From IMG/VR virus record IMGVR_UViG_3300046167_000815, positions 15,212 through 79,211 of that record: a stretch of DNA of 64,000 nt; one strand, 5' to 3'. A program made the translations under genes and the position numbers. Shown here piece after piece: positions 1-64,000 of this stretch (the stretch's first letter is position 1; every line of letters starts with the position of its first letter). The notes beneath the pieces are model-generated. The model did no database searches and was not told the origin of the DNA. It was given only the letters and a program-made list of their open reading frames with translations. The DNA comes from a virus.

Positions 1-1
1 C

Positions 2-160
2 GTATTATTTCCAATTATTGCACACTCACAAAGCACTCAAGCGTATTCGGCATATTATTATCCATCTAATTTTAATTCGTTACCAACAACAATGCCCAAT
101 TTACCAAGTAACTATTTTACAAACAATAGAATCCCGTGTATAACATTTAGAAAATCTTAA
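2..160 (+). CDS. C-terminal end of a probable tail fibre/receptor-binding protein (partial)
   Basis: Open frame from the window edge to TAA at 158-160 (...PSNYFTNNRIPCITFRKS). It is followed by the same small gene that follows the 338-1177 fibre gene. Confidence 0.55.
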   Translation, partial: VLFPIIAHSQSTQAYSAYYYPSNFNSLPTTMPNLPSNYFTNNRIPCITFRKS

Positions 161-165
161 AAATT

Positions 166-324
166 ATGGCACAAATTAGACAAGAAATATATGACGACAA
201 CGGACTTGTCGAAGTGAAATTCATCGAAATAAATGAACCGACACAAGAGGAATTGATAGCAGAAAAAGAAGCGGAACTTTTGAAGATATACGCTGAACTT
301 AACGAATTAAAAGAAACAAATTAA
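166..324 (+). CDS. Small acidic coiled-coil protein, putative fibre chaperone/cap (copy 1)
   Basis: Read manually, not in the ORF track: MAQIRQEIYDDNGLVEVKFIEINEPTQEELIAEKEAELLKIYAELNELKETN. Clear paralogue at 1188-1355. Confidence 0.75.
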   Translation: MAQIRQEIYDDNGLVEVKFIEINEPTQEELIAEKEAELLKIYAELNELKETN

Positions 325-337
325 AAATTTAAATAAA

Positions 338-1177
338 ATGGGACTTAATGTTTTTAAGAAAAAACCTTCTGAAGCCAGAAGAGAAACTAAAACAGGAATA
401 GAAATATTTAAAAGTGTTTTAGATAAAAAATTATATTACAGAGACGTAAATAATAAATCAGTTCCTGTATCAGAAGAAACTACTATTACTACAGACGCTT
501 CTTTATCAGGTGACGGTACTGCTTCAGATCCTTTATCTGTTGAAGGAAAACAAGATACTTTAGTAAGCGGAACTAATATTAAAACTCTTAACGGAGCTTC
601 TGTATTAGGCAACGGAGATCTAACCGTTGGTGGCGGCTCAGGTTTTCATGTACAATTGTTACCTGGAGGATCTATTTATGGCGGTATTTATCAAGCAAAT
701 GTAACCGCAGCGGGTTCAAATTATAATAATGCGACTTCCGCAAATCAAATATATTACTTTCCTTTTATACCAAATCATACTTTTACAAGCACTGAACTTC
801 GAATTAATTGTGGTTTAGCTGCTGCGGGAAGTGAGGCAAGGCTTTGTATTTATTCTCATGATGGACTTAATGCACCACAAGATTTATTATTTGAAAGTAC
901 AAACCTTGATTTATCTACTACTGGTTATAAAACTGTAAACGTTACAAGAAATTGGACAAAAGGACAAGTGTATTGGTTTGCAGTTCATATGAAAGATAAT
1001 TCTACAAGAATTATTGGAATGGGAAACAATATTTCTGATTCACTTATTATTGGAGTTTTAAATAGTAATAGAATTAAAAGTTGGACTCAAAGTGGACAAA
1101 CTTTTGCAAATGGTGCTCCAGCAACCGCCAATCCTAATGGATTTAGATATGACGCATTTTTAGTAGAATTTAAGTAA
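338..1177 (+). CDS. Tail fibre/spike protein
   Basis: Contains TTDASLSGDGTASDPLSV and KQDTLVSGTNIKTLNGASVLGNGDL, motifs typical of Bacteroidota phage fibre shafts. Beta-rich C-terminal head. Confidence 0.75.
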   Translation: MGLNVFKKKPSEARRETKTGIEIFKSVLDKKLYYRDVNNKSVPVSEETTITTDASLSGDGTASDPLSVEGKQDTLVSGTNIKTLNGASVLGNGDLTVGGGSGFHVQLLPGGSIYGGIYQANVTAAGSNYNNATSANQIYYFPFIPNHTFTSTELRINCGLAAAGSEARLCIYSHDGLNAPQDLLFESTNLDLSTTGYKTVNVTRNWTKGQVYWFAVHMKDNSTRIIGMGNNISDSLIIGVLNSNRIKSWTQSGQTFANGAPATANPNGFRYDAFLVEFK

Positions 1178-1187
1178 ATAAAAAATT

Positions 1188-1355
1188 ATGGCACAAATTA
1201 GAGAAGAAGTTTACAACGAAGATGGATTAGTAGAAGTTAAATTTCATGAAATTGAAAATGAATTAACTGCAGAAGACATTATTGCTCAAAAAGAAGCAGA
1301 ACTTCTGGCTATGTATACAGAGCTTGAGGCTTTGAAAGAAGCTAACAAAGAATAA
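1188..1355 (+). CDS. Small acidic coiled-coil protein, putative fibre chaperone/cap (copy 2)
   Basis: Read manually: MAQIREEVYNEDGLVEVKFHEIENELTAEDIIAQKEAELLAMYTELEALKEANKE. Confidence 0.75.
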   Translation: MAQIREEVYNEDGLVEVKFHEIENELTAEDIIAQKEAELLAMYTELEALKEANKE

Positions 1356-1408
1356 GAATATTAATTTAGCAGGAGCATTTGTTTCTGCTAAATTTTTACA
1401 CTATAACT

Positions 1409-1951
1409 ATGATAAAATTATTTAAATACACGGCTATATCTAACGGATACGACAGTGTACAGCATATGAAAGAAAGTTTATTTCACCCAGAAAGTTTTTC
1501 TTGGGCAGCACCTTTAGCAGGTGTATTAGGAACAGTGTCGGTAATATTTGAACAAATTTTTGGAATTCATATTGTAGTATTTTTAGTACTATGTATTTTA
1601 TTTTTTTTGGAATTATATACAGGCATAAAAGCGTCTAGAAAAGAAGGCAAAGGATTTAGGTCTTCTAAGTTTCAAAAAGGATGGTTTAAATTAGGAGTAT
1701 ATGCGGTTATGATAGGGTCAATGAATATTTGCGCTATCTATATACCTAACAAACCTATATTCGGAATAAATATAAATATTTACGGATATTTACATTACGT
1801 ATTTTATAATTACGTATTGATTGCTCTATTTATATCTAACGTAGAAAATTTTGTAAGACTAGGATGGAATATGAACGGCTTTATTCCATTAATAGCTAAA
1901 AGACTAAATTTAGAAGTTGTTGAAAAAGAAAAAGACAAAGACTCTAAATAA
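1409..1951 (+). CDS. Holin (Phage_holin_4_1-like)
   Basis: Several hydrophobic segments, the ELYTGIKAS...SSKFQKGWFK pattern, SNVEN and a charged C-tail. First ATG at 1409. Confidence 0.7.
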   Translation: MIKLFKYTAISNGYDSVQHMKESLFHPESFSWAAPLAGVLGTVSVIFEQIFGIHIVVFLVLCILFFLELYTGIKASRKEGKGFRSSKFQKGWFKLGVYAVMIGSMNICAIYIPNKPIFGININIYGYLHYVFYNYVLIALFISNVENFVRLGWNMNGFIPLIAKRLNLEVVEKEKDKDSK

Positions 1952-1960
1952 CTGTGGGCA

Positions 1961-2338
1961 TTGAAAAATTTTATAGAAAAGACAAGTACTTGGGCAGGTA
2001 ATATTAGCAGTATTAGTAAGTTACTAATAGGCTTGTTTTTTTTAATTTTTACAATCGGAACAGAGTGGTATCAAATACAAGTAAATCTAAAAACTAATAT
2101 TAAACAAGAAGAAGATATAAAAGATTCTAAATCTTATGCAGAAAAAATATTTAATGAGTTATCTCAAAACATTAAAAAAGAAAATAAACTGCAACAAGAA
2201 AAATTTAATGAAACAAATAAACGTTTTATAGAAAATTTAAAAGAGTTTAATAAGTATAAAGAAACACAAGAAAACAAATTATTACAGTCTAGAGAAAGAA
2301 TATCTTTTTTAGAAGGAAGATTACACAGTATAAAATAA
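1961..2338 (+). CDS. Membrane-anchored coiled-coil protein (lysis module)
   Basis: N-terminal TM segment followed by a heptad-like charged region ending RISFLEG. Confidence 0.5.
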   Translation: MKNFIEKTSTWAGNISSISKLLIGLFFLIFTIGTEWYQIQVNLKTNIKQEEDIKDSKSYAEKIFNELSQNIKKENKLQQEKFNETNKRFIENLKEFNKYKETQENKLLQSRERISFLEGRLHSIK

Positions 2339-2344
2339 TTAGTT

Positions 2345-2645
2345 ATGAAGTTACCTAAAACATTTATTGGTTGGACAAGTATAAAATGGTTTATAAGAGA
2401 AATTATAAAACTATATTCTGACGAACCGTCTTACTTTTTCTAAAAAAAGAATAGAATCAGGAGTTGCTTTTATCATTGCTCAAATAGGTATGGTTTTCTT
2501 TTTAATTAAAAAAATAGACACTCTAGATGTATATGAATTTGTTATGTGGGCTAGTGTAGAATTCTTAGTTGCTGGATATACTATTAATAAAATACAAAGA
2601 GAAAAAAGGCTATCGTCTATTAAGAGAATGACGAATAAAAAATAG
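2345..2645 (+). CDS. Small two-TM membrane protein, holin-like (frameshifted near 2436)
   Basis: MKLPKTFIGWTSIKWFIREIIKLYSDEPSYF joins SKKRIESGVAFIIAQIGMVFFL...VAGYTINKIQREK when one T is removed from a T run. Confidence 0.55.
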
Positions 2646-2663
2646 AATTTGTATATTTACAGC

Positions 2664-3329
2664 ATGTTTACACTTTTAAATAAGTTTAGTAACTACATAT
2701 TTATAGCAATAATTATATTAATTTGCTTTTTATATTTTAAAGGATGCGTTCAACATAACGCTGATAAATCTCGTATCGAAAAGCTTTTAGAATACAAACA
2801 CACTGTAAAAAATTATACTACTAAAAAAGGAACGGTTGTTAACTATAACAACTCGCTGGCAGTGTCTCCTGAGGATTTGAAGATCGTTCAGGACACTCTG
2901 CTGACGTACATAGAAAACTTAGAACTAAAACTAAAAAACGTCAAGTCTACTACTATTATTACTGAACGTATACAAATAGACTCAGTAGAAGTTCCTGTAT
3001 ATCTTACAGATTGTGATTTTGATACTACTATTAATGTTACAAAACCTTTTTACGACTTTAACATTACAATGACTAATACTGGGTTAACTTTTAATTCTTT
3101 AAAGTTTCCCTAATCGTTTAGGAGTAACTTTAACAGATAAAAAAGAAAAATGGTATAAACCTAAAAATTCTATTGTAGTTGTTACTAACAGTAATCCGTA
3201 TATGAAAACAGACGGTATATCCACCTTATACTTTTAAAAAACAAAAAAAAGTGGTATAACAGACAAATAACTTCTTTAACAGCAGGAATTTTATTAGGAG
3301 CATTTATGTCATATCAAATAACAAAATAG
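2664..3329 (+). CDS. Spanin-like membrane protein (frameshifts near 3110 and 3225-3250)
   Basis: N-terminal TM, coiled coil and beta region. Continues in shifted frames through VTNSNPY and KKWYNRQITSLTAGILLGAF to TAG at 3327-3329. Confidence 0.55.
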
Positions 3330-3357
3330 TTTTGTTATATAATTAAGGAGAAAAGTT

Positions 3358-4165
3358 ATGAAGAGACACAGATTATTTTACGACATCGAAACATCATTTT
3401 GTAAAGGGCACTTTTGGAGACCTGGTTATAATCAAAGAATTGGTCCTGAACAAATTACAGACTACGCTAAAATTATTTCTGCACATTGGAAATGGGAAGG
3501 TGAAGAAGAAGAAGTGCACCATGCTCATTGGGGTCTAGAAAAACAATGTGACAAATCTTTAATAAAAAAACTGATTAAAACAATTTGAGAAAGCAGATGA
3601 AATAGTTACTCATAACGGAAAAAAGTTTGACACTCCTTGGGTAAGAACACGAGCTTTGTATCATGGAATACCTATGAGACCAGATTACAATGAAATAGAT
3701 ACATATAAATTAGCAAAGTCTTATCTTAATTTGCCTAGTTTTAGTCTTAAAGAAATTTGTAAATATTATAATCTAGAAGCAAAAAAAGATGCGGGAGGAT
3801 TAGATACTTGGAAAGACGTAGTATTTAAAAAATGTCCTAAAGCATTTGAGCATTTATTATATTATGGAGACGGAGACATTATTTCTTTAGAAGCAGTGTT
3901 TAATAAATTAAGGCCATATGTTAAACCTAATATGCACTATCATTCAGAACATATTAGTATTTTAGGAATTAAAGCAGTTCCTGGAAAGTTTTTCTGTCCT
4001 GAATGTGGTAAAATAGGAAGACATCGTAAACAGTATAGAACAATGGCAGGAACAATAAGACACTACATGAGCTGCACAGACGACAAATGCGGAACATCAT
4101 TTAAACTTAGTCATAAATCATTTGTTGATTTTAATACATATAAAATAGCAAATAACATAACGTAA
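3358..4165 (+). CDS. RNase H-fold (DEDD/YprB-like) 3'-5' exonuclease with C-terminal Zn ribbon (frameshift near 3580)
   Basis: FYDIETS, VTHNGKKFDTPW (in the joining frame), IDTYKLAK, YGDGD, CPECG...CTDDKC. Confidence 0.8.
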
Positions 4166-4172
4166 TTTTTAA

Positions 4173-4180
4173 TATATTTG
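4173..4180 (+). promoter_or_regulatory. Bacteroidota sigma70 -7 element (TAnnTTTG)
   Basis: TATATTTG, 4 nt before ATG 4185. Confidence 0.6.
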
Positions 4181-4184
4181 TATA

Positions 4185-4895
4185 ATGTTACCATTAGTAG
4201 ATTTACATAGTCAGTTAGACGAAGCTTTGAATATTAATAATTCAGATTCAATCTTTAGTACACTGTACTATACAGATTTAATTAATGAACAACGATCTTT
4301 ATATATCAGAAACGAATATAACAGAACAAGAGAAGTAGACCCTAATGTTCAGCAATCATTTTGTGAGGATTTAGAATTAGTAGATCCTAACAATTGTCCT
4401 TGTGCAAACATACCAGTAGGGTGTAAAATTTTACGTACTAAACGTAAGATTCCTAATACAATAGAATTTCATCACAGCAAAGCTATTACGTCTGTCGGTC
4501 CTGTAATTATTACAGCAAAAAGATTTAACTTAATAGATTACGATAGAGTTCCTTTTGTAGGACACGGTAGAACTACACATAACACCGTCTATGCATTTTT
4601 ATACGATAATTACTTATACGTAATATCTAAAAATCCTGCAAAGCTTCTTTTGAAAAAAGTTACTATTCGTGGAATCTTTGAAGATCCTACTGCTATTGCA
4701 GAATTTTTAGATTGCAGCGAAAACAATATCTGCTGGTCTCCTGACGATGTTTATCCATTAAATCAATGGATGTGGACATATGTTAAACAACAAGTGTTAC
4801 AGCAACTTTTCCAAAAAAGACAAGTCCCACAAGACGACTCTGGAAATGCACAAGATGATTTAGCAGACGGAACAGCGCCAGTACAATCTAAATAA
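4185..4895 (+). CDS. crAss-like tail ring/structural protein
   Basis: Position before the IHF-like, tail-tubular and muzzle genes. IRGIFEDP and YPL motifs resemble crAss-like ring proteins. Confidence 0.65.
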   Translation: MLPLVDLHSQLDEALNINNSDSIFSTLYYTDLINEQRSLYIRNEYNRTREVDPNVQQSFCEDLELVDPNNCPCANIPVGCKILRTKRKIPNTIEFHHSKAITSVGPVIITAKRFNLIDYDRVPFVGHGRTTHNTVYAFLYDNYLYVISKNPAKLLLKKVTIRGIFEDPTAIAEFLDCSENNICWSPDDVYPLNQWMWTYVKQQVLQQLFQKRQVPQDDSGNAQDDLADGTAPVQSK

Positions 4896-4902
4896 CATAA
4901 TA

Positions 4903-5430
4903 GTGGAACCAATAAGGGGGAAAGGAAAACACAAAGCGGATATAAAAAAATATAATTTTTATAGCCATTATAGGAAGAATACTACTTTCAGTCGTTTAGA
5001 CAGAAAAGAATATTCTGCCTTTTTAAAAGATTTGCTTACTACATTTAGTGAAGCTATCGTAAAAGAAAATATGGAATTAAAACTTGGGAAACTAGGTTTT
5101 ATTAGAATACAAGCTAAGAAACTTCATTTTTTCGATAAAGAAGGTAATAGAGCCAAGACACTAAGAGTAGATTGGAAGAAGACCCTAGATTATTGGAAGG
5201 TAAAGTATCCTGGTAAAACAAAAGAAGAACTGAAGAAGATTAAAAACAAACCTGTTTTATATCATGAAAATGATCATACAAAAGGAGAGTTTTATCAGCA
5301 TCTTTGGGACAAGCTTACTTCTGTAGTAAAATACAGAGGGCTATATAAGTTTATTCCTTCTCGTCAGTATTCTAGATTAATAGCAGAGGTAGTAAAAGAT
5401 CCTCATAGAACAGTATTTTATTACGGGTAA
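4903..5430 (+). CDS. IHF/HU-like DNA-binding protein (crAss-like tail block)
   Basis: Very basic. SEAIVKENMELKLGKLGFIRI resembles the HU/IHF arm, and the gene sits in the conserved syntenic position. Confidence 0.65.
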   Translation: MEPIRGKGKHKADIKKYNFYSHYRKNTTFSRLDRKEYSAFLKDLLTTFSEAIVKENMELKLGKLGFIRIQAKKLHFFDKEGNRAKTLRVDWKKTLDYWKVKYPGKTKEELKKIKNKPVLYHENDHTKGEFYQHLWDKLTSVVKYRGLYKFIPSRQYSRLIAEVVKDPHRTVFYYG

Positions 5431-5449
5431 AACCAAAATTAAAAAAAAA

Positions 5450-5686
5450 ATGATGGAAAGTAAATCAACAAAGTCTTGGGAAAATTCAGAAAAATTTGAA
5501 GACGGATCAAGTACAAAAGTTTGTGTTAGAGAAGTAGAAAACGGTTTTATTAAAACTGTAACTAAACACTATATGGACGACAAAGGATCGTGGAAATACG
5601 ACGATACTGTAACTGTTCATTTTGAAAATCCTATGGAAGAAAAAAGTCTTGCGGATAAATTACAAACCTTTTTAGAAGAGAACTAA
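5450..5686 (+). CDS. Hypothetical small protein
   Basis: Tightly packed 78-aa ORF in the operon. Confidence 0.6.
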   Translation: MMESKSTKSWENSEKFEDGSSTKVCVREVENGFIKTVTKHYMDDKGSWKYDDTVTVHFENPMEEKSLADKLQTFLEEN

Positions 5687-5687
5687 G

Positions 5688-6476
5688 ATGTACACAGGAA
5701 ATACAGTATCATATAAAGCAATCATGGATAAACAGATCCGTGATTTTGGTTTTGAAATAGACGACGACTCAGGAATGGAGTGGTTAGCAGAATTTATGGC
5801 GCAAACTAAAGTCGGAATAGTAATGATCAATGATGTTGTATATATTCCTATTTGTGACGGACGTGGAGAACTTCCTATGAATTTGTATAAGATTGTACAA
5901 ACTGCAAGATTAGGAGGAGTCGATAATTTAGAAGAAGCTAAATGCGGTAAAGGAAATATGGTGCCTATGAGATGGGCAACAGATCATTTTCATAAACAAT
6001 ACCATAAAGACGATAGAGATTATACTACGCAATCTGCTGACACATATACAGTAGAAAACGGTTATATATTTACTTCTTTTAGTAGTGGATTTGTTTCTAT
6101 GGCTATAGAGTCTTTGCCTGTTGATGCAGACGGAGCTCCTTTAATTCCTGCAGAACAAGCTTGGTTAGAAGCAGCGTCTCATCATCTTGCCTGGAAAACA
6201 GCAAGAAAACTTAGACGTACAAACTCTATTGATAAAGATTTCTATATGGAAATTATGCAAGATAGAGATTGGTACTTTGCACAAGCAGTAAATCAATCTA
6301 AACTAGATCAGAACGTAGATCAAGCAGAGTCTAGTAAAAACGCAATAGTTAGAACTATACCTGATATACAAGCTCATGCTTCTTTCTTTGCTAATCTTCA
6401 GTTACCAGAACAACGTAACTTTAGAGATATGTCATCATCAGGAACATCAAGCCCTAACAAAATTATTTCTGGATAA
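5688..6476 (+). CDS. Tail tubular/ring protein
   Basis: Immediately upstream of the muzzle gene. YTVENGYIFTSF, PVDADGAPLIP and WYFAQA fit crAss-like tail-tubular proteins. Confidence 0.7.
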   Translation: MYTGNTVSYKAIMDKQIRDFGFEIDDDSGMEWLAEFMAQTKVGIVMINDVVYIPICDGRGELPMNLYKIVQTARLGGVDNLEEAKCGKGNMVPMRWATDHFHKQYHKDDRDYTTQSADTYTVENGYIFTSFSSGFVSMAIESLPVDADGAPLIPAEQAWLEAASHHLAWKTARKLRRTNSIDKDFYMEIMQDRDWYFAQAVNQSKLDQNVDQAESSKNAIVRTIPDIQAHASFFANLQLPEQRNFRDMSSSGTSSPNKIISG

Positions 6477-6478
6477 AA

Positions 6479-9400
6479 ATGAAAAGAGCCGTTAATGTAT
6501 ATAAAGGTTTAAACTCCGATACTGCAAGAGACAGTATTAGCGGTGGTCTCTACATAGACGCACTAGATGTTAGAATTACTACTGACACAGGAGAGTCGCA
6601 AGGATGTATTACTAATATTAAAGGAAATAAAAAATATTTTACAATACCTGTTAGTGACCCAGACTTAGTAGTAAACGGAACCCCAGAAATAATAGGAAGC
6701 ACTTCTATAAGAAATACTATTATATTATTTGTTGCAGATGACGGTGGACAAAATGGTTGGATATACAGTATAGAATATTCTGATGATGAGCAACAACTTA
6801 TTGGAGGACTTACTTTAATTTATAAAAACAATTCTTTAAAATTTAAAAAAGAATTTCCTATAGAAGCTGTAGGAAGATATGAAAATAGTAATATACAAAG
6901 AGTTTACTGGGTAGACTATAATAATTATATACGATCTTTAAATATTAAAGACATTGCTTTATCTACTCTTACACCTGGACTTATAGATAGTTTTCCTAGT
7001 GTAAAATTTGAACAGCCTCTATTAAAAAATGTTTTAGGCGGGGGTTCTTTACTTGTAGGTATTAATCAATATGCTTATAGATTAACTACTGTAGACGGTA
7101 AACAAACTTTAATATCTCCTCCAGGAAATTTAATACACACTACTTCAGAGACCGAATCTGCGTTACAAAGTAGAACTTATACTGGAGATAAAAAAGGCAC
7201 TAACTCTGGGAAATCTTTACAAATAACAATAGATACTTCTAACTATTCTCATTTTGACACTATTGAACTAATTCATATACTACATGAAGATTTAACAGGA
7301 ACATCAGAAGTTTTTTCTGTAGAAACAAAAGGAATTAATGGAGCTGCTTCTGTAACATTTGTACACACAGGAACTGAGAACACAATTGTTCCTTTAGATA
7401 TTGCAGAATACACAGTAAAAAACTACCCTTTTGTAACTGCAAAAAGTATAACTCAAAAAGATAATTCTTTAGTAGCCGCAAATATAAAAGGATCTAATTT
7501 TGATATAAACGATTTAATTCCTGATACAGAAAGTTTTGACGCTAAAGTTCCTAGACATAATTCTACAGGGTCTCTTCCAAATCCTGTTGTAGGAACTCCT
7601 GCACAACAAGAAATTGCTAAATTAGCCAATGCTTTTAATGTTGACTATAATATAGATGCTCATTGGGAACAAACTTGGCACGACAATAGCCAATATAAAT
7701 TTCAATCGAATGGAACACGTTTAGGAGGAACAGGGCCTAACATAGAATATAATTTTCATTTACAGCCTTACCTTATAGATAATGTAGCTTCTTGTGAATT
7801 TCCTAATAATAATCATATAGGAACTGTATTAGTTAATTTAAATGATGGATACGGAAATTATGCCAATAATACCTGGGAAAACATGGCATCTCCTTTTGTG
7901 TCTGGACTTTTAAAAGGTTACAAAAGAGGAGAAACATATAGATTTGGTATTGTATTTTATAATAAAAAAGGAGAAGCATCTTTTACAGAGTTTATAGGAG
8001 ACATTAAATTTCCAGATATTTCTGATGAAGATTCTGTAAATAACTCTTCAGGAACTAATTTTTTTCCTACTAGTTTAGAAACAAATTCTAATCTTCCTGT
8101 TTCTGTAGATACTACAGCTTATGCTTTGGGAATAGAATTTAATGTAGACTTTAGTACTTGTCCTAGCTTACTTAATGAAATAGAAAGCTATCAAATAGTA
8201 AGAGTTAAAAGATCTATTTCAGATACTAGACGTTTGTGTTCTGGTATTATGAAAGTAGGAATGAAATTTGATATTACTAGTAATGATGGAGGAGGAGGAT
8301 CTGCTGACGATCCTGCTAATAACGGAGGTTATAATTTAGGAGGACCTAATTATAGCGAGGAAATACTGCACCACTTTACTTATCATCAAAGAAGATCTAA
8401 TGCAGCAGATGCCCAAGAATTTCCTGGATATGGAATAAGTGGTAACTTTGCAACTATTAATAATAATCATATATTAGGCAATCCTTTTAAAGTATTTGGT
8501 GCATATGCTACTTTTTATTCTCCCGACGTATCTTATAATTTTAATGCAGTTAGAAATTCTATAGATCAAAATTCTTGTTTATTAATGACAGGAAGATATG
8601 GGCAATATTTTTCTAACATTAATTCAGCAGTTTCTACTGCAGGAGTAGAACAAATATTTACTGATAATAATGTTACTGAAGGAAGTATAAAATCTTTTGA
8701 TATAGTTTACTCTGCTCCTGCAACTACAGAAAACTTAGGAGCAAAAATAGAAGACCACAGACGTAAATTAAGGTCTGTAGGACAAGTAGATAAAGATACT
8801 TCTCTTAAAGCTATTGAGTATGTTAAACAATGGAATGAATTAAATGTAGTAGATTTTTCTAATAGTGCACAATCAGATTCTGTAATGAGCACAGAGTTAA
8901 CTACTGCTTGGGGGCCTTATTTAGGATATGATGATGTAGGAGTAAATAGTAATCTTTATTTTAGAAACTTTTTTACCTATTTAGGAAACGCAGGTGCAGG
9001 ATTAAATGATCACGAAGCAAGTAGTCCTACTCAGCCTCATCAAACTATTTTTCATAAAGGAGCTACAGGTATTACAGGGTCTTTGGCTAAAATAGATTAT
9101 AATCCTTTAACAGGGCTTCCAGTAGCACAACTGTTACTAATCATGCTTTTAATACAGGAACTACTGTAGGTAGTGGGCCCGTAAGAGCAGTTAATCAAAC
9201 TTTTGCTCCTTTAAATAAAGGTTTAGTACAAGAAAACTATACTAGTACTCCTATAATAGATATACTACTTCCTAAACAAGAAATTTATGGCGGCTACACT
9301 GCAGATATTTTATCAGGAAATATTTTCCAACCTGCTTCGCCTATTATATCAGTAGCTAACTTAAATCCTAAAGTTTTTGGTGGAGATATATTTCTACACA

Positions 9401-11028
9401 TGTTTACTTTCCAGGAAAGTACAGCTTGGCTATGGGATAAATTTTATCAAAACGCTTTAAGTAACTCAAATGTAAAACAAGAGTTTAACGAAAACAGAAC
9501 TTCTACTCTTTGTTTTGTAGTAGAAACTGCAGTTAACGGAGAACTGTCTTACGGAGCAGATGTAAAAAGAGAAGTTACGTTTGATGTTGCAGGAGGTTCT
9601 TCTGGAGTAAATTCTACTATTTGGAGACAAGAAAATAATAATAGCACTACTACTTGGGGTAAACCAAATACTGCAGGACAAAAGGCTATGTATAAAGATG
9701 TTTACAATACAGTATATTCTTCTGAAAACGATGATGTATCATTCTTTACAAAACCTCCAGCTTTTAATTCTTTAGGAAATGTAAACGACATTAGAGCTTA
9801 TATATCACAAGTAAAGATAAATTCAGAAACTGTAGATTCTTGGACTTCTTTTGGGGTAAACGATTACTACGACGTAGATGATTACGGACCTATAAATAAA
9901 ATAATTACTTGGAGAGATAACGTATACTATTTCCAAGATAAAGCTGTAGGAGCATATTCTATTAACCCTAGAGCGATATCTTCACCTGGAGACGGTATTC
10001 CTACAGAGTTAGGATCTGCAAAAGGATTTAATGACCATACTTATCTTTCTACTAAATATGGAAGTATACACCAATGGTCAGTAAAAGATTTAGAATCGGG
10101 AATATATTATTTTGACGGAACACATAAAAAGATTTTTAGAATATCTGGATCATCAGAACCTTTATCAGAAATGAAAGGACTTCACGGTTTACTAAAAAAC
10201 TTTAACGGAAATATTTCTTTACGTAAAGAAAATGCAGGAGACAATCCTATATTAGGAGCGGGTGTACATACTACTAGAGACAGAGTTAATAATGAAATAT
10301 TATTTACTTTCTTAGGTACTTGGAAAGCCTCTGAGTTAAACGGAAACACTTTGTATTCTGAAGGTGAAATAGTAACTTACGGAGGAGCTAACTTTATAAT
10401 AAGTACTACTTATACTTCTACAAACACTTCAAAAGAAGATGTGTTAGTAGCAGAGCTATATCAAAACTCTACAGTAACTACATTGTTGCCAGACGATAAA
10501 ATTACTCTTGTATTTGACGAGCTTGTAAATCAGTTCTCTTCTCGTTATAGTGCTACTCCTCCAATCTATATAGAAAACGGAGATATATTACTTTCTGCAG
10601 ATCCTAGCAAACACAACGAAATTTACCAACACAATAAGGGTAACTGGGGAGAGTTCTATGGAAAAACAGAAGAGATGTCTATTAAGTTAGTACTAAACGA
10701 AAATGCTGACTTTAATAAAATACTTAGAACTTTAGAATTTAATTCTATTGTAAGAGATAATCAAAAAAATATAGACCGTACTAAAACTATTACGGCTTTC
10801 CGTGTAGAAACAGAATACCAAGACACAGGTAAAATAGATTACGATTCAGGAAGAATTAAACGTAGATTCGACAAGTGGAGAGTACATTTACCTAGAGATA
10901 CAAAAAGCCCTGGACAAGATCGTTTGAGAAGTACTTATTTTATTTTAACTTTATACTTTGATAATACAGACAATCGTGAGCTAATTCTCGATAGAATTTT
11001 GTATTATTATGACATACAGATATTCTAA
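6479..11028 (+). CDS. Tail stabilisation/muzzle protein (ORFs 6479-9169 and 9400-11028 joined; frameshift near 9130)
   Basis: KGYKRGETYRFGIVF, YQIVRVKR, VFGGDIF, YGSIHQWS and RRFDKWR...RLRS motifs. The frame between 9130 and 9400 is open. Confidence 0.8.
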
Positions 11029-14000
11029 TGGCAAAGAAAAAAATTTATATAGATCCTTCAAAACGTGGTACGTTTACAGCAGAAGCTAAAAAACGTGGTA
11101 TGGGTGTACAAGAATTTGCTTCAAAAGTAATGTCTAATAAAGATAGGTACTCTTCTTCAATGGTTAAACAAGCAAACTTTGCACGTAATGCTGCTAATTG
11201 GAATCAAGACGGAGGAAATATAGATTCTATGAATGCTATGATGAAAGCAAGATTAGCATATGCTAATGAATTTGGAAATAATAGTGCTAAAAGAATGGTT
11301 GCTCCTGTAGATAATTCATATGATTTTGGCGATGGTAGAACAGGTACTCATTATATGGGCAGTTACGGCAATTATGCTATTCCTAATATACAAGACGTAG
11401 AAGGAAGTCTTCAAATGACAGGTCCTAGAATGGACGAAGCTATATTTTTTGATCGTCCTGAAGATGCTACTTATTTTGCCAATGAAAACTATAAACGTGT
11501 ATCTCCAGCATTCCAACAAAACGGAGGAAATATGAATGCTGTAAGTTTAATGGGTTACAGAGATGATTCTCCTTTTCGTAATGAAGAAAGTCTTAATATA
11601 TACTCTCCTGACGGGCTTATAGATATGTCTAATGTAGGCATGCCTATAGTAGCTAACGGCCAAGTATTAGATCCTTATTCTGGAATAAATCAAGTACCTC
11701 CTACAAAAAGTGGTTACGTAAGGGAAACTCCTTTAGAAACTTTTGAAAATGGAGGACGTATGGTTCCGCCTAATATTCCTATGTATTACCAAGATTTTGG
11801 AACACCTATTTATAGAGATACAACTGAGATTCCTCCTAGTTTTCAAAATGGAGGCGGTCTTTATACATATCCTGGAAGACCTGGAGCAGTATATGAAAAA
11901 GGAACAGACGGAAATTGGAAAATTAATTTAGGAGCTGATACGCAAGGAAAATTTATTCCTATTGTAGATCCTAGATTAACAAGAACAGAACAGTTAAATT
12001 TAAATGCTGTTCCTTTAGAAGAAACAGAATCTGTTGTTCCAGGTTACAATGAGTCTGCTTACTTTGACGATTTAAAATATTTAGAAAACAGTATTAAAAA
12101 AGGATTTAAAGACGGTAGATGGTATCCGCATGTTTCTTTAGAAGGAGGTGAAAAAACAATTGCATACGGCCATAAATTAAAAAAAGGAGAAGATTTTTCT
12201 AAAGGACTCTCTCAAGAAGAGGCCGAGGCTTTAATGCTTAAAGACTATACTGTTAAAAAATCTTCTGCTCAAAAACATGTAGATAAAGAATTTGGAAAAG
12301 GAACTTTTGAAAATTTAGATCCTCGTAAACAAATACTATTAACAGACTATCAATATAATGTAGGACTTACTAAATTTCCTAAATTAACTGAGGCAGTAGT
12401 AACAGATAATATAGATGCTGCTTTAAAAGAATACAAAAGATATCACAGTGGTAAAAAACCTTTAGTAGAAAGAAATAAATGGACAGAAGAACAAATAAAA
12501 TCTTTTGCCTACGGAGGTAATATTTATAAATCTGGCGGCTACACAGTTACTAGATCTAACGACAGAAAAGGTAAAACTCATAAGGTAACTAGAAAGTCAG
12601 ATGGCAAAGTTAAATATTACGGCCATCCTATGAGAAACCAACCAAAGAATAAAAAAGTAAAAGAGGCTGCTGAAGCTAGACACAGAGCTCAAGGAAATTT
12701 CCGTAATCCTTTCTTTAAAGCTTATTGGGATAAAACTTGGAAAAACGGTGGAGTAATGGACTCTTATAATTCTTATCAATTTGGAGGTTCTATGCAAGAA
12801 CTGCAAGAAAAAGAATCTAAAAGTTATTACGATGTAGAAGGTGTAAATAAAGAAAAACTACAAGAATGGTATAATATTGGTAAAGTTGCTCCTACTAATA
12901 TTGGAGAAGCAAAGTTATTAGCAGAAGCAATAGGATATACTCCTGCTCAATCAAATATTGTAGCGGCACAATGGGCTTTAGAATCTGCTAGAGGAACAAA
13001 AACAGGAGGACAATTTAATTATTTTGGTATTAAATCTCATAGTAAAGCAACTAGAGATAAATTAAAAAATAAATACAATATAAATGTATCTACTGCTGCA
13101 CCAGTATCTACTCAAGAAGAATTTACTCCAGGCAAAAAAGAAACAATTAAATCTAGTTTTTTAAATTTTGATGATCCTATAGCTGCTTTTTTAGGACACA
13201 AAGCATTTTTAGAAACTAATAAAAGATATGAAAAAGCTTTAAAAGCAGAAACTTCTTTTGATTTTGCTAAAGAGTTAAAAAATGCAGGATATGCAACTTC
13301 TGCAAAATATGCTCCTACTTTAGGGTCTATAGCTTATCCTTTTTTATCTTCAGAAGAAATAGAAAAGTTTAAAAGTTTAGGATCAAAAATAAAAGACACA
13401 TTACCAAAAGATAAAAAAACAAAATTAGTACAAGATAATATTGCACCCACACCCGTAGTTAAAGATGTTTTTACTCCTACAGAAATTCCAGGAACTAAAG
13501 TATCAGACGCTAAATTATTTGAAAGAAATATGAAACTGCCAAAAAACACAACCAACTTAGAAATAAAAAATGTCGTTCCTAAAAGAACTCCACAATTTGG
13601 GGCTTCTGCATTTGGACAAGGACAAATGTTTAAAACATACGGAGGTAAAACTTACCAAGGAAATGTGTATAGAAACGGAGAAATTCTTGCTGGAATAGGC
13701 GCAGGATTATATGGTGCTGCAGAAGGAATTCTTGATACAGTGACTCTTGGTCTTACTGATAACCTAACTGATAAAGGTTTTGACGCTCTTTTTACAGGAG
13801 AAAAAAATAAAAATGTAGGCGGAATTAGAGGAGCAGGTAATGTTGTAGGGGGAGTTGCAGGAGGATTTATTAATCCTGCAGGAACAGGAGCTGCGGTAGG
13901 ACAAGTTGCTGGAGGTATGGGAGAAATGGCAGAAGCAACAGGAAACGAAAGATTAGACGCTGCAGGAAATGTTATAGAAGCTACAGGAAATGTAGTAGGG

Positions 14001-16197
14001 AACTTTGTAGCTTATGGCGGGAACATACATCAAGTTGATCCTAATATGTCTGTAGGAACAAATATGTTAGGAAAACAATATGCTATTCCTGCAGGATATA
14101 AAGAAATGTATCAACAAAATTTAGGAGAAGCTATTCCTGAAGGAGCTACTTTATCACAAAGTGCTTTTGATTTATTTAATACTCAAGGAAAAATATCTAG
14201 TTGGAACGCTCCAAATACTCCAGACCCTTCTGCTGAAAAAGCTTATAAATACGCTGACTACAGTACTGGAAGCGGAGATGTAAGAGCTAACCCACAAAGT
14301 AGAGCAAAACAAAGTGATTACGTTAAACCAGGACAAGTAAAAATGGTACATCCAGACGGAAGGTCTATGTATACAGATCCGCAAAATGCACAGTTATTAA
14401 TACAAAAAGGTTACCAACAAGAAGGAGTTAATCTTGTTGACGCTGCTACTTTTGGATACGGAGGTAAATATTATGGTTACGGAAGTAAGATGTACAACGA
14501 TTATGCAAAAGGAGGTAAACTTCCTGAAAGTGTATTACGTAGTAGACTAGAATCTCATATGTCAAAATCAGAAGCTGATGATTACATCAACAGTTATAAG
14601 AAAGGCGGTAACATGATTAAAAGAGCAGACGGTTCTTATAGTCAAAGAGGATTGTGGGATAATATTAGAGCTAATAAAGGTTCTGGTAAAAAGCCTACTA
14701 AAGAAATGCTAAAACAAGAAAAGAAAATAAAAGGCAATAAAAAAACTTACGGAAGCAACATGTACAATAATGGAGGTTTCGGTATGAATACTATGAATGA
14801 AATTCCTGTAACAGAATTTAATGCAGGAGGCACTCACGAACAAAATCCTTTAGGAGGAATTCCACAAGGAATGGGAACTAATGGAAAAGTTAATTTAGTA
14901 GAACAAGGAGAGTTAAAAATAACAGATCCTAGAGATCCTTCTGGACAGTCTAAATTTATTGTATCTGCACAAAAAGATATGATTATTACTAAAGAAATAG
15001 CAGAAGAAAATAATCTTCCTAAAACTTTTGTAAATAAAACTGTTCGTAAAGCAGCAGACATGTTGTTAAGAAAAGATTCTAGAAGAGAAGGAGATACTAT
15101 TGAAGAAAATTCTAAACAACAAGACCTTATAGGATTTTTACAAGCTCATGAAACTTTAACTGCTATGAAAGAAGCAGAACAAAATGCAGAGTTTCAAGAA
15201 AAAATGATGACTCTTTCAGAAGAGTACCCTGAGCAAATGGCTACTATAATGCCTCCTCAATCAGAAATGGAAACAGAGATGGCTCCAGAAATGCCTAACC
15301 AAATTCCATTAGGAATGGCTATGCGATATGGAGGTAAAAAGAAAAAATACAAATATGGACACGGATCTAATATGTATACAATGGGAACAAATGTTCACCA
15401 AGTAGATCCAAACATGACATCTTTTACTCCTACTTTTCCTGAACCTACGCCTTTTTCTGCTGGTGTTGCCGACACTCTTCCTTTAAGACCTTTTGCAGAA
15501 ATGGATACTGCAGGTACTCCTAGTACTTCAGATTTTTTAGGATTATCTGACTCTCAAAAATTTGAAACAACAGACAGAGAATTAGCTAGTTATAAAGAAA
15601 TGCAAGATACAGATAGTCAAGATTCTGAAAAACAAAGTTTTGTAAATTATGCAGGACAGCTTTTACCTGCTGCTTTAAATATAGGTATGGGGACTTTTTG
15701 GAAAAGAAGACACTGTTAATCTAGGAAGAGTATCTTCTAGAACTTTGCCAGAAACAGACGTTAGTCAACAATTAAGAGATGCAAGAATGAGCGCTGCTAG
15801 AACTGCTAATCAAATGCGAGGATCAGGACAAGCAGGAAGTTATTTAGCAAATATTGCTAATTTAAAAAATATTGATGATGCTACAAAAGCTAGAATATAT
15901 CAAGATAAATACAATAGAGATGCGGCCATAGCTGCTAGACAAGCACAAATGGATATAAATGTAGATCGAGCTAACTTAGGTCTAAAAGCACAAGAAGAAC
16001 AATACAAGAGAGCTGCTGAAGCTGCTAAACAAAAACAACTATTTACAGGAATAGGGCAGGCAGCACAAAAACTTAGAGCAGATCAATTAGATGATATAGC
16101 TCAAGCATACAATAGACAATTTTCTGATAGATATGGATTTGATTATGAAAAACCTTTTCAAAGAAAAAATAAAAGAAAAAATAAAAACGGTAACTAA
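11028..16197 (+). CDS. Ejected cargo protein with lysozyme-like and GH73 glucosaminidase domains (frameshift near 15690 joins 15745-16197)
   Basis: Follows the muzzle gene and has the GGTHEQNPLGGIPQG...NLVEQGE core. Lysozyme-like LE...TIAYGHKL at ~12060-12500, GH73 AQWALES/NYFGIK/GYAT at ~12900-13340, and a glycine-zipper hydrophobic segment. Confidence 0.75.
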
Positions 16198-16225
16198 GGT
16201 TAAGAGAAAAAAGCCAAAATAAATA

Positions 16226-19204
16226 ATGGATATGAATAAGTTTCAATTAGGCACTATATTGCCGCAGACACAAGCAATTCCTTTTCAATATACTCCTTTA
16301 GGATTAGAAGCTTTTGCTCAACCTATTGCTATGAAGCAACAAAGGTTTGATACTGTTTTAGGCGCTGTAGAGGATACAGAATTTAATATAGAACATCTTT
16401 CGGGAGATAAACAATCTCAAGAAAAATTAAAACAAGAATTAGAAGAACACAAAGCTGCTTTACTTGCAGACTTAGATAAAACTTCTAATTATAAAGATGC
16501 CGCACGTAGACTTAAAACTCTTAATAAAATTTATAATTCAGATGCAGAAATTACAGGCATTAGAAATCAAGCAGCTTCTTTTGCTGCAGAAGATAAAGTT
16601 GCAAGAGAGCGTATAGATGGAAAAACTTATACTCAAGATGATTACGAAAAGTGGAAGTTTAAAGCATTAAATAGTTATAATGAACAAGGAGGTCTTAATT
16701 TTGATAGAGCTACTGGAAACTATACTCCTATAGACGTATCTCAACGAGGTGATAATTTAGAAAAAGAAATTAGAGACGATGCTCAAAAATCCGCTAAGAG
16801 TACTCCTATGCAAATAAGAGAAACTTATGGTGATATAGATCCTGGTACTATGTCTAGAATAGAAACTCTTTATAAAGAAAGATCTTTAGACCCTACAGCT
16901 ACTCATCAAGGTATTGCATTAGAAATAGAAAACTGGCTTAAACAATCAGATCGTTATAAAAACTTTATTGAGGAAAAAGCAGAATACGATTTTTATTACG
17001 ACTCAAGACATAATCCTAATTTTATTGATGATGTTCTTAGTAATCAAGAAGCAAGATATGAAGATACTATGTCTATTTATTCTCAACTTGCTCAACAACC
17101 AGAAGTAGGAAGCGATAAAAGGGAGGAATATCAAAATATAGTAAAAAAATTAGGAAGAAATTATAATGAATTTTTAGATTTAAAAGAACAAGCACAAGCT
17201 AGTAATAAAATGTTGCCGCTTGCAGAACAACTTTATATAGAAAATGTTAAAGGAGACTATTTAGGAGATGTAGCTAGAGCAGCAGGAGACTTAGTAGATG
17301 TAAGCCAAGTTAAATTTAATATTAAAGAAGGCGGATCTGGATCAGGAAGTGGCGTTGCAAAAAAACTTGAAAATATTGAAAATTTAGAAGTAAATACTTC
17401 TACTATAGATTATAGTGCTAAAAATGCTCCTATAATACAAGGAGGTTCTACTTCTGCTCTTGATGTAACTGAACAAGAAAAAATATTTAATAAAGGGCAA
17501 GCAGAATTAGTTAGAGATTTTGATTTCCCGCATAGAGATTCAGAAGCTTTTAAAGCTAGTCAAATTATAAGTAACGATGACAATATAAATCTTTTAAAAG
17601 AAGAAGACCAAACTAAATTTAGAGCAGTTTCTGACGACGCAAACGATTTTTATACTCTTATGAAGAGAGATGAAAAGTTTGAAAAGAGTATAGAAGATAA
17701 AGACTTACAAATAGAAGAGTTAAGGAAAGTTCTTAGTACAGGAACTGCAAATGAAATAGCAGAAGCTACTTCTAAAATTACAGGTCTTAACCAAGATAAA
17801 GAAGAAATAAAATTACAAAGAGAAGCAGAGTTTAATGAAATAGATAATTTATTAGATGAAGCTTATCCTGTAGTTACTGGAGGCAATAGACTAGTTCCTG
17901 AATTAGATAATTTTAATCTTACTACTGCTACTAGACAAGAAAAATATAAAGCATTTTATAATTTATATAAAGATCAACTTGTAAGTCAATCTAATCTTTT
18001 TAGTACAGAAAGGGCTGCTTCTAGTCAAGTAGAAAGTGATCTAGGTACTTTAGAAGAAGTACGTAAACAAGAAGAATTAGAAAAACAACAAAGACTACAA
18101 GATGAAGGAACTTTAGCTGAAGTAGGAAAAGTTTCTTTATCAGAAACTCCTACTGAATTTACTCTTAGTATTTTTAATGCAAGTTATCCTAGTCATACAG
18201 CAATTCAAACTTTAAGAAATTCTTTAACTGCTCGTAGTGCTGCAACAACTCATGAAGTTATTGTAGATGAACACAGTAATGCATTTACAGAGGGTACTCT
18301 TAAAAAAATTACAGATGAATTTGAAAAAAATCCTCCAGGTTCTGATGGAGCAGGAAAAGTAGTAAACTTTGATGCAGCTACTGGAAAAATTACTTATCTA
18401 CCTAAAGTGGTTAACTATAATTTAGAAAATTATGAAAAACCTGCATATGAAGGAAGAGCTAAAGGACCTGAAGAAAATACTATAGATCTTTTTAGATACA
18501 ATAGAATGCCTTTAGACAAAGCAGAAATAGCCAAAATAATTAAAAGAACAAAAACAACAGAAGGAGAAGTTACTAATGAAGAGGTTAGAGAGTGGAAACA
18601 AAATAATCCTCAAACTATGGTACTTGCTTCAATAGGTAAAAGTTATAATGTTGATCAAAAAGCTGCTAAAACATTTACAGAGTACGCAGGAGCTGCAATA
18701 GCAGGCGATAACCCTTACGCTTTTGAAACAGTGTTAAATAGTTATTCTGCTATAAATATTTTAACAGATCCTGATAGAAGAAAAAGATATAACCAAATGT
18801 CTTCGTCTTTACAGCAGTTAATTAAACAAAAAAATACTAATAGAGTATTAACGCAAACTCCTAATATATGGCAAAGTGACGGAGAAACTAGTTCGGGGTA
18901 TTTTTTAGATTATAGATATGAACCAGATCCAATTAATAAAGAATTAGGAAAAATAATAGTAGACGTTAGTCAAATTACTATAAATAATGCAACAGGAGAA
19001 CAGTTATCAAACACTCCAGTAACTACTCATACAATGCCTGGTATAAATTCTCAAAGTATTAGAGCTATGGATGTTTTTTATGGAGTAGGTAATGATGATG
19101 ACGTAGTAAGAAATCCACAAGCAAACTTAGGAGAAGATGCTTTTCTTCCTGCAAGTTTTTTGCCTTTAGACTATTTAAAACTAAAGCATAGATACGGTAA
19201 ATAA
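16226..19204 (+). CDS. Ejected cargo/internal virion protein
   Basis: 992-aa helical acidic protein between cargo 1 and the vRNAP cluster. Confidence 0.6.
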   Translation: MDMNKFQLGTILPQTQAIPFQYTPLGLEAFAQPIAMKQQRFDTVLGAVEDTEFNIEHLSGDKQSQEKLKQELEEHKAALLADLDKTSNYKDAARRLKTLNKIYNSDAEITGIRNQAASFAAEDKVARERIDGKTYTQDDYEKWKFKALNSYNEQGGLNFDRATGNYTPIDVSQRGDNLEKEIRDDAQKSAKSTPMQIRETYGDIDPGTMSRIETLYKERSLDPTATHQGIALEIENWLKQSDRYKNFIEEKAEYDFYYDSRHNPNFIDDVLSNQEARYEDTMSIYSQLAQQPEVGSDKREEYQNIVKKLGRNYNEFLDLKEQAQASNKMLPLAEQLYIENVKGDYLGDVARAAGDLVDVSQVKFNIKEGGSGSGSGVAKKLENIENLEVNTSTIDYSAKNAPIIQGGSTSALDVTEQEKIFNKGQAELVRDFDFPHRDSEAFKASQIISNDDNINLLKEEDQTKFRAVSDDANDFYTLMKRDEKFEKSIEDKDLQIEELRKVLSTGTANEIAEATSKITGLNQDKEEIKLQREAEFNEIDNLLDEAYPVVTGGNRLVPELDNFNLTTATRQEKYKAFYNLYKDQLVSQSNLFSTERAASSQVESDLGTLEEVRKQEELEKQQRLQDEGTLAEVGKVSLSETPTEFTLSIFNASYPSHTAIQTLRNSLTARSAATTHEVIVDEHSNAFTEGTLKKITDEFEKNPPGSDGAGKVVNFDAATGKITYLPKVVNYNLENYEKPAYEGRAKGPEENTIDLFRYNRMPLDKAEIAKIIKRTKTTEGEVTNEEVREWKQNNPQTMVLASIGKSYNVDQKAAKTFTEYAGAAIAGDNPYAFETVLNSYSAINILTDPDRRKRYNQMSSSLQQLIKQKNTNRVLTQTPNIWQSDGETSSGYFLDYRYEPDPINKELGKIIVDVSQITINNATGEQLSNTPVTTHTMPGINSQSIRAMDVFYGVGNDDDVVRNPQANLGEDAFLPASFLPLDYLKLKHRYGK

Positions 19205-19208
19205 TTTT

Positions 19209-19216
19209 TATCTTTG
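19209..19216 (+). promoter_or_regulatory. Bacteroidota -7 element
   Basis: TATCTTTG, 4 nt before ATG 19221. Confidence 0.55.
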
Positions 19217-19220
19217 AAAC

Positions 19221-22200
19221 ATGGAAGAAGAAGAGTACTTAGATGATTCTAAAAAAGTAGAAGTTAAAGGTGTAGAAACTGCTCCTATTGCAGAAGAGGT
19301 TATAAAACCTGTTGAAGATATTGTAGTAGATATAGAAGAGCCTAAAAAAACTAAACCTAAAGCTACTAGTACTAAAGATACTACCGAACCTATTGTTGAT
19401 ACTACTTCTAAAATAGAAGAAGAGGTACAAACAAAAGATATTTTTGACGGCCTAAGAAAAAAACCTTTTCCTGCAGCTATGGAGTTTTCTACTCCTAAAA
19501 CACAACAAGAAGCTTTTTCTAGACAATTAGGATCAAGAGCTGCCGCACCTACTACTTCTACTATAAAAGGATTTACAGGAATAATAGATTATGATGCTTT
19601 ACAAGAAGTATATGCTCCAGTAGATTTAGCTGTTGGAATTCCTGACCCACAAGAACGTGAAAGTTTTATAGCCAGTAATGGCAGTAAAATGGTAAAACTT
19701 TTTAATGAAAATGATTTTGGAGTAAAGTTTGAATCTGATCTAGCAGACTTAGCAAAATATAAAGAAAAACAATATCCATTAGCAGTTAAAAAGTTTATAG
19801 ACGACCTAGATGCAAATCAAGGATGGATGGCAGAGTCAATGCTAACTCTTACTAAATTTATAGGTAAAATAGCAGTAGGTGTACCTGCTACTATGTTAGC
19901 TTCAGTATATGGAGCAGGGTCTGCATTAGTTAATTGGGATTCCCGTAAGTTTTACGACAATGCTGTAATGGACGCTGCAGAACTTTTAGACCAGTCTGTA
20001 GATAAATATACTGCTATATATGGAGGATCAGATGTTTTTGATTTTGAAATAAACCCAGATACAGGAATATACGAATTTAAACAAAAAGATTTTTTAGCCA
20101 GAATGGCCTCTGATCCTTTAAAATCTATTAATGCCGACGTAGTTCCTGCTGCAGCTTTTATTGCAGATATGGTTATTTCTGAAAGTGCTTTTGGAGCATT
20201 AACTGCCGCTACAGGAGGTTTAGCTACAGGAGGACTTGCAGTAAATACCGCTAGGTTAGCAAATAAAGCAAAACAATTAAGTGGTTGGGCTACAAGAACA
20301 GGACAATATTCTAAAGCTAATCGCATACTAAGAGGGATAGACAAAGTAGACGATGTTAAAGCTGCTGCAGATATAGCAGAAAAAACACAAAGATATAGAT
20401 CTGCTTTTGGAACAATAGGATCTATGTATCGTTCTTCTGCTTACGAATCTGCTTTAATAGCTAGAGACACAGATAAACATACATTAGAACTATTAATTTC
20501 TCAGCATAAAGAACGTGAAGGTACAGAACCTACAAAATTAGATTTAATACGTTATAAAGAGTTAGCTAAAAGTGCAGGAGAACAAGCTTACGGTCTTAAT
20601 GCAATATTAGTAGGTGGTAGTAACTTAATACAATTTCCTAGACTACTAACAAAAAACTATAAAGTAGCGTCTTCTAGAAAAGGAGTATTTGATTCTTTAA
20701 AGCTAGGAGGAACTCAGTTTAAAAACGGAAAGCATATAGCAAATGTAGATGCTAAAAAATATTTAAAAACTTTAGGTTATACTAAAGCCGCTATTAAAGG
20801 AGGTATAACAGAAGGATTTGAAGAACTTTCTCAAGGTGCACTAGAAGAAGGATTAGTAGATTATTTTGCATCTAAGTACAGCGAAGACTCTAATAGAAAT
20901 GCTTTAGAATTAATAAATGCAGTAACAAATAAAGCCTCCACATACTTAAATACTGTTGAAGGACGAGATAGTGTTACTATTGGAGCAATGATGGGTATGC
21001 TAGGAATTAGAGTTCCTTTTGTTAAAAAAAGTGATTCTAAGTTGGGGTTCTCTCTTACTACAAAAGGTTTTGGTGGAGCTCGGCAAGAAATCCAAGAAAC
21101 TAGAAAAAAAATAAAGGAAGCTAGATCTAATGCAGAACTTTTAAATTCTGATTTAAATTTTAATCCTGTATTAAGCACTACTTTTGAAAATTCTATGCGG
21201 CATATTCAGAGCCAAAAAAATATGGATGCTGCAGCTAATAATGGAGATACTTATAGATATAAAAATTCAGAATTTGATTCTTTATTTAGTTTAGTACACA
21301 CAAGAACTAAAAACGGATTAGAAGATACTATAGCACAAGAATTAGACGGTGCTTTAGAAATGCCTATTGAAAAGTTTAACGAAACTTATGCTACTAAAGG
21401 AGTAGAAAATTATACAGAAGAAACTAGGGCCCAAGCTGTAGAGTCTGCTAAAAATACTGCCGCTAAAATGGTAGAGTCTATAAAAAGTGTAGAAGCTTTA
21501 TTAGCGAATAAAAAACCAGATCTTTTAACAAGAGCTGCAGAAGAAGCCTGGTTAGCAATAACTGGCAAAGAAGCAAAAACTACTTTAGATCTTTCACAAG
21601 TAGAACAAGGTATTAAAGACCAAATGGTTTATTTACATGCTGCAGTAGAAAATACTTCAAAACGTGAAGCAGAGCTTTTAGAACAAATAAGAGAAAAAAC
21701 TGGTCACAGTTTTCCTTTGTCTACATTAGATAGATTATTAACACAAGTTTCTGGAATAAGAATAGAGGACGGCAAACTTACATTTAGTAATAGAGCACAA
21801 CAAGTAAAAGAAGAAGTACTTAAAGAATATGAAAATCTTTTAGATTCTTATAAAAAGGAAGACCCTGTTAATTATAACATGAATGTAGCAGAAGTGTCTG
21901 ATTTACTAGATGATGTTTTAAAATTAAAAATTAGAAGAGGGGAAGCTTCTAGAATGTACCGTGAGCTTTTTACAGAAAAAGGATCTAAAGCATTTGCTGA
22001 TTTTGCAGTAGCTTTATCTATTGCTGCAGATAAAAACAGAAATAAGATAGCAAAAGAAGATATTATTGAAAAGGAAGTGCAAGAAAGTAGAAATGCAACT
22101 CTTTCTAGACAACAAAAAAATGAACTTTCTGTTTTTGGAAATACTGATATTGTAGATGCTAAAATAAATTCTGATACAGTAAACGGTATAAAAGAAATAC

Positions 22201-24251
22201 AAGCAAGAGAAGAAGACCCTACTAATTCTGACGAAGATTTAGTAGACGGTATGCTAAAAACTTTAGATACTTATCCTGGTTTACTTACATTAATAAAAGA
22301 AAGATTAGAAGATAAAGGAGTCCCTACTGAGGGCATTACTGTTGCTCAAGAAATTCAACTAAGAGATTCTGACGGAACTATGTTAAGTAATTTCTTTAAG
22401 GAAATAGCTATTTTAAAGAAAGAAGTAAAAGCCATGGAAGAAGCCATGGGAGATACTTTTAAAGCAGACTCGGCAGATCAATTAGGACAAGTACAATCTA
22501 AAGAAGGAGTTCCTGTTTTAGATAAAGATGTAATAGAAGATGATGTTTCAGAAGCTCTTTCTAAGGGAAAACAAGTTACTGATAAGATAACTATTATAAA
22601 CACTTTTGATAAAAAAATAGAAGCAGGAAAAACTGTAAAAGGAGAGGACGGAAAAGCTGTTAAACATTCTGTAAATAAACAGTACTATCCTTTAGATGCT
22701 AATAAAGTTAATGATCCTGATTTTTTAAATAATCTAGAACTTACTTCAGAAAAACGTAATTTTACTTTTAGAGTACAAAAAGACAACCCTTATAACGATA
22801 CTGCCAGTGTAGAAAACATGGCTATTGAAGTTGTTTATATAGATCCAGTAACACAAGAAGAAACATTTATTTCTAGATTACCTGCTTATAAAAAAGGAAT
22901 GCCTAAACAATTGTTAGAGCTTAGAAAAGAGGTAGTAAAAAGATCAGAAGTTACAGAAGATGTTAGTGAAGACAACGTCAAAAGAATTCAAGAAATAAAA
23001 GCTAGAAAAAAAGAAATTAAAGAAGAGCTTAAAAAAGAACCTAAAACTCCTGCTTTAGAACCTATTATTTCTACAAATGAACTTGCTCTAGAACAAGAAA
23101 AAACTGCTCTTGAAGAAGAACAAAAACTTGATAGTCCTAATGAAAAAATTATAGCAGGGCATAAAACTCGTATTAAAGAATTAGAAAAAATAATTAAAGA
23201 GTCTAAACCAACACCACAAACTAGTAAGGTTGAAGCTAATAAAAATATTTTAAATTCAAAGTACTTACAAGAATTTGGAATTAAATGGGAAGATAAACCT
23301 TTTCCTGGTGATATTATAGAGTACAATGGTTCTTATTATAAAGTTGATTATTCAGAAAATCAGGAGCTAACAGGGAATGAAATATTAAGTCTTGCAGAAG
23401 ATGGTTTAATTGAATATACAGGAGTAGCTGAAGTTTACAAAAATGAAACCTTTGACTTATTACCTTGGAATATTAAAAAAAATAAAGATGACGTTAATGA
23501 AAATCATCCAACGGGTCCTTTGTTTTCTGTTCCTTTAGAAATACTTGTTGATAGAGCTAAGTTTACAAAAATAAAAAAAGGAGAAGAAAGCACTTCTATA
23601 GATACTTTTTATGAAGAAGCTACTATAGTAGAACCAACACAACCAACTAGTGAAGTTGAATTACCTATAGGTACAGAAGTAAGAGTTGAAAATGAAGAAG
23701 GTACATGGTTTATTTCAAAATATGTAGATGTAACCTATTTAGGAACAGAAAAAATTGATAAAGCAGCGATAGTAACTAAAAACTTAGGAGATAATACTGA
23801 GATGTTAGAGGTCGTGTTAAAAGATTATAAAGTAACTCCTGCTACTCAACCAATTGCTGAAGTAACAGAAGAGACAAATCAGATAAGATTAGAGTTTGAA
23901 GAATTTACTGATAATGCTACAGTTAAAGTTGTAAATAACAAAAAAGAATTAGCAGAAGAGCTAAACTCCCTTACAAAAGAACTTAAAGAATTAATGGGAG
24001 ATATATCTCCTCAAATAAATTTAAAAGAAGAAAGTGTTTTTGAATACATTTCTGATCTAACACTTATAGAAGACACTAAATTAAAAAATAGCAAAGAAAC
24101 AGAATTAAAAAAGAATTTTGGAGAGGATAATGTTGAAAGAGCAAATGCAATTAATGCAAACTTTGATACTATTATAGAAGAAATTAATAAAAGCGGAATT
24201 AATATCTTCTTTGATCCTAAAACAAATAAGCATCAAAATGGTTGTGATTAA
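19221..24251 (+). CDS. Large virion protein of the vRNAP cluster
   Basis: 1676 aa with hydrophobic Gly/Ala segments and an EGFEELSQG motif, directly upstream of the vRNAP. Confidence 0.65.
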   Translation: MEEEEYLDDSKKVEVKGVETAPIAEEVIKPVEDIVVDIEEPKKTKPKATSTKDTTEPIVDTTSKIEEEVQTKDIFDGLRKKPFPAAMEFSTPKTQQEAFSRQLGSRAAAPTTSTIKGFTGIIDYDALQEVYAPVDLAVGIPDPQERESFIASNGSKMVKLFNENDFGVKFESDLADLAKYKEKQYPLAVKKFIDDLDANQGWMAESMLTLTKFIGKIAVGVPATMLASVYGAGSALVNWDSRKFYDNAVMDAAELLDQSVDKYTAIYGGSDVFDFEINPDTGIYEFKQKDFLARMASDPLKSINADVVPAAAFIADMVISESAFGALTAATGGLATGGLAVNTARLANKAKQLSGWATRTGQYSKANRILRGIDKVDDVKAAADIAEKTQRYRSAFGTIGSMYRSSAYESALIARDTDKHTLELLISQHKEREGTEPTKLDLIRYKELAKSAGEQAYGLNAILVGGSNLIQFPRLLTKNYKVASSRKGVFDSLKLGGTQFKNGKHIANVDAKKYLKTLGYTKAAIKGGITEGFEELSQGALEEGLVDYFASKYSEDSNRNALELINAVTNKASTYLNTVEGRDSVTIGAMMGMLGIRVPFVKKSDSKLGFSLTTKGFGGARQEIQETRKKIKEARSNAELLNSDLNFNPVLSTTFENSMRHIQSQKNMDAAANNGDTYRYKNSEFDSLFSLVHTRTKNGLEDTIAQELDGALEMPIEKFNETYATKGVENYTEETRAQAVESAKNTAAKMVESIKSVEALLANKKPDLLTRAAEEAWLAITGKEAKTTLDLSQVEQGIKDQMVYLHAAVENTSKREAELLEQIREKTGHSFPLSTLDRLLTQVSGIRIEDGKLTFSNRAQQVKEEVLKEYENLLDSYKKEDPVNYNMNVAEVSDLLDDVLKLKIRRGEASRMYRELFTEKGSKAFADFAVALSIAADKNRNKIAKEDIIEKEVQESRNATLSRQQKNELSVFGNTDIVDAKINSDTVNGIKEIQAREEDPTNSDEDLVDGMLKTLDTYPGLLTLIKERLEDKGVPTEGITVAQEIQLRDSDGTMLSNFFKEIAILKKEVKAMEEAMGDTFKADSADQLGQVQSKEGVPVLDKDVIEDDVSEALSKGKQVTDKITIINTFDKKIEAGKTVKGEDGKAVKHSVNKQYYPLDANKVNDPDFLNNLELTSEKRNFTFRVQKDNPYNDTASVENMAIEVVYIDPVTQEETFISRLPAYKKGMPKQLLELRKEVVKRSEVTEDVSEDNVKRIQEIKARKKEIKEELKKEPKTPALEPIISTNELALEQEKTALEEEQKLDSPNEKIIAGHKTRIKELEKIIKESKPTPQTSKVEANKNILNSKYLQEFGIKWEDKPFPGDIIEYNGSYYKVDYSENQELTGNEILSLAEDGLIEYTGVAEVYKNETFDLLPWNIKKNKDDVNENHPTGPLFSVPLEILVDRAKFTKIKKGEESTSIDTFYEEATIVEPTQPTSEVELPIGTEVRVENEEGTWFISKYVDVTYLGTEKIDKAAIVTKNLGDNTEMLEVVLKDYKVTPATQPIAEVTEETNQIRLEFEEFTDNATVKVVNNKKELAEELNSLTKELKELMGDISPQINLKEESVFEYISDLTLIEDTKLKNSKETELKKNFGEDNVERANAINANFDTIIEEINKSGINIFFDPKTNKHQNGCD

Positions 24252-24255
24252 TTCG

Positions 24256-24263
24256 TATATTTG
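24256..24263 (+). promoter_or_regulatory. Bacteroidota -7 element upstream of the vRNAP gene
   Basis: TATATTTG in the 31-nt intergenic gap. Confidence 0.55.
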
Positions 24264-24282
24264 CTAGGATAAATCGTTTATT

Positions 24283-27200
24283 ATGGCTTGTAGATATTTT
24301 GTTGGTGGTTACTCACTAACCGAAGCACAATTTAAAAAAGTGCTTAATGATGGTCTTCTAGATCAATTACTAGTTAAACAAGGTATTGAAATACCAGGGT
24401 TTAATATTAAAGAGGAGTTTATAGAAAGTACTCTTGAAAGTGCTAAACAAGGTCCTGTAGAATTAAGAGTAGTATCTAAAATAAACAGTAAGAAGCGAAT
24501 AAACAATCAATTAGAAAAAGTAAGCTACACAGAAGGAGACGTTATAGGCGGGACTAATAGAAGAAGTGCTGCACGTAAATTAACTACTGTTATAAAAGAA
24601 GCTAACGATCAAATTAAAAAAGAAAATAAAAGGTTAAATAAAAAAAGAAAACCAATAGACCTCATACTGGTAACTTCTGTTGGAGGTAAACTACAATACG
24701 GAGAAAATATTTCTAAAAAAGTAGTACAAGAAATAGAAGACAGTCCTTATGTAAATCTAGAAGATGGTTTTATATATATGCTGGTTCCTAGTTCTTACGG
24801 TTTATATCCAATAAGATTAGAGTCCCGTTTCTTAGGAGAAACAAATGTAGGTAGCCAAGTAAAAGAAAACGTAAAAAAATTATTTACTGAAACAGACAAC
24901 AAAGTTTTTGACAATATTGCAAAAAATATAAGTAGGTTTTTATATAAAACAACAATAAAAAAGACTCCTGAAGGAGTTAATATAACTACTACTAAAGCAG
25001 ATAAAGAACAAGTATCAAAGACTTTTGAAACTGCCGAAGAACTAATTACTTTTATTTTAGGAGACCGAGCAGGTAAAAAACTAAACAAAGATAAAGACGG
25101 CAACCTTAGTACTAATAAAGGTTTATTGGCTCATGTAAACAGTTTAAAAATAAACAATAATGTTAAAGACCCTAATTCTTTATCTAATGATTTTTATGCT
25201 AACAATGAATTTATAACTACAGATGTCTATACTGAAGGAGGTAACTTTTTTAATAGCAGTAGTTTTGTTGTAGAAGCATTTAATCCTACAACCCAAACAA
25301 CAAAAGTATTAGGAGAGATATTAAGCAGCTCTATACCTGTTAAAGAAGAAAGTGAGGCTAGCTCTAAAATAGTTAAACCTATTGTAAAAGAAGAAACTAA
25401 AGAAGACGAACTTCCAATTAATAATAAAACAATAGAAGAAGTACAAGAACTTCAATCTATTTATATACCTATAGAAAACTCTAATTTACAATATAGAGTT
25501 TACGTAAGAGCTAAAGAAAATACTTTAGAAATGTATGAAGTAGAAAAAGGAAGTTTAGTAGCTGTTCCTAATTCTAATGCAAAAAAATGGAAAGTATCTT
25601 CTAAGGCAAATTCTAAAGAAACTAGTATTGCTCGTAAAGAAGCAAAGCCTAAGTTTGACGAACTTAAAAAACAGTTTGGTACAAAAGATACTACTACTCC
25701 AGAAGGAGGTATATACCAAGATCCTAAAACTGGAGAAGATGTAGGAACAGGTTTGTTTGATAATCCTATTGTTGAAGAAACAGAATCTACTCCTGAGACA
25801 GAAACAAACATATCAGGAATATTTGATTACGGAGAAGAAGGAGATGTAGGGGAAGATTTAGATATAAAACCACGTACTCGTACTGTAGATAATAAAGAAA
25901 ACGCTGTACAATGGGATAAAGAAAAAGAACTTAAATGGTTAATAGATAAACTAGGCAGAAAAGTTCTAGATGGAAAAGTATCTTTATTTAATTCTGTAGA
26001 AGACTTAGAATCTTATTTGCCTAAAGAAACTTACGAAATGCTATTAGAAGCACGTAAAAACGGAAAGTTTCTTAACGGTTTGTTTACTAAAGCAGGAATG
26101 TACATATCAAACAATGCTTTTGATGGAACAGGTTTTCACGAAGCATTTCACGTAGTATTTAATCTAGGGCTTAACTTAGAACAAAGAATTAGTTTATTAA
26201 ATGAAGCAGTAGAAAAATACTCTGACGAAATCTCACCAGAAGCTACTTTAATAAAAATAGAAGAAGTACTTGCAGATAAGTTTATGGAGTACGTACAAGC
26301 AGAAGGAGAAGTAAAAGGTCTTGTAGGAAAAATAGGCAAATGGTTTAAAGCTATGTTTAGAGGTTTTAAATTATTTTTTAATAAAAACTCTGTAGTTTCT
26401 ATATCAGATTTGTTTAGTGATATTCAATTAGGTGTTTATAAAAACAAAATTACTTTTGAAAATACGGACTTAACTAAAATACATCCTGAAAATATTAAGC
26501 TGCGTGAAACAGAAAATACTAATAAAAGTAATAACGATCCTATACCAGAGTTAGATCCTAGATTAAAAAAAGATGCTTTTCAATATATGGAAAACAGACT
26601 TTTTCAAGAACTAGATAAAATAAGAGAAGAAAACGCTGATTTTAAAAATTTATCAGATTCTGAATTAATTAATGAAATATCTAAACAAGGAGGTATAAAA
26701 CGTATTTACGGGGTGCTTCTTTATAGAATGTCCCTGGACGCTAAGGCTAGTGCAAACGCAGGTAAAGATATTTCTAATTTATTAGAAATATGGAATGCGT
26801 TTACAAATAACAATAAAGCAATAGAAAAAACAATAATTGCTGGAAAAAGAATGCCTATTTTTAAACTAGGCCTTACTCCTTTAGCTAAAGAGTTTAATCG
26901 TTCTTTACGTAATAGAGGTATTAATATTAATTTAGATTCAATAGAAGACTTAAAATATACTTTTACAGAAGAAGAAGAAAATTCTTTTGCTAAAGATGTA
27001 GAGAATAGCACTGCAGAAGAGCGTTGGCAACAAGCTTATATAGAAATAAATCCACAAGAAACTTTATCTCAACTTACTAGAAGAAGACTAAGTACTATTC
27101 CAAAAATGATTATAGTAGACGGAGAAGAAGTGAGAGCTACTAATAGATTAGGAATTCCTATTAACTATTCTGAAAAAGAAGTATTTGCTTATTTAGCCCA

Positions 27201-30200
27201 TAATATTACTGATTCTTATAGTCCTTCTAAAATGGTAAATAGACTAAAAGAATTGTCTGACAAAAAACCTTTTATAGAAGAGATTTTAAATATGATACAA
27301 AAGTATCCTAATTTTAAAAATTCTTTGTACACTACTTTGGCTTCTAAAACTTTTCAAAAGTTTTTAATGGTTTTAGAAGTAGATGGAAATTACAGAACTT
27401 TTTATTCTAACAGAAAATCTATAGATAATCTTATTACAGAAACTATGATTAACGGTTTTGTAGTAGATGAGAATCCTCTTTTTGATAAACACGATAGTGA
27501 AAGTGAACTAAAAGGACAAATAGATTTTGAAACTCCTATTAAGAAAAAAGTATCAGAACAAATTGCTAGATTAAATAGTCTAACAGAGCGTAGTAAGGTT
27601 ACTACTACTAAAGAAGAAATAACTGATTTTATTAGTGACTTTGCAAAATTTTTAAAAGACAATCATTTAAGTGTAAGTGAAGATCAGTTATTAGAAATAT
27701 GGAATCCTGATACAGAAAATACTAAATCTAAATGGAATAATATTGTAAAATTACTTAGTAGTACTGGTAAAATATTTAAAGAACTTGAGCAAGGTAGAAA
27801 TCCTTTTTTACAAATGCGAGTGTCGGACGACAGTGTATTTAAAAATGTATTAAAAGAATTTGTATTTAGAGCAAAATCAGGAATGGAAAAAGACCTAAGT
27901 ATTGCTTTTGTAAATGGAAATAAAAAAGCAGTATACGCAGTTCAATATTCTAATTACTTAAATAAACTAATTTCTAAATTTAAAAATCCTAAAGATTTTA
28001 AAGAATACAAAGCAGAAATAGCAAACGATCCTTTGCTTAGTAGTATGCCAATGATTACAGATCTTTTAACCGAAGAAGGAGAGGCTTCTCAGTTAATGGA
28101 TAATTTAGAAACAGTTATTTTTGATTCTTTAGCAAGAAGCGGAAAAAATACAAATGTAGACTATTCTGATTTGTCAGATATTGAAATAGAATCTATGGCA
28201 ATGGCGGCCTTTTTTAAACAAGGTAACAAAAGCAACTATGGTTATTACAAACTTCCTATTCCTGCAGATAACTCTGTATTGCCTCTAATTCAATATAAAA
28301 AATATGACTTTAAAGAAGTCGTAGATAGATTTGTTCAAGTAGCCAATGCAGAAAGAAAAAGAATAAATTTCTTTAAAAATTTACCAGAAGACTCTTCTCT
28401 TCTTTTAATAGAAAACTTTAAGAAGAACGCAGGTAAATATCATATATTAAACTTTTTAAATGGCAAAGTATCTGAAAATACTAGTGTTGATGATATTAGA
28501 ATTATAATAGAAGACCATTTACTAACAGAGTTTTTAGAGTTACAAAAAGAAAAATATAAAGATGCGGGCATAATAAAAGAATACGAAAAGGGCCCTAATG
28601 GTAAAATTACTTTTACTGATGGAGTAATTAGTAAAAGCCAAGAAAAAAATTCTTCAGAGTTCTTTAAAAGTTATTTGTTTAATTCATATTTAATGAATAC
28701 TCAAATGACTACTATTTTTGCAGGGGACCCTGCTTTTTATACAGGCACAGGAGATTATCAAAAAAGATACAAACAAATAGTATCTCCTGGAACTTTTACT
28801 AATTCTGAAATTATATATGATAAGTATTCTGGTTTAGTATTCAATGATGAAGTAGCTCCTACAGAATCTTACGTTGTAGATAATATTATAGATTTAGTAA
28901 GAGCTTCTGATCTGCCTGCAGAAAACAAAAAAGAATTAATAGCTAGATGGGAATCAACTAGAAGTACTACTTCTGATAAAGGCCATAATAATCTTACTGA
29001 TGCGGCTACTTTTATATCTTTAGATAGAGCTAAAAATATTTTAGTATCTCTTGATAGATATACTCCAGCACATAAAAAAGCATTTGAAAGAATAAAAAAA
29101 GGAATTGAAAAACCAGAAGACTCTGCTTTGTTTAGTGTCTCAAAACCTTTTATGTTTAGTAAGATGAATATAGAAGGAGTAGAAGTTCCTATTCAAATTA
29201 AAAACTCAGAAGTACTTTTAACTAAAGCACTTGCATATAAAAAAGATGCAGACGGAAACTTTATGCGTCCTAAACTAGTAGCTGCTTACGATTTATTAAA
29301 CAATCCTAAACCAGATGGTCCGCAAATAGATTTTATTGCTTTTGAATCTGCTGTAAAAGTAGGAGCTATAGGAAGTAAACTAGACGAAGAAGGAAACGTT
29401 ACATATAATGAATTAGTAGAAGATGATGAAGGCAAACTAATATTAAACGGACCTCCTGCTATTGTTACTTTAGACCATGCAGACTGGAGACTTCAACAAG
29501 AAGTACCGCCTAAATACGAAGATGCTTCTGGTAACTTTGGTAGCCAATTACGTAATCTAATTATAAGTGATATGTCAATGGACGGCATATACAAAATAAA
29601 TAAAAAAGATTATACAGGAAGAGAAGTAGCAAGAATGTATCAAGATCTTATAGTAGAAAATCTACAAGAGTCTTACGAAGATGTAGAAGAAATGTTCCTG
29701 GACGAAGACGGGGAAATAGACTATAAAAAAATTACTACTCATTTAAGAGCAGAAATTACAAGAAGAAACTTAGGAGAAGAATATTTTAAAGCAATAGAGC
29801 TTGTAGATAATGTTCGTAAAAATAAAAAAACACCTACTTTACCTCTTTGGCATCCTTTAGTTTCTTATAAAGTAGAAAGCCTTCTAAACTCTTTCTTTAA
29901 AAATAATGTTACCAAACAAAAAATTAAAGGAGGAGCAATGGTCAATGCTACTTCTTACGGAGTATCTGAAGAACTAGAGTTCTACATAGATAAAAACGGT
30001 AATTATTTAATGGAAGCTTTGCTGCCTTGGTGGACTAAAAGATTCTTTCCTAAAAATAAAGATGGCGAGATAGATTTAAAAACACTGCCAAAAGAATTAA
30101 CAGCGCTTTTAGGTTACCGTATTCCTACTGAAGATAAATACTCTATGTTTAATATTAAAGTAGTAGGGTTTACGGATTCAGCAGCAGGAGGTACTATTAT

Positions 30201-33200
30201 TCTTCCTCAAGAAGCTACTACTCAAGCAGGACTCGATTTTGATATTGATAAACTTTCTATGATTATTCCTGAGTACAGAATAACAAAAGAAGGTAAAATA
30301 GAATACAAAAAATATTTAAATGAAAATTCTTCTGCTGAAGAAATTGTGGACGCTATTTTTGACAGTAATAGTTCTTACGAATCTTTTGTTAATAAGTATG
30401 TTCCAAAAAGCAGTCAAAAAAGAATACTAAAGTTAAAAGAAGAAGCTGATCAAGATATTTTTAATTCTGTTTTATCAAGAAACAACTGGAAAAAAGATGT
30501 AGGTTTTACAGAGATTGTAACAGAAATAAAAGATTTAACAGAAGAAAGTAAAAAAGAAACAGACCCTGTAAAAAAAGCCGCTCTTAAAAAACAAATTAAT
30601 TCTTTACGTAATAAAGTATACGAAGAAAAAGATTTATTTGATGCAGGTGTTAATACTGCGCATGAAAGATACAAGACTCTTAAAAAAGATATAGCTGGTT
30701 TTGTAGAAACGATTTCTAAAGACGAATACGTAGACTTTAATACTAAAGCAACACGTAATAATCAATTATTACAAATAATGATTGGTATTATGGAAAATAA
30801 AGAAACGGCTCTTTCTATTATTGACTCTGGTAACTTTGATAAGTTAATAGAATTAGGAACTAGTACTAGAATACTACAACTACCAAAAGATTCTAATCTT
30901 AAAAAAGAAGGTATAGATATTTTAAAAGATTTTAAATCTGGAAAAATAGATGTTTTACAATATAGAGAACTACTTAAAGATTTTTCTAAAAAATTAGATG
31001 ATAAGGATTTTAATATAAATTATCCTTCTACACAATTGACTTTGTTTAGACGTAATATGACAGGTAAAAAGCTAATTGGTATTTTTGCAAATCATAATTC
31101 TAATCATGCTAAAGCACAATACACAAATCTTGCTTTGAATTCAAGTGTTAAATTTGATGGAATAGAATACAACAGTTTAAATAATGTAAAAAATTCTGAA
31201 GGAGAAAGAATATCTAAATCATTAGCAATTAAATTAGCTGCTGTTGTAGACAACGCTCAAGAACCTGTATCTGCTTATTTAAATATGAACACTTACACGG
31301 CCAATGTAATCGCATACTTATCTAGATTAGGAGTTAAAGAAGATACTATTTTTGCTTTTGTTAATCAACCTTCAATTGTAGAACTTACAAAAGAGCACTT
31401 TAACGAAAAAGGATCTGCTGCAACAGAAAAAAATAGAGTAGACAAACACATTGCACAGCTAAAAGGAGATTTAGGCATCAATAATATTAGTTTAGATTCT
31501 ATAGAAATGGAAGAAGGGAATCTAAATTTAAAAGAATTGCAAGATGCTTTAGATAATAATAACTCTAAAGAAACATTAATTACTCAGTATAAAGCGTTAG
31601 TAGCTTTTAAAGATCATTACAATATAGCAGAAGAATTAAGCCAAATAACGCAAGCTTCTAAAGTAGATACTCAACCTGTAGGTCCTTCTAATGGAGAAAA
31701 CTATGTAATGATTAATAAACAACAAAGAGTATTAAATAGAAGTAACTCTATGATTACAGGTAAAGAAGAATTATTTTTTACAGAATCAGAGCAATTAATT
31801 AATCCTGCTTTTAATAAATATGGATGGTTAAAACCTTTAGGTATTTTAAATAAAGTATTTCCTTCTATAGGAAAAATTTCTACAGAAACAGGTAGTATAC
31901 AATACTCTATGCTAGGAAAAATAAAAAATTTCTTTTCTGATTTAAAAACAGATTTTAATTTAACAGCTTCGGAAGCACGCCAGGTAGACAGTCTGTTTAT
32001 GTCTTACATAGGGTCTAAACTTCCTTTCTTTAATTACAAAGATGCTACAAGAGTTTTAAATGAAGTTCCTGATACATTGCGTAAGTACAAAGAAGAAAAC
32101 CCAGATTCTATTTACATGCCGCTTTTAGAAGCTTTGTATACTAAAGATGCTACAAGAACTGTTCCTGTACGTAGAATAGAATACTACAATACAGGTAAGA
32201 AGAGTTTAGATCATGAAGAAGCAAGAGCAGCTTGGAAACAAATGCTAACTGCAGAAAATGCTAAAGACAGAAAACTAGCGTTAGATTTAGTTAAATATAC
32301 TTTTTTCTCTAATGGATATAGTTTTAGTTCTTATTCATTCTTTAATATGATTCCTGTAGAGTTTTGGAAAGACTCTTTTGCAAAAGAAGATATTAATAAA
32401 GGAGTAGGACTTTTAGACGAAAACAATAATAGTTTTAATGATATAGCTGAATTAGTTTTTGAAGATTTAAAAAACGAACCTGCGGTAGGAGTTGACGGTT
32501 ACATAACACAATCAGGCGCTGTATATAATTTTATTAAACAGTTTATACAAAATACTGCAGAAAAATCTATGGTAGTACCTTCTTTAAATTTAAAAGAAGA
32601 TACTCCAAGAGGATTTACTCCTAAAAAAGGAGTTTTAAAATTAGCACCTGACGAAGTATTTGTTTTTGGAACTACACAAGAAGGAGCTCATAATATAGAT
32701 GCTGCAGGGTTTGCTTTTAGCGGAAACGCTACAACAAATAAATCTTTGTATAAAAAAGGAGACACAGGTAAATGGACTCAATACGGTATAACGGGTCAAA
32801 TTACACTTGGTACAGAAGGACAAGGATTTGGTATAAGAATGCAAAAAGCTACTTTTAAAGATGGGTCTTTAGAAAAAATAGAAGGTCCTAAACAATTAGA
32901 AGAAGCTGAAAGTAGAAAGCTTATAACATCTATGAAATCTGATTTAAGAAAATTAATTAAAGCAGCTAACGAAAATAATAATAAAACTTTTATTGTAGGA
33001 AATTTAGATAATTCTACTAATGATACAGGAAGAACAAGTTTTAAAATTATTAAACAAGCTTTAGAAGAAGTTAACAAAGAAGCTATGTTTCCTGAAAATG
33101 TAATTTTTCCTGAAAAATACGATCCAAGGATAAATAACAATAGAAAAATTGTAAAAGTTGATAATACTCAAAGTTTAATTATTAGAAAAGCAGCTCATCA

Positions 33201-33753
33201 AAACTATAAAAATAATGATGGAGTTTTTCCTTCTTTCTTTAAAGTAACTAAAAATAAAGTTACTAGTGTTTACGAAATAAATAAAGAAACTTTAGATAAG
33301 GATTACTTAGAATACAATAAGATTCCTACATTAGGAACTAACAATTTTATTGTAGAATTTAATTACAATAATCCTATAAATGAGTCTATAGTTCCTAAAA
33401 TTATTAAGAAGAGCAGCGGTTTAACTTTGACCAACAAAAAAGAAATAGAGGAAAAGTATCAAGAAGCTCCTCCAATAGATCCTACAAACTCTTCTTTGTT
33501 TACTATTTCTACAAAAGAAGTACTGGAAGATTTAAAAGACGACGATTACCCAGACATAGATGTTTTACAATTTTCTGCGCCTACAATAAAATCAAACATA
33601 GAAACACCAAATATTGGGCCCAAGGAAGCTCCTTACTCAGAATATAGTACTTTAGCAAAAAGTAAAAAGCAAGTTCCTATGCCAGAAAGTATTTGGGAAA
33701 AAGCAAGCGCTTTAGAAAAAGCAAGTATTATGATACAACTTAAAGAATGTTAA
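24283..33753 (+). CDS. Virion-packaged RNA polymerase (crAss/phi14:2 gp66-type) with N-terminal zincin and a macro-like insert
   Basis: GYRIPTE...AGLDFDIDKL catalytic motif (DFDID at 30235-30249), FESAVKVG, GSQLR, AAVVDNA. HEAFH at 26137-26151. Confidence 0.9.
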   Translation: MACRYFVGGYSLTEAQFKKVLNDGLLDQLLVKQGIEIPGFNIKEEFIESTLESAKQGPVELRVVSKINSKKRINNQLEKVSYTEGDVIGGTNRRSAARKLTTVIKEANDQIKKENKRLNKKRKPIDLILVTSVGGKLQYGENISKKVVQEIEDSPYVNLEDGFIYMLVPSSYGLYPIRLESRFLGETNVGSQVKENVKKLFTETDNKVFDNIAKNISRFLYKTTIKKTPEGVNITTTKADKEQVSKTFETAEELITFILGDRAGKKLNKDKDGNLSTNKGLLAHVNSLKINNNVKDPNSLSNDFYANNEFITTDVYTEGGNFFNSSSFVVEAFNPTTQTTKVLGEILSSSIPVKEESEASSKIVKPIVKEETKEDELPINNKTIEEVQELQSIYIPIENSNLQYRVYVRAKENTLEMYEVEKGSLVAVPNSNAKKWKVSSKANSKETSIARKEAKPKFDELKKQFGTKDTTTPEGGIYQDPKTGEDVGTGLFDNPIVEETESTPETETNISGIFDYGEEGDVGEDLDIKPRTRTVDNKENAVQWDKEKELKWLIDKLGRKVLDGKVSLFNSVEDLESYLPKETYEMLLEARKNGKFLNGLFTKAGMYISNNAFDGTGFHEAFHVVFNLGLNLEQRISLLNEAVEKYSDEISPEATLIKIEEVLADKFMEYVQAEGEVKGLVGKIGKWFKAMFRGFKLFFNKNSVVSISDLFSDIQLGVYKNKITFENTDLTKIHPENIKLRETENTNKSNNDPIPELDPRLKKDAFQYMENRLFQELDKIREENADFKNLSDSELINEISKQGGIKRIYGVLLYRMSLDAKASANAGKDISNLLEIWNAFTNNNKAIEKTIIAGKRMPIFKLGLTPLAKEFNRSLRNRGININLDSIEDLKYTFTEEEENSFAKDVENSTAEERWQQAYIEINPQETLSQLTRRRLSTIPKMIIVDGEEVRATNRLGIPINYSEKEVFAYLAHNITDSYSPSKMVNRLKELSDKKPFIEEILNMIQKYPNFKNSLYTTLASKTFQKFLMVLEVDGNYRTFYSNRKSIDNLITETMINGFVVDENPLFDKHDSESELKGQIDFETPIKKKVSEQIARLNSLTERSKVTTTKEEITDFISDFAKFLKDNHLSVSEDQLLEIWNPDTENTKSKWNNIVKLLSSTGKIFKELEQGRNPFLQMRVSDDSVFKNVLKEFVFRAKSGMEKDLSIAFVNGNKKAVYAVQYSNYLNKLISKFKNPKDFKEYKAEIANDPLLSSMPMITDLLTEEGEASQLMDNLETVIFDSLARSGKNTNVDYSDLSDIEIESMAMAAFFKQGNKSNYGYYKLPIPADNSVLPLIQYKKYDFKEVVDRFVQVANAERKRINFFKNLPEDSSLLLIENFKKNAGKYHILNFLNGKVSENTSVDDIRIIIEDHLLTEFLELQKEKYKDAGIIKEYEKGPNGKITFTDGVISKSQEKNSSEFFKSYLFNSYLMNTQMTTIFAGDPAFYTGTGDYQKRYKQIVSPGTFTNSEIIYDKYSGLVFNDEVAPTESYVVDNIIDLVRASDLPAENKKELIARWESTRSTTSDKGHNNLTDAATFISLDRAKNILVSLDRYTPAHKKAFERIKKGIEKPEDSALFSVSKPFMFSKMNIEGVEVPIQIKNSEVLLTKALAYKKDADGNFMRPKLVAAYDLLNNPKPDGPQIDFIAFESAVKVGAIGSKLDEEGNVTYNELVEDDEGKLILNGPPAIVTLDHADWRLQQEVPPKYEDASGNFGSQLRNLIISDMSMDGIYKINKKDYTGREVARMYQDLIVENLQESYEDVEEMFLDEDGEIDYKKITTHLRAEITRRNLGEEYFKAIELVDNVRKNKKTPTLPLWHPLVSYKVESLLNSFFKNNVTKQKIKGGAMVNATSYGVSEELEFYIDKNGNYLMEALLPWWTKRFFPKNKDGEIDLKTLPKELTALLGYRIPTEDKYSMFNIKVVGFTDSAAGGTIILPQEATTQAGLDFDIDKLSMIIPEYRITKEGKIEYKKYLNENSSAEEIVDAIFDSNSSYESFVNKYVPKSSQKRILKLKEEADQDIFNSVLSRNNWKKDVGFTEIVTEIKDLTEESKKETDPVKKAALKKQINSLRNKVYEEKDLFDAGVNTAHERYKTLKKDIAGFVETISKDEYVDFNTKATRNNQLLQIMIGIMENKETALSIIDSGNFDKLIELGTSTRILQLPKDSNLKKEGIDILKDFKSGKIDVLQYRELLKDFSKKLDDKDFNINYPSTQLTLFRRNMTGKKLIGIFANHNSNHAKAQYTNLALNSSVKFDGIEYNSLNNVKNSEGERISKSLAIKLAAVVDNAQEPVSAYLNMNTYTANVIAYLSRLGVKEDTIFAFVNQPSIVELTKEHFNEKGSAATEKNRVDKHIAQLKGDLGINNISLDSIEMEEGNLNLKELQDALDNNNSKETLITQYKALVAFKDHYNIAEELSQITQASKVDTQPVGPSNGENYVMINKQQRVLNRSNSMITGKEELFFTESEQLINPAFNKYGWLKPLGILNKVFPSIGKISTETGSIQYSMLGKIKNFFSDLKTDFNLTASEARQVDSLFMSYIGSKLPFFNYKDATRVLNEVPDTLRKYKEENPDSIYMPLLEALYTKDATRTVPVRRIEYYNTGKKSLDHEEARAAWKQMLTAENAKDRKLALDLVKYTFFSNGYSFSSYSFFNMIPVEFWKDSFAKEDINKGVGLLDENNNSFNDIAELVFEDLKNEPAVGVDGYITQSGAVYNFIKQFIQNTAEKSMVVPSLNLKEDTPRGFTPKKGVLKLAPDEVFVFGTTQEGAHNIDAAGFAFSGNATTNKSLYKKGDTGKWTQYGITGQITLGTEGQGFGIRMQKATFKDGSLEKIEGPKQLEEAESRKLITSMKSDLRKLIKAANENNNKTFIVGNLDNSTNDTGRTSFKIIKQALEEVNKEAMFPENVIFPEKYDPRINNNRKIVKVDNTQSLIIRKAAHQNYKNNDGVFPSFFKVTKNKVTSVYEINKETLDKDYLEYNKIPTLGTNNFIVEFNYNNPINESIVPKIIKKSSGLTLTNKKEIEEKYQEAPPIDPTNSSLFTISTKEVLEDLKDDDYPDIDVLQFSAPTIKSNIETPNIGPKEAPYSEYSTLAKSKKQVPMPESIWEKASALEKASIMIQLKEC

Positions 33754-33754
33754 T

Positions 33755-36700
33755 ATGAATTGTATAAATATAAATCACCCAGAATATAAGTCTTTATTAA
33801 ACAGTACAAAAGAACATCCGCATGTTTTAAACTACAAAATAAGTTTATGGATGGACAAAAACGGAACAGATAGTTTTCCTACTGCTAATGAAGTTTTGTC
33901 TATTCCTTTTGGCCAAGGGGTATTTTATAATATTAATCCTATAAAACAATTAGGTATTAAATACAATATGAACCAAGCAGGTTTTATGCCTGCAAATGTA
34001 GACTTAGCACAGGTTCAAAGAGACGCTAGAAAATTAAATTTAACGGTCCATAGAGCTGCTTCTCGTATGTGGTTCTTTAAAGACTCTAGTAAAAGATTCA
34101 TCAATCCCTTCAAATACAGACAGTTAGAAACAAGTACTCCTCTCAATCCCAACCAAGATCTAACTGACAGACTTTTAAAGTGGGCTAATACTCACGGTAT
34201 TGCCGTAACTACTTTAGAAGAAATGATGAATAGGGCAACAGACTCAGACTCTTTAAAAGGGTCTGTAGCTGTTGCTGACTTACTTAATAGAATAATAGCT
34301 ATAGATCCACAAAAAGAAGGATACGATACATTAGCGGAAGAAGTAGCACACTTTGCTACTAGCATATTAAAAGACGATGTTTCTGTAAAGAAAGCTATGG
34401 AGAAAATAGTAGATACAGAAATGTATAAAGAGGTAAAAGAGGTTTACGCTGAACTATATAATAATGAAGAAGACTTTAGAAAAGAAGCCGTAGATAAACT
34501 ACTTACTCAAGTTATTCTAGATAAGTTTCAAGAAACAAAAGAAACAAAAGGAGTGCTGCCTTTTATTAAAGGAATCTTTAGCAAGTTTAAAAAATGGGTT
34601 TCTAAATTTAGAAAGTCAGATGCTGCAGAAGAAATTAAAAATGATTTATATCCTCTTGCACAATCTATTCTTAACAATGAATATTTAGGAACTGCTAATA
34701 CTGTAGACGCAACAAGTAACACTGTATTCTACCAAAAAGGATTAGTGTATACTCCAGAATCTGAAACAGAATTACTAGAATCTTTACCTGAATCAATAGA
34801 AAAAGTTAAAGCTAAATTTGTTATAGCGGCTACTAATAAACTTAATGAACGATTAGAACAACTTAGAAGAAATAGCGCTAAGGCAAAAAAAGTAAAAAGT
34901 TTACAAAAAGAAATAGATACTTTAAAAGAACAAATAGAAAAAAATGAACTTACTGTAAGTGCTTTAGGAGTAATAGAATTAGCCAGAAAAGAGCTTGTTC
35001 CTATAAATAAAATGCTAGATACTTTTATTGAAAAAAATGCTACTAATGGTAAGGACTTAGAAATGATAGAAAAATTTTCTGAAATGTATCAGAATTTATT
35101 TACAGATTTTCAAGAAGGAATGTCTGTATTAAATTTTTCTAAAGAAGAAAATCAAAATCTTCTTAATATGCTACAAGAAGTTCGTTCCGAAATATTACAA
35201 ATGGATTCTAGAAATAGAGCTCTTATAAAAGAAAACGCACTTACTGTATTAGAAGAAGGCAATGTAGGCCCTGACGGTCAAAAAATAGATCCTGATTTTA
35301 ATGCAGAAACCGCTTTTAATTTTACTAAAGAAGATGCTTCTGCCTGGAGACTACAAGTAGGTAATTACAAACTTTCTAATTCTCCTATTATAAGAGCAGT
35401 CCATAAAATATTATTTGATGCTACTCAAGCTGTAAAAAGATTTGCAATTTCAAAAGGTAACGTTTTACTAAGGGCACAACTAGAAATGGAAAATGCTGGA
35501 GTAAAAGTAGAAGATTTAATAGAAAAAGATGCAAATGGAAAGTATACTCAGTACCTTATACGTAAAGAAGACTGGGCAGGATACTATGCTGAAAGATCTA
35601 AAATGCAAGAAAAACTTGCAAAAGAATTAGGTTACGATAGCTATGCAGATCTTGATACTAGCCAGCTTTCTGAAAAAGATTTAAAAACTTATAAAAGAGT
35701 TACTAAAGCATTTTTTAGAGAAAATTCTCTTTTAAGTTATGATTCTGAAGGAACAATTATAGGCAGAAAACCTAAAACTCTTAATCCTAAGTTTGCAGAA
35801 TTAATGAAAAATCCTGCAGTTAAAAATTATTATGATTTACTAATAGATACTAAAACAGAAGCTCTTTCTAAATTGCCTACTCAATATAGAACTTCTGCTT
35901 CTATATATTTATTGCCAGGAATAAGAGCTCAGTTTTTAGAAAAACTTACTGATAACAACCAGTCTTTTTTAACTAATATGAGAGAGACTGTAAAAGAAGC
36001 TTTCTTTATTGATGAAGATGATACTCAGTTTGGGGAAATATCTGCACTAAATAATAGAATGGTCCCTATATATTTTAACCAACGTTTTGATAATCCTGCA
36101 AATTTATCTAGAGATTTAACTAGAAGTTATACTGTGTATTCTGAAATGGCAGAAAACTTTAAATCTATGAACACCATAGCAGGTGATGTATATACTATTT
36201 CTAGTGCTTTAAGTAGAAAAAAATACCAAAAAGGAAAACAACAAGTAGAAGGTATCGTTTCTAGAGATTTTAAAATACTGCAAAACATGTTAGATCAAAA
36301 TGTTTACGGTATAGTAAAGAAAGATGTTAGTGTAACAGTAAAAGATACTCCTCTTACTAGAAAATTACATCTTGCTAATAAGTCTTTTTCTTTTACTAAG
36401 TTGGCGCAAAAAGTTTCTAAGTATATTTCTTTAAATAACTTGGCCTTAAATCCTTTTACTTCTACTGCAGGTTATTTAAAAGGGTCTATTGATTCTCTTG
36501 TAGAAGATCAAATAGGATTATATACTACATTAGAATCTAAAAACTGGGCAAGAGGAGAGTATGCTAAAAATATACTACATGTCTTACAAGAAGTTCCTAA
36601 AAAAAGACAGACAAATAAAATGCATCTTTTATTACAACGTAACGGAGTTGTAGAGCTTAGTAAAATGCTTAGAAATACTAATAAGAATAAACTACTTTCT

Positions 36701-37849
36701 GATGTTACTAGTAGAGACCTTATGTTTTTAAATTATCGTACTGCTGACTACGCTATTAAAGGTAGAGTAGCATTGTCTATTTACGATAACATAAGATTAG
36801 TAGACGGTAATTTTATAAACAAAAAGAACTTTTTAGAAAAGTCTGAAAAAGAAGGCCTATCTAAAAAAGAAGCTAATAAAAAATGGAAAGAGTCTAGAGA
36901 CAAAAGTTTGTACAATGCTTATGAAGTAGTAGACGGCATTCTGCAAGTAAAACCAGAGTTTAAGCAATACGTTACTGATGGGGTAGAAAATGCGGCTGTG
37001 GGACAAGTTAATCATGTAGCTAACACAGTAGACGGTACGCTATCAGAAAGTGATAAAGGAGCACTAGCTCGTACAGTATATGGAGATTTTGTACTTATGC
37101 ACCGTGGATGGTTTATAAATATGATAGATTCTAGATTTACTAAGAAAAAAGTAAACTTTATTACTGGAGAAGAAGAGATGGGTATATACCCTGCTGCAGG
37201 AGATTTCATATATCAAGATATAATTAAAGGTAAGAATCTTACTCCTTGGGATATTTATTCTGCTTATAAAAATATAGCTAGTCCTGCTAAAAAACGAGGA
37301 GTTAAAAAAGCAACTTTAGATCTTATTTATTTACAAGTTGTAGCTCTCATAAGTGCTATGGTAAATGTAGCAGCAGACGACGATGATGAAAATATGATGC
37401 TACAATTAGCAGCATACCAAATGAATAGAGTGCTCTTAGAACAAGCTGCAGGACAACCTTTGTTAAACACAGGGGAATTACTTCAAATTATAGATGAACC
37501 TGTTGTGGGTGTAAGAACTGTAAAAGATTTAGTAGATATTAAAGAAATATTTAATTTTAAACCTTACCAAAGCGGAATGTATAAAGGATGGACTCACGCA
37601 GGTAAGTGGGCCATTAAAAAAATACCTGGATACAAAAATATTTACGAAAGTCAGTTTCCTGATCTAAAAAATAATTTCTTAAAAAATCAAATTATAGATT
37701 CTTATACTTATGATTTATTAAAAGAAAAACAAGACGATAGTGAATTTACTTTATTAGAAAGACTAGCTCTTATATTTAAAGACCAACAGCCAGATAACGA
37801 AAGTACTGTGGTCCAATATATAGAAGCACTAGAAGAAGACAACTACTAA
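33755..37849 (+). CDS. Large virion protein of the vRNAP cluster (zincin-like EExxH variant)
   Basis: 1364 aa, LAEEVAHF at ~34335. Last gene of the + strand operon. Confidence 0.65.
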   Translation: MNCININHPEYKSLLNSTKEHPHVLNYKISLWMDKNGTDSFPTANEVLSIPFGQGVFYNINPIKQLGIKYNMNQAGFMPANVDLAQVQRDARKLNLTVHRAASRMWFFKDSSKRFINPFKYRQLETSTPLNPNQDLTDRLLKWANTHGIAVTTLEEMMNRATDSDSLKGSVAVADLLNRIIAIDPQKEGYDTLAEEVAHFATSILKDDVSVKKAMEKIVDTEMYKEVKEVYAELYNNEEDFRKEAVDKLLTQVILDKFQETKETKGVLPFIKGIFSKFKKWVSKFRKSDAAEEIKNDLYPLAQSILNNEYLGTANTVDATSNTVFYQKGLVYTPESETELLESLPESIEKVKAKFVIAATNKLNERLEQLRRNSAKAKKVKSLQKEIDTLKEQIEKNELTVSALGVIELARKELVPINKMLDTFIEKNATNGKDLEMIEKFSEMYQNLFTDFQEGMSVLNFSKEENQNLLNMLQEVRSEILQMDSRNRALIKENALTVLEEGNVGPDGQKIDPDFNAETAFNFTKEDASAWRLQVGNYKLSNSPIIRAVHKILFDATQAVKRFAISKGNVLLRAQLEMENAGVKVEDLIEKDANGKYTQYLIRKEDWAGYYAERSKMQEKLAKELGYDSYADLDTSQLSEKDLKTYKRVTKAFFRENSLLSYDSEGTIIGRKPKTLNPKFAELMKNPAVKNYYDLLIDTKTEALSKLPTQYRTSASIYLLPGIRAQFLEKLTDNNQSFLTNMRETVKEAFFIDEDDTQFGEISALNNRMVPIYFNQRFDNPANLSRDLTRSYTVYSEMAENFKSMNTIAGDVYTISSALSRKKYQKGKQQVEGIVSRDFKILQNMLDQNVYGIVKKDVSVTVKDTPLTRKLHLANKSFSFTKLAQKVSKYISLNNLALNPFTSTAGYLKGSIDSLVEDQIGLYTTLESKNWARGEYAKNILHVLQEVPKKRQTNKMHLLLQRNGVVELSKMLRNTNKNKLLSDVTSRDLMFLNYRTADYAIKGRVALSIYDNIRLVDGNFINKKNFLEKSEKEGLSKKEANKKWKESRDKSLYNAYEVVDGILQVKPEFKQYVTDGVENAAVGQVNHVANTVDGTLSESDKGALARTVYGDFVLMHRGWFINMIDSRFTKKKVNFITGEEEMGIYPAAGDFIYQDIIKGKNLTPWDIYSAYKNIASPAKKRGVKKATLDLIYLQVVALISAMVNVAADDDDENMMLQLAAYQMNRVLLEQAAGQPLLNTGELLQIIDEPVVGVRTVKDLVDIKEIFNFKPYQSGMYKGWTHAGKWAIKKIPGYKNIYESQFPDLKNNFLKNQIIDSYTYDLLKEKQDDSEFTLLERLALIFKDQQPDNESTVVQYIEALEEDNY

Positions 37850-37862
37850 ACCGTAAAATTTT

Positions 37863-37888
37863 TTCAGAGAGCCCTTGAGCTCTCTGAA
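37863..37888. terminator. Hairpin between convergent transcription blocks
   Basis: TTCAGAGAGC-ccttga-GCTCTCTGAA, a perfect 10-bp stem. Confidence 0.7.
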
Positions 37889-37893
37889 TTAAT

Positions 37894-38762
37894 TTAAAAA
37901 ATATATCTAATTTTATTCCACGGAATCATTTCATCGTGTAAGTTTTTAAAATATTTTATATACTTAGATTTTAATCCTTTAGCATATCTAATATTTTTAC
38001 CGCCATATTGAGAAGTTTTTACTTCTTGTTTTTTAGGCTGCCACAATAAATCTTCTCCTGATACGTTATTAGCTACATTATACTTATGTTTATTTTCATT
38101 ATGAGTTAAAAAATAACCTCTGACAATACATCTTTTTTATACTCTTCTTTAATATGCATATCACATAAAGCAAATAACTTAGCATAATGTTTTAGCCAAT
38201 CGTCAAACACAACTACTGGACTAAAATTTAAGTGCACTTCATACCCAGCTTCAATAAATTTATTTACTGATTTAATCCTGTCTATAATATCTGGAGTATT
38301 AGGCTCTAATTTTTCTTTGATTATTTGCGGCATAAGACTAAATCTAATTCTTACTTTCTTTTTAGGATTAAATTCTAAGAACTTAGTAGGAATTATTTTA
38401 GTAGCAAACGTTGCTTTAGCAATAGGATGCTCTACAAAAAACTCAAATATTTTTTGCCATTCGTGGTATTTAGCATGTAAAGCAAAATCTTCGTTACAAG
38501 CAATGTCATAAGTAACATACTCAGGATCCGTTTGATTAGGCTTTTTTACATCAGCATAAAAATATGCATGATTGTTAATCGCTGTTAGTATATCGCCATA
38601 GTTTTTTGCAACAGTAAGGCCTTCTGGCAAATGCCTTTTCATATAACAGTAGGAGCATTTAAGTAAACAGCCGAACCCAAAAGAAGGCGAGATATAATCG
38701 CTACTTCTTTCTGACAATCGGATTTCCATAGCTTTTCTACTGACTTTCTTTATTTCAGTCAT
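37894..38762 (-). CDS. Spore photoproduct lyase-family radical SAM protein (frameshift near 38108)
   Basis: GCLLKCSYCY (CxxxCxxC), DIACNED, FATK, RIRFSL. The C-terminus EVIFLTHN...LW...SQYGGKNIRY...IRYIF continues to TAA at 37894. Confidence 0.85.
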
Positions 38763-38774
38763 ATGTACTTCTAT

Positions 38775-38945
38775 TTATGATCCACAACCAATGCAATCTA
38801 TATGGCTATCCATAGGTTTAATTCCTTTAAGTTTCATTTGTAAGTTATGAATTTCGTCTTTAATATTCATATCTTGAAACATGTCACCAGTTAATTGCGA
38901 TTCTAAAGAAGCTATAGTAGCTTCTAATTCTTCTTTGTTTTCCAT
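38775..38945 (-). CDS. 56-aa microprotein ending in CxxCGS
   Basis: Read manually: MENKEELEATIASLESQLTGDMFQDMNIKDEIHNLQMKLKGIKPMDSHIDCIGCGS. Confidence 0.75.
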   Translation of the reverse strand: MENKEELEATIASLESQLTGDMFQDMNIKDEIHNLQMKLKGIKPMDSHIDCIGCGS

Positions 38946-38955
38946 GATTTTTATT

Positions 38956-39280
38956 TTATGATTCGTATTCTAATTCTTCTTTTAACAAAATTAAAAAATC
39001 TTCTTTAGTTCCTAAAACTCTAGGGCTCTTCATAAACAATTTCATAGTCTCTATACTCAAACTTTTCTGCTTCTGTATTATGCTTAGAAATCATTTTTTC
39101 AAATATAGCCTCTACACTTTTTGTATAAAGCAATAAATCAGTTTCTAATTCTATTACAAAATTATAACCTCCTTTAGGTTTCCACTTTGGTTTTTTGTCT
39201 CCATAAGTATTAAATCCCTTGGGCCCTACATTATAGTTTTCATAATACTGAGTTTTGATAATAATTTTTTCTTCTACCAT
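38956..39280 (-). CDS. Hypothetical protein (frameshift near 39023)
   Basis: TQYYENY...WKPKGG. Continues as PRVLGTKEDF...YES after removing one base. Confidence 0.55.
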
Positions 39281-39963
39281 TTTATAGTTTCTTTATATAA
39301 GTTATTTAAAATAACATTAGCCTCTTTAAAATTAGGACAATGCCAGTCTTTTTTAGGATAGACGTAATCTTTAGGGTCATCAAAAGTCAAAACATGATTA
39401 TTTTTTTCTAAGAAAGGTTTTAGTTTTTGATTTTCTTCTCCCCATAAAATGTAAATAGTACCTGGTTTATACTGATTTAAAGCATTTAAAACTGCAGATA
39501 TAAACTTACCCCAAGGCTTAGTATGTTCGCCTTTGTCGTCTTCTCTAATTGTCAACTGTTTGTTTAATAGAAGTACTCCTTGTTTAGCCCAGTCTTCTAA
39601 ACTAAAATCAAACCCTAAATGCAAACCATTGTGAAATTCTCTTTCTACTTGTTCAAAAATTCTAGTAATAACAGGTGAATAAAACTGCGTTACAAATTCA
39701 TTTCCATATGCTAAACCATTAGCAGCTTCTATGTTTCTGTGCGGCTGTTTGCCTATAATAACAACTCTGGTAGATTCCCAAGGGCAAAGTTTAAAAGCCT
39801 TAAATATGTTTTCTTTATTAGGTTTTACTTTGTTCATAGCATATTCTGCTCCGACAAAACCCATTAATTTAGAAGTACCATATTCTGTTTTAAGTGTTTC
39901 TTGTAACTGGATAGCCCACCCTTTTCCCAGGGTGTCTATCCAGAATTGTTTTTTATATTTCAT
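39274..39963 (-). CDS. Family-1 uracil-DNA glycosylase homologue with substituted catalytic residues
   Basis: RVVIIG, GLAY, WAKQGVLLLN and YILWG align with Ung, but GQDPY has become GKQPH and HPSP has become DPKD. Confidence 0.8.
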   Translation of the reverse strand: MKYKKQFWIDTLGKGWAIQLQETLKTEYGTSKLMGFVGAEYAMNKVKPNKENIFKAFKLCPWESTRVVIIGKQPHRNIEAANGLAYGNEFVTQFYSPVITRIFEQVEREFHNGLHLGFDFSLEDWAKQGVLLLNKQLTIREDDKGEHTKPWGKFISAVLNALNQYKPGTIYILWGEENQKLKPFLEKNNHVLTFDDPKDYVYPKKDWHCPNFKEANVILNNLYKETIKW

Positions 39964-39964
39964 A

Positions 39965-40592
39965 TTAGTTATCAAATTCTTTTGCAGGATTTAGTTTATG
40001 CGTTACTCCTAATTGTTTTAACGTTTTACTACTAAGGCCTTCTTTATTTTTATCTATTATGGACCATACTTCTTGGTCTCCTAAAATTACAGGATCATTC
40101 TCAGAAGAAGAAAGAGCTTTTTCCCAGCTTTTTCTAAGTTCAGGACATCTGCTTAAAATACGAGGAAGAATATTAGGGTTTAATTTAAAGAAACCGTTTT
40201 TTAATATAAGACCTTTTATTTCTGGAGACAAGTTTAGAATACTTACCTTCTAATAAAAGATTATATTGATCCAAATGTTTTTCAGGTATCTTAAATACCA
40301 TAACAATAAAATCGTCTTTTTCGTATTCGTCCACATAAGTTGCCATAGATATTATTGTCGAATAAAACTCTTCAAAATTATAATCTCTGTAAGGTTTTAG
40401 TACTATAAAAATATACGGCTCGTGATTAAAATCAAATTCTAGATCTTCGTCCCACATAAAAGCATTAGAAAATCTAGTAGTCATAATGCGTTTATTAAAA
40501 CTGTTTGTAACATCGCATCTAAATAATTGTTTAGGTATTTCCAAAAGAGGAAACAAAAACGTTGATGTCTGCGTATATTTTTTATCGCTCAT
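39965..40592 (-). CDS. Hypothetical phage protein (two ORFs joined; frameshift near 40232)
   Basis: LLEGKYSK runs into SPEIK in the adjacent frame. Confidence 0.6.
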
Positions 40593-41605
40593 ATTTCTAT
40601 ATTAATGTGTCCGTTTATATAATACTCCATAGGATAATCCCAATTGTCTTTTTCTTTATGAAATTTATACCTTTCTAAAGAATGTAAAAACCCTTCGTAT
40701 TTTCTACCAGAAACAAGTGTGCCTCCTTGCCATCCTATATTTGTTACTACATTAGGAACTCTAAAAATCATAGGAGGATTTACCATCTCTTTCTCTACCA
40801 CTATATAGTTAAAAGGCAATACTTTATATCCTTTTTCTATAAGTTCTATTACTTTTGGGTCCTGTTTTATGCCGTAAGAATATACAGCACATTGAAAATC
40901 ATATCTAAATTTCCAAAAGTCATATTTAAACATATGTATAGAAGAACCAGTAGTTTTATAGTCTATAGGCAAAATTGTTTTTGCATTATGATCTATATAC
41001 ACTTTATCTAGTTCTCCTTTAATAGAAAATGTTTCTTCGTCAAAAGGAGCAATATCAAATGTAATTACTTTGTGTTTCCATATTTCTATTCCTTCTTTTT
41101 CTTCAGAGTATTTACCAGTAAAAGGATCCGTTTTTAAAGAAGCTACTGCTATAATAGCTTTGTAATGGTCTTCTTCTGTAATTAACTTTTTACCTTTAGA
41201 AGCTACTAAACTATTAAAATAGTTCTCGCATTCTTCTTTAATTTTCTTTACTCTAGTTTCTGATTTCCAATTAGTCTGAAAAGAGTATTCTTCACAAGCA
41301 TCGTGAATCTCTTCGTCCATTGTAGACCAGGATAACTCTTCATTATCTTCGTTTACAAGATACATGTCATACACATATCTAGTTATGTTTCTTTTAACTT
41401 CTGATAAAGAATCTTTCATAACATAATACTTGTCTGATATTTCTATATCTGACAATAACATGTCGTCTACTAAAGAACCAAACACAAAATGATCTTTTTC
41501 TGAATCATCTTGCTGGTCCAACTGCTTTAAAAAAGCAGAAGGACTAACAAGAATTTTCTTTAAAAGGCTTTGGTTTAATCCAGAGAGTTCTCTGTAATTT
41601 TCCAT
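40589..41605 (-). CDS. PD-(D/E)xK exonuclease (RecE/Cas4-like)
   Basis: FGSLVD, KGELDKV, IDYKTT, YDFQCAVY. Confidence 0.8.
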   Translation of the reverse strand: MENYRELSGLNQSLLKKILVSPSAFLKQLDQQDDSEKDHFVFGSLVDDMLLSDIEISDKYYVMKDSLSEVKRNITRYVYDMYLVNEDNEELSWSTMDEEIHDACEEYSFQTNWKSETRVKKIKEECENYFNSLVASKGKKLITEEDHYKAIIAVASLKTDPFTGKYSEEKEGIEIWKHKVITFDIAPFDEETFSIKGELDKVYIDHNAKTILPIDYKTTGSSIHMFKYDFWKFRYDFQCAVYSYGIKQDPKVIELIEKGYKVLPFNYIVVEKEMVNPPMIFRVPNVVTNIGWQGGTLVSGRKYEGFLHSLERYKFHKEKDNWDYPMEYYINGHINIEI

Positions 41606-42102
41606 TACTTTTTAATTGTTTTTAATTTATAAACTAACTTTCTTTCTTTAAGAGTTTCTACTTCTACAAATTCGTAAGAAGTTTTTGACAGAAACTCTAT
41701 TGTGTCATCAGGTAAAATTCCTCTTTTTTGCAGAACGTCGTCTAGACATTTTATCCACACTAAAGCTAAATTACCTATGTCCCATCTTGGACTATATCCT
41801 TCGGGAGCAGGTTTCCAACTAATTCTACCTTTACCTGTTTTTTTGTCTTTTAATCTTTTTACATCTCCATAATTAATAGGAGCGTATATGATTAATTGTG
41901 TTTCTACGGGCAAAGATATTTTATAGTCTTGCGGCATATGCTTCTCAATATACTTGTGCATCGCTGCTACAAATGCATTACGAACGGTAAAGTGCGCTGA
42001 AGCATGTATCTTATTGTAACCTATTTTTACCCATTTTTTACCGCTTAACGGTACATGGGTAATAAATTCAGGAAACTCAATTGTCATTTCACTAATTGCC
42101 AT
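41605..42102 (-). CDS. RusA-like Holliday junction resolvase
   Basis: WDIGNL...KCLDDVL...GILPDD matches RusA DxDN...K...D...DD. Confidence 0.65.
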   Translation of the reverse strand: MAISEMTIEFPEFITHVPLSGKKWVKIGYNKIHASAHFTVRNAFVAAMHKYIEKHMPQDYKISLPVETQLIIYAPINYGDVKRLKDKKTGKGRISWKPAPEGYSPRWDIGNLALVWIKCLDDVLQKRGILPDDTIEFLSKTSYEFVEVETLKERKLVYKLKTIKK

Positions 42103-42111
42103 ATTTTAATT

Positions 42112-43245
42112 TTAAGACCAAACAATATTAGAAATACTTTTATCATCTAGTATTTTTTCTTCTTTTTCTATTTCTTTTTCCACAGGAATAAAGTCTTCTA
42201 TTATTTTTTGGTCGTAATTAAAATTTAAGAATTCAAGTGCCTCTGTGTTTAAAGTTATTACTTTAGCTTTAAAATGTTTAGATTCTCTGTTAGCGATTCT
42301 ATCTGCGTACTCTTCAAAGATTATATCTACCCATTCTTTATTAAGAACTTTTCTTTCTATAAATAAGTCCATCATATAATCTATAGTAACATATGTGTAA
42401 CGATTTATGTTTAAGTACGCTAATAAAGACTTAAAATTAATATGACGACAATACTTATTTTTTAAAAACTTTTCTGAGTAAGCCTCGAATAGCATACATA
42501 AGTACAACAAACTTTTTGTGTAATCACAGTTAGCTATCATTTCCATGGCTAAAACTAAGTTGTCTTCGTCAGAACTATCTATCATAGATTTAAGCTGATT
42601 ATATTCTTTTTTTTCTATGACTAAAGCATCTCTGCCGTTTACTATTTCCATTAAATCTTGTTGATTATATACAACTATGTCATTATCTAAAAAATATTCG
42701 TAACACTCATAGTCAGGACCTTCTTTTAAATACTTGTTATAGTCATAACTAGTTTCTACATTAGGATAAAATCTTTTAATAGAATTAAGAGTTCTATAAT
42801 CTACTGTTACTGTTCCTTCTTCTTCAATGTGATTTCCTAATATATCTATATCAATATCTGCCAGCGTAAATAAAGAGTCTACATTATTTTTTACAGAATG
42901 TTTAAAATAGTCTGCTGATTTTGTGTGATTTTTATTATTTAAAATATAACCCCCAGAACTTTCTGAAATTGCGTTAATGCCAGAATCACTTGAATTTATA
43001 AAACAAAAATCTGCTTCTTTAAAATTTTTAGTAATTCTTAAATTGTGGCTCATCATTACAGTACGCAATTTTACTTTTGGAATACTACAATTTTTTGATA
43101 TAAAAACAGTTTGATTGGGTTTTAAAGAATATTTATTTTTAGACATAATAAAATTATTATCTTTATTATCTTCATTTAATTTAATTCTGCCTTTTAAAAC
43201 AGTTTTTTCCAATTCTGCATCTACTACTATTTGTAATGTTTTCAT
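42112..43245 (-). CDS. Hypothetical protein, possible BRCT-like N-terminal region
   Basis: VFISKNCSIPKVKLR...RITKNFKEADFCFI and MIDSSDEDNLVLAMEMIAN. Adjacent to MoxR/vWA. Confidence 0.5.
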   Translation of the reverse strand: MKTLQIVVDAELEKTVLKGRIKLNEDNKDNNFIMSKNKYSLKPNQTVFISKNCSIPKVKLRTVMMSHNLRITKNFKEADFCFINSSDSGINAISESSGGYILNNKNHTKSADYFKHSVKNNVDSLFTLADIDIDILGNHIEEEGTVTVDYRTLNSIKRFYPNVETSYDYNKYLKEGPDYECYEYFLDNDIVVYNQQDLMEIVNGRDALVIEKKEYNQLKSMIDSSDEDNLVLAMEMIANCDYTKSLLYLCMLFEAYSEKFLKNKYCRHINFKSLLAYLNINRYTYVTIDYMMDLFIERKVLNKEWVDIIFEEYADRIANRESKHFKAKVITLNTEALEFLNFNYDQKIIEDFIPVEKEIEKEEKILDDKSISNIVWS

Positions 43246-43247
43246 GA

Positions 43248-44417
43248 TTATTTAATTAAAATTTTAGTTATTGTTGGGTTCAACATTAGTTTAGAAAACT
43301 TTTGTTTATTACCGTTCAACAATTCTTTAACAATAAAATATTTTAAGTCTTCTGTAAAAGAAGTACACTCTGTAAATATTTCTTCTACTCTCTGTACTAT
43401 TTCTTTAGAAATAGGATTTGTTTTTGCAAAATTCAACAAGTAGTTTACTATTCTAGTAGAAACTACACTAGAGATGTCGGCTCTAAATTCGTCCTCTTCT
43501 CCTATCATTTTTCTTAACTCAGCAAAAACGTAATCTTTGTCTTTTGAAATAATGTTTTTTGGCGATATAATTTTATCAAGCTTATTATTAATAAACATTG
43601 TAAACATGCTTGAAAAATCTTGTCCTACAGAACCCTCACCTATCATTTGAATCATAGGTAACTCGTCTTCAAACTTTTCTATCGAACTAATTGCATTAAA
43701 AAATGTAGTAAAACTTCTAGGATTAACTTTTTCGTTTACTAATTCTGGATGCATAAGTAAAAAGTTTATGCAACGGCTGTCCATATTAACAGACTCTGCC
43801 CATTTTGCCCATACTTTTTCATCAAACTTTAGCTCCACAGAAACAAAACGTGTTTGCTGTGCAACATCTAAGCTTGTTACATTATATTCTCCATTGTCAG
43901 GATTAGAAGTAAGAATTACATGCCAGTTCTTAGGCAATTTCCAAGAAATATACTCTTGTCTATCGCAAATTTCCATAACAGCTTGCATAAATCTATGGTC
44001 TGCACGTGTAAAATCGTCGAGTATAAGTACACCGCCATCTTTTTTACCTTGTACCCAAGATGGTTTTGCGTGTGACATTCTTTTATCTACTACTCTATAT
44101 CCTTTTTCATTTGCAGTAGCAATTTCTTGCTCAGTAATCCACAATACTTTTCCTTCATTGTTTTTTACTTTGTATTCTTTGACAGGAAAACCTATCAAAT
44201 CGCCTAACTCTTCTAGCTGAGATAGATTTATTTTTTCTACTTGCAAGTCTAGATCTTTTGCTAGCTGTATAATAGAAGAAGTTTTACCTAATCCTGCATT
44301 ACCTGATACATCTATAGTAACAGGTACTAATCCTTTTTCTTGAATGTGTTGATTATTTTTAATCATGTGAGATACAAAATCTCTTAATTCTTCTACGTTT
44401 AATTTAGTTTGATTCAT
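43248..44417 (-). CDS. MoxR-like AAA+ ATPase
   Basis: Walker A GNAGLGKTS, Walker B LILDDFTRA, LTSNP, and NPRS sensor-2. Confidence 0.85.
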   Translation of the reverse strand: MNQTKLNVEELRDFVSHMIKNNQHIQEKGLVPVTIDVSGNAGLGKTSSIIQLAKDLDLQVEKINLSQLEELGDLIGFPVKEYKVKNNEGKVLWITEQEIATANEKGYRVVDKRMSHAKPSWVQGKKDGGVLILDDFTRADHRFMQAVMEICDRQEYISWKLPKNWHVILTSNPDNGEYNVTSLDVAQQTRFVSVELKFDEKVWAKWAESVNMDSRCINFLLMHPELVNEKVNPRSFTTFFNAISSIEKFEDELPMIQMIGEGSVGQDFSSMFTMFINNKLDKIISPKNIISKDKDYVFAELRKMIGEEDEFRADISSVVSTRIVNYLLNFAKTNPISKEIVQRVEEIFTECTSFTEDLKYFIVKELLNGNKQKFSKLMLNPTITKILIK

Positions 44418-44422
44418 TTTTT

Positions 44423-45584
44423 TTAAATTTCTAGTTTAATAACTTTTCCTGGTAATTCATTATTCATATCAGATCTTTCTGACAGAACCCATAAAATATT
44501 CTTATTTGGTTTTAACTCTGTATATGCTTCACCGTCAGTAAAATATACAAGACTTGTAAACTTAGGATTGTCCATGTAATAATCTAATACTGGATCAAAA
44601 CTAGTACCTCCTCTACCTGATATTTCAAGCTCAAATTTACCTTTGTATTCTTGTATACTATTTATTTTAGTGTCACACTGTACAATTTCAATAGCTACTC
44701 CTGATCTATATAAATGATAAATTTCATTCATAAATTCAGTAAGCTCATCGTTGTTTACAGAAGCAGATGTATCTATTGCAACTAACATTTTTTGTCGCAT
44801 CTTTACTCTTAAACCAGGATTATCAGAGTATCTATGATTCTCTTTTCTTCTTTGTTTCTTAGTAAAGGTTCTAAGAGAGTTGCCCTGTAAATCTTCTAAT
44901 AAACTTTCGCCAATTAAATTTTGGTTTTTCTACTACAGAAAGTTTTATGATTTCTTCTATTTCTCCAGGTACTACTCCTCTTTTCTTAATAGTCTGTTCT
45001 TGTGCCTCTTTTATTAATGTTTGTACTTGCTTATCCATTAACTTTTGTTCTCCTTCAGAAAGATCTTCAAACTGTTCCCATTCAGAATGGTCTACACCTT
45101 CTTCTAGCATTTTGTCAAAAGCTTCTGACCCAGAAGTTCCGTTTTCTTCTTTTTCTTTTTGAGCTTGTTGCATCTTTTCATAATAATATCTGCAACCTGC
45201 TTTACGATCAAGATTTAATTCTGGGTAATTGTCAATGTCTACGCCTCCTTCTGGCAACCATTCTTTGTCTATATACTGATTTATCTCACAATCCATAGCA
45301 ATGTTTGCTAGTTTCTTATCTTTAAAATCAGTAAAAACATTTAGATGTTTAAATGCAATATGAAGTAATTCATGTTTTATTAAACCTATTCTTTTTATGT
45401 GCGGCAGTTCTTCCCAAAAAGAAGAATTTATCATTAAATGATAATTGATTCCTTGTTTTCCAACACATGCAGTAGGTACTTTTTCATTCCATACTTTGTT
45501 TAGCATTATTAAAAAGAATCCGTAAAACGGTTCTTTAAACATAAGGTCTTTGGTAACCTTACTTAAGGACTGTGATTTATCCAT
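44423..45584 (-). CDS. Metallopeptidase-vWA fusion (DUF2201-type; frameshift near 44883)
   Basis: HELLH zincin motif and NIAMDCEIN in the N-half. DTSAS MIDAS, GRGGTSF and YFTDG in the C-half. The linker frame is open. Confidence 0.85.
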
Positions 45585-46585
45585 AACTTTGATATTTTTT
45601 GATTAAATAATTCTTTGGCTTTTTCTTTTCCTACTTTACTAACTAAGTCGCTAAAATCTGTTACACCAGGTAATTCTGGCATAAAAAAATGCGGTACATT
45701 ATATTTTTTAGTAAAATCTTTAGAGAGTTTAACACCTGCTGTATCATTATCGAATAAACAAAACACTTGTTTAAATCTAGATTTATACTCGTTCATTACT
45801 GAAACTTTCATCATTACTGATTCTGATTGTAAACCCACACTATCTATTTCCATTACATCTTTTAAACTCATTACGTCTTTTAAAGATTTAGTAATGATTA
45901 AAAGTTCTCCTGATGAAGGAAGTTTTGTATAACCTTGGTGCACAGTATAATTGGCATTGTTAATCCATTTAAACTTTTTACTATAAGGCTGATAAATTTT
46001 ATAGCTAACACTATCGTCTTTATATTCTATATATGCATAAGCATTCTTGTCTGCTTTATTAGCATTCCCGTTAAAGAATACGTGGCTTATAGGCACCACG
46101 TTATACTTTTTTAAAGTAGTTTTTTTAATGCCGTATTGTTTCCAATATTTAGCATCGTGAATTTGCCATTTTCTTTTTCTTATCCCTATTTTAACTTGCT
46201 TTTTCTGTACTACTTTTTTAGCTTTAACTAACTGTTTACGTTCTCCTGTTATTTCTGCATCTGATAGTTTAAAATCATATGCAATTTTCCACAAAGCTTC
46301 TTTGTAATTTATATCATAAAGCAGACTTACAAACACGATAACATCGCCACTATCTTTAGTAGCAAAATCGTAGAACATTAATGTTCCTGAACCATTCTTA
46401 TGATAATATATTACAAACGAAGGCACATTGTCTTCTCTTAAAGGACTATTAATTTTAGTACCTTGTTCTATAGGAGAGCCTATGTAATAGGAGTATATTT
46501 CTTCTTGTGTAATTACAGAAAGTATATCTTCTTTAGTAATTTGCTCGTTAAAAATAAAAGAATTTAAATTTATTTTTTTATGCAT
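45563..46585 (-). CDS. DNA primase (DnaG-like TOPRIM, crAss type)
   Basis: SPLREDNVPSF, YKIYQP, LIITKSLKDVM, LFDNDTAG, DFSD. Confidence 0.85.
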   Translation of the reverse strand: MHKKINLNSFIFNEQITKEDILSVITQEEIYSYYIGSPIEQGTKINSPLREDNVPSFVIYYHKNGSGTLMFYDFATKDSGDVIVFVSLLYDINYKEALWKIAYDFKLSDAEITGERKQLVKAKKVVQKKQVKIGIRKRKWQIHDAKYWKQYGIKKTTLKKYNVVPISHVFFNGNANKADKNAYAYIEYKDDSVSYKIYQPYSKKFKWINNANYTVHQGYTKLPSSGELLIITKSLKDVMSLKDVMEIDSVGLQSESVMMKVSVMNEYKSRFKQVFCLFDNDTAGVKLSKDFTKKYNVPHFFMPELPGVTDFSDLVSKVGKEKAKELFNQKISKLWINHSP

Positions 46586-46605
46586 TTACTATAAATTTTA
46601 GAATA

Positions 46606-46640
46606 AAAAAAGAAAGGACAACATAGTCGCCCTTCCTTTT
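46606..46640 (-). terminator. Intrinsic terminator after SSB
   Basis: Minus strand GGAAGGGCGAC-tat-GTTGTCCTTTC (with G-U pairs) followed by a T tract. Confidence 0.65.
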
Positions 46641-46659
46641 ATTTTAATTAAAAAAAGTC

Positions 46660-47256
46660 CTACCACTCATCATCATCAGAGTCAGCAGTACTTGTCGCTA
46701 ATGCAGCGCTTTCTTCTCCGTCTTCTTGCAGACGAGTCATTCCGTCAAGATCTGTTTGTTTAAGAACAGATGTCTCAGCAGAAACATTCATAGCTTCCAT
46801 AAAAGGAACCCAAGAACGAGGTTGAATGTATTTTTTACGATACTCGTTTGTACCATAGTTAGCAAAAATACGAACAGCTCCTAAATTAGGTAAAGCTCCT
46901 CTAAGCAATTTCATAGCTTCGTCTAACATTGCTTCTGCAGAATTAACAACAGGCAATTGAGCGTTAGGGCCCAAAGCAACATGCAAGATATGCTTTAAAA
47001 CTTTACCTTGTTTTTGAATTAATTGCTCAACAGTATTCCAAGAAGTTTCTTTTGTTACATACCAGAAAGGCATATTACAAGATCCACCATTAGAATCTGT
47101 AAAAGTAATTTTATAGTCTGGGGCAAATTCTTTGTCTTCAGAGTTTTTCTTATGAATAGTCATCTTAACATCGTTAACTACTCCTGCATTTCCTCCGTTG
47201 AAAATTGCTTTACCCTCTACAGCATTAAAGCTGTCATCATTTAAATTAATGTTCAT
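46660..47256 (-). CDS. Single-stranded DNA-binding protein (probable)
   Basis: Lies between the AAA_24 ATPase and primase, has an OB-like beta pattern, and ends in the acidic tail ADSDDDEW. Confidence 0.6.
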   Translation of the reverse strand: MNINLNDDSFNAVEGKAIFNGGNAGVVNDVKMTIHKKNSEDKEFAPDYKITFTDSNGGSCNMPFWYVTKETSWNTVEQLIQKQGKVLKHILHVALGPNAQLPVVNSAEAMLDEAMKLLRGALPNLGAVRIFANYGTNEYRKKYIQPRSWVPFMEAMNVSAETSVLKQTDLDGMTRLQEDGEESAALATSTADSDDDEW

Positions 47257-47298
47257 TACTTGTTTTTATTTACTAATTAAAAATTTAATAGCGGTTTT

Positions 47299-47874
47299 TT
47301 ACCACTGATCGTCTACTATTTCTTCTTCTTCAACTGTATTAGCTACACTTTGATAAGAATCTGCGTTAGAAACAATTTCTTCTTCTTCGTTTGATTCTAC
47401 TTGTACTTCTTCTTGTACAACTTCTTGTACAATAGGCGCTTCTTCAACAACAGTATTGTCATTAGTAGCGCTTGTTACCATAAAATAAGGTTGGTTTTCT
47501 ACAGTCTCAAAGTGAAGATAATTTTCTACATCATTGTTCAAAGAAAAACTGTTTGTAAGAAACTCATATGTTTTCTTGTCACTAAAAGAATAAGACTTGT
47601 TAGTCTTAAAAGCCTTCATGTTTTCGTTTTCTTCTGCTAAAGCCATAAGTACTACATCTCCTGTTTCTGCATTTCTACCGAAAGTTACATAAGATTGTGC
47701 TCCTGTTTCTTTGTCAGGAGAAACTAATCCTAATGCATCAATAGCAGCTTTGTTAAATGTAAATTTACGACCAGAACCTTTGCCTAACAATGCAGACATA
47801 GTTACTACTGGCGTGTTAAACTTTTCTACTTTAGTAGAAGATTTTCTGTTTGTTGGTACTCCCCAATCAATCAT
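47299..47874 (-). CDS. Hypothetical protein with long acidic C-tail
   Basis: 191 aa ending EEEEIVDDQW. Confidence 0.6.
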   Translation of the reverse strand: MIDWGVPTNRKSSTKVEKFNTPVVTMSALLGKGSGRKFTFNKAAIDALGLVSPDKETGAQSYVTFGRNAETGDVVLMALAEENENMKAFKTNKSYSFSDKKTYEFLTNSFSLNNDVENYLHFETVENQPYFMVTSATNDNTVVEEAPIVQEVVQEEVQVESNEEEEIVSNADSYQSVANTVEEEEIVDDQW

Positions 47875-47939
47875 TTTTCTTGTGTTTTAAAAAATTAATA
47901 ATATTAAATAATTTGTTTAGCTCCGTGCTAAACATAAAC

Positions 47940-47974
47940 AGATCTATTTTTTATCAGAGTAGATCCAATTCTGA
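47940..47974 (-). promoter_or_regulatory. H-type RNA pseudoknot in 5' leader
   Basis: Minus strand TCAGA-ATT-GGATCTA-C-TCTGA-TAAAAAA-TAGATCT gives S1 of 5 bp and S2 of 6-7 bp. Confidence 0.55.
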
Positions 47975-48038
47975 ATAGTTTAAAGTGTTTGCTTTAACAG
48001 CACTATAAGTACTCCAAAGCAGTTAATAAAAAAATTGT

Positions 48039-48710
48039 TTAGTAATACTCGTTGATAGCAGTATCGACTAATGTTAAATCGTTAGGAATAGTTTCCTCCT
48101 CAAACATGTCAATAGGTGTCTTACAAGTATCTGAGCCAGAAGTCTTTGTTCTAAATACATGTTCGTTAGGTTGCCCAGGAGCACTCTTAACCTCACAATA
48201 TAAAACAATAGAGCTAAAACTCTCAGGTACAAATTTTTCAAGCTGTTTACCTTGTACAGCTACTCTTTCCATAGGAAAGCCTGTTTCATCATAATGAGTT
48301 TCTGGATGAGCAAAGAAGTAAACATGTAAGTCGTCTCTTACTTTGTCATTCACAATATTCATTAGATCATAAATAGATGCAGAAAACTTACCCCATTTCT
48401 CAAAACCTTTAGCCGTTCTAAACGCTTTACTCATGACATGGTCAGTCATAATTCTAGACCATGTGTCTATCACTAAAGTTTTAATTTGCGGTTTGTTCTT
48501 ATGAACATCCTTTAAGATATTAATAACTTCTACTATATCAGAAGTTTTTTTGTAATTACCCTTTTCTTCAGAATACTTTTCTTGAAATTTTCTAAAAGGT
48601 AAGGGCTTCTGGTCTGTATTCAAGATGAACGTCTCATCAGGATTAAGATTACGTAGGGAAGTAGATTTCCCCATACCAGATTTACCTGTAATAAACACTA
48701 ATTTTCCCAT
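48039..48710 (-). CDS. AAA_24/Sak4-like ATPase (annealase)
   Basis: ITGKSGMGKSTS, LVIDT, FFAH, CKTPIDMF, IPNDL. Start at ATG 48710. Confidence 0.8.
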   Translation of the reverse strand: MGKLVFITGKSGMGKSTSLRNLNPDETFILNTDQKPLPFRKFQEKYSEEKGNYKKTSDIVEVINILKDVHKNKPQIKTLVIDTWSRIMTDHVMSKAFRTAKGFEKWGKFSASIYDLMNIVNDKVRDDLHVYFFAHPETHYDETGFPMERVAVQGKQLEKFVPESFSSIVLYCEVKSAPGQPNEHVFRTKTSGSDTCKTPIDMFEEETIPNDLTLVDTAINEYY

Positions 48711-48750
48711 TTTTTCTCCTCGTTTTAATTGATTAAAAATACTAAAATCC

Positions 48751-49047
48751 TTACTTATCTGCAAGGATTTCGTGCTTTACTAAAACACTTTTTTTCTTAC
48801 GTTTTCCCCAGCTTTTACCACGTAGATAAGGGTTTTCTTCTTGTACTTTTCTTGATGCTCTAGCAACAGAATCCATATAAGGAATCTCTCGATTACTCAT
48901 GTCTTTTAGAAACTGTTTTATAGTTTTAGAGTTTACGTCGTAACCCGTATACTCTAAATAATCATAGTAAAGTTTTTCATTAGAATCCCTAGTCTTTGGG
49001 TCTTGAGTAAGTTTTAGTTTTACCCAGTCTTTAAATTCTACAATCAT
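48751..49047 (-). CDS. Hypothetical protein
   Basis: RDSNEKL...SVARASRKVQEENPYLRG. Overlaps the DnaB stop codon. Confidence 0.6.
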   Translation of the reverse strand: MIVEFKDWVKLKLTQDPKTRDSNEKLYYDYLEYTGYDVNSKTIKQFLKDMSNREIPYMDSVARASRKVQEENPYLRGKSWGKRKKKSVLVKHEILADK

Positions 49048-50123
49048 ACTTTGTTTTTGTCTAAGATGGCCTTTAATAATCTAGGGTCATTCTTTATATC
49101 AGAAGCTTTTGGAAGTTCTTCAAACTTACCTACAGCACCTTGAAAATAAAAACCCATAGATAAACTATCCATGCCATCACGATTCTTTAAAATATGTCCT
49201 GAACGATAATTTCTCCGTAAAGGATATGTACCGTCTAGAATAGGATAACCACGATGATTATCCATACCATAACGAAAAGGATTAAACAAAGCAACAACTG
49301 TGTTTGCATCCTCTTGTGTAGCTCCTGTATCTTTAAAGTCAGAAAGTTGAGGTTCTTGAGAGTCTTGTTTCTTACGATCCATACCTTCTATACCTCTGTT
49401 AAACTGACTAACAACTACAGGACTAAACTTAAAAGTATTTCTAAAAAACACTAACATTTTAGACGCACGATCTATAGCGTCTTTTTTAGTTTTATCTTTT
49501 CTTGAATTTTTATCTATAAGACTAATGTGGTCTATAATGATAAGTGTAATTAGATTAGGGTTATGTGGTTTATAATTTATAACAATATTGTCTTTGTTAC
49601 GTACCACTTTCCCTCTTGACTCTGCGTACTTCATCACATCATTATATAAGTAATCAGGATTAAGGCTATTTCTAAAGAATAGCACCTCATCTTGCATCTT
49701 ATCGAAGTACTCTTTGTACATCGGTATAAGCTTTCTTACTTCTGAAGGTAATTTATGTACACCTCTACTAAAGATTTCATTAATATTCGTAAGAATACCA
49801 TGGTCTTCCCATATTTTTCTAGCTACAAATTTTGCTAGCTTAACTACAGGGTCTATCTCTAGTGAGTAATAAAGAATTTCTAAAGAATAAAAAGGATTGG
49901 GATCTAAACACAAATGATCGTAAGGATTAAATACATACGCTTCATCCACAATTGCTGTTTTACCTGTACCTGTGGCACCTCCCCATGTATCGTATCTTCC
50001 TTGTTGTACACCTGCAATAAACTTATTAAGTCTATTGAAGCCCATAGGAAGACCTACATTTAATCCATCTACACCTCTTTGAATTTCTACTTGTAATTCA
50101 TCCCATGCTTTTTTCTTACTCAT
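49044..50123 (-). CDS. dnaB: Replicative helicase (DnaB-like)
   Basis: GATGTGKT, IIIDHI, VSQFNR, SDFKDTG..EDA, LKNRDG. Confidence 0.85.
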   Translation of the reverse strand: MSKKKAWDELQVEIQRGVDGLNVGLPMGFNRLNKFIAGVQQGRYDTWGGATGTGKTAIVDEAYVFNPYDHLCLDPNPFYSLEILYYSLEIDPVVKLAKFVARKIWEDHGILTNINEIFSRGVHKLPSEVRKLIPMYKEYFDKMQDEVLFFRNSLNPDYLYNDVMKYAESRGKVVRNKDNIVINYKPHNPNLITLIIIDHISLIDKNSRKDKTKKDAIDRASKMLVFFRNTFKFSPVVVSQFNRGIEGMDRKKQDSQEPQLSDFKDTGATQEDANTVVALFNPFRYGMDNHRGYPILDGTYPLRRNYRSGHILKNRDGMDSLSMGFYFQGAVGKFEELPKASDIKNDPRLLKAILDKNKV

Positions 50124-50124
50124 A

Positions 50125-50692
50125 CTAAATCGAATCTATGTGATCAGCAGTTTTCCCCTCTGCAAATCGAGTGATAAATGTTTCCCATGACTGCCATTTA
50201 GCATTATTAATAACTACTTCTAAACCAGGCAAAAATTCTAGATTACTAGAAATTCTTTGCCTTCTTACAAAAGCTTTAGTAGCTTCAACAGCTAATTTAT
50301 GATCTTCAAGGGATTTTACTTTTGCAAGATACTTCTTTTTTAGTTTTTTACCTTCTATTGTATCAGAATTTTTAGGTCGCAGTACTCTATTTCCTACTTT
50401 TATAGGGATATTCATTAAAGAATTCTAAAAAGTTGATGTTGTCGCTACGTATTTCTAATAATTTTTCTACATGAGAAGTACTAATTACAGTGTCGTGAAA
50501 GTTTTTTTTAGTGTCTCTATCTAAAATGTATTTAGTACTTACTAAACTGTTTCTAATTTCTAAAGCTTCTTCTACAGAAAATAATTTTATAATTTTTCCC
50601 CACTCTTTATAATAAATCATAGTTAAAAGCACGTACTGATTAGGACTAAGATTATTTCTATAAAGTTTTTTTAAATCTAGTTCTACATTCAT
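50125..50692 (-). CDS. Putative replication initiator/helicase loader (frameshift near 50407)
   Basis: FLEFFNEYP joins IKVGNRVLR. Directly upstream of DnaB. Confidence 0.5.
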
Positions 50693-50699
50693 AATTGTA

Positions 50700-51071
50700 T
50701 CAGTCTTTAGTTAACAAAATTTCTTTGGCTTTTCCTTCTTCTACAAACTTAAAGTTTCCGTTTTCAAACATGTCCCCTATCACAACTAATTCACTAGGCT
50801 TCATAGTAGCTATTTTTTTAGCTATCTTATATAAACCGTCTTGTACTAATCGAGCTTTTTTTTCGTCGCCTGCCCACAAAAGATCTATATGTCTGTCACA
50901 TACTCTTTCTAATTCTTTTTGCATTCTATTAGTAGTTTGCTTTAAAGACATTTTGTAAAAGTCTGTGTCTACAAGATCATCTAACGATTCGTGTAGCACC
51001 TGACTGGCTGTCAGGGCTACTACCATAGTTAGTTTTGTTTTTTCAGAGGCTTCTTTTTTAAATTGGTGCAT
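50700..51071 (-). CDS. Hypothetical protein
   Basis: Packed 123-aa ORF. Confidence 0.55.
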   Translation of the reverse strand: MHQFKKEASEKTKLTMVVALTASQVLHESLDDLVDTDFYKMSLKQTTNRMQKELERVCDRHIDLLWAGDEKKARLVQDGLYKIAKKIATMKPSELVVIGDMFENGNFKFVEEGKAKEILLTKD

Positions 51072-52247
51072 GTTGTAGTTTAATTAAATTTACAAATTCA
51101 GCTAATGTTACATCTGTTACCAAACTCGGATCTACATTCTTCATTCTTTTTTGCATCCACTTCTCTTCTTGAGTTTGCGGTGTATAAAGATTTATAAAGT
51201 ATGCTTCCTTGCCTGGAATATGTCTTACTACTCTTCCTAATTGTTGAATAAAAGTAAGAGCAGTAGAGTTACTGCCTGCTACAATTCCTATAGAACATTC
51301 AGGTACATCCAATCCCTCGTTTAAAGCTTTACACGTGTTTAGAATTCTAATCTTCGTGCGTTTATCTTTAAAAGTCTTCATTACAATGCCCTGTGACTTC
51401 TTAGAAAGTTTGCTATGAAAAGTCATCGAAATGTCCCCCAAGGACACTCTGTAAGGAATCAGCAAAATCTGTGTTTGCACTAAAAGTAAGGCCGTTTCTG
51501 TTAGGAAACAGTCTTTACAATAGTTGCAACAGCATTAACTTTGTTTATGTTATTCAAACAAAGTTTCTTTCTTGTTCTTAATGAGTTATAATAAGCGGCA
51601 GCTTTGCCTCTTTCAGTAGGATCATCAGATCCTATCCATAATTTAGCAGTATCAAAAGCTTGTCCACCTCTGCCCATTTGCATGGCAAAGTATTTAAAAC
51701 TATTGTCTGCTTTTTTATATGCAGCTAAGTCGTCAGGAGTAAACGGCACTTGTACATTAAAGATTTTATATGGAGAAATCCATGAATGCTGTAAAGCCTC
51801 TTCAATAGTAATAGTGTCAAAGACTGGCATTTGTTTTAATATAATTTCATGCAGTCCGTCATCTCTTTCTAACGTAGCTGTTAAGCCTAAGATATACTTG
51901 TACTTAGTACGTACAAATATTTCTTTAAATGTTTCTGCAGCATATCTATGAACCTCGTCTAAGATTAAAAAATCTACGTCGTGGGTCTTTTTTACTGCAG
52001 AGTTTATAACATATACTTCTGCTATATTTACTTTCTTTTTGGCCAATTCTTTCTCCCATTGTTCTTTTAGTGTGATAGTAGGAACTACTACAACTACACT
52101 CTTGATTTGTTTTTTGGAGATCATGCCTATGATCGCTCTAATTGCTGTATATGTTTTACCGAAACCTGTAGGATATTCGGCAATGCCTTGAAACGAAGAC
52201 TGTCTCCATTTACGAAGACCCTCAACCTGTCTTGCATCTCTATTCAT
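51058..52247 (-). CDS. Superfamily 2 DExH helicase (frameshifts near 51510 and 51437)
   Basis: PTGFGKT, LDEVH, LTAT, LNEGLDVP, QQLGRVVR. Confidence 0.85.
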
Positions 52248-52250
52248 AAT

Positions 52251-52707
52251 TTAATATTCTTCTAAGTTTTTAATTAAATACTTAATTGCAGTACCCATAT
52301 TACGTACTCCTAATTGTTTTCTTACATTTTCTACTTTTCTAACTTCTTGTTCATCTAAGAATACTACTAAGCTTCTTCTTTTCTTAAATGTTTGAGCTAA
52401 TTTGTCAGGTTCTTGAGGTGTCCAAGGAAACTTTCTGTCTAACTTCAATTGTGTTTCTTAAAAAAGCAGGATCTGCCGCTAAGAAAAAAGCAGAGTTTTT
52501 AGCAAGACATATACTAGAACGATTTTTATCTAGTACTATAGATATACGCAACTCTGACCACTTAAACTTATAGTATAAAATATTTATTATATAGTTTCTA
52601 GGATCTATAATTTCTCTCTTCCTTAATTTTCTATCTAACCTCTCTTCTTTTATATAATCTACCAAATCTTGTTCAGTAAATTCTTCATCTAAAATTTCTT
52701 TCTCCAT
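52251..52707 (-). CDS. HTH protein, DnaA domain IV-like (frameshift near 52430)
   Basis: DPRNYIINIL...SELRISIVLDKNRSSICLA resembles the DnaA C-terminal HTH. Confidence 0.45.
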
Positions 52708-52720
52708 ATTATTATTGATA

Positions 52721-52746
52721 AAAAAAGAGGGACTATTCCCTCTTTT
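52721..52746. terminator. Intrinsic terminator downstream of amidase
   Basis: AAAAGAGGGA-ctat-TCCCTCTTTT. Confidence 0.7.
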
Positions 52747-52776
52747 ATATTTTTATGTAGTGCAACTATTCAGTAA

Positions 52777-53477
52777 TTACACTAACTCTTTTTCTTCAAT
52801 TTCTAAAATCATTTCAAAATGAATTTTAGCAATTCTATCTCTACCTTCTTCACTTAATAAGTATTTATGACAGTTATCGTAGTTAGTCATAAAAAAGTTT
52901 TCACTTAGTATAGCAGGCATAGCTGTTTTTTTCAGTACCCAAAAATTAGATTCTTTATCAGCATCGCCGTCTCTAGTGTCCTTTCTCATATACTCATCAG
53001 GAAATTCTTTTTGTGCTTTTTCTGCTAAAACAGAAGCTACTATATCTGACTTAGTTTCTCCTTTAGAAGTATAAACAGACCAGCCATTAGCAGATTCTTT
53101 AGTAAATCGCATCAGCATGAATTGACACATAAATAGTGTTTCCTTTTTCACGATGTATACTATTTGCTTTTGCAGTTCTTTTACTTAGAGGAGTATCTTC
53201 TTGTGTATCAACTAAATTAATACATTCTATGCCTTTTTCAGCACACATTTTAACTAAACGATTAACAATCGCTCTGTTAAATTCTCCTTCAAATAATTGA
53301 GATCCATCTTCCCATACAGGAGAACGTTTTCCAGGAGTTTGATATTCTCCATCAATTATTCCTCCATGACCATTGTCTAAAATCCATAAATAATTTGACT
53401 TTGGTGTAGGACAAAATTCATTAGAACATGAATCATATTTAGTCCCACATTTAGGGACACTCAACTATTTTTTTCAT
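52777..53477 (-). CDS. N-acetylmuramoyl-L-alanine amidase (Amidase_3 endolysin; frameshifts near 53456 and 53103)
   Basis: ILDNGHGG, EGEFN, YVSIHADA, PAILSENFFM. The corrected start reads MKKIVECPKCG. Confidence 0.85.
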
Positions 53478-53496
53478 CTGTTAACTGTTTTATTTA

Positions 53497-53504
53497 CAAA
53501 TATA
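53497..53504 (-). promoter_or_regulatory. Bacteroidota -7 element upstream of amidase
   Basis: TATATTTG on the minus strand, ~20 nt before ATG 53477. Confidence 0.55.
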
Positions 53505-53507
53505 TAA

Positions 53508-53976
53508 CTACTTAGAGTCAAAGTCAAACATCTCTTCTTTATAATTTTCTGCATGTCTGTATAACTCATGTTTTAAGTTTTCTCCAATATTAAGATCGTC
53601 TATATCTGTTCCGCAAATATCTATACTTTTAATTCTATAGATAGGAACGTAGTCAGGAGGACAACTTTCATGGTACAATTCTTCTTCTAAATCACTCTCT
53701 ACTTCTATGTATGCAAACACCTCATCCTCTCCCCAACTTATACAAATCTCACTGCCTGTTCTTGTAACGTCGAAAACTAATCCTCTAAGTTCTCCTTCAA
53801 AAGGAACTTCTTGTAAAAAATAATATTGATTCTCAGATTCTTTTACAGAAAAATTTTTTCTGTGCACATGCTAATGTTGCGTGCTCAATATCTGCAAATA
53901 TTTTTACAACTTTTGTAAGAGAGTTGTGGTCTCTGAAAGTAATGTTTTGCATTAATGCAATTGCTGTCTCATACAT
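53508..53976 (-). CDS. Hypothetical acidic protein (frameshift near 53855)
   Basis: The ATG 53976 frame joins the 53508-53867 ORF after a one-base correction. Confidence 0.5.
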
Positions 53977-54004
53977 AGTATAAAGTTTAATAGTTAGTAC
54001 TTAA

Positions 54005-54151
54005 CTAAACTAATTCTTGTCTATATAAATTAACAAACACTAGTCTAGCAAATTTAAAATCTTTTGCTCTATTTAATTTAAGACCGTATGCTAAAGCAAT
54101 TGGCTGTAAATGTTTATGAGCTTCTGTTATAGTCATTTTTCCTATATCCAT
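54005..54151 (-). CDS. Small hypothetical protein (48 aa)
   Basis: Read manually: MDIGKMTITEAHKHLQPIALAYGLKLNRAKDFKFARLVFVNLYRQELV. Confidence 0.5.
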   Translation of the reverse strand: MDIGKMTITEAHKHLQPIALAYGLKLNRAKDFKFARLVFVNLYRQELV

Positions 54152-54287
54152 TGTATTTAGTATTATACTTATCAAAATTTTTGTTTAACTCTTCGTAGTA
54201 TTTATCATTACAAGCGTTGTCAATACAGTATTCTCTGTTTAACGATTGTGGAATGAAGTCTTCTCCGCAGTGTTTACATTTTTTCAT
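54114..54287 (-). CDS. Small Zn-finger protein
   Basis: MKKCKHCGEDFIP...YCIDNAC. Confidence 0.5.
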   Translation of the reverse strand: MKKCKHCGEDFIPQSLNREYCIDNACNDKYYEELNKNFDKYNTKYNGYRKNDYNRSS

Positions 54288-54386
54288 TTTATCAATATAT
54301 ATATTAAATAGAACAGAAAGAAACAGCCAATCACTCCTGTAATAAGAGTAATTGCTGTAGTTATTTTATTTTTCATATCGATAAAT

Positions 54387-55430
54387 TTAATCATTTCTAA
54401 ATCCATAACAAATTGGAAACCTTGGTAATCCATCATCTGTATACTCAAAGAACCTTATTTCTGCCATACGACCAATGTAATCTTTTTTGTTTGCCAGTAT
54501 TTCTTCTCGTTCTTTGTGAGAAAATTTCATACCACAACCAAATGTACCTTTGTCGTTTTTACAGTGCACTATTCCTTGTAATGGGTCCTTAGTAGAAACT
54601 AATACATCTATTACTTCACAAGAAATATCTATAAAATCTTTGTATTTTAATAGTTGAGAATCACGTTTGTTTACTCCGTAACCTGCATACGAATGCCTTA
54701 CAATAGTTCCTTCGTAGCCTTTGCTTAGAAATATTTTATGATAAGTATCTATTTCTTGTTCGTTCTTAACTTCGTAAGTAGGAACAACAGTTACTTGATC
54801 AATATCTACAAGTATAGAAGACAACAAAGCTAATCTTTCTTTAAAAGGTTTGTCACTTACTATATCGTACACATGAAATTTAATATTCTCCGACTTTCCT
54901 GGACGATACTTTTTAATAAGCTTCATGTTTTCTTGAAAAGATAATCCATGGGCATACAATTCTCCATCAAAGTTATATCCTTCAGGCAAAACATTAGTAA
55001 TATGCCCCATAGTATCTACGGGTCTGCCTTTACGAGATATAATACTTCTATCTTTCATAGTAAGAGCACGTTGTCCGTCTAACTTAGGTTGAACAAAACA
55101 AGGAAAATTTACTTTATGAGATTCTTTTTTGTAATCTTTTGCCAACATAGGCAATATTATCTCACTTTCTTCAGCTTCTTCAATAGTGTTAAAGTATTCT
55201 TCTACCATCTTAGATACTATTTTAGCTTCTGCTTCTAATACTGCTTGTTGTTCTCCAGTAGTCTCGTTACTTTTCCCTATGTTTTTAGGGGTACAAGTAC
55301 TTCGATGAGTAATTAGTTTACCGTCAAGTACACCTGATTCTTGAATCAGTTCAGCTCCTTGAGTATATACGTGAAGTATACGTATTTTACCTTTAGAATC
55401 CTTTTTATAAATCTTCCTTGAATAGTTCAT
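54387..55430 (-). CDS. lig: ATP-dependent DNA ligase
   Basis: QPKLDGQR, DGELY, EGTIVR, LLKYK, PRFP. Confidence 0.9.
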   Translation of the reverse strand: MNYSRKIYKKDSKGKIRILHVYTQGAELIQESGVLDGKLITHRSTCTPKNIGKSNETTGEQQAVLEAEAKIVSKMVEEYFNTIEEAEESEIILPMLAKDYKKESHKVNFPCFVQPKLDGQRALTMKDRSIISRKGRPVDTMGHITNVLPEGYNFDGELYAHGLSFQENMKLIKKYRPGKSENIKFHVYDIVSDKPFKERLALLSSILVDIDQVTVVPTYEVKNEQEIDTYHKIFLSKGYEGTIVRHSYAGYGVNKRDSQLLKYKDFIDISCEVIDVLVSTKDPLQGIVHCKNDKGTFGCGMKFSHKEREEILANKKDYIGRMAEIRFFEYTDDGLPRFPICYGFRND

Positions 55431-55718
55431 ACTAATATTATTTACATTGTTAATAATACATACACCGCATAGATTAATAGGCCTAATCCAATTACTCCTT
55501 GAATTAATCCAAATCCCATTTCTACATTGTCTACATTGTCTTCTTTTTCTTTTTTCTCTTCTTTCATTTTAAAAGTATTAAATTATTATTCTTTTACTAG
55601 TTCACAATCTTCTTTATAAATAACTTGATAAGTACCTCTAACAGAGTAGTATCTGTCGTCAGAGTCTTTTACTTTATACTCTTTACCTATCTTGTCTTTA
55701 TACCAAAGACTGTCTGTT

Positions 55719-56015
55719 TTACTTCTTAATATTTTCACTGTAATATGTCTTCTCGCCATTTTTAATTTCTTTATATTTTAGCCTGACTTTTTTCTCACTT
55801 ATTGCAAACTTCTTACGCATTAGTTTAAGATCCTCTTTGTTTATATTATAATCTTTTAAAAAATCAAATACACATTTTTCTGATTTTCCTAATTCTAAAG
55901 CAGCGTGTTTAATAGTTGAAGTTGCACATAGTGCATTTATAAATATTCTTTTTTTATTAGCTAAAAGAGTGACAATTTTATCATCGCCACTCTTATAATT
56001 TAAATCCTCCTTCAT
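55719..56015 (-). CDS. Fis-like HTH protein
   Basis: INAL...TIKHAALELGKSEKCVFDFLKDYNI. Confidence 0.5.
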   Translation of the reverse strand: MKEDLNYKSGDDKIVTLLANKKRIFINALCATSTIKHAALELGKSEKCVFDFLKDYNINKEDLKLMRKKFAISEKKVRLKYKEIKNGEKTYYSENIKK

Positions 56016-56024
56016 TTAATAGTT

Positions 56025-58040
56025 TTAATGGGTCCAGTATGGTGTTTTACAAGGCTCAGCTTTTAGTGGAACTGTTTTACAGAACACATCGCCAGCATCT
56101 TCCATACATTTTTTAAGTATAGTACTCATTTTATCTGCTATATCTTCAGAGCATTCTACATGGATCTCGTCGTGTACAACATTAGGTATTAATACTTTAA
56201 ATAAAAGATTATTCTTTTCTAAATATTTAAATAAATACACACCTGCAAGTTTAGTAATATCTGCAGACGTACCTTGTACAGGATAATTCAAAGCATCTCT
56301 TTCAATACCACCTTTCTTAACAAAGTAATTTCTTACTTTAGGTTTTAGAAAAGTATTAAAATAATGAGAGTCTTCTGCTTTTTCTCTTTTATACTCAGTC
56401 CAGAACTTCTTATCTCCATACAACTCTGCATGTAAACTTTGAAATTCTTCAAACCCATATACAAAACATTTACGTTTACTTACATCGTTAAATGTAATAT
56501 AACCGTCAGAAATAGCTTTCTCTTTTGCTTGTTTAAAGTAATCAGCTAAACCAGGAAAAGCTTCAAAGTATGCTTGGTATACCATCTCGCCTGTTTCTAA
56601 AGGTAAAGATAAATTCTTAGCAATAGTCATACCTACACCACCATAGTTAATAGCAAAACCTGCGGCTTTAGCCATTTGGCGTAAGTCAGGTCTTTCTTTC
56701 TTAACATCGTTTAGTTCTATACCTTCAAGTTCTTTTGGAAATATTTTTTTAGCATTAAAAGAATGCATATCTCCTAAACCTTTAGCATAGAACTCTAACA
56801 AATTAGGTTCTAAAGATTTATTAGCTAACACAACCTGTTCTTGACCAGAATAATCTGCTACAATTAGAGTATTACCTGGTTCAGCAACAAAACAAGATCT
56901 TGTTCTATCGTCACTCGGAACATTTTGCATATTAGGTTTTTGATCTATACCTTTTTTAGGGTTACCTTTCTGACCACTAGACAATCTGCCTGTGTTCATA
57001 ATCTGTGTATAATTAGTATGTATACGTTTAGTAACAGGATTAATATAATCAAACCAGTTATCGCCATAAGTACTTACTACTTTGTTAGCCTCACTGTATT
57101 CTATATACGCTCCTACCATAGGATGTACAGATTTTTGAGTACTAAGAACAGATTTATCTATAGAATCTTTTAGATTACCTGTTTTCTTATCTAACACAGA
57201 AGTGTTTACTCCAAGTTTTCTCATAAAAGGAATAACTTGTTTAGAACTACTCCAGTTTATAAGAGTTTTTAGCTCAGAATCAAACAAATCCATTTGATTG
57301 TTTATCAAGTAAGAAAACTTTTCGTTATTAAATACAAAATCATCTAATACTTTTTCTTTGCTATTAAGAATATTCTTGTCTTCTGTACACTTAGTACGCC
57401 ATTTATCAGTGTCTAATTTAACACCGCAGTATTCTATATAAGCCAATACACGGACATACTCATTGTCTAAACTTACTGTTTTCAGCAGGTCGAGCTTTTT
57501 CAACTCGACCATTTGCTTACTTCTTATTTCATGTAAATATTTAACATCGTCTCCCGCATACTTTATAACTCTTGTACTTAGTCCTTCTTTAAGTATATCA
57601 GCTCTTACAGACTTGTCCATCTCTTTTCCACCACAGTATTTAAATACTAAATGGTCAAGTGATTTTCTTGCAGTAGGTATACCAGTAGTAAGAATTCTTT
57701 CTGCTAAGAAAGTATCGTAAACTTTTTTAGGAACAATACCTTGACGATACAAAAACTTTAAGTCAAACTTAGCGTTCTGCATTATCATAGTTTTGTTCTC
57801 TACAATATCCTTAAACAGTTTAATATCAACAGTAGTACAATCTATTACAAATTGTTTTTTACTATCGCCTAACTGTAAACTAAGTATATCTTTAGTAAAC
57901 TGGTCAAAACCTTTTGTTTCTGTGTCTAAGCCAATTATATCCAAATCATTCAAATACTTTAAACATCGCTCCACACTACATAGTTTGTACTCTGTAGGCT
58001 CAACAATACTTTGTTGATTGGTTATAAAATATGTGCTCAT
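56025..58040 (-). CDS. polA: Family A DNA polymerase with 3'-5' exonuclease
   Basis: LDTETKG, NAKFD, TGRLSS, motif A DYSGQE, motif B RQMAKAAGFAINYG, motif C VHDE. Confidence 0.95.
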   Translation of the reverse strand: MSTYFITNQQSIVEPTEYKLCSVERCLKYLNDLDIIGLDTETKGFDQFTKDILSLQLGDSKKQFVIDCTTVDIKLFKDIVENKTMIMQNAKFDLKFLYRQGIVPKKVYDTFLAERILTTGIPTARKSLDHLVFKYCGGKEMDKSVRADILKEGLSTRVIKYAGDDVKYLHEIRSKQMVELKKLDLLKTVSLDNEYVRVLAYIEYCGVKLDTDKWRTKCTEDKNILNSKEKVLDDFVFNNEKFSYLINNQMDLFDSELKTLINWSSSKQVIPFMRKLGVNTSVLDKKTGNLKDSIDKSVLSTQKSVHPMVGAYIEYSEANKVVSTYGDNWFDYINPVTKRIHTNYTQIMNTGRLSSGQKGNPKKGIDQKPNMQNVPSDDRTRSCFVAEPGNTLIVADYSGQEQVVLANKSLEPNLLEFYAKGLGDMHSFNAKKIFPKELEGIELNDVKKERPDLRQMAKAAGFAINYGGVGMTIAKNLSLPLETGEMVYQAYFEAFPGLADYFKQAKEKAISDGYITFNDVSKRKCFVYGFEEFQSLHAELYGDKKFWTEYKREKAEDSHYFNTFLKPKVRNYFVKKGGIERDALNYPVQGTSADITKLAGVYLFKYLEKNNLLFKVLIPNVVHDEIHVECSEDIADKMSTILKKCMEDAGDVFCKTVPLKAEPCKTPYWTH

Positions 58041-58042
58041 AA

Positions 58043-58294
58043 TTATTCTATTAAATATTCTGGGTAATTATACTCTGACATTCTCTGTATTTTTTCTAAG
58101 TCTTCCATCTCTATGTGAAGTCTTTCGTAATACATTATATCATTAGCGGTGCAAGCTACATTAAATTGCTCACTAATCAAATATGCCATTTCTTCATTTG
58201 ATACAGGATAGTAATCCATATGTATCAATCTTAGGTAAATACCTATATCTTCTAAAGAGACTGGCTGTCTCTCTATTATTTTAAATTTATCCAT
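58043..58294 (-). CDS. Hypothetical protein
   Basis: 83-aa ORF with an A-rich leader. Confidence 0.55.
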   Translation of the reverse strand: MDKFKIIERQPVSLEDIGIYLRLIHMDYYPVSNEEMAYLISEQFNVACTANDIMYYERLHIEMEDLEKIQRMSEYNYPEYLIE

Positions 58295-58338
58295 TTTATT
58301 AGAGTTTTATAAATTATAGAAACATTTATGTAAAATAT

Positions 58339-58387
58339 AAAAAAGAGCAGAAAGGACAGACATCTACAAATGTCCTTTCTAACTCTT
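58339..58387 (-). terminator. Intrinsic terminator
   Basis: AGAAAGGACA...TGTCCTTTCT 10-bp stem with a T tract on the minus strand. Confidence 0.6.
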
Positions 58388-58438
58388 AATCGGGAGCAGA
58401 AATCACGCCACTCCCTACAAACCAATTATGTTACTGGA

Positions 58439-58984
58439 TTAACCAGCGATTGCTTCTGCTACTGCGTTATCCAAAGACATTGCAGAATCAGCACGTCTTG
58501 TATTAGACAAGAATACGTGTTTAGCATCTCCAAGAACTACATCTGATTTTACGTAGATATAAGATCCATTCTCTGAAAGAATAAAATCTCCGTCTTTTCC
58601 TGCACGTTTAGCACGTGTTTCAAAGTTAGCTACATCATACTCAGAACCATTTGTTGTTTCTGTAATTTGTATACTCAATGATTGTCCGTTAATAGTAGGA
58701 TTTTTAAGTCCTATTTCCATAACTTGTCCCTCTTCTGTAAGAGAGCTACAATCAATTCCTAAAGCAGTTTTAATGTCTGTAATTTCACCTGAATGCCACG
58801 CATAACGAGGTTTAGCAGATACATTAAATCTTTCATCTGACTGATTCAACAGTCCTACAATAGATGTTGGTCGTAAATTAGGATTAGCGATTCTTTCTGC
58901 AAACATAAGTTGCACTTTGTCACCACTTACTTTTTTAGCACTTACAACTACACATTCTCCTGTTTTTAAATCTTCGATATTCAT
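58439..58984 (-). CDS. Hypothetical beta-rich protein, possibly nucleic-acid binding
   Basis: 181 aa, flanked by a structured leader and a terminator. Confidence 0.6.
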   Translation of the reverse strand: MNIEDLKTGECVVVSAKKVSGDKVQLMFAERIANPNLRPTSIVGLLNQSDERFNVSAKPRYAWHSGEITDIKTALGIDCSSLTEEGQVMEIGLKNPTINGQSLSIQITETTNGSEYDVANFETRAKRAGKDGDFILSENGSYIYVKSDVVLGDAKHVFLSNTRRADSAMSLDNAVAEAIAG

Positions 58985-59019
58985 CTGATTTTTGTTTTTA
59001 AATTAAATAATAAATTTCT

Positions 59020-59130
59020 GTAATTGCTTTCTTGACATTAGTAAGGCTTGTCATTTCGATACATTGCATAGGAACTATTGACTGACTTGGAGTCTATGGT
59101 ACTATCTAATAGTAAAAGCCTGAGAATTAC
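59020..59130 (-). ncRNA. Candidate structured RNA element/leader
   Basis: Nested complementarities GTAATT/AATTAC, TACTAT/ATAGTA, CATAG/CTATG, TGAC/GTCA, plus crossing AGGCTT/AAGCCT. Confidence 0.35.
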
Positions 59131-59169
59131 ATACTACTGAAAGCAGGTGTAGTATATCTTGTTGTTTAA

Positions 59170-59340
59170 TTAATAACCATTAATAATAGCCCACTCATTC
59201 TGTATTCCTGGGTGGTTCTTATTTGCGGAAATATACTTTGAGGCTTCTTCTTTAGTTGTTCCTGTAAAAATGATTCCTGTATTTTCTTCAATAGACTTAA
59301 TATAATCTAATTGTTTCTGTGTTGGTTTTTCTTTTTTCAT
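59170..59340 (-). CDS. Small hypothetical protein (56 aa)
   Basis: MKKEKPTQKQLDYIKSIEENTGIIFTGTTKEEASKYIS... Confidence 0.6.
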   Translation of the reverse strand: MKKEKPTQKQLDYIKSIEENTGIIFTGTTKEEASKYISANKNHPGIQNEWAIINGY

Positions 59341-59428
59341 TGTTCTTGTTGTTTAAAGGTTAAATAATCTGGCTTAGTTATACAAACAGCCATGACCAAA
59401 AGAAGGCGAGAAATATCTTTAATAACAC

Positions 59429-59689
59429 TTAGGCAAGTGTTACATCTTGATGTTTTGCCCATTTTAAATATTTCTTATCTTTTTTAGAATAAGCTAAATA
59501 CTCTGAATTTAATTCACATATAAAGTCACATAGTGACTCACAAGAATAATCATCAGTAGTAGGAATCCAAAAAGATATAGCAGAATCCAATTCTTCAGGG
59601 CTTAAATTCATATCAAGGTCAAACTCAAATGTTATCTCTTCATACTCGCCTTTGAACTTGGCATTTGTAAATGTTCTTTTTGTACTCAT
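59429..59689 (-). CDS. Hypothetical acidic protein
   Basis: 86-aa ORF. Confidence 0.55.
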   Translation of the reverse strand: MSTKRTFTNAKFKGEYEEITFEFDLDMNLSPEELDSAISFWIPTTDDYSCESLCDFICELNSEYLAYSKKDKKYLKWAKHQDVTLA

Positions 59690-59703
59690 ATATAAAAGAT
59701 AAT

Positions 59704-59737
59704 AAAAAAAGGTCTAAGGTAGCAACACCTTAGACCT
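59704..59737 (-). terminator. Intrinsic terminator
   Basis: AGGTCTAAGGT-6 nt-ACCTTAGACCT with a T tract on the minus strand. Confidence 0.75.
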
Positions 59738-59747
59738 CTAACTCTAA

Positions 59748-60151
59748 CTATGAACCCGCTAACTCTTGGCTAGTTAGCTTGAACTTCTTGTTACTAATTT
59801 TTTCTACTTGGTAAACTTCATTGTCTAACCAAATAAGTTTGCCATTGTTAGAATCATCCATGTTAGCATCCAGTTCAAATAAACCTGGAGCAGATGGTTC
59901 TATGTATAGCATTTTTTTAGAATCAGCGTCTGTCATTACTACCATAAAAGGGTAGTCTACACTGAAGTCAAAAGCATAAGTATCTTCTGTTAGAGTTTTA
60001 CATACGAATATCCATTCGTTGTTATCGAATACATATACTTCTGATAATGTTTTGCCATTTGCGTTTAAAAGGTGGCCCTTGTACAGTAAGTGTTTGGCTA
60101 AAACCTTACAGTAGTTAATAATGATAAGGCCAATGTGATTAAAAGTTTCAT
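59748..60151 (-). CDS. Secreted protein with Sec signal peptide (two frameshifts near 60105 and 60077)
   Basis: Reconstructed as MKLLITLALSLLTTVGFS-QTLTVQGHLLNANGKTLSEVYVF..., joining the 59748-59945 ORF. Confidence 0.5.
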
Positions 60152-61093
60152 AGTTAATTAGTTTAAATAGTGAATAAAATTAAATTTGTTTTCTAATAGA
60201 ATGTGTTCTGATTTATTATACTCAGGTATCTTAGTCCAATATATAAATAGGGCTGCGACTTCTATGTCAGACAGCCCATAAAATATATCTTTGTTATATA
60301 TACATTCTATTTGATTCATACCTTATCGTTGTCTGTCCATTAATTGTGACAGCTTTGTAAGGTAAATATCACTTGATATTAAATCATACAGTTCTTGTAT
60401 GTATTTAAGATCTGCGTCGTTAAAAGAAGGATTCCTTGATAATTCGTACAGGAAATCTTTCTCTTATCTCATCATTGTCTGTTTCATAGAAAGAGTTTTA
60501 ATAAAGTTAATATTTATTATTGAGCTATAAAATATAGTTAGAGAACTATCTTCTCTTTTTATATTTACCGTTGCCTACTAAGATAGTGCTGTTGTAGCAT
60601 TTCTTTCTTCTATGTTTTTTCTTTTTCTTCTTCTTAGGCTTTTAATTGCTGAGAAGATACATCAACAGATTGTACTGTTGTTTCTGCAGTAGCAGATGTT
60701 GGCTTTGCTGAACATACTTACTCCTAAGTATATGTGGAACTACCATTACGAGAGTTAATAATACTAATTGTTTCATGATAATTGTTTTCATGAGAGTGTT
60801 TAATGTTAATAATTAATATAGTGCTATAAAGAATTAAATAAGATTGTTAATGGGTGTATAGTTACATGTTGTAATAGGGGTGTTAATAAGGACTATCACA
60901 CACAGTTAAGAAACTTTAAAAGTTTTTTAAAAAAACTCTACAAACCCTATAAACTCTACATAATTCTTGTAAAGTTTACTACTTTATTGCAAGATTTAGT
61001 AGGTGTCGTGGGACTGTGCCACTTACTTTGTTTATAAAGTTTAATACTTTACTGTGTCGTCTGACTGTGCAATACTTTATTCTTTTCAGGCAC

Positions 61094-61122
61094 AAAGAAA
61101 AGAAGAGGAGCCGAAGCTCCTC
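61094..61122 (-). terminator. Intrinsic terminator with cUUCGg loop
   Basis: Minus strand GAGGAG-CTTCGG-CTCCTC followed by TTCTTTTCTTT. Confidence 0.75.
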
Positions 61123-61127
61123 ATCTG

Positions 61128-61394
61128 TTATGCTACGCTGTATGTTAGTTCTAAGAGAACAGATACGTTGCCGTCTCCGTCAGGCTTAGTAGTACGTGGC
61201 GTGTTGTCTTCGTTACGCATAGGGACAAGAGAGAATCCGTCAGGTATCTCGAAGCTGTCTCCCTCTTTAACACCTGCAGGTATTCCTTGACGTGATACGT
61301 AACAAGGTGTACTACGCAACTCAAGTGCGTGGTTCTTAACTAAAATTAGTGCCGACTTCTCGCCACGGTTCGAATGAAAAATTGCTGTTGCCAT
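61128..61394 (-). CDS. First gene of the leftward (early) block, hypothetical
   Basis: 88 aa with a TAAAACTCTAATAA leader and its own terminator. Higher GC than neighbours. Confidence 0.65.
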   Translation of the reverse strand: MATAIFHSNRGEKSALILVKNHALELRSTPCYVSRQGIPAGVKEGDSFEIPDGFSLVPMRNEDNTPRTTKPDGDGNVSVLLELTYSVA

Positions 61395-61647
61395 AGTTAT
61401 TAGAGTTTTAAAATTTGACGGGGGAACTATTTCCCACGCCAGATTTTAGTAGGGGTCGTTGACTGTGCTGGTCTCCACGATTAAGACATTTATGTTTTCA
61501 AAAAAAAATTATTAGAGGGGGGGTATGTTAGATCTGTATTTAGTTTATCATTAGTATTCTCGACCTTAAAAATATATTATATCGGATATACCACATACAC
61601 ATAAAATGTATACGGTATAACCTAAAGGTTTTACCTTATATACTAAT

Positions 61648-61962
61648 TGCTATCATGAATGTAACAGTAAAAAGAGTTAACTATCTGATAATAAAGATAT
61701 TCTGAAAAATCGTACTGTTACGTTTGGTTGGCTATTACTGTTACGTTTATAACAGTAGTGGCCTAAGAGAAAACTATGGTCAGTACTGTTACGTTTATGA
61801 TAGTACGTCCTGTAAAACAATTTTAACTTGCAAGTATTTTATAAATTATTTTTCCATAATACCATTATTATACTGTCTACTATCATTATTTGATATTATT
61901 ACTATCATGTTTGTAATAGTAACTAAACTTTTATATATTTGTACTATCATTATTTGATAGAA
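61648..61962. repeat. Array of palindromic operators/iterons TRCTRTYA-N5/6-TRAYAGTA
   Basis: Copies at 61648-61669, 61736-61757, 61784-61805 and 61900-61921. N5 variants at 61878 and 61942, half site at 61713. Confidence 0.75.
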
Positions 61963-61977
61963 AAAGATATATTTGTA

Positions 61978-62274
61978 ATGTTCAAACGAAGAAACAGAAA
62001 AGTGATTACAGTTTATTTAGACACTAAAGAAAGTATTTTACTAAAATCAAAGGACAAAACCTTTCATGTATTGTACTACATCTTAAATCAAACTGATATG
62101 GAGAAACATATTTGGTATGCTGATAAGATACACAAAGAAAAAATTATGAATAAGCTAGAAATATCCCCCGTGACATTGGATAAACATATTAGCTCCCTAA
62201 AACAACGTGGTCTTATTATTACTACTTCAGTAAGAGGAAGGTATAGACTAAACATGCATGTATTTTCAACGTAA
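61978..62274 (+). CDS. RepL-like winged-HTH protein
   Basis: KLEISPVTLDKHISSLKQRGLI...RGRYRLN. ATG 61978 follows TATATTTG. Confidence 0.65.
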   Translation: MFKRRNRKVITVYLDTKESILLKSKDKTFHVLYYILNQTDMEKHIWYADKIHKEKIMNKLEISPVTLDKHISSLKQRGLIITTSVRGRYRLNMHVFST

Positions 62275-62296
62275 TTAATAATTAAATATAAATAAG

Positions 62297-62570
62297 ATGG
62301 CAAAAGCAAAAACGGCTACTAAGGCAAAAGGAGAAGAAAACTTAGAAGTACAAGAGCTAGAGCAAGAGGTAACCTCAGATTCTTTAGCAGATTTAACACC
62401 TTCAGAGTATGCAGGCATATCGTAAGCTACAAAGAGACGAGTGTGGCGCTAAGATTAATGATTTGCTACGTGAGTATGGAGTTGATCTATCTGCTAAGAT
62501 GATTATAGGCCCTGGAGAAATAGTTCCACAAGTTATTTTAATTGATGCCCGCCCACAGGGAGACTTATAA
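62297..62570 (+). CDS. Hypothetical protein (frameshift near 62415)
   Basis: MAKAKTATK... joins RDECGAKINDLLREYGVDL...PQVIL. Confidence 0.5.
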
Positions 62571-62708
62571 TAGTAAAGATTTGGAGTCTTTGTTTGAAAG
62601 AGAAGAAAGGCTCCGTCTTTATTTAAAGGATTACTGTTTAGAAAAATCTAAAAAAATAGAAACAGAATTTTTAATAGGAAAAGATTCGTTTACATTAAAA
62701 ATTAAAAT

Positions 62709-63095
62709 ATGGAATTAAAAACAAAACAACAATCAGATCAGTTATATAGTATTCTAGACGCAGTAATAGAAGGAGTTAATATGTCTATGCAACGTCAAGG
62801 CACAGGACTTTCTTTTGAGTATTCTATAAAAGCAGAAGTACCTAAAGACAAAAAAGATAAAAAAGTGCCGTATAGATTTACTATGAAAGTAAGAGAAATG
62901 GGACATGGAGAAAGAGAACTCCAGACTATACCTTTTATAAAACCTGAGTCTATGGATAAATTTGCTATGGAAGTAAACGTAATTATGGCAGTATTTACTA
63001 TTTTAGCAGAGCATACTGTTTTGAACTGGCTTGAGTTAGGTAAGATTTTAAATACAGATTCACAGATGCAAAAAATAGCACTGGAGAAAAAATAG
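62709..63095 (+). CDS. Hypothetical protein
   Basis: Packed 128-aa ORF. Confidence 0.6.
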   Translation: MELKTKQQSDQLYSILDAVIEGVNMSMQRQGTGLSFEYSIKAEVPKDKKDKKVPYRFTMKVREMGHGERELQTIPFIKPESMDKFAMEVNVIMAVFTILAEHTVLNWLELGKILNTDSQMQKIALEKK

Positions 63096-63097
63096 TT

Positions 63098-63676
63098 ATG
63101 AAACAGCATATCATAAACATACCAACAGATAATAGTAAAATATACAGACAGATCCTGTCGTTTATGAACTTTCTTATGGGAGCGACTGAACAGGAACGAG
63201 CTGTGTTGGCTGAGTTGATTGTATTGAACCATGAATACGAAGCGTTGCCTGAAGATAAACGAGCTAAGTTTATTTTAAGTACTGATATGCGTAAAGAAGT
63301 AAGAGCCAAATTAGATATTGAAGAAAAGCAATATAATGGTTTGATACTGAGATTAAAAAAGATAAAATATTTAGGTGAGCCTGTATTGAGCAAGGACGGA
63401 GTTGTAAATGCTGGATTGTTATTTAAGCCAGACGACAAAGGTTTGCAGATACAAATTAATATGATAATGAGTAGGCAACCATTATCTAGAGAATCTACTA
63501 AAGAAAAGGTAGAGGAGAAAATAGAAGAGACCGTAAGCACGGAGGAGAAAACGACAGCACAAGAGCCAGAGGAGACAGCACCTCGTAAGTTGGCTCCTCC
63601 TGCTAATGGTAAAGACACTATAATTGGTTCTAGTATTGATATGGATGATATTGTAATACTAGGAGCACCAGAATGA
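63098..63676 (+). CDS. Putative winged-HTH protein
   Basis: TEQERAVLAEL...RKEVRAKLDIEEKQYNGLILRLKK. Confidence 0.5.
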   Translation: MKQHIINIPTDNSKIYRQILSFMNFLMGATEQERAVLAELIVLNHEYEALPEDKRAKFILSTDMRKEVRAKLDIEEKQYNGLILRLKKIKYLGEPVLSKDGVVNAGLLFKPDDKGLQIQINMIMSRQPLSRESTKEKVEEKIEETVSTEEKTTAQEPEETAPRKLAPPANGKDTIIGSSIDMDDIVILGAPE

Positions 63677-63930
63677 AAAAACAAAAAAAAATAATAAACG
63701 ACTTAGCCGCTGCCCATAATATATCTATTGGCCATGCTGAAGAAATTTTTAGTTTGTTTGTAGAAAAAATTGCTAGTACTATGTCAGAACCTAATAAATT
63801 AGTAGACGGTTTGTACGACATAGATAATTTTCCTACTATACACATAGATAATTTGGGAAAGTTTGTACCAGACTCAAGAAAAATACATCACGCTAATATT
63901 CAATTAGAAAAGAAAAAGAATGGACACTAG
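63673..63930 (+). CDS. HU/IHF-like protein
   Basis: IINDLAAAHNIS...TIHIDNLGKF. Confidence 0.6.
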   Translation: MKKQKKIINDLAAAHNISIGHAEEIFSLFVEKIASTMSEPNKLVDGLYDIDNFPTIHIDNLGKFVPDSRKIHHANIQLEKKKNGH

Positions 63931-64000
63931 TATATTTGAAACTAATTTTTGGAAAGCGCACCCTGAATTAATGTTAGCTCCAAAAATATCTAATCTACAT
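63920..64000 (+). CDS. Start of the next gene (partial)
   Basis: MDTSIFETNFWKAHPELMLAPKISNL is open to the window end. Confidence 0.5.
   Translation, partial: MDTSIFETNFWKAHPELMLAPKISNLH

What the first reader, a model, noticed from the sequence alone, without database searches (positions are those of the whole stretch)
37894..39963. Candidate phage UV-repair module: SPL-like radical SAM enzyme, CxxCGS microprotein and pseudo-UDG
Seen: four tightly packed co-oriented genes, namely an Ung homologue, a ~105-aa unknown, a 56-aa CxxCGS protein and a radical SAM enzyme. The enzyme has CxxxCxYCY and ACNED, which aligns with the ASCTSD H-donor cysteine of Bacillus SplB. Known: spore photoproduct forms preferentially in dehydrated, compacted DNA, and the FLTHN/GGxNxRY C-terminus resembles the uncharacterised SPL-family subgroup of non-sporulating bacteria. 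Inference: densely packaged AT-rich virion DNA in sunlit water could accumulate spore photoproduct, and this module could repair it after injection. Base modification of phage thymine is an alternative.
Basis: partly seen in the sequence, partly recalled or inferred. Interest (0 to 1): 0.8.

Follow-up and report, generated by a model that had tools for sequence, protein, structure and literature searches.

The report
Short phage spore-photoproduct-lyase-like enzyme

Summary
The four co-oriented genes exist, but two are broken here by private 1-nt homopolymer indels. These are T6 for T7 at 38108-38113 in the radical SAM gene and CCC for CC at 39023 in the 107-aa gene. Near-identical contigs and two independent seawater runs carry the intact forms.

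The intact enzyme is 289 aa and belongs to the SPL family. It scores 95.7 bits on Pfam SPL and 302.9 bits on TIGR03886, which is below that model's cut-off. An AlphaFold model matches Geobacillus SPL at Z 29.3 over residues 58-341. The cluster cysteines, both relay tyrosines, the H-donor Cys (ACNED) and most residues that contact SAM or the lesion are conserved. The N-terminal 57-62 residues and two phosphate-binding residues are not.

- The gene occurs in 58 viral loci in many contexts.
- The CxxCGS microprotein accompanies it in 6 of them.
- The 107-aa gene accompanies it in 5.
- A UDG-like gene, sometimes catalytically canonical, accompanies it in 15.

No thymine-hypermodification partner genes were found. 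The most likely reading is a stand-alone, light-independent lyase for spore-photoproduct-type thymine dimers. The substrate is unproven.

This scan has flagged the same short phage SPL on other genomes, and two follow-ups there reached the same "single gene, not a module" verdict.

The parts
37894..38762 (-). Short-form SPL-family radical SAM gene. It is 289 aa when intact. Here it is split into 218 aa (38106-38762) plus a 71-aa tail (37897-38109, -1 frame) by a 1-nt deletion in the T-run at 38108-38113.
   Evidence: Scores: Pfam SPL 87.6 bits for the N part; TIGR03886 208 + 76 bits for the two parts, abutting at profile positions 275/276. The intact homologue P0001 (98% identical, 289 aa) scores 302.9 bits. 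The T6/T7 difference is shown. The AF2 model (pLDDT 89.9) matches PDB 4FHF at Z 29.3, rmsd 2.2 A over 277 residues.
38775..38945 (-). 56-aa microprotein ending in DSHIDCIGCGS, 12 nt upstream of the radical SAM start.
   Evidence: It is a real, strongly conserved family: 178 clusters at 53-100% identity, with invariant TG.M..DM...D.IHNL.M...G.KP.D.H.DC.GCG. It is present in at least 177 viral contigs and in 6 of 401 sampled Bacteroidota genomes at E <= 1e-27. Only 8 of 89 loci also have the SPL-like gene. No Pfam, PHROG or NCBIfam match.
38956..39280 (-). Gene of unknown function. It is 107 aa in relatives and truncated to 86 aa here by an extra C at 39023 (CCC for CC).
   Evidence: It is found only in the window's closest relatives, L003-L006. 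No family match.
39274..39963 (-). Family-1 UDG homologue lacking the catalytic Asp and His (pseudo-UDG or altered-specificity glycosylase).
   Evidence: Pfam UDG 31.6 bits; ung models 83-139 bits, all below their cut-offs; phrog_12143 at 1e-40. In the alignment to human UNG, D145 is Q, Y147 is H, H268 is D and L272 is Y, while N204 is kept. The closest annotated relatives are UDGs of crAss-like phages. Motif loss differs between lineages, and L041 and L056 are canonical.
37863..37888 (.). Hairpin with a 10-bp stem between the convergent 1364-aa gene and the radical SAM gene. Candidate bidirectional terminator.
   Evidence: This is a consensus scan only: 3 sites were found against 0.9 expected.

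Best explanation
The radical SAM gene encodes a stand-alone, shortened member of the spore photoproduct lyase (SPL) family. It is carried as a single accessory gene in the replication or early regions of many uncultured aquatic phages.

Shown here:
- It is intact (289 aa) in the phage population.
- It has the SPL fold from residue 58 of Geobacillus SPL to the C-terminus, including the beta-hairpin.
- It keeps the [4Fe-4S] cysteines, the SAM-binding Lys and Ser, the lesion-binding Arg and Glu and probably the C-terminal Tyr, the H-donor Cys and both relay tyrosines.

Inferred mechanism:
1. After injection, or during replication, the reduced cluster cleaves SAM.
2. The 5'-deoxyadenosyl radical abstracts H from C6 of a flipped-out 5-thyminyl-5,6-dihydrothymine-type dimer.
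3. The methylene bridge breaks.
4. Cys89 returns an H atom, and Tyr40/Tyr38 relay the radical back.

The net result would be light-independent direct reversal of a thymine-thymine lesion in the phage's AT-rich DNA (about 30% GC).

The UDG-like gene, the 107-aa gene and the CxxCGS gene are neighbours in this lineage, not obligate partners. The frame breaks in the window are assembly errors.

I put about 0.95 on 'SPL-family enzyme acting by SPL-like radical chemistry', and about 0.5 on 'the substrate is spore photoproduct or a very similar thymine dimer in DNA'.
For: Family and fold:
- Pfam SPL 95.7 bits. TIGR03886 302.9 bits over profile positions 63-346. TIGR04070 92.2 bits.
- Foldseek E 4e-18, TM 0.86 to SPL. 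VIA Z 29.3 against 13.8 for the next radical SAM fold.

Residue mapping to Geobacillus SPL read against the functional residues in Benjdia 2012, PMC3467042:
- C32/C36/C39 = C90/C94/C97
- Y38/Y40 = Y96/Y98
- C89 = C140
- K122 = K174
- R140 = R193
- S142 = S195
- E215 = E268
- Y253 = Y305 (hairpin tip)
- Y287 is close to Y339
All of these except Y253 (nearly invariant, >=90%) are invariant in 25 phage sequences at 57-73% identity to the first sequence, and most hold across 68 representatives down to about 30% identity.

Stand-alone character: 58 viral loci show many different contexts, next to DNA pol A, helicase, primase, MoxR/vWA or lysins, with no recurrent partner.

No modification pathway found:
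- No 5-hmdU pathway gene appeared among 29 scanned proteins.
- No ThyA-family gene is present in the 79-kb record.

Link to bacterial SPL-family proteins:
- A full-length bacterial TIGR03886 member (521 bits) is 48% identical.
- An 'SPL family protein' is UV-induced in non-sporulating Curtobacterium (PMC12029717).

Gene intact in the population.
Against: - No activity data exist for this subfamily or for TIGR03886.
- The two residues proposed to hold the intra-lesion phosphate (R273, K309) align with invariant Asn222 and Asn257. K225 and R259 lie nearby.
- It scores below the equivalog cut-offs of both SPL models.
- From general knowledge, packaged phage DNA is hydrated B-form, whereas spore photoproduct is favoured in A-like or dry DNA. 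The proposed substrate may therefore be rare in virions.
- Distant relatives (24-26% identity) occur in human-gut phage contigs, where UV is irrelevant.
- An SPL-like fold is used for a DNA-modification reaction in phage M6.
Confidence: 0.5

Rival explanations
1. The enzyme repairs or processes a different nucleic-acid lesion or substrate by SPL-like chemistry. Examples are another methylene- or carbon-bridged pyrimidine adduct, damage inflicted by a host defence, or a lesion in single-stranded or replicating DNA. The loss of the N-terminal domain and the altered phosphate contacts would reflect this changed substrate.
For: - N-terminal truncation, and R273/K309 replaced by invariant Asn.
- Below the equivalog cut-offs.
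- In other branches of the wider family the H-donor Cys is replaced by E, N or T.
- Distant gut-phage relatives exist.
- The short forms are one large radiation derived from the long bacterial form (rough FastTree, support values not examined).
Against: The residues that hydrogen-bond the dihydrothymine base (R193, E268, probably Y339), the hairpin Tyr and the full H-atom relay are all kept. This argues for the same kind of thymine dimer.
Confidence: 0.2
2. The enzyme writes or remodels a DNA base modification, in the manner of phage M6 gp53. That protein is an SPL-like radical SAM isomerase that converts N-alpha-glycinylthymine in a thymidine hypermodification pathway.
For: Precedent: Lee et al. 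2021, PMC8989533. The phage DNA is AT-rich. The gene sits in the DNA metabolism module.
Against: - M6 gp53 works inside a cluster with a 5-hmdU kinase, aGPT-Pplase and a PLP decarboxylase. None of these recurs beside this gene in 58 loci, and none was seen among 29 scanned proteins.
- No ThyA-type hydroxymethylase is present in the record.
- No sequence match to M6-type phages was found in 50,697 GenBank phage records.
- The SPL-specific repair residues, especially the H-donor Cys, are kept.
Confidence: 0.12
3. One reading: the UDG-like protein, the 107-aa protein, the CxxCGS microprotein and the SPL-like enzyme act together as one UV-repair module. For example, the pseudo-UDG would recognise the lesion and the CxxC protein would supply reducing equivalents.
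For: - Tight packing with overlaps or 10-12 nt gaps.
- The microprotein is adjacent to, or within 3 kb of, the enzyme in about five separate lineages and in both gene orders: the window group, L008, L082, L083 and L147.
- A UDG-like gene lies directly next to the enzyme in two lineages with different gene order.
Against: - About 90% of loci for each gene lack the other: 6/58 and 8/89.
- The 107-aa gene is confined to near-identical relatives.
- UDG is a standard gene of crAss-like replication modules and is catalytically canonical in some loci that carry the enzyme.
- The usual neighbours of the microprotein are unrelated genes of unknown function, and it also occurs in Bacteroidota chromosomes without an SPL-family gene within about 1.5 kb.
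Confidence: 0.08
4. The gene is a pseudogene, or is expressed through a programmed -1 frameshift at the T-run.
For: In the window the frame breaks inside the invariant EVIF|LTHN motif at U UUU UAA, where a -1 slip would restore the frame.
Against: - All 57 related viral loci are in frame. The two near-identical contigs have T7, and others have ATCTTTTTA, which does not slip.
- Contigs of two independent seawater runs carry the extra base.
- The window has five private 1-nt indels in 9.2 kb, which break other genes too.
Confidence: 0.05

Closest known systems
Spore photoproduct lyase SplB / SPL (Bacillus subtilis; Geobacillus thermodenitrificans, PDB 4FHC/4FHD/4FHF; NCBIfam TIGR04070)
   Same: - Radical SAM partial TIM barrel with the C-terminal helices and beta-hairpin (Z 29.3, rmsd 2.2 A, 277 residues).
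- CxxxCxYCY cluster motif.
- H-donor Cys at the Bacillus-type position.
- Tyr96/Tyr98 relay.
- SAM ligands K174 and S195.
- Base contacts R193 and E268, and the hairpin Tyr305.
   Different: - Only 20% identical, and 92 bits against a cut-off of 400.
[quoted passage not shown]
- R273 and K309 are replaced by Asn.
- Encoded by phages of non-sporulating, probably Bacteroidota, hosts, with no SplA or sporulation context.
NCBIfam TIGR03886, 'spore photoproduct lyase family protein' of non-spore-forming bacteria (function untested; for example the 345-aa gene in a Cytophagales MAG, L065:5818-6855)
   Same: This is the closest sequence family: 48% identity to the Cytophagales member, 302.9 bits over profile positions 63-346, and the same FLTHN / GG.N.RY / IRY C-terminal motifs. 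A protein named 'SPL family protein' is UV-induced in Curtobacterium.
   Different: The phage score is below the equivalog cut-off (437.55) because the first 62 profile positions are missing. The short form is a separate large clade. The bacterial long form was found in only 1 of 301 sampled Bacteroidota genomes.
Pseudomonas phage M6 gp53, radical SAM N-alpha-glycinylthymine isomerase (Lee et al. 2021, PMC8989533)
   Same: A phage-encoded radical SAM enzyme with an SPL-like fold that acts on thymine-derived bases in DNA.
   Different: - No detectable sequence similarity by tblastn.
- gp53 is embedded in a kinase / aGPT-Pplase / PLP cluster that is absent here.
- The protein here keeps the SPL repair residues.
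Family-1 uracil-DNA glycosylase (human UNG, E. coli Ung; UDGs of crAss-like phages such as Cellulophaga phage phi14:2 g042)
   Same: Full-length homology (E 1e-26 to human UNG, 36% identity to phi14:2 UDG). The Asn204 equivalent is kept, and the gene sits in a replication module.
   Different: Catalytic Asp145 is Gln, His268 is Asp, Tyr147 is His and Leu272 is Tyr. All ung models score below their cut-offs. A second lineage (the L007 group) lost the same motifs in a different way. From general knowledge, poxvirus D4 shows that a UDG fold can also serve as a replication processivity subunit.

Membership tests
Radical SAM superfamily | CxxxCxxC motif that binds the [4Fe-4S] cluster | tested here: met
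   C32-x3-C36-x2-C39 (CLLKCSYC). It is invariant in 25 phage homologues and aligns with C90/C94/C97 of Geobacillus SPL.
SPL family (Pfam PF20903) | Score above the gathering threshold (27 bits) | tested here: met
   87.6 bits for the window's N part and 95.7 bits for the intact P0001, covering profile positions 65-337 of 338.
SPL family (structure) | SPL-specific fold, including the C-terminal helices and beta-hairpin | tested here: met
   AF2 model with pLDDT 89.9. Match to 4FHF at Z 29.3, rmsd 2.2 A, model 1-289 on chain 58-341. The next fold scores Z 13.8.
TIGR03886 (SPL family protein, equivalog) | Whole-protein score of at least 437.55 bits over the full 346-position model | tested here: not met
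   302.9 bits, covering positions 63-346 only. The N-terminal 62 positions are absent.
TIGR04070 (spore photoproduct lyase proper, equivalog) | Whole-protein score of at least 400 bits | tested here: not met
   92.2 bits.
Spore photoproduct lyase (mechanism) | H-atom donor Cys (Bs C141 / Gt C140) and the Tyr96/Tyr98 relay | tested here: met
   ACNED aligns with ACTSD, and CSYCY with CHYCY. C89, Y38 and Y40 are invariant. This rests on sequence alignment only.
Spore photoproduct lyase (mechanism) | Lesion-base contacts Arg193, Glu268 and Tyr339 | tested here: inconclusive
   R140 and E215 align and are invariant. Y287 is invariant but lies one position off in an ungapped extension beyond the end of the HMM alignment.
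Spore photoproduct lyase (mechanism) | Intra-lesion phosphate contacts Arg273 and Lys309 | tested here: not met
   They align with N222 and N257, both conserved Asn. K225 and R259 lie nearby.
Spore photoproduct lyase (architecture) | N-terminal four-stranded alpha/beta domain | tested here: not met
   The model begins at SPL residue 58, and only the last strand and loop (the S76-S79 equivalent) remain.
Spore photoproduct lyase (activity) | SAM-dependent cleavage of 5-thyminyl-5,6-dihydrothymine in DNA | not testable with these tools
   Needs anaerobic reconstitution and an SP substrate.
Family-1 uracil-DNA glycosylase | Water-activating Asp (GQDPY) and leaving-group His (HPSPLS) | tested here: not met
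   GKQPH and FDDPKDY in the alignment to human UNG. All ung equivalog models score below their cut-offs.
Thymidine hypermodification cluster (M6/ViI type) | Co-located 5-hmdU DNA kinase, aGPT-Pplase, PLP enzyme and a dUMP hydroxymethylase | tested here: inconclusive
   None was seen among 29 Pfam-scanned proteins of the window and related loci, and there is no ThyA-family hit in the 79-kb record. Small ORFs and the missing ~43% of the genome were not covered.

The most novel reading that the evidence does not exclude
DNA packed in phage heads in sunlit water accumulates spore-photoproduct-type thymine dimers. A very large, so far undescribed radiation of miniaturised SPL enzymes in uncultured aquatic phages repairs them in the dark after injection. 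The radiation comprises 3,910 clusters at 90% identity and has no close homologue in 50,697 GenBank phage records. If true, this would be the first role for spore-photoproduct chemistry outside endospores and the first radical SAM DNA repair enzyme of a virus.
Probability: 0.3. Interest if true: 0.8.

Novelty: new variant of a known kind. Interest (0 to 1): 0.55.

Why it matters
SPL is the only radical SAM DNA repair enzyme known, and it is tied in textbooks to endospores. Here the same active site sits in a shortened protein that is abundant in uncultured marine phages and missing from cultured ones. That makes two questions directly testable. Do SPL-family proteins outside spore-formers repair spore photoproduct? 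Does packaged viral DNA acquire that lesion under UV? A positive answer would add a light-independent UV repair route to phage ecology in surface waters. A negative one would point to a new radical reaction on DNA. The 289-aa protein is also a minimal SPL scaffold for mechanistic work.

Tried and rejected
Context came from the search for related loci instead.
- **GenBank phages:** tblastn found no homologue above 26% identity and megablast found nothing for the region. No cultured reference phage could be used.
- **Programmed -1 frameshift or pseudogene:** rejected.
- **Read laying:** run X1 gave no laid contigs, and X4 gave only short unrelated pieces. These say nothing either way.
- **CxxCGS microprotein as an obligate partner, thiol shuttle or RiPP-type precursor of the radical SAM enzyme:** considered and not supported. 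81 of 89 of its loci lack the enzyme. Its usual neighbours have no Pfam family, and no RNR or redoxin was seen among those scanned.
- **Complex prediction:** not run. I do not claim binding, and adjacency alone did not justify the job.
- **Recurrent partner of the enzyme:** clustering of neighbours gave none. Three top 'clusters' were artefactual ORFs overlapping the gene itself.
- **Literature:** searches for phage or virome SPL and for K03716 found no description of phage-encoded SPL. The held library is not exhaustive.
- **BFVD fold search:** no close viral structure, best TM 0.66.
- **Side-chain distances in the AF2 model:** could not be measured because coordinates are not exposed.
- **Habitat enrichment (surface versus dark):** could not be computed because no sample metadata were available.
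Full report
**Anatomy**

The window is bases 15212-79211 of a 79-kb IMG/VR virus record that CheckV rates 57% complete. Its GC content is about 30%. On the minus strand between 37894 and 39975 lie four co-oriented genes:
- a UDG homologue (233 aa from the TTG start; the ATG is at 39963)
- an unknown ORF (86 aa as read here)
- a 56-aa ORF ending in DCIGCGS
- a radical SAM ORF

The block closes the replication module, which also holds the following:
- RusA
- a RecE-like PD-(D/E)XK nuclease
- primase
- DnaB
- an SNF2-like helicase
- ligase
- DNA pol A

It abuts a convergent 1364-aa gene across a hairpin with a 10-bp stem.

**Two frame breaks are artefacts**

The radical SAM frame stops after ...SEVIF (218 aa), and the conserved tail LTHN...GGKNIRY...IRYIF continues in the -1 frame. 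NCBIfam TIGR03886 matches the two pieces at profile positions 63-275 and 276-346 with no gap between them.

Near-identical contigs from other samples (L005, L006) have T7 where the window has T6. More distant relatives have ATCTTTTTA. All 57 related viral loci are in frame.

Contigs from two independent seawater runs carry the extra base. They also lack the extra C at 39023, which truncates the neighbouring gene from 107 to 86 aa.

Over 9.2 kb the window has five private 1-nt indels relative to L005/L006. One of them splits a 208-aa gene into the '135-aa' and '88-aa' ORFs upstream. I therefore treat the genes as intact in nature (289 aa and 107 aa) and reject both the pseudogene and the programmed-frameshift readings.

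**What the enzyme is**

The intact homologue P0001 is 98% identical to the window's N-terminal part and 289 aa long. Its family scores are:

| Model | Score | Cut-off | Coverage |
|---|---|---|---|
| Pfam SPL (PF20903) | 95.7 bits | 27 | profile 65-337 |
| TIGR03886 (SPL family protein of non-spore-formers) | 302.9 bits | 437.55 | positions 63-346 only |
| TIGR04070 (true SPL) | 92.2 bits | 400 | |

An AlphaFold2 model built from 25 homologues (pLDDT 89.9) matches only SPL structures strongly:
- Foldseek gives E 4e-18 and TM 0.86.
- VIA-align gives Z 29.3, rmsd 2.2 A over 277 residues, with model 1-289 on SPL 58-341.
- The next radical SAM fold scores Z 13.8.

[quoted passage not shown] 2012.

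**Active site**

I combined the HMMER alignments to PDB 4FHC with the residue roles given in PMC3467042.

| Phage residue | Geobacillus SPL residue | Role |
|---|---|---|
| C32 / C36 / C39 | C90 / C94 / C97 | [4Fe-4S] cluster |
| Y38 / Y40 | Y96 / Y98 | radical relay |
| C89 (ACNED) | C140 | H-atom donor |
| K122 | K174 | SAM carboxylate |
| S142 | S195 | SAM |
| R140 | R193 | dihydrothymine O4 |
| E215 | E268 | dihydrothymine O4 |
| Y253 | Y305 | hairpin tip |
| Y287 | probably Y339 | lesion base contact |

All of these except Y253 (conserved in at least 90%) are invariant in 25 phage sequences at 57-73% identity to the first sequence. Most persist in 68 representatives down to about 30% identity.

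There are two exceptions. R273 and K309, the proposed phosphate contacts, align with invariant Asn222 and Asn257. I could not measure side-chain superposition.

**Distribution**

- The family is large: 3,910 clusters at 90% identity reach E <= 1e-3, and the top 120 are almost all 274-311 aa long. In a library clustered at 50% identity, 646 representatives match, and most are short forms.
- A rough tree places the short forms as one radiation derived from the long (about 345 aa) bacterial TIGR03886 type.
- A genuine long member (521 bits, 48% identical) sits in a Cytophagales MAG chromosome. The long form was not found in 300 other sampled Bacteroidota genomes.
- No GenBank phage record has a homologue above 26% identity.
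- I found no paper in the held library that describes phage SPL.
- Near-identical DNA to this stretch occurs in seawater, sponge and other marine metagenomes from at least 11 studies.

**The 'module'**

I surveyed 58 loci that carry the enzyme (57 viral contigs plus the window) out to ±5 kb:
- The microprotein is present in 6. These are the window, four near-identical contigs and L008.
- The 107-aa gene is present in 5.
- A UDG-like gene is present in 15. It lies upstream in the window group, directly downstream in the L007 group, and several genes away in L031, L032, L041 and L056.
- Elsewhere the enzyme sits among small genes next to DNA pol A, helicase, primase, a MoxR/vWA pair or lysins.

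Seen from the other side, the microprotein is a strongly conserved family in its own right:
- It occurs in at least 177 viral contigs and in 6 of 401 sampled Bacteroidota genomes at E <= 1e-27.
- Only 8 of 89 of its loci contain the enzyme.
- Its usual neighbours are unrelated proteins without any Pfam family.

The UDG-like proteins next to the enzyme are not uniform. L041 and L056 keep GQDPY and/or the HP motif. L031/L032 keep the His. The window group and the L007 group lost both catalytic residues, in different ways. The closest annotated relatives are the UDGs of crAss-like phages, where UDG is a regular replication-module gene.

A weak residual signal remains: the microprotein lies adjacent to or near the enzyme in about five lineages, in both gene orders. 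I record this but do not interpret it as a partnership.

**Rival: base modification**

Phage M6 gp53 is an SPL-like radical SAM isomerase in thymidine hypermodification (PMC8989533). It works inside a kinase / aGPT-Pplase / PLP cluster and shows no sequence similarity to this protein. No such genes recur beside this enzyme. None was seen among 29 scanned proteins, and the record has no ThyA-type gene. A stand-alone gene that keeps the repair-specific H-donor Cys fits a self-sufficient lyase better.

**Support for repair from outside this window**

A gene named 'SPL family protein' is induced by UV-C in the non-sporulating Curtobacterium aetherium. The authors link this to spore photoproduct formation in desiccated, A-form DNA (PMC12029717). 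Whether packaged phage DNA forms the lesion is unknown. From general knowledge it is hydrated B-form, which argues for low yields.

**Verdict**

The SPL assignment is well supported. The four-gene repair module is not.

The gene is a new short variant of a known enzyme family. It is abundant in uncultured aquatic phages, and its substrate is untested.

The scan has flagged the same family on many other genomes. Two earlier follow-ups reached the same conclusion, that it is a single mobile gene and not a module.

Noticed in passing
window 38107, 39023, 40232, 44417, 44886: Five private 1-nt indels relative to two near-identical contigs (99.3% identity over 9.2 kb). The one at 40232 splits a 208-aa gene into the 135-aa and 88-aa ORFs. 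Other ORF calls in this window, such as the 248-aa helicase N-half at 51501-52247 (408 aa in relatives), may be broken in the same way.
   Followed up: partly
window 38775-38945; loci L069-L156: The 56-aa DCIGCGS protein belongs to a highly conserved microprotein family (invariant TG.M..DM...D.IHNL.M...G.KP.D.H.DC.GCG). The family is found in many marine phage contigs and in some Bacteroidota chromosomes (Belliella, Crocinitomicaceae). In 48 of 89 loci it precedes a conserved block of unknown genes (about 79, 73, 189 and 745 aa). Function unknown.
   Followed up: partly
L037:4771-6765 and L053:2115-3940: In two loci a 273-276-aa opposite-strand ORF with no Pfam match sits immediately upstream of the SPL-like gene. 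In L037 it is flanked by a duplicated 51-aa fragment of the gene's 5' end. This looks like a mobile-element or homing-endonuclease-type insertion.
   Followed up: no
protein P0121 (451 aa, metagenomic representative): A DUF4326 domain (PF14216, 41 bits) is fused in front of a short SPL-like enzyme. It could be a functional clue or a gene-call artefact.
   Followed up: no
window 39274-39963 and L007:8864-9562: Two phage lineages independently lost the catalytic Asp and His of their UDG while keeping the fold. The protein may have a non-catalytic or altered-specificity role in the replication module.
   Followed up: partly
window 24283-33753: A 3156-aa ORF with no PHROG match lies in a run of giant plus-strand genes (1563, 992, 1676, 3156 and 1364 aa). 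This is consistent with a crAss-like virion RNAP/ejection block, as other notes of this scan suggest.
   Followed up: no
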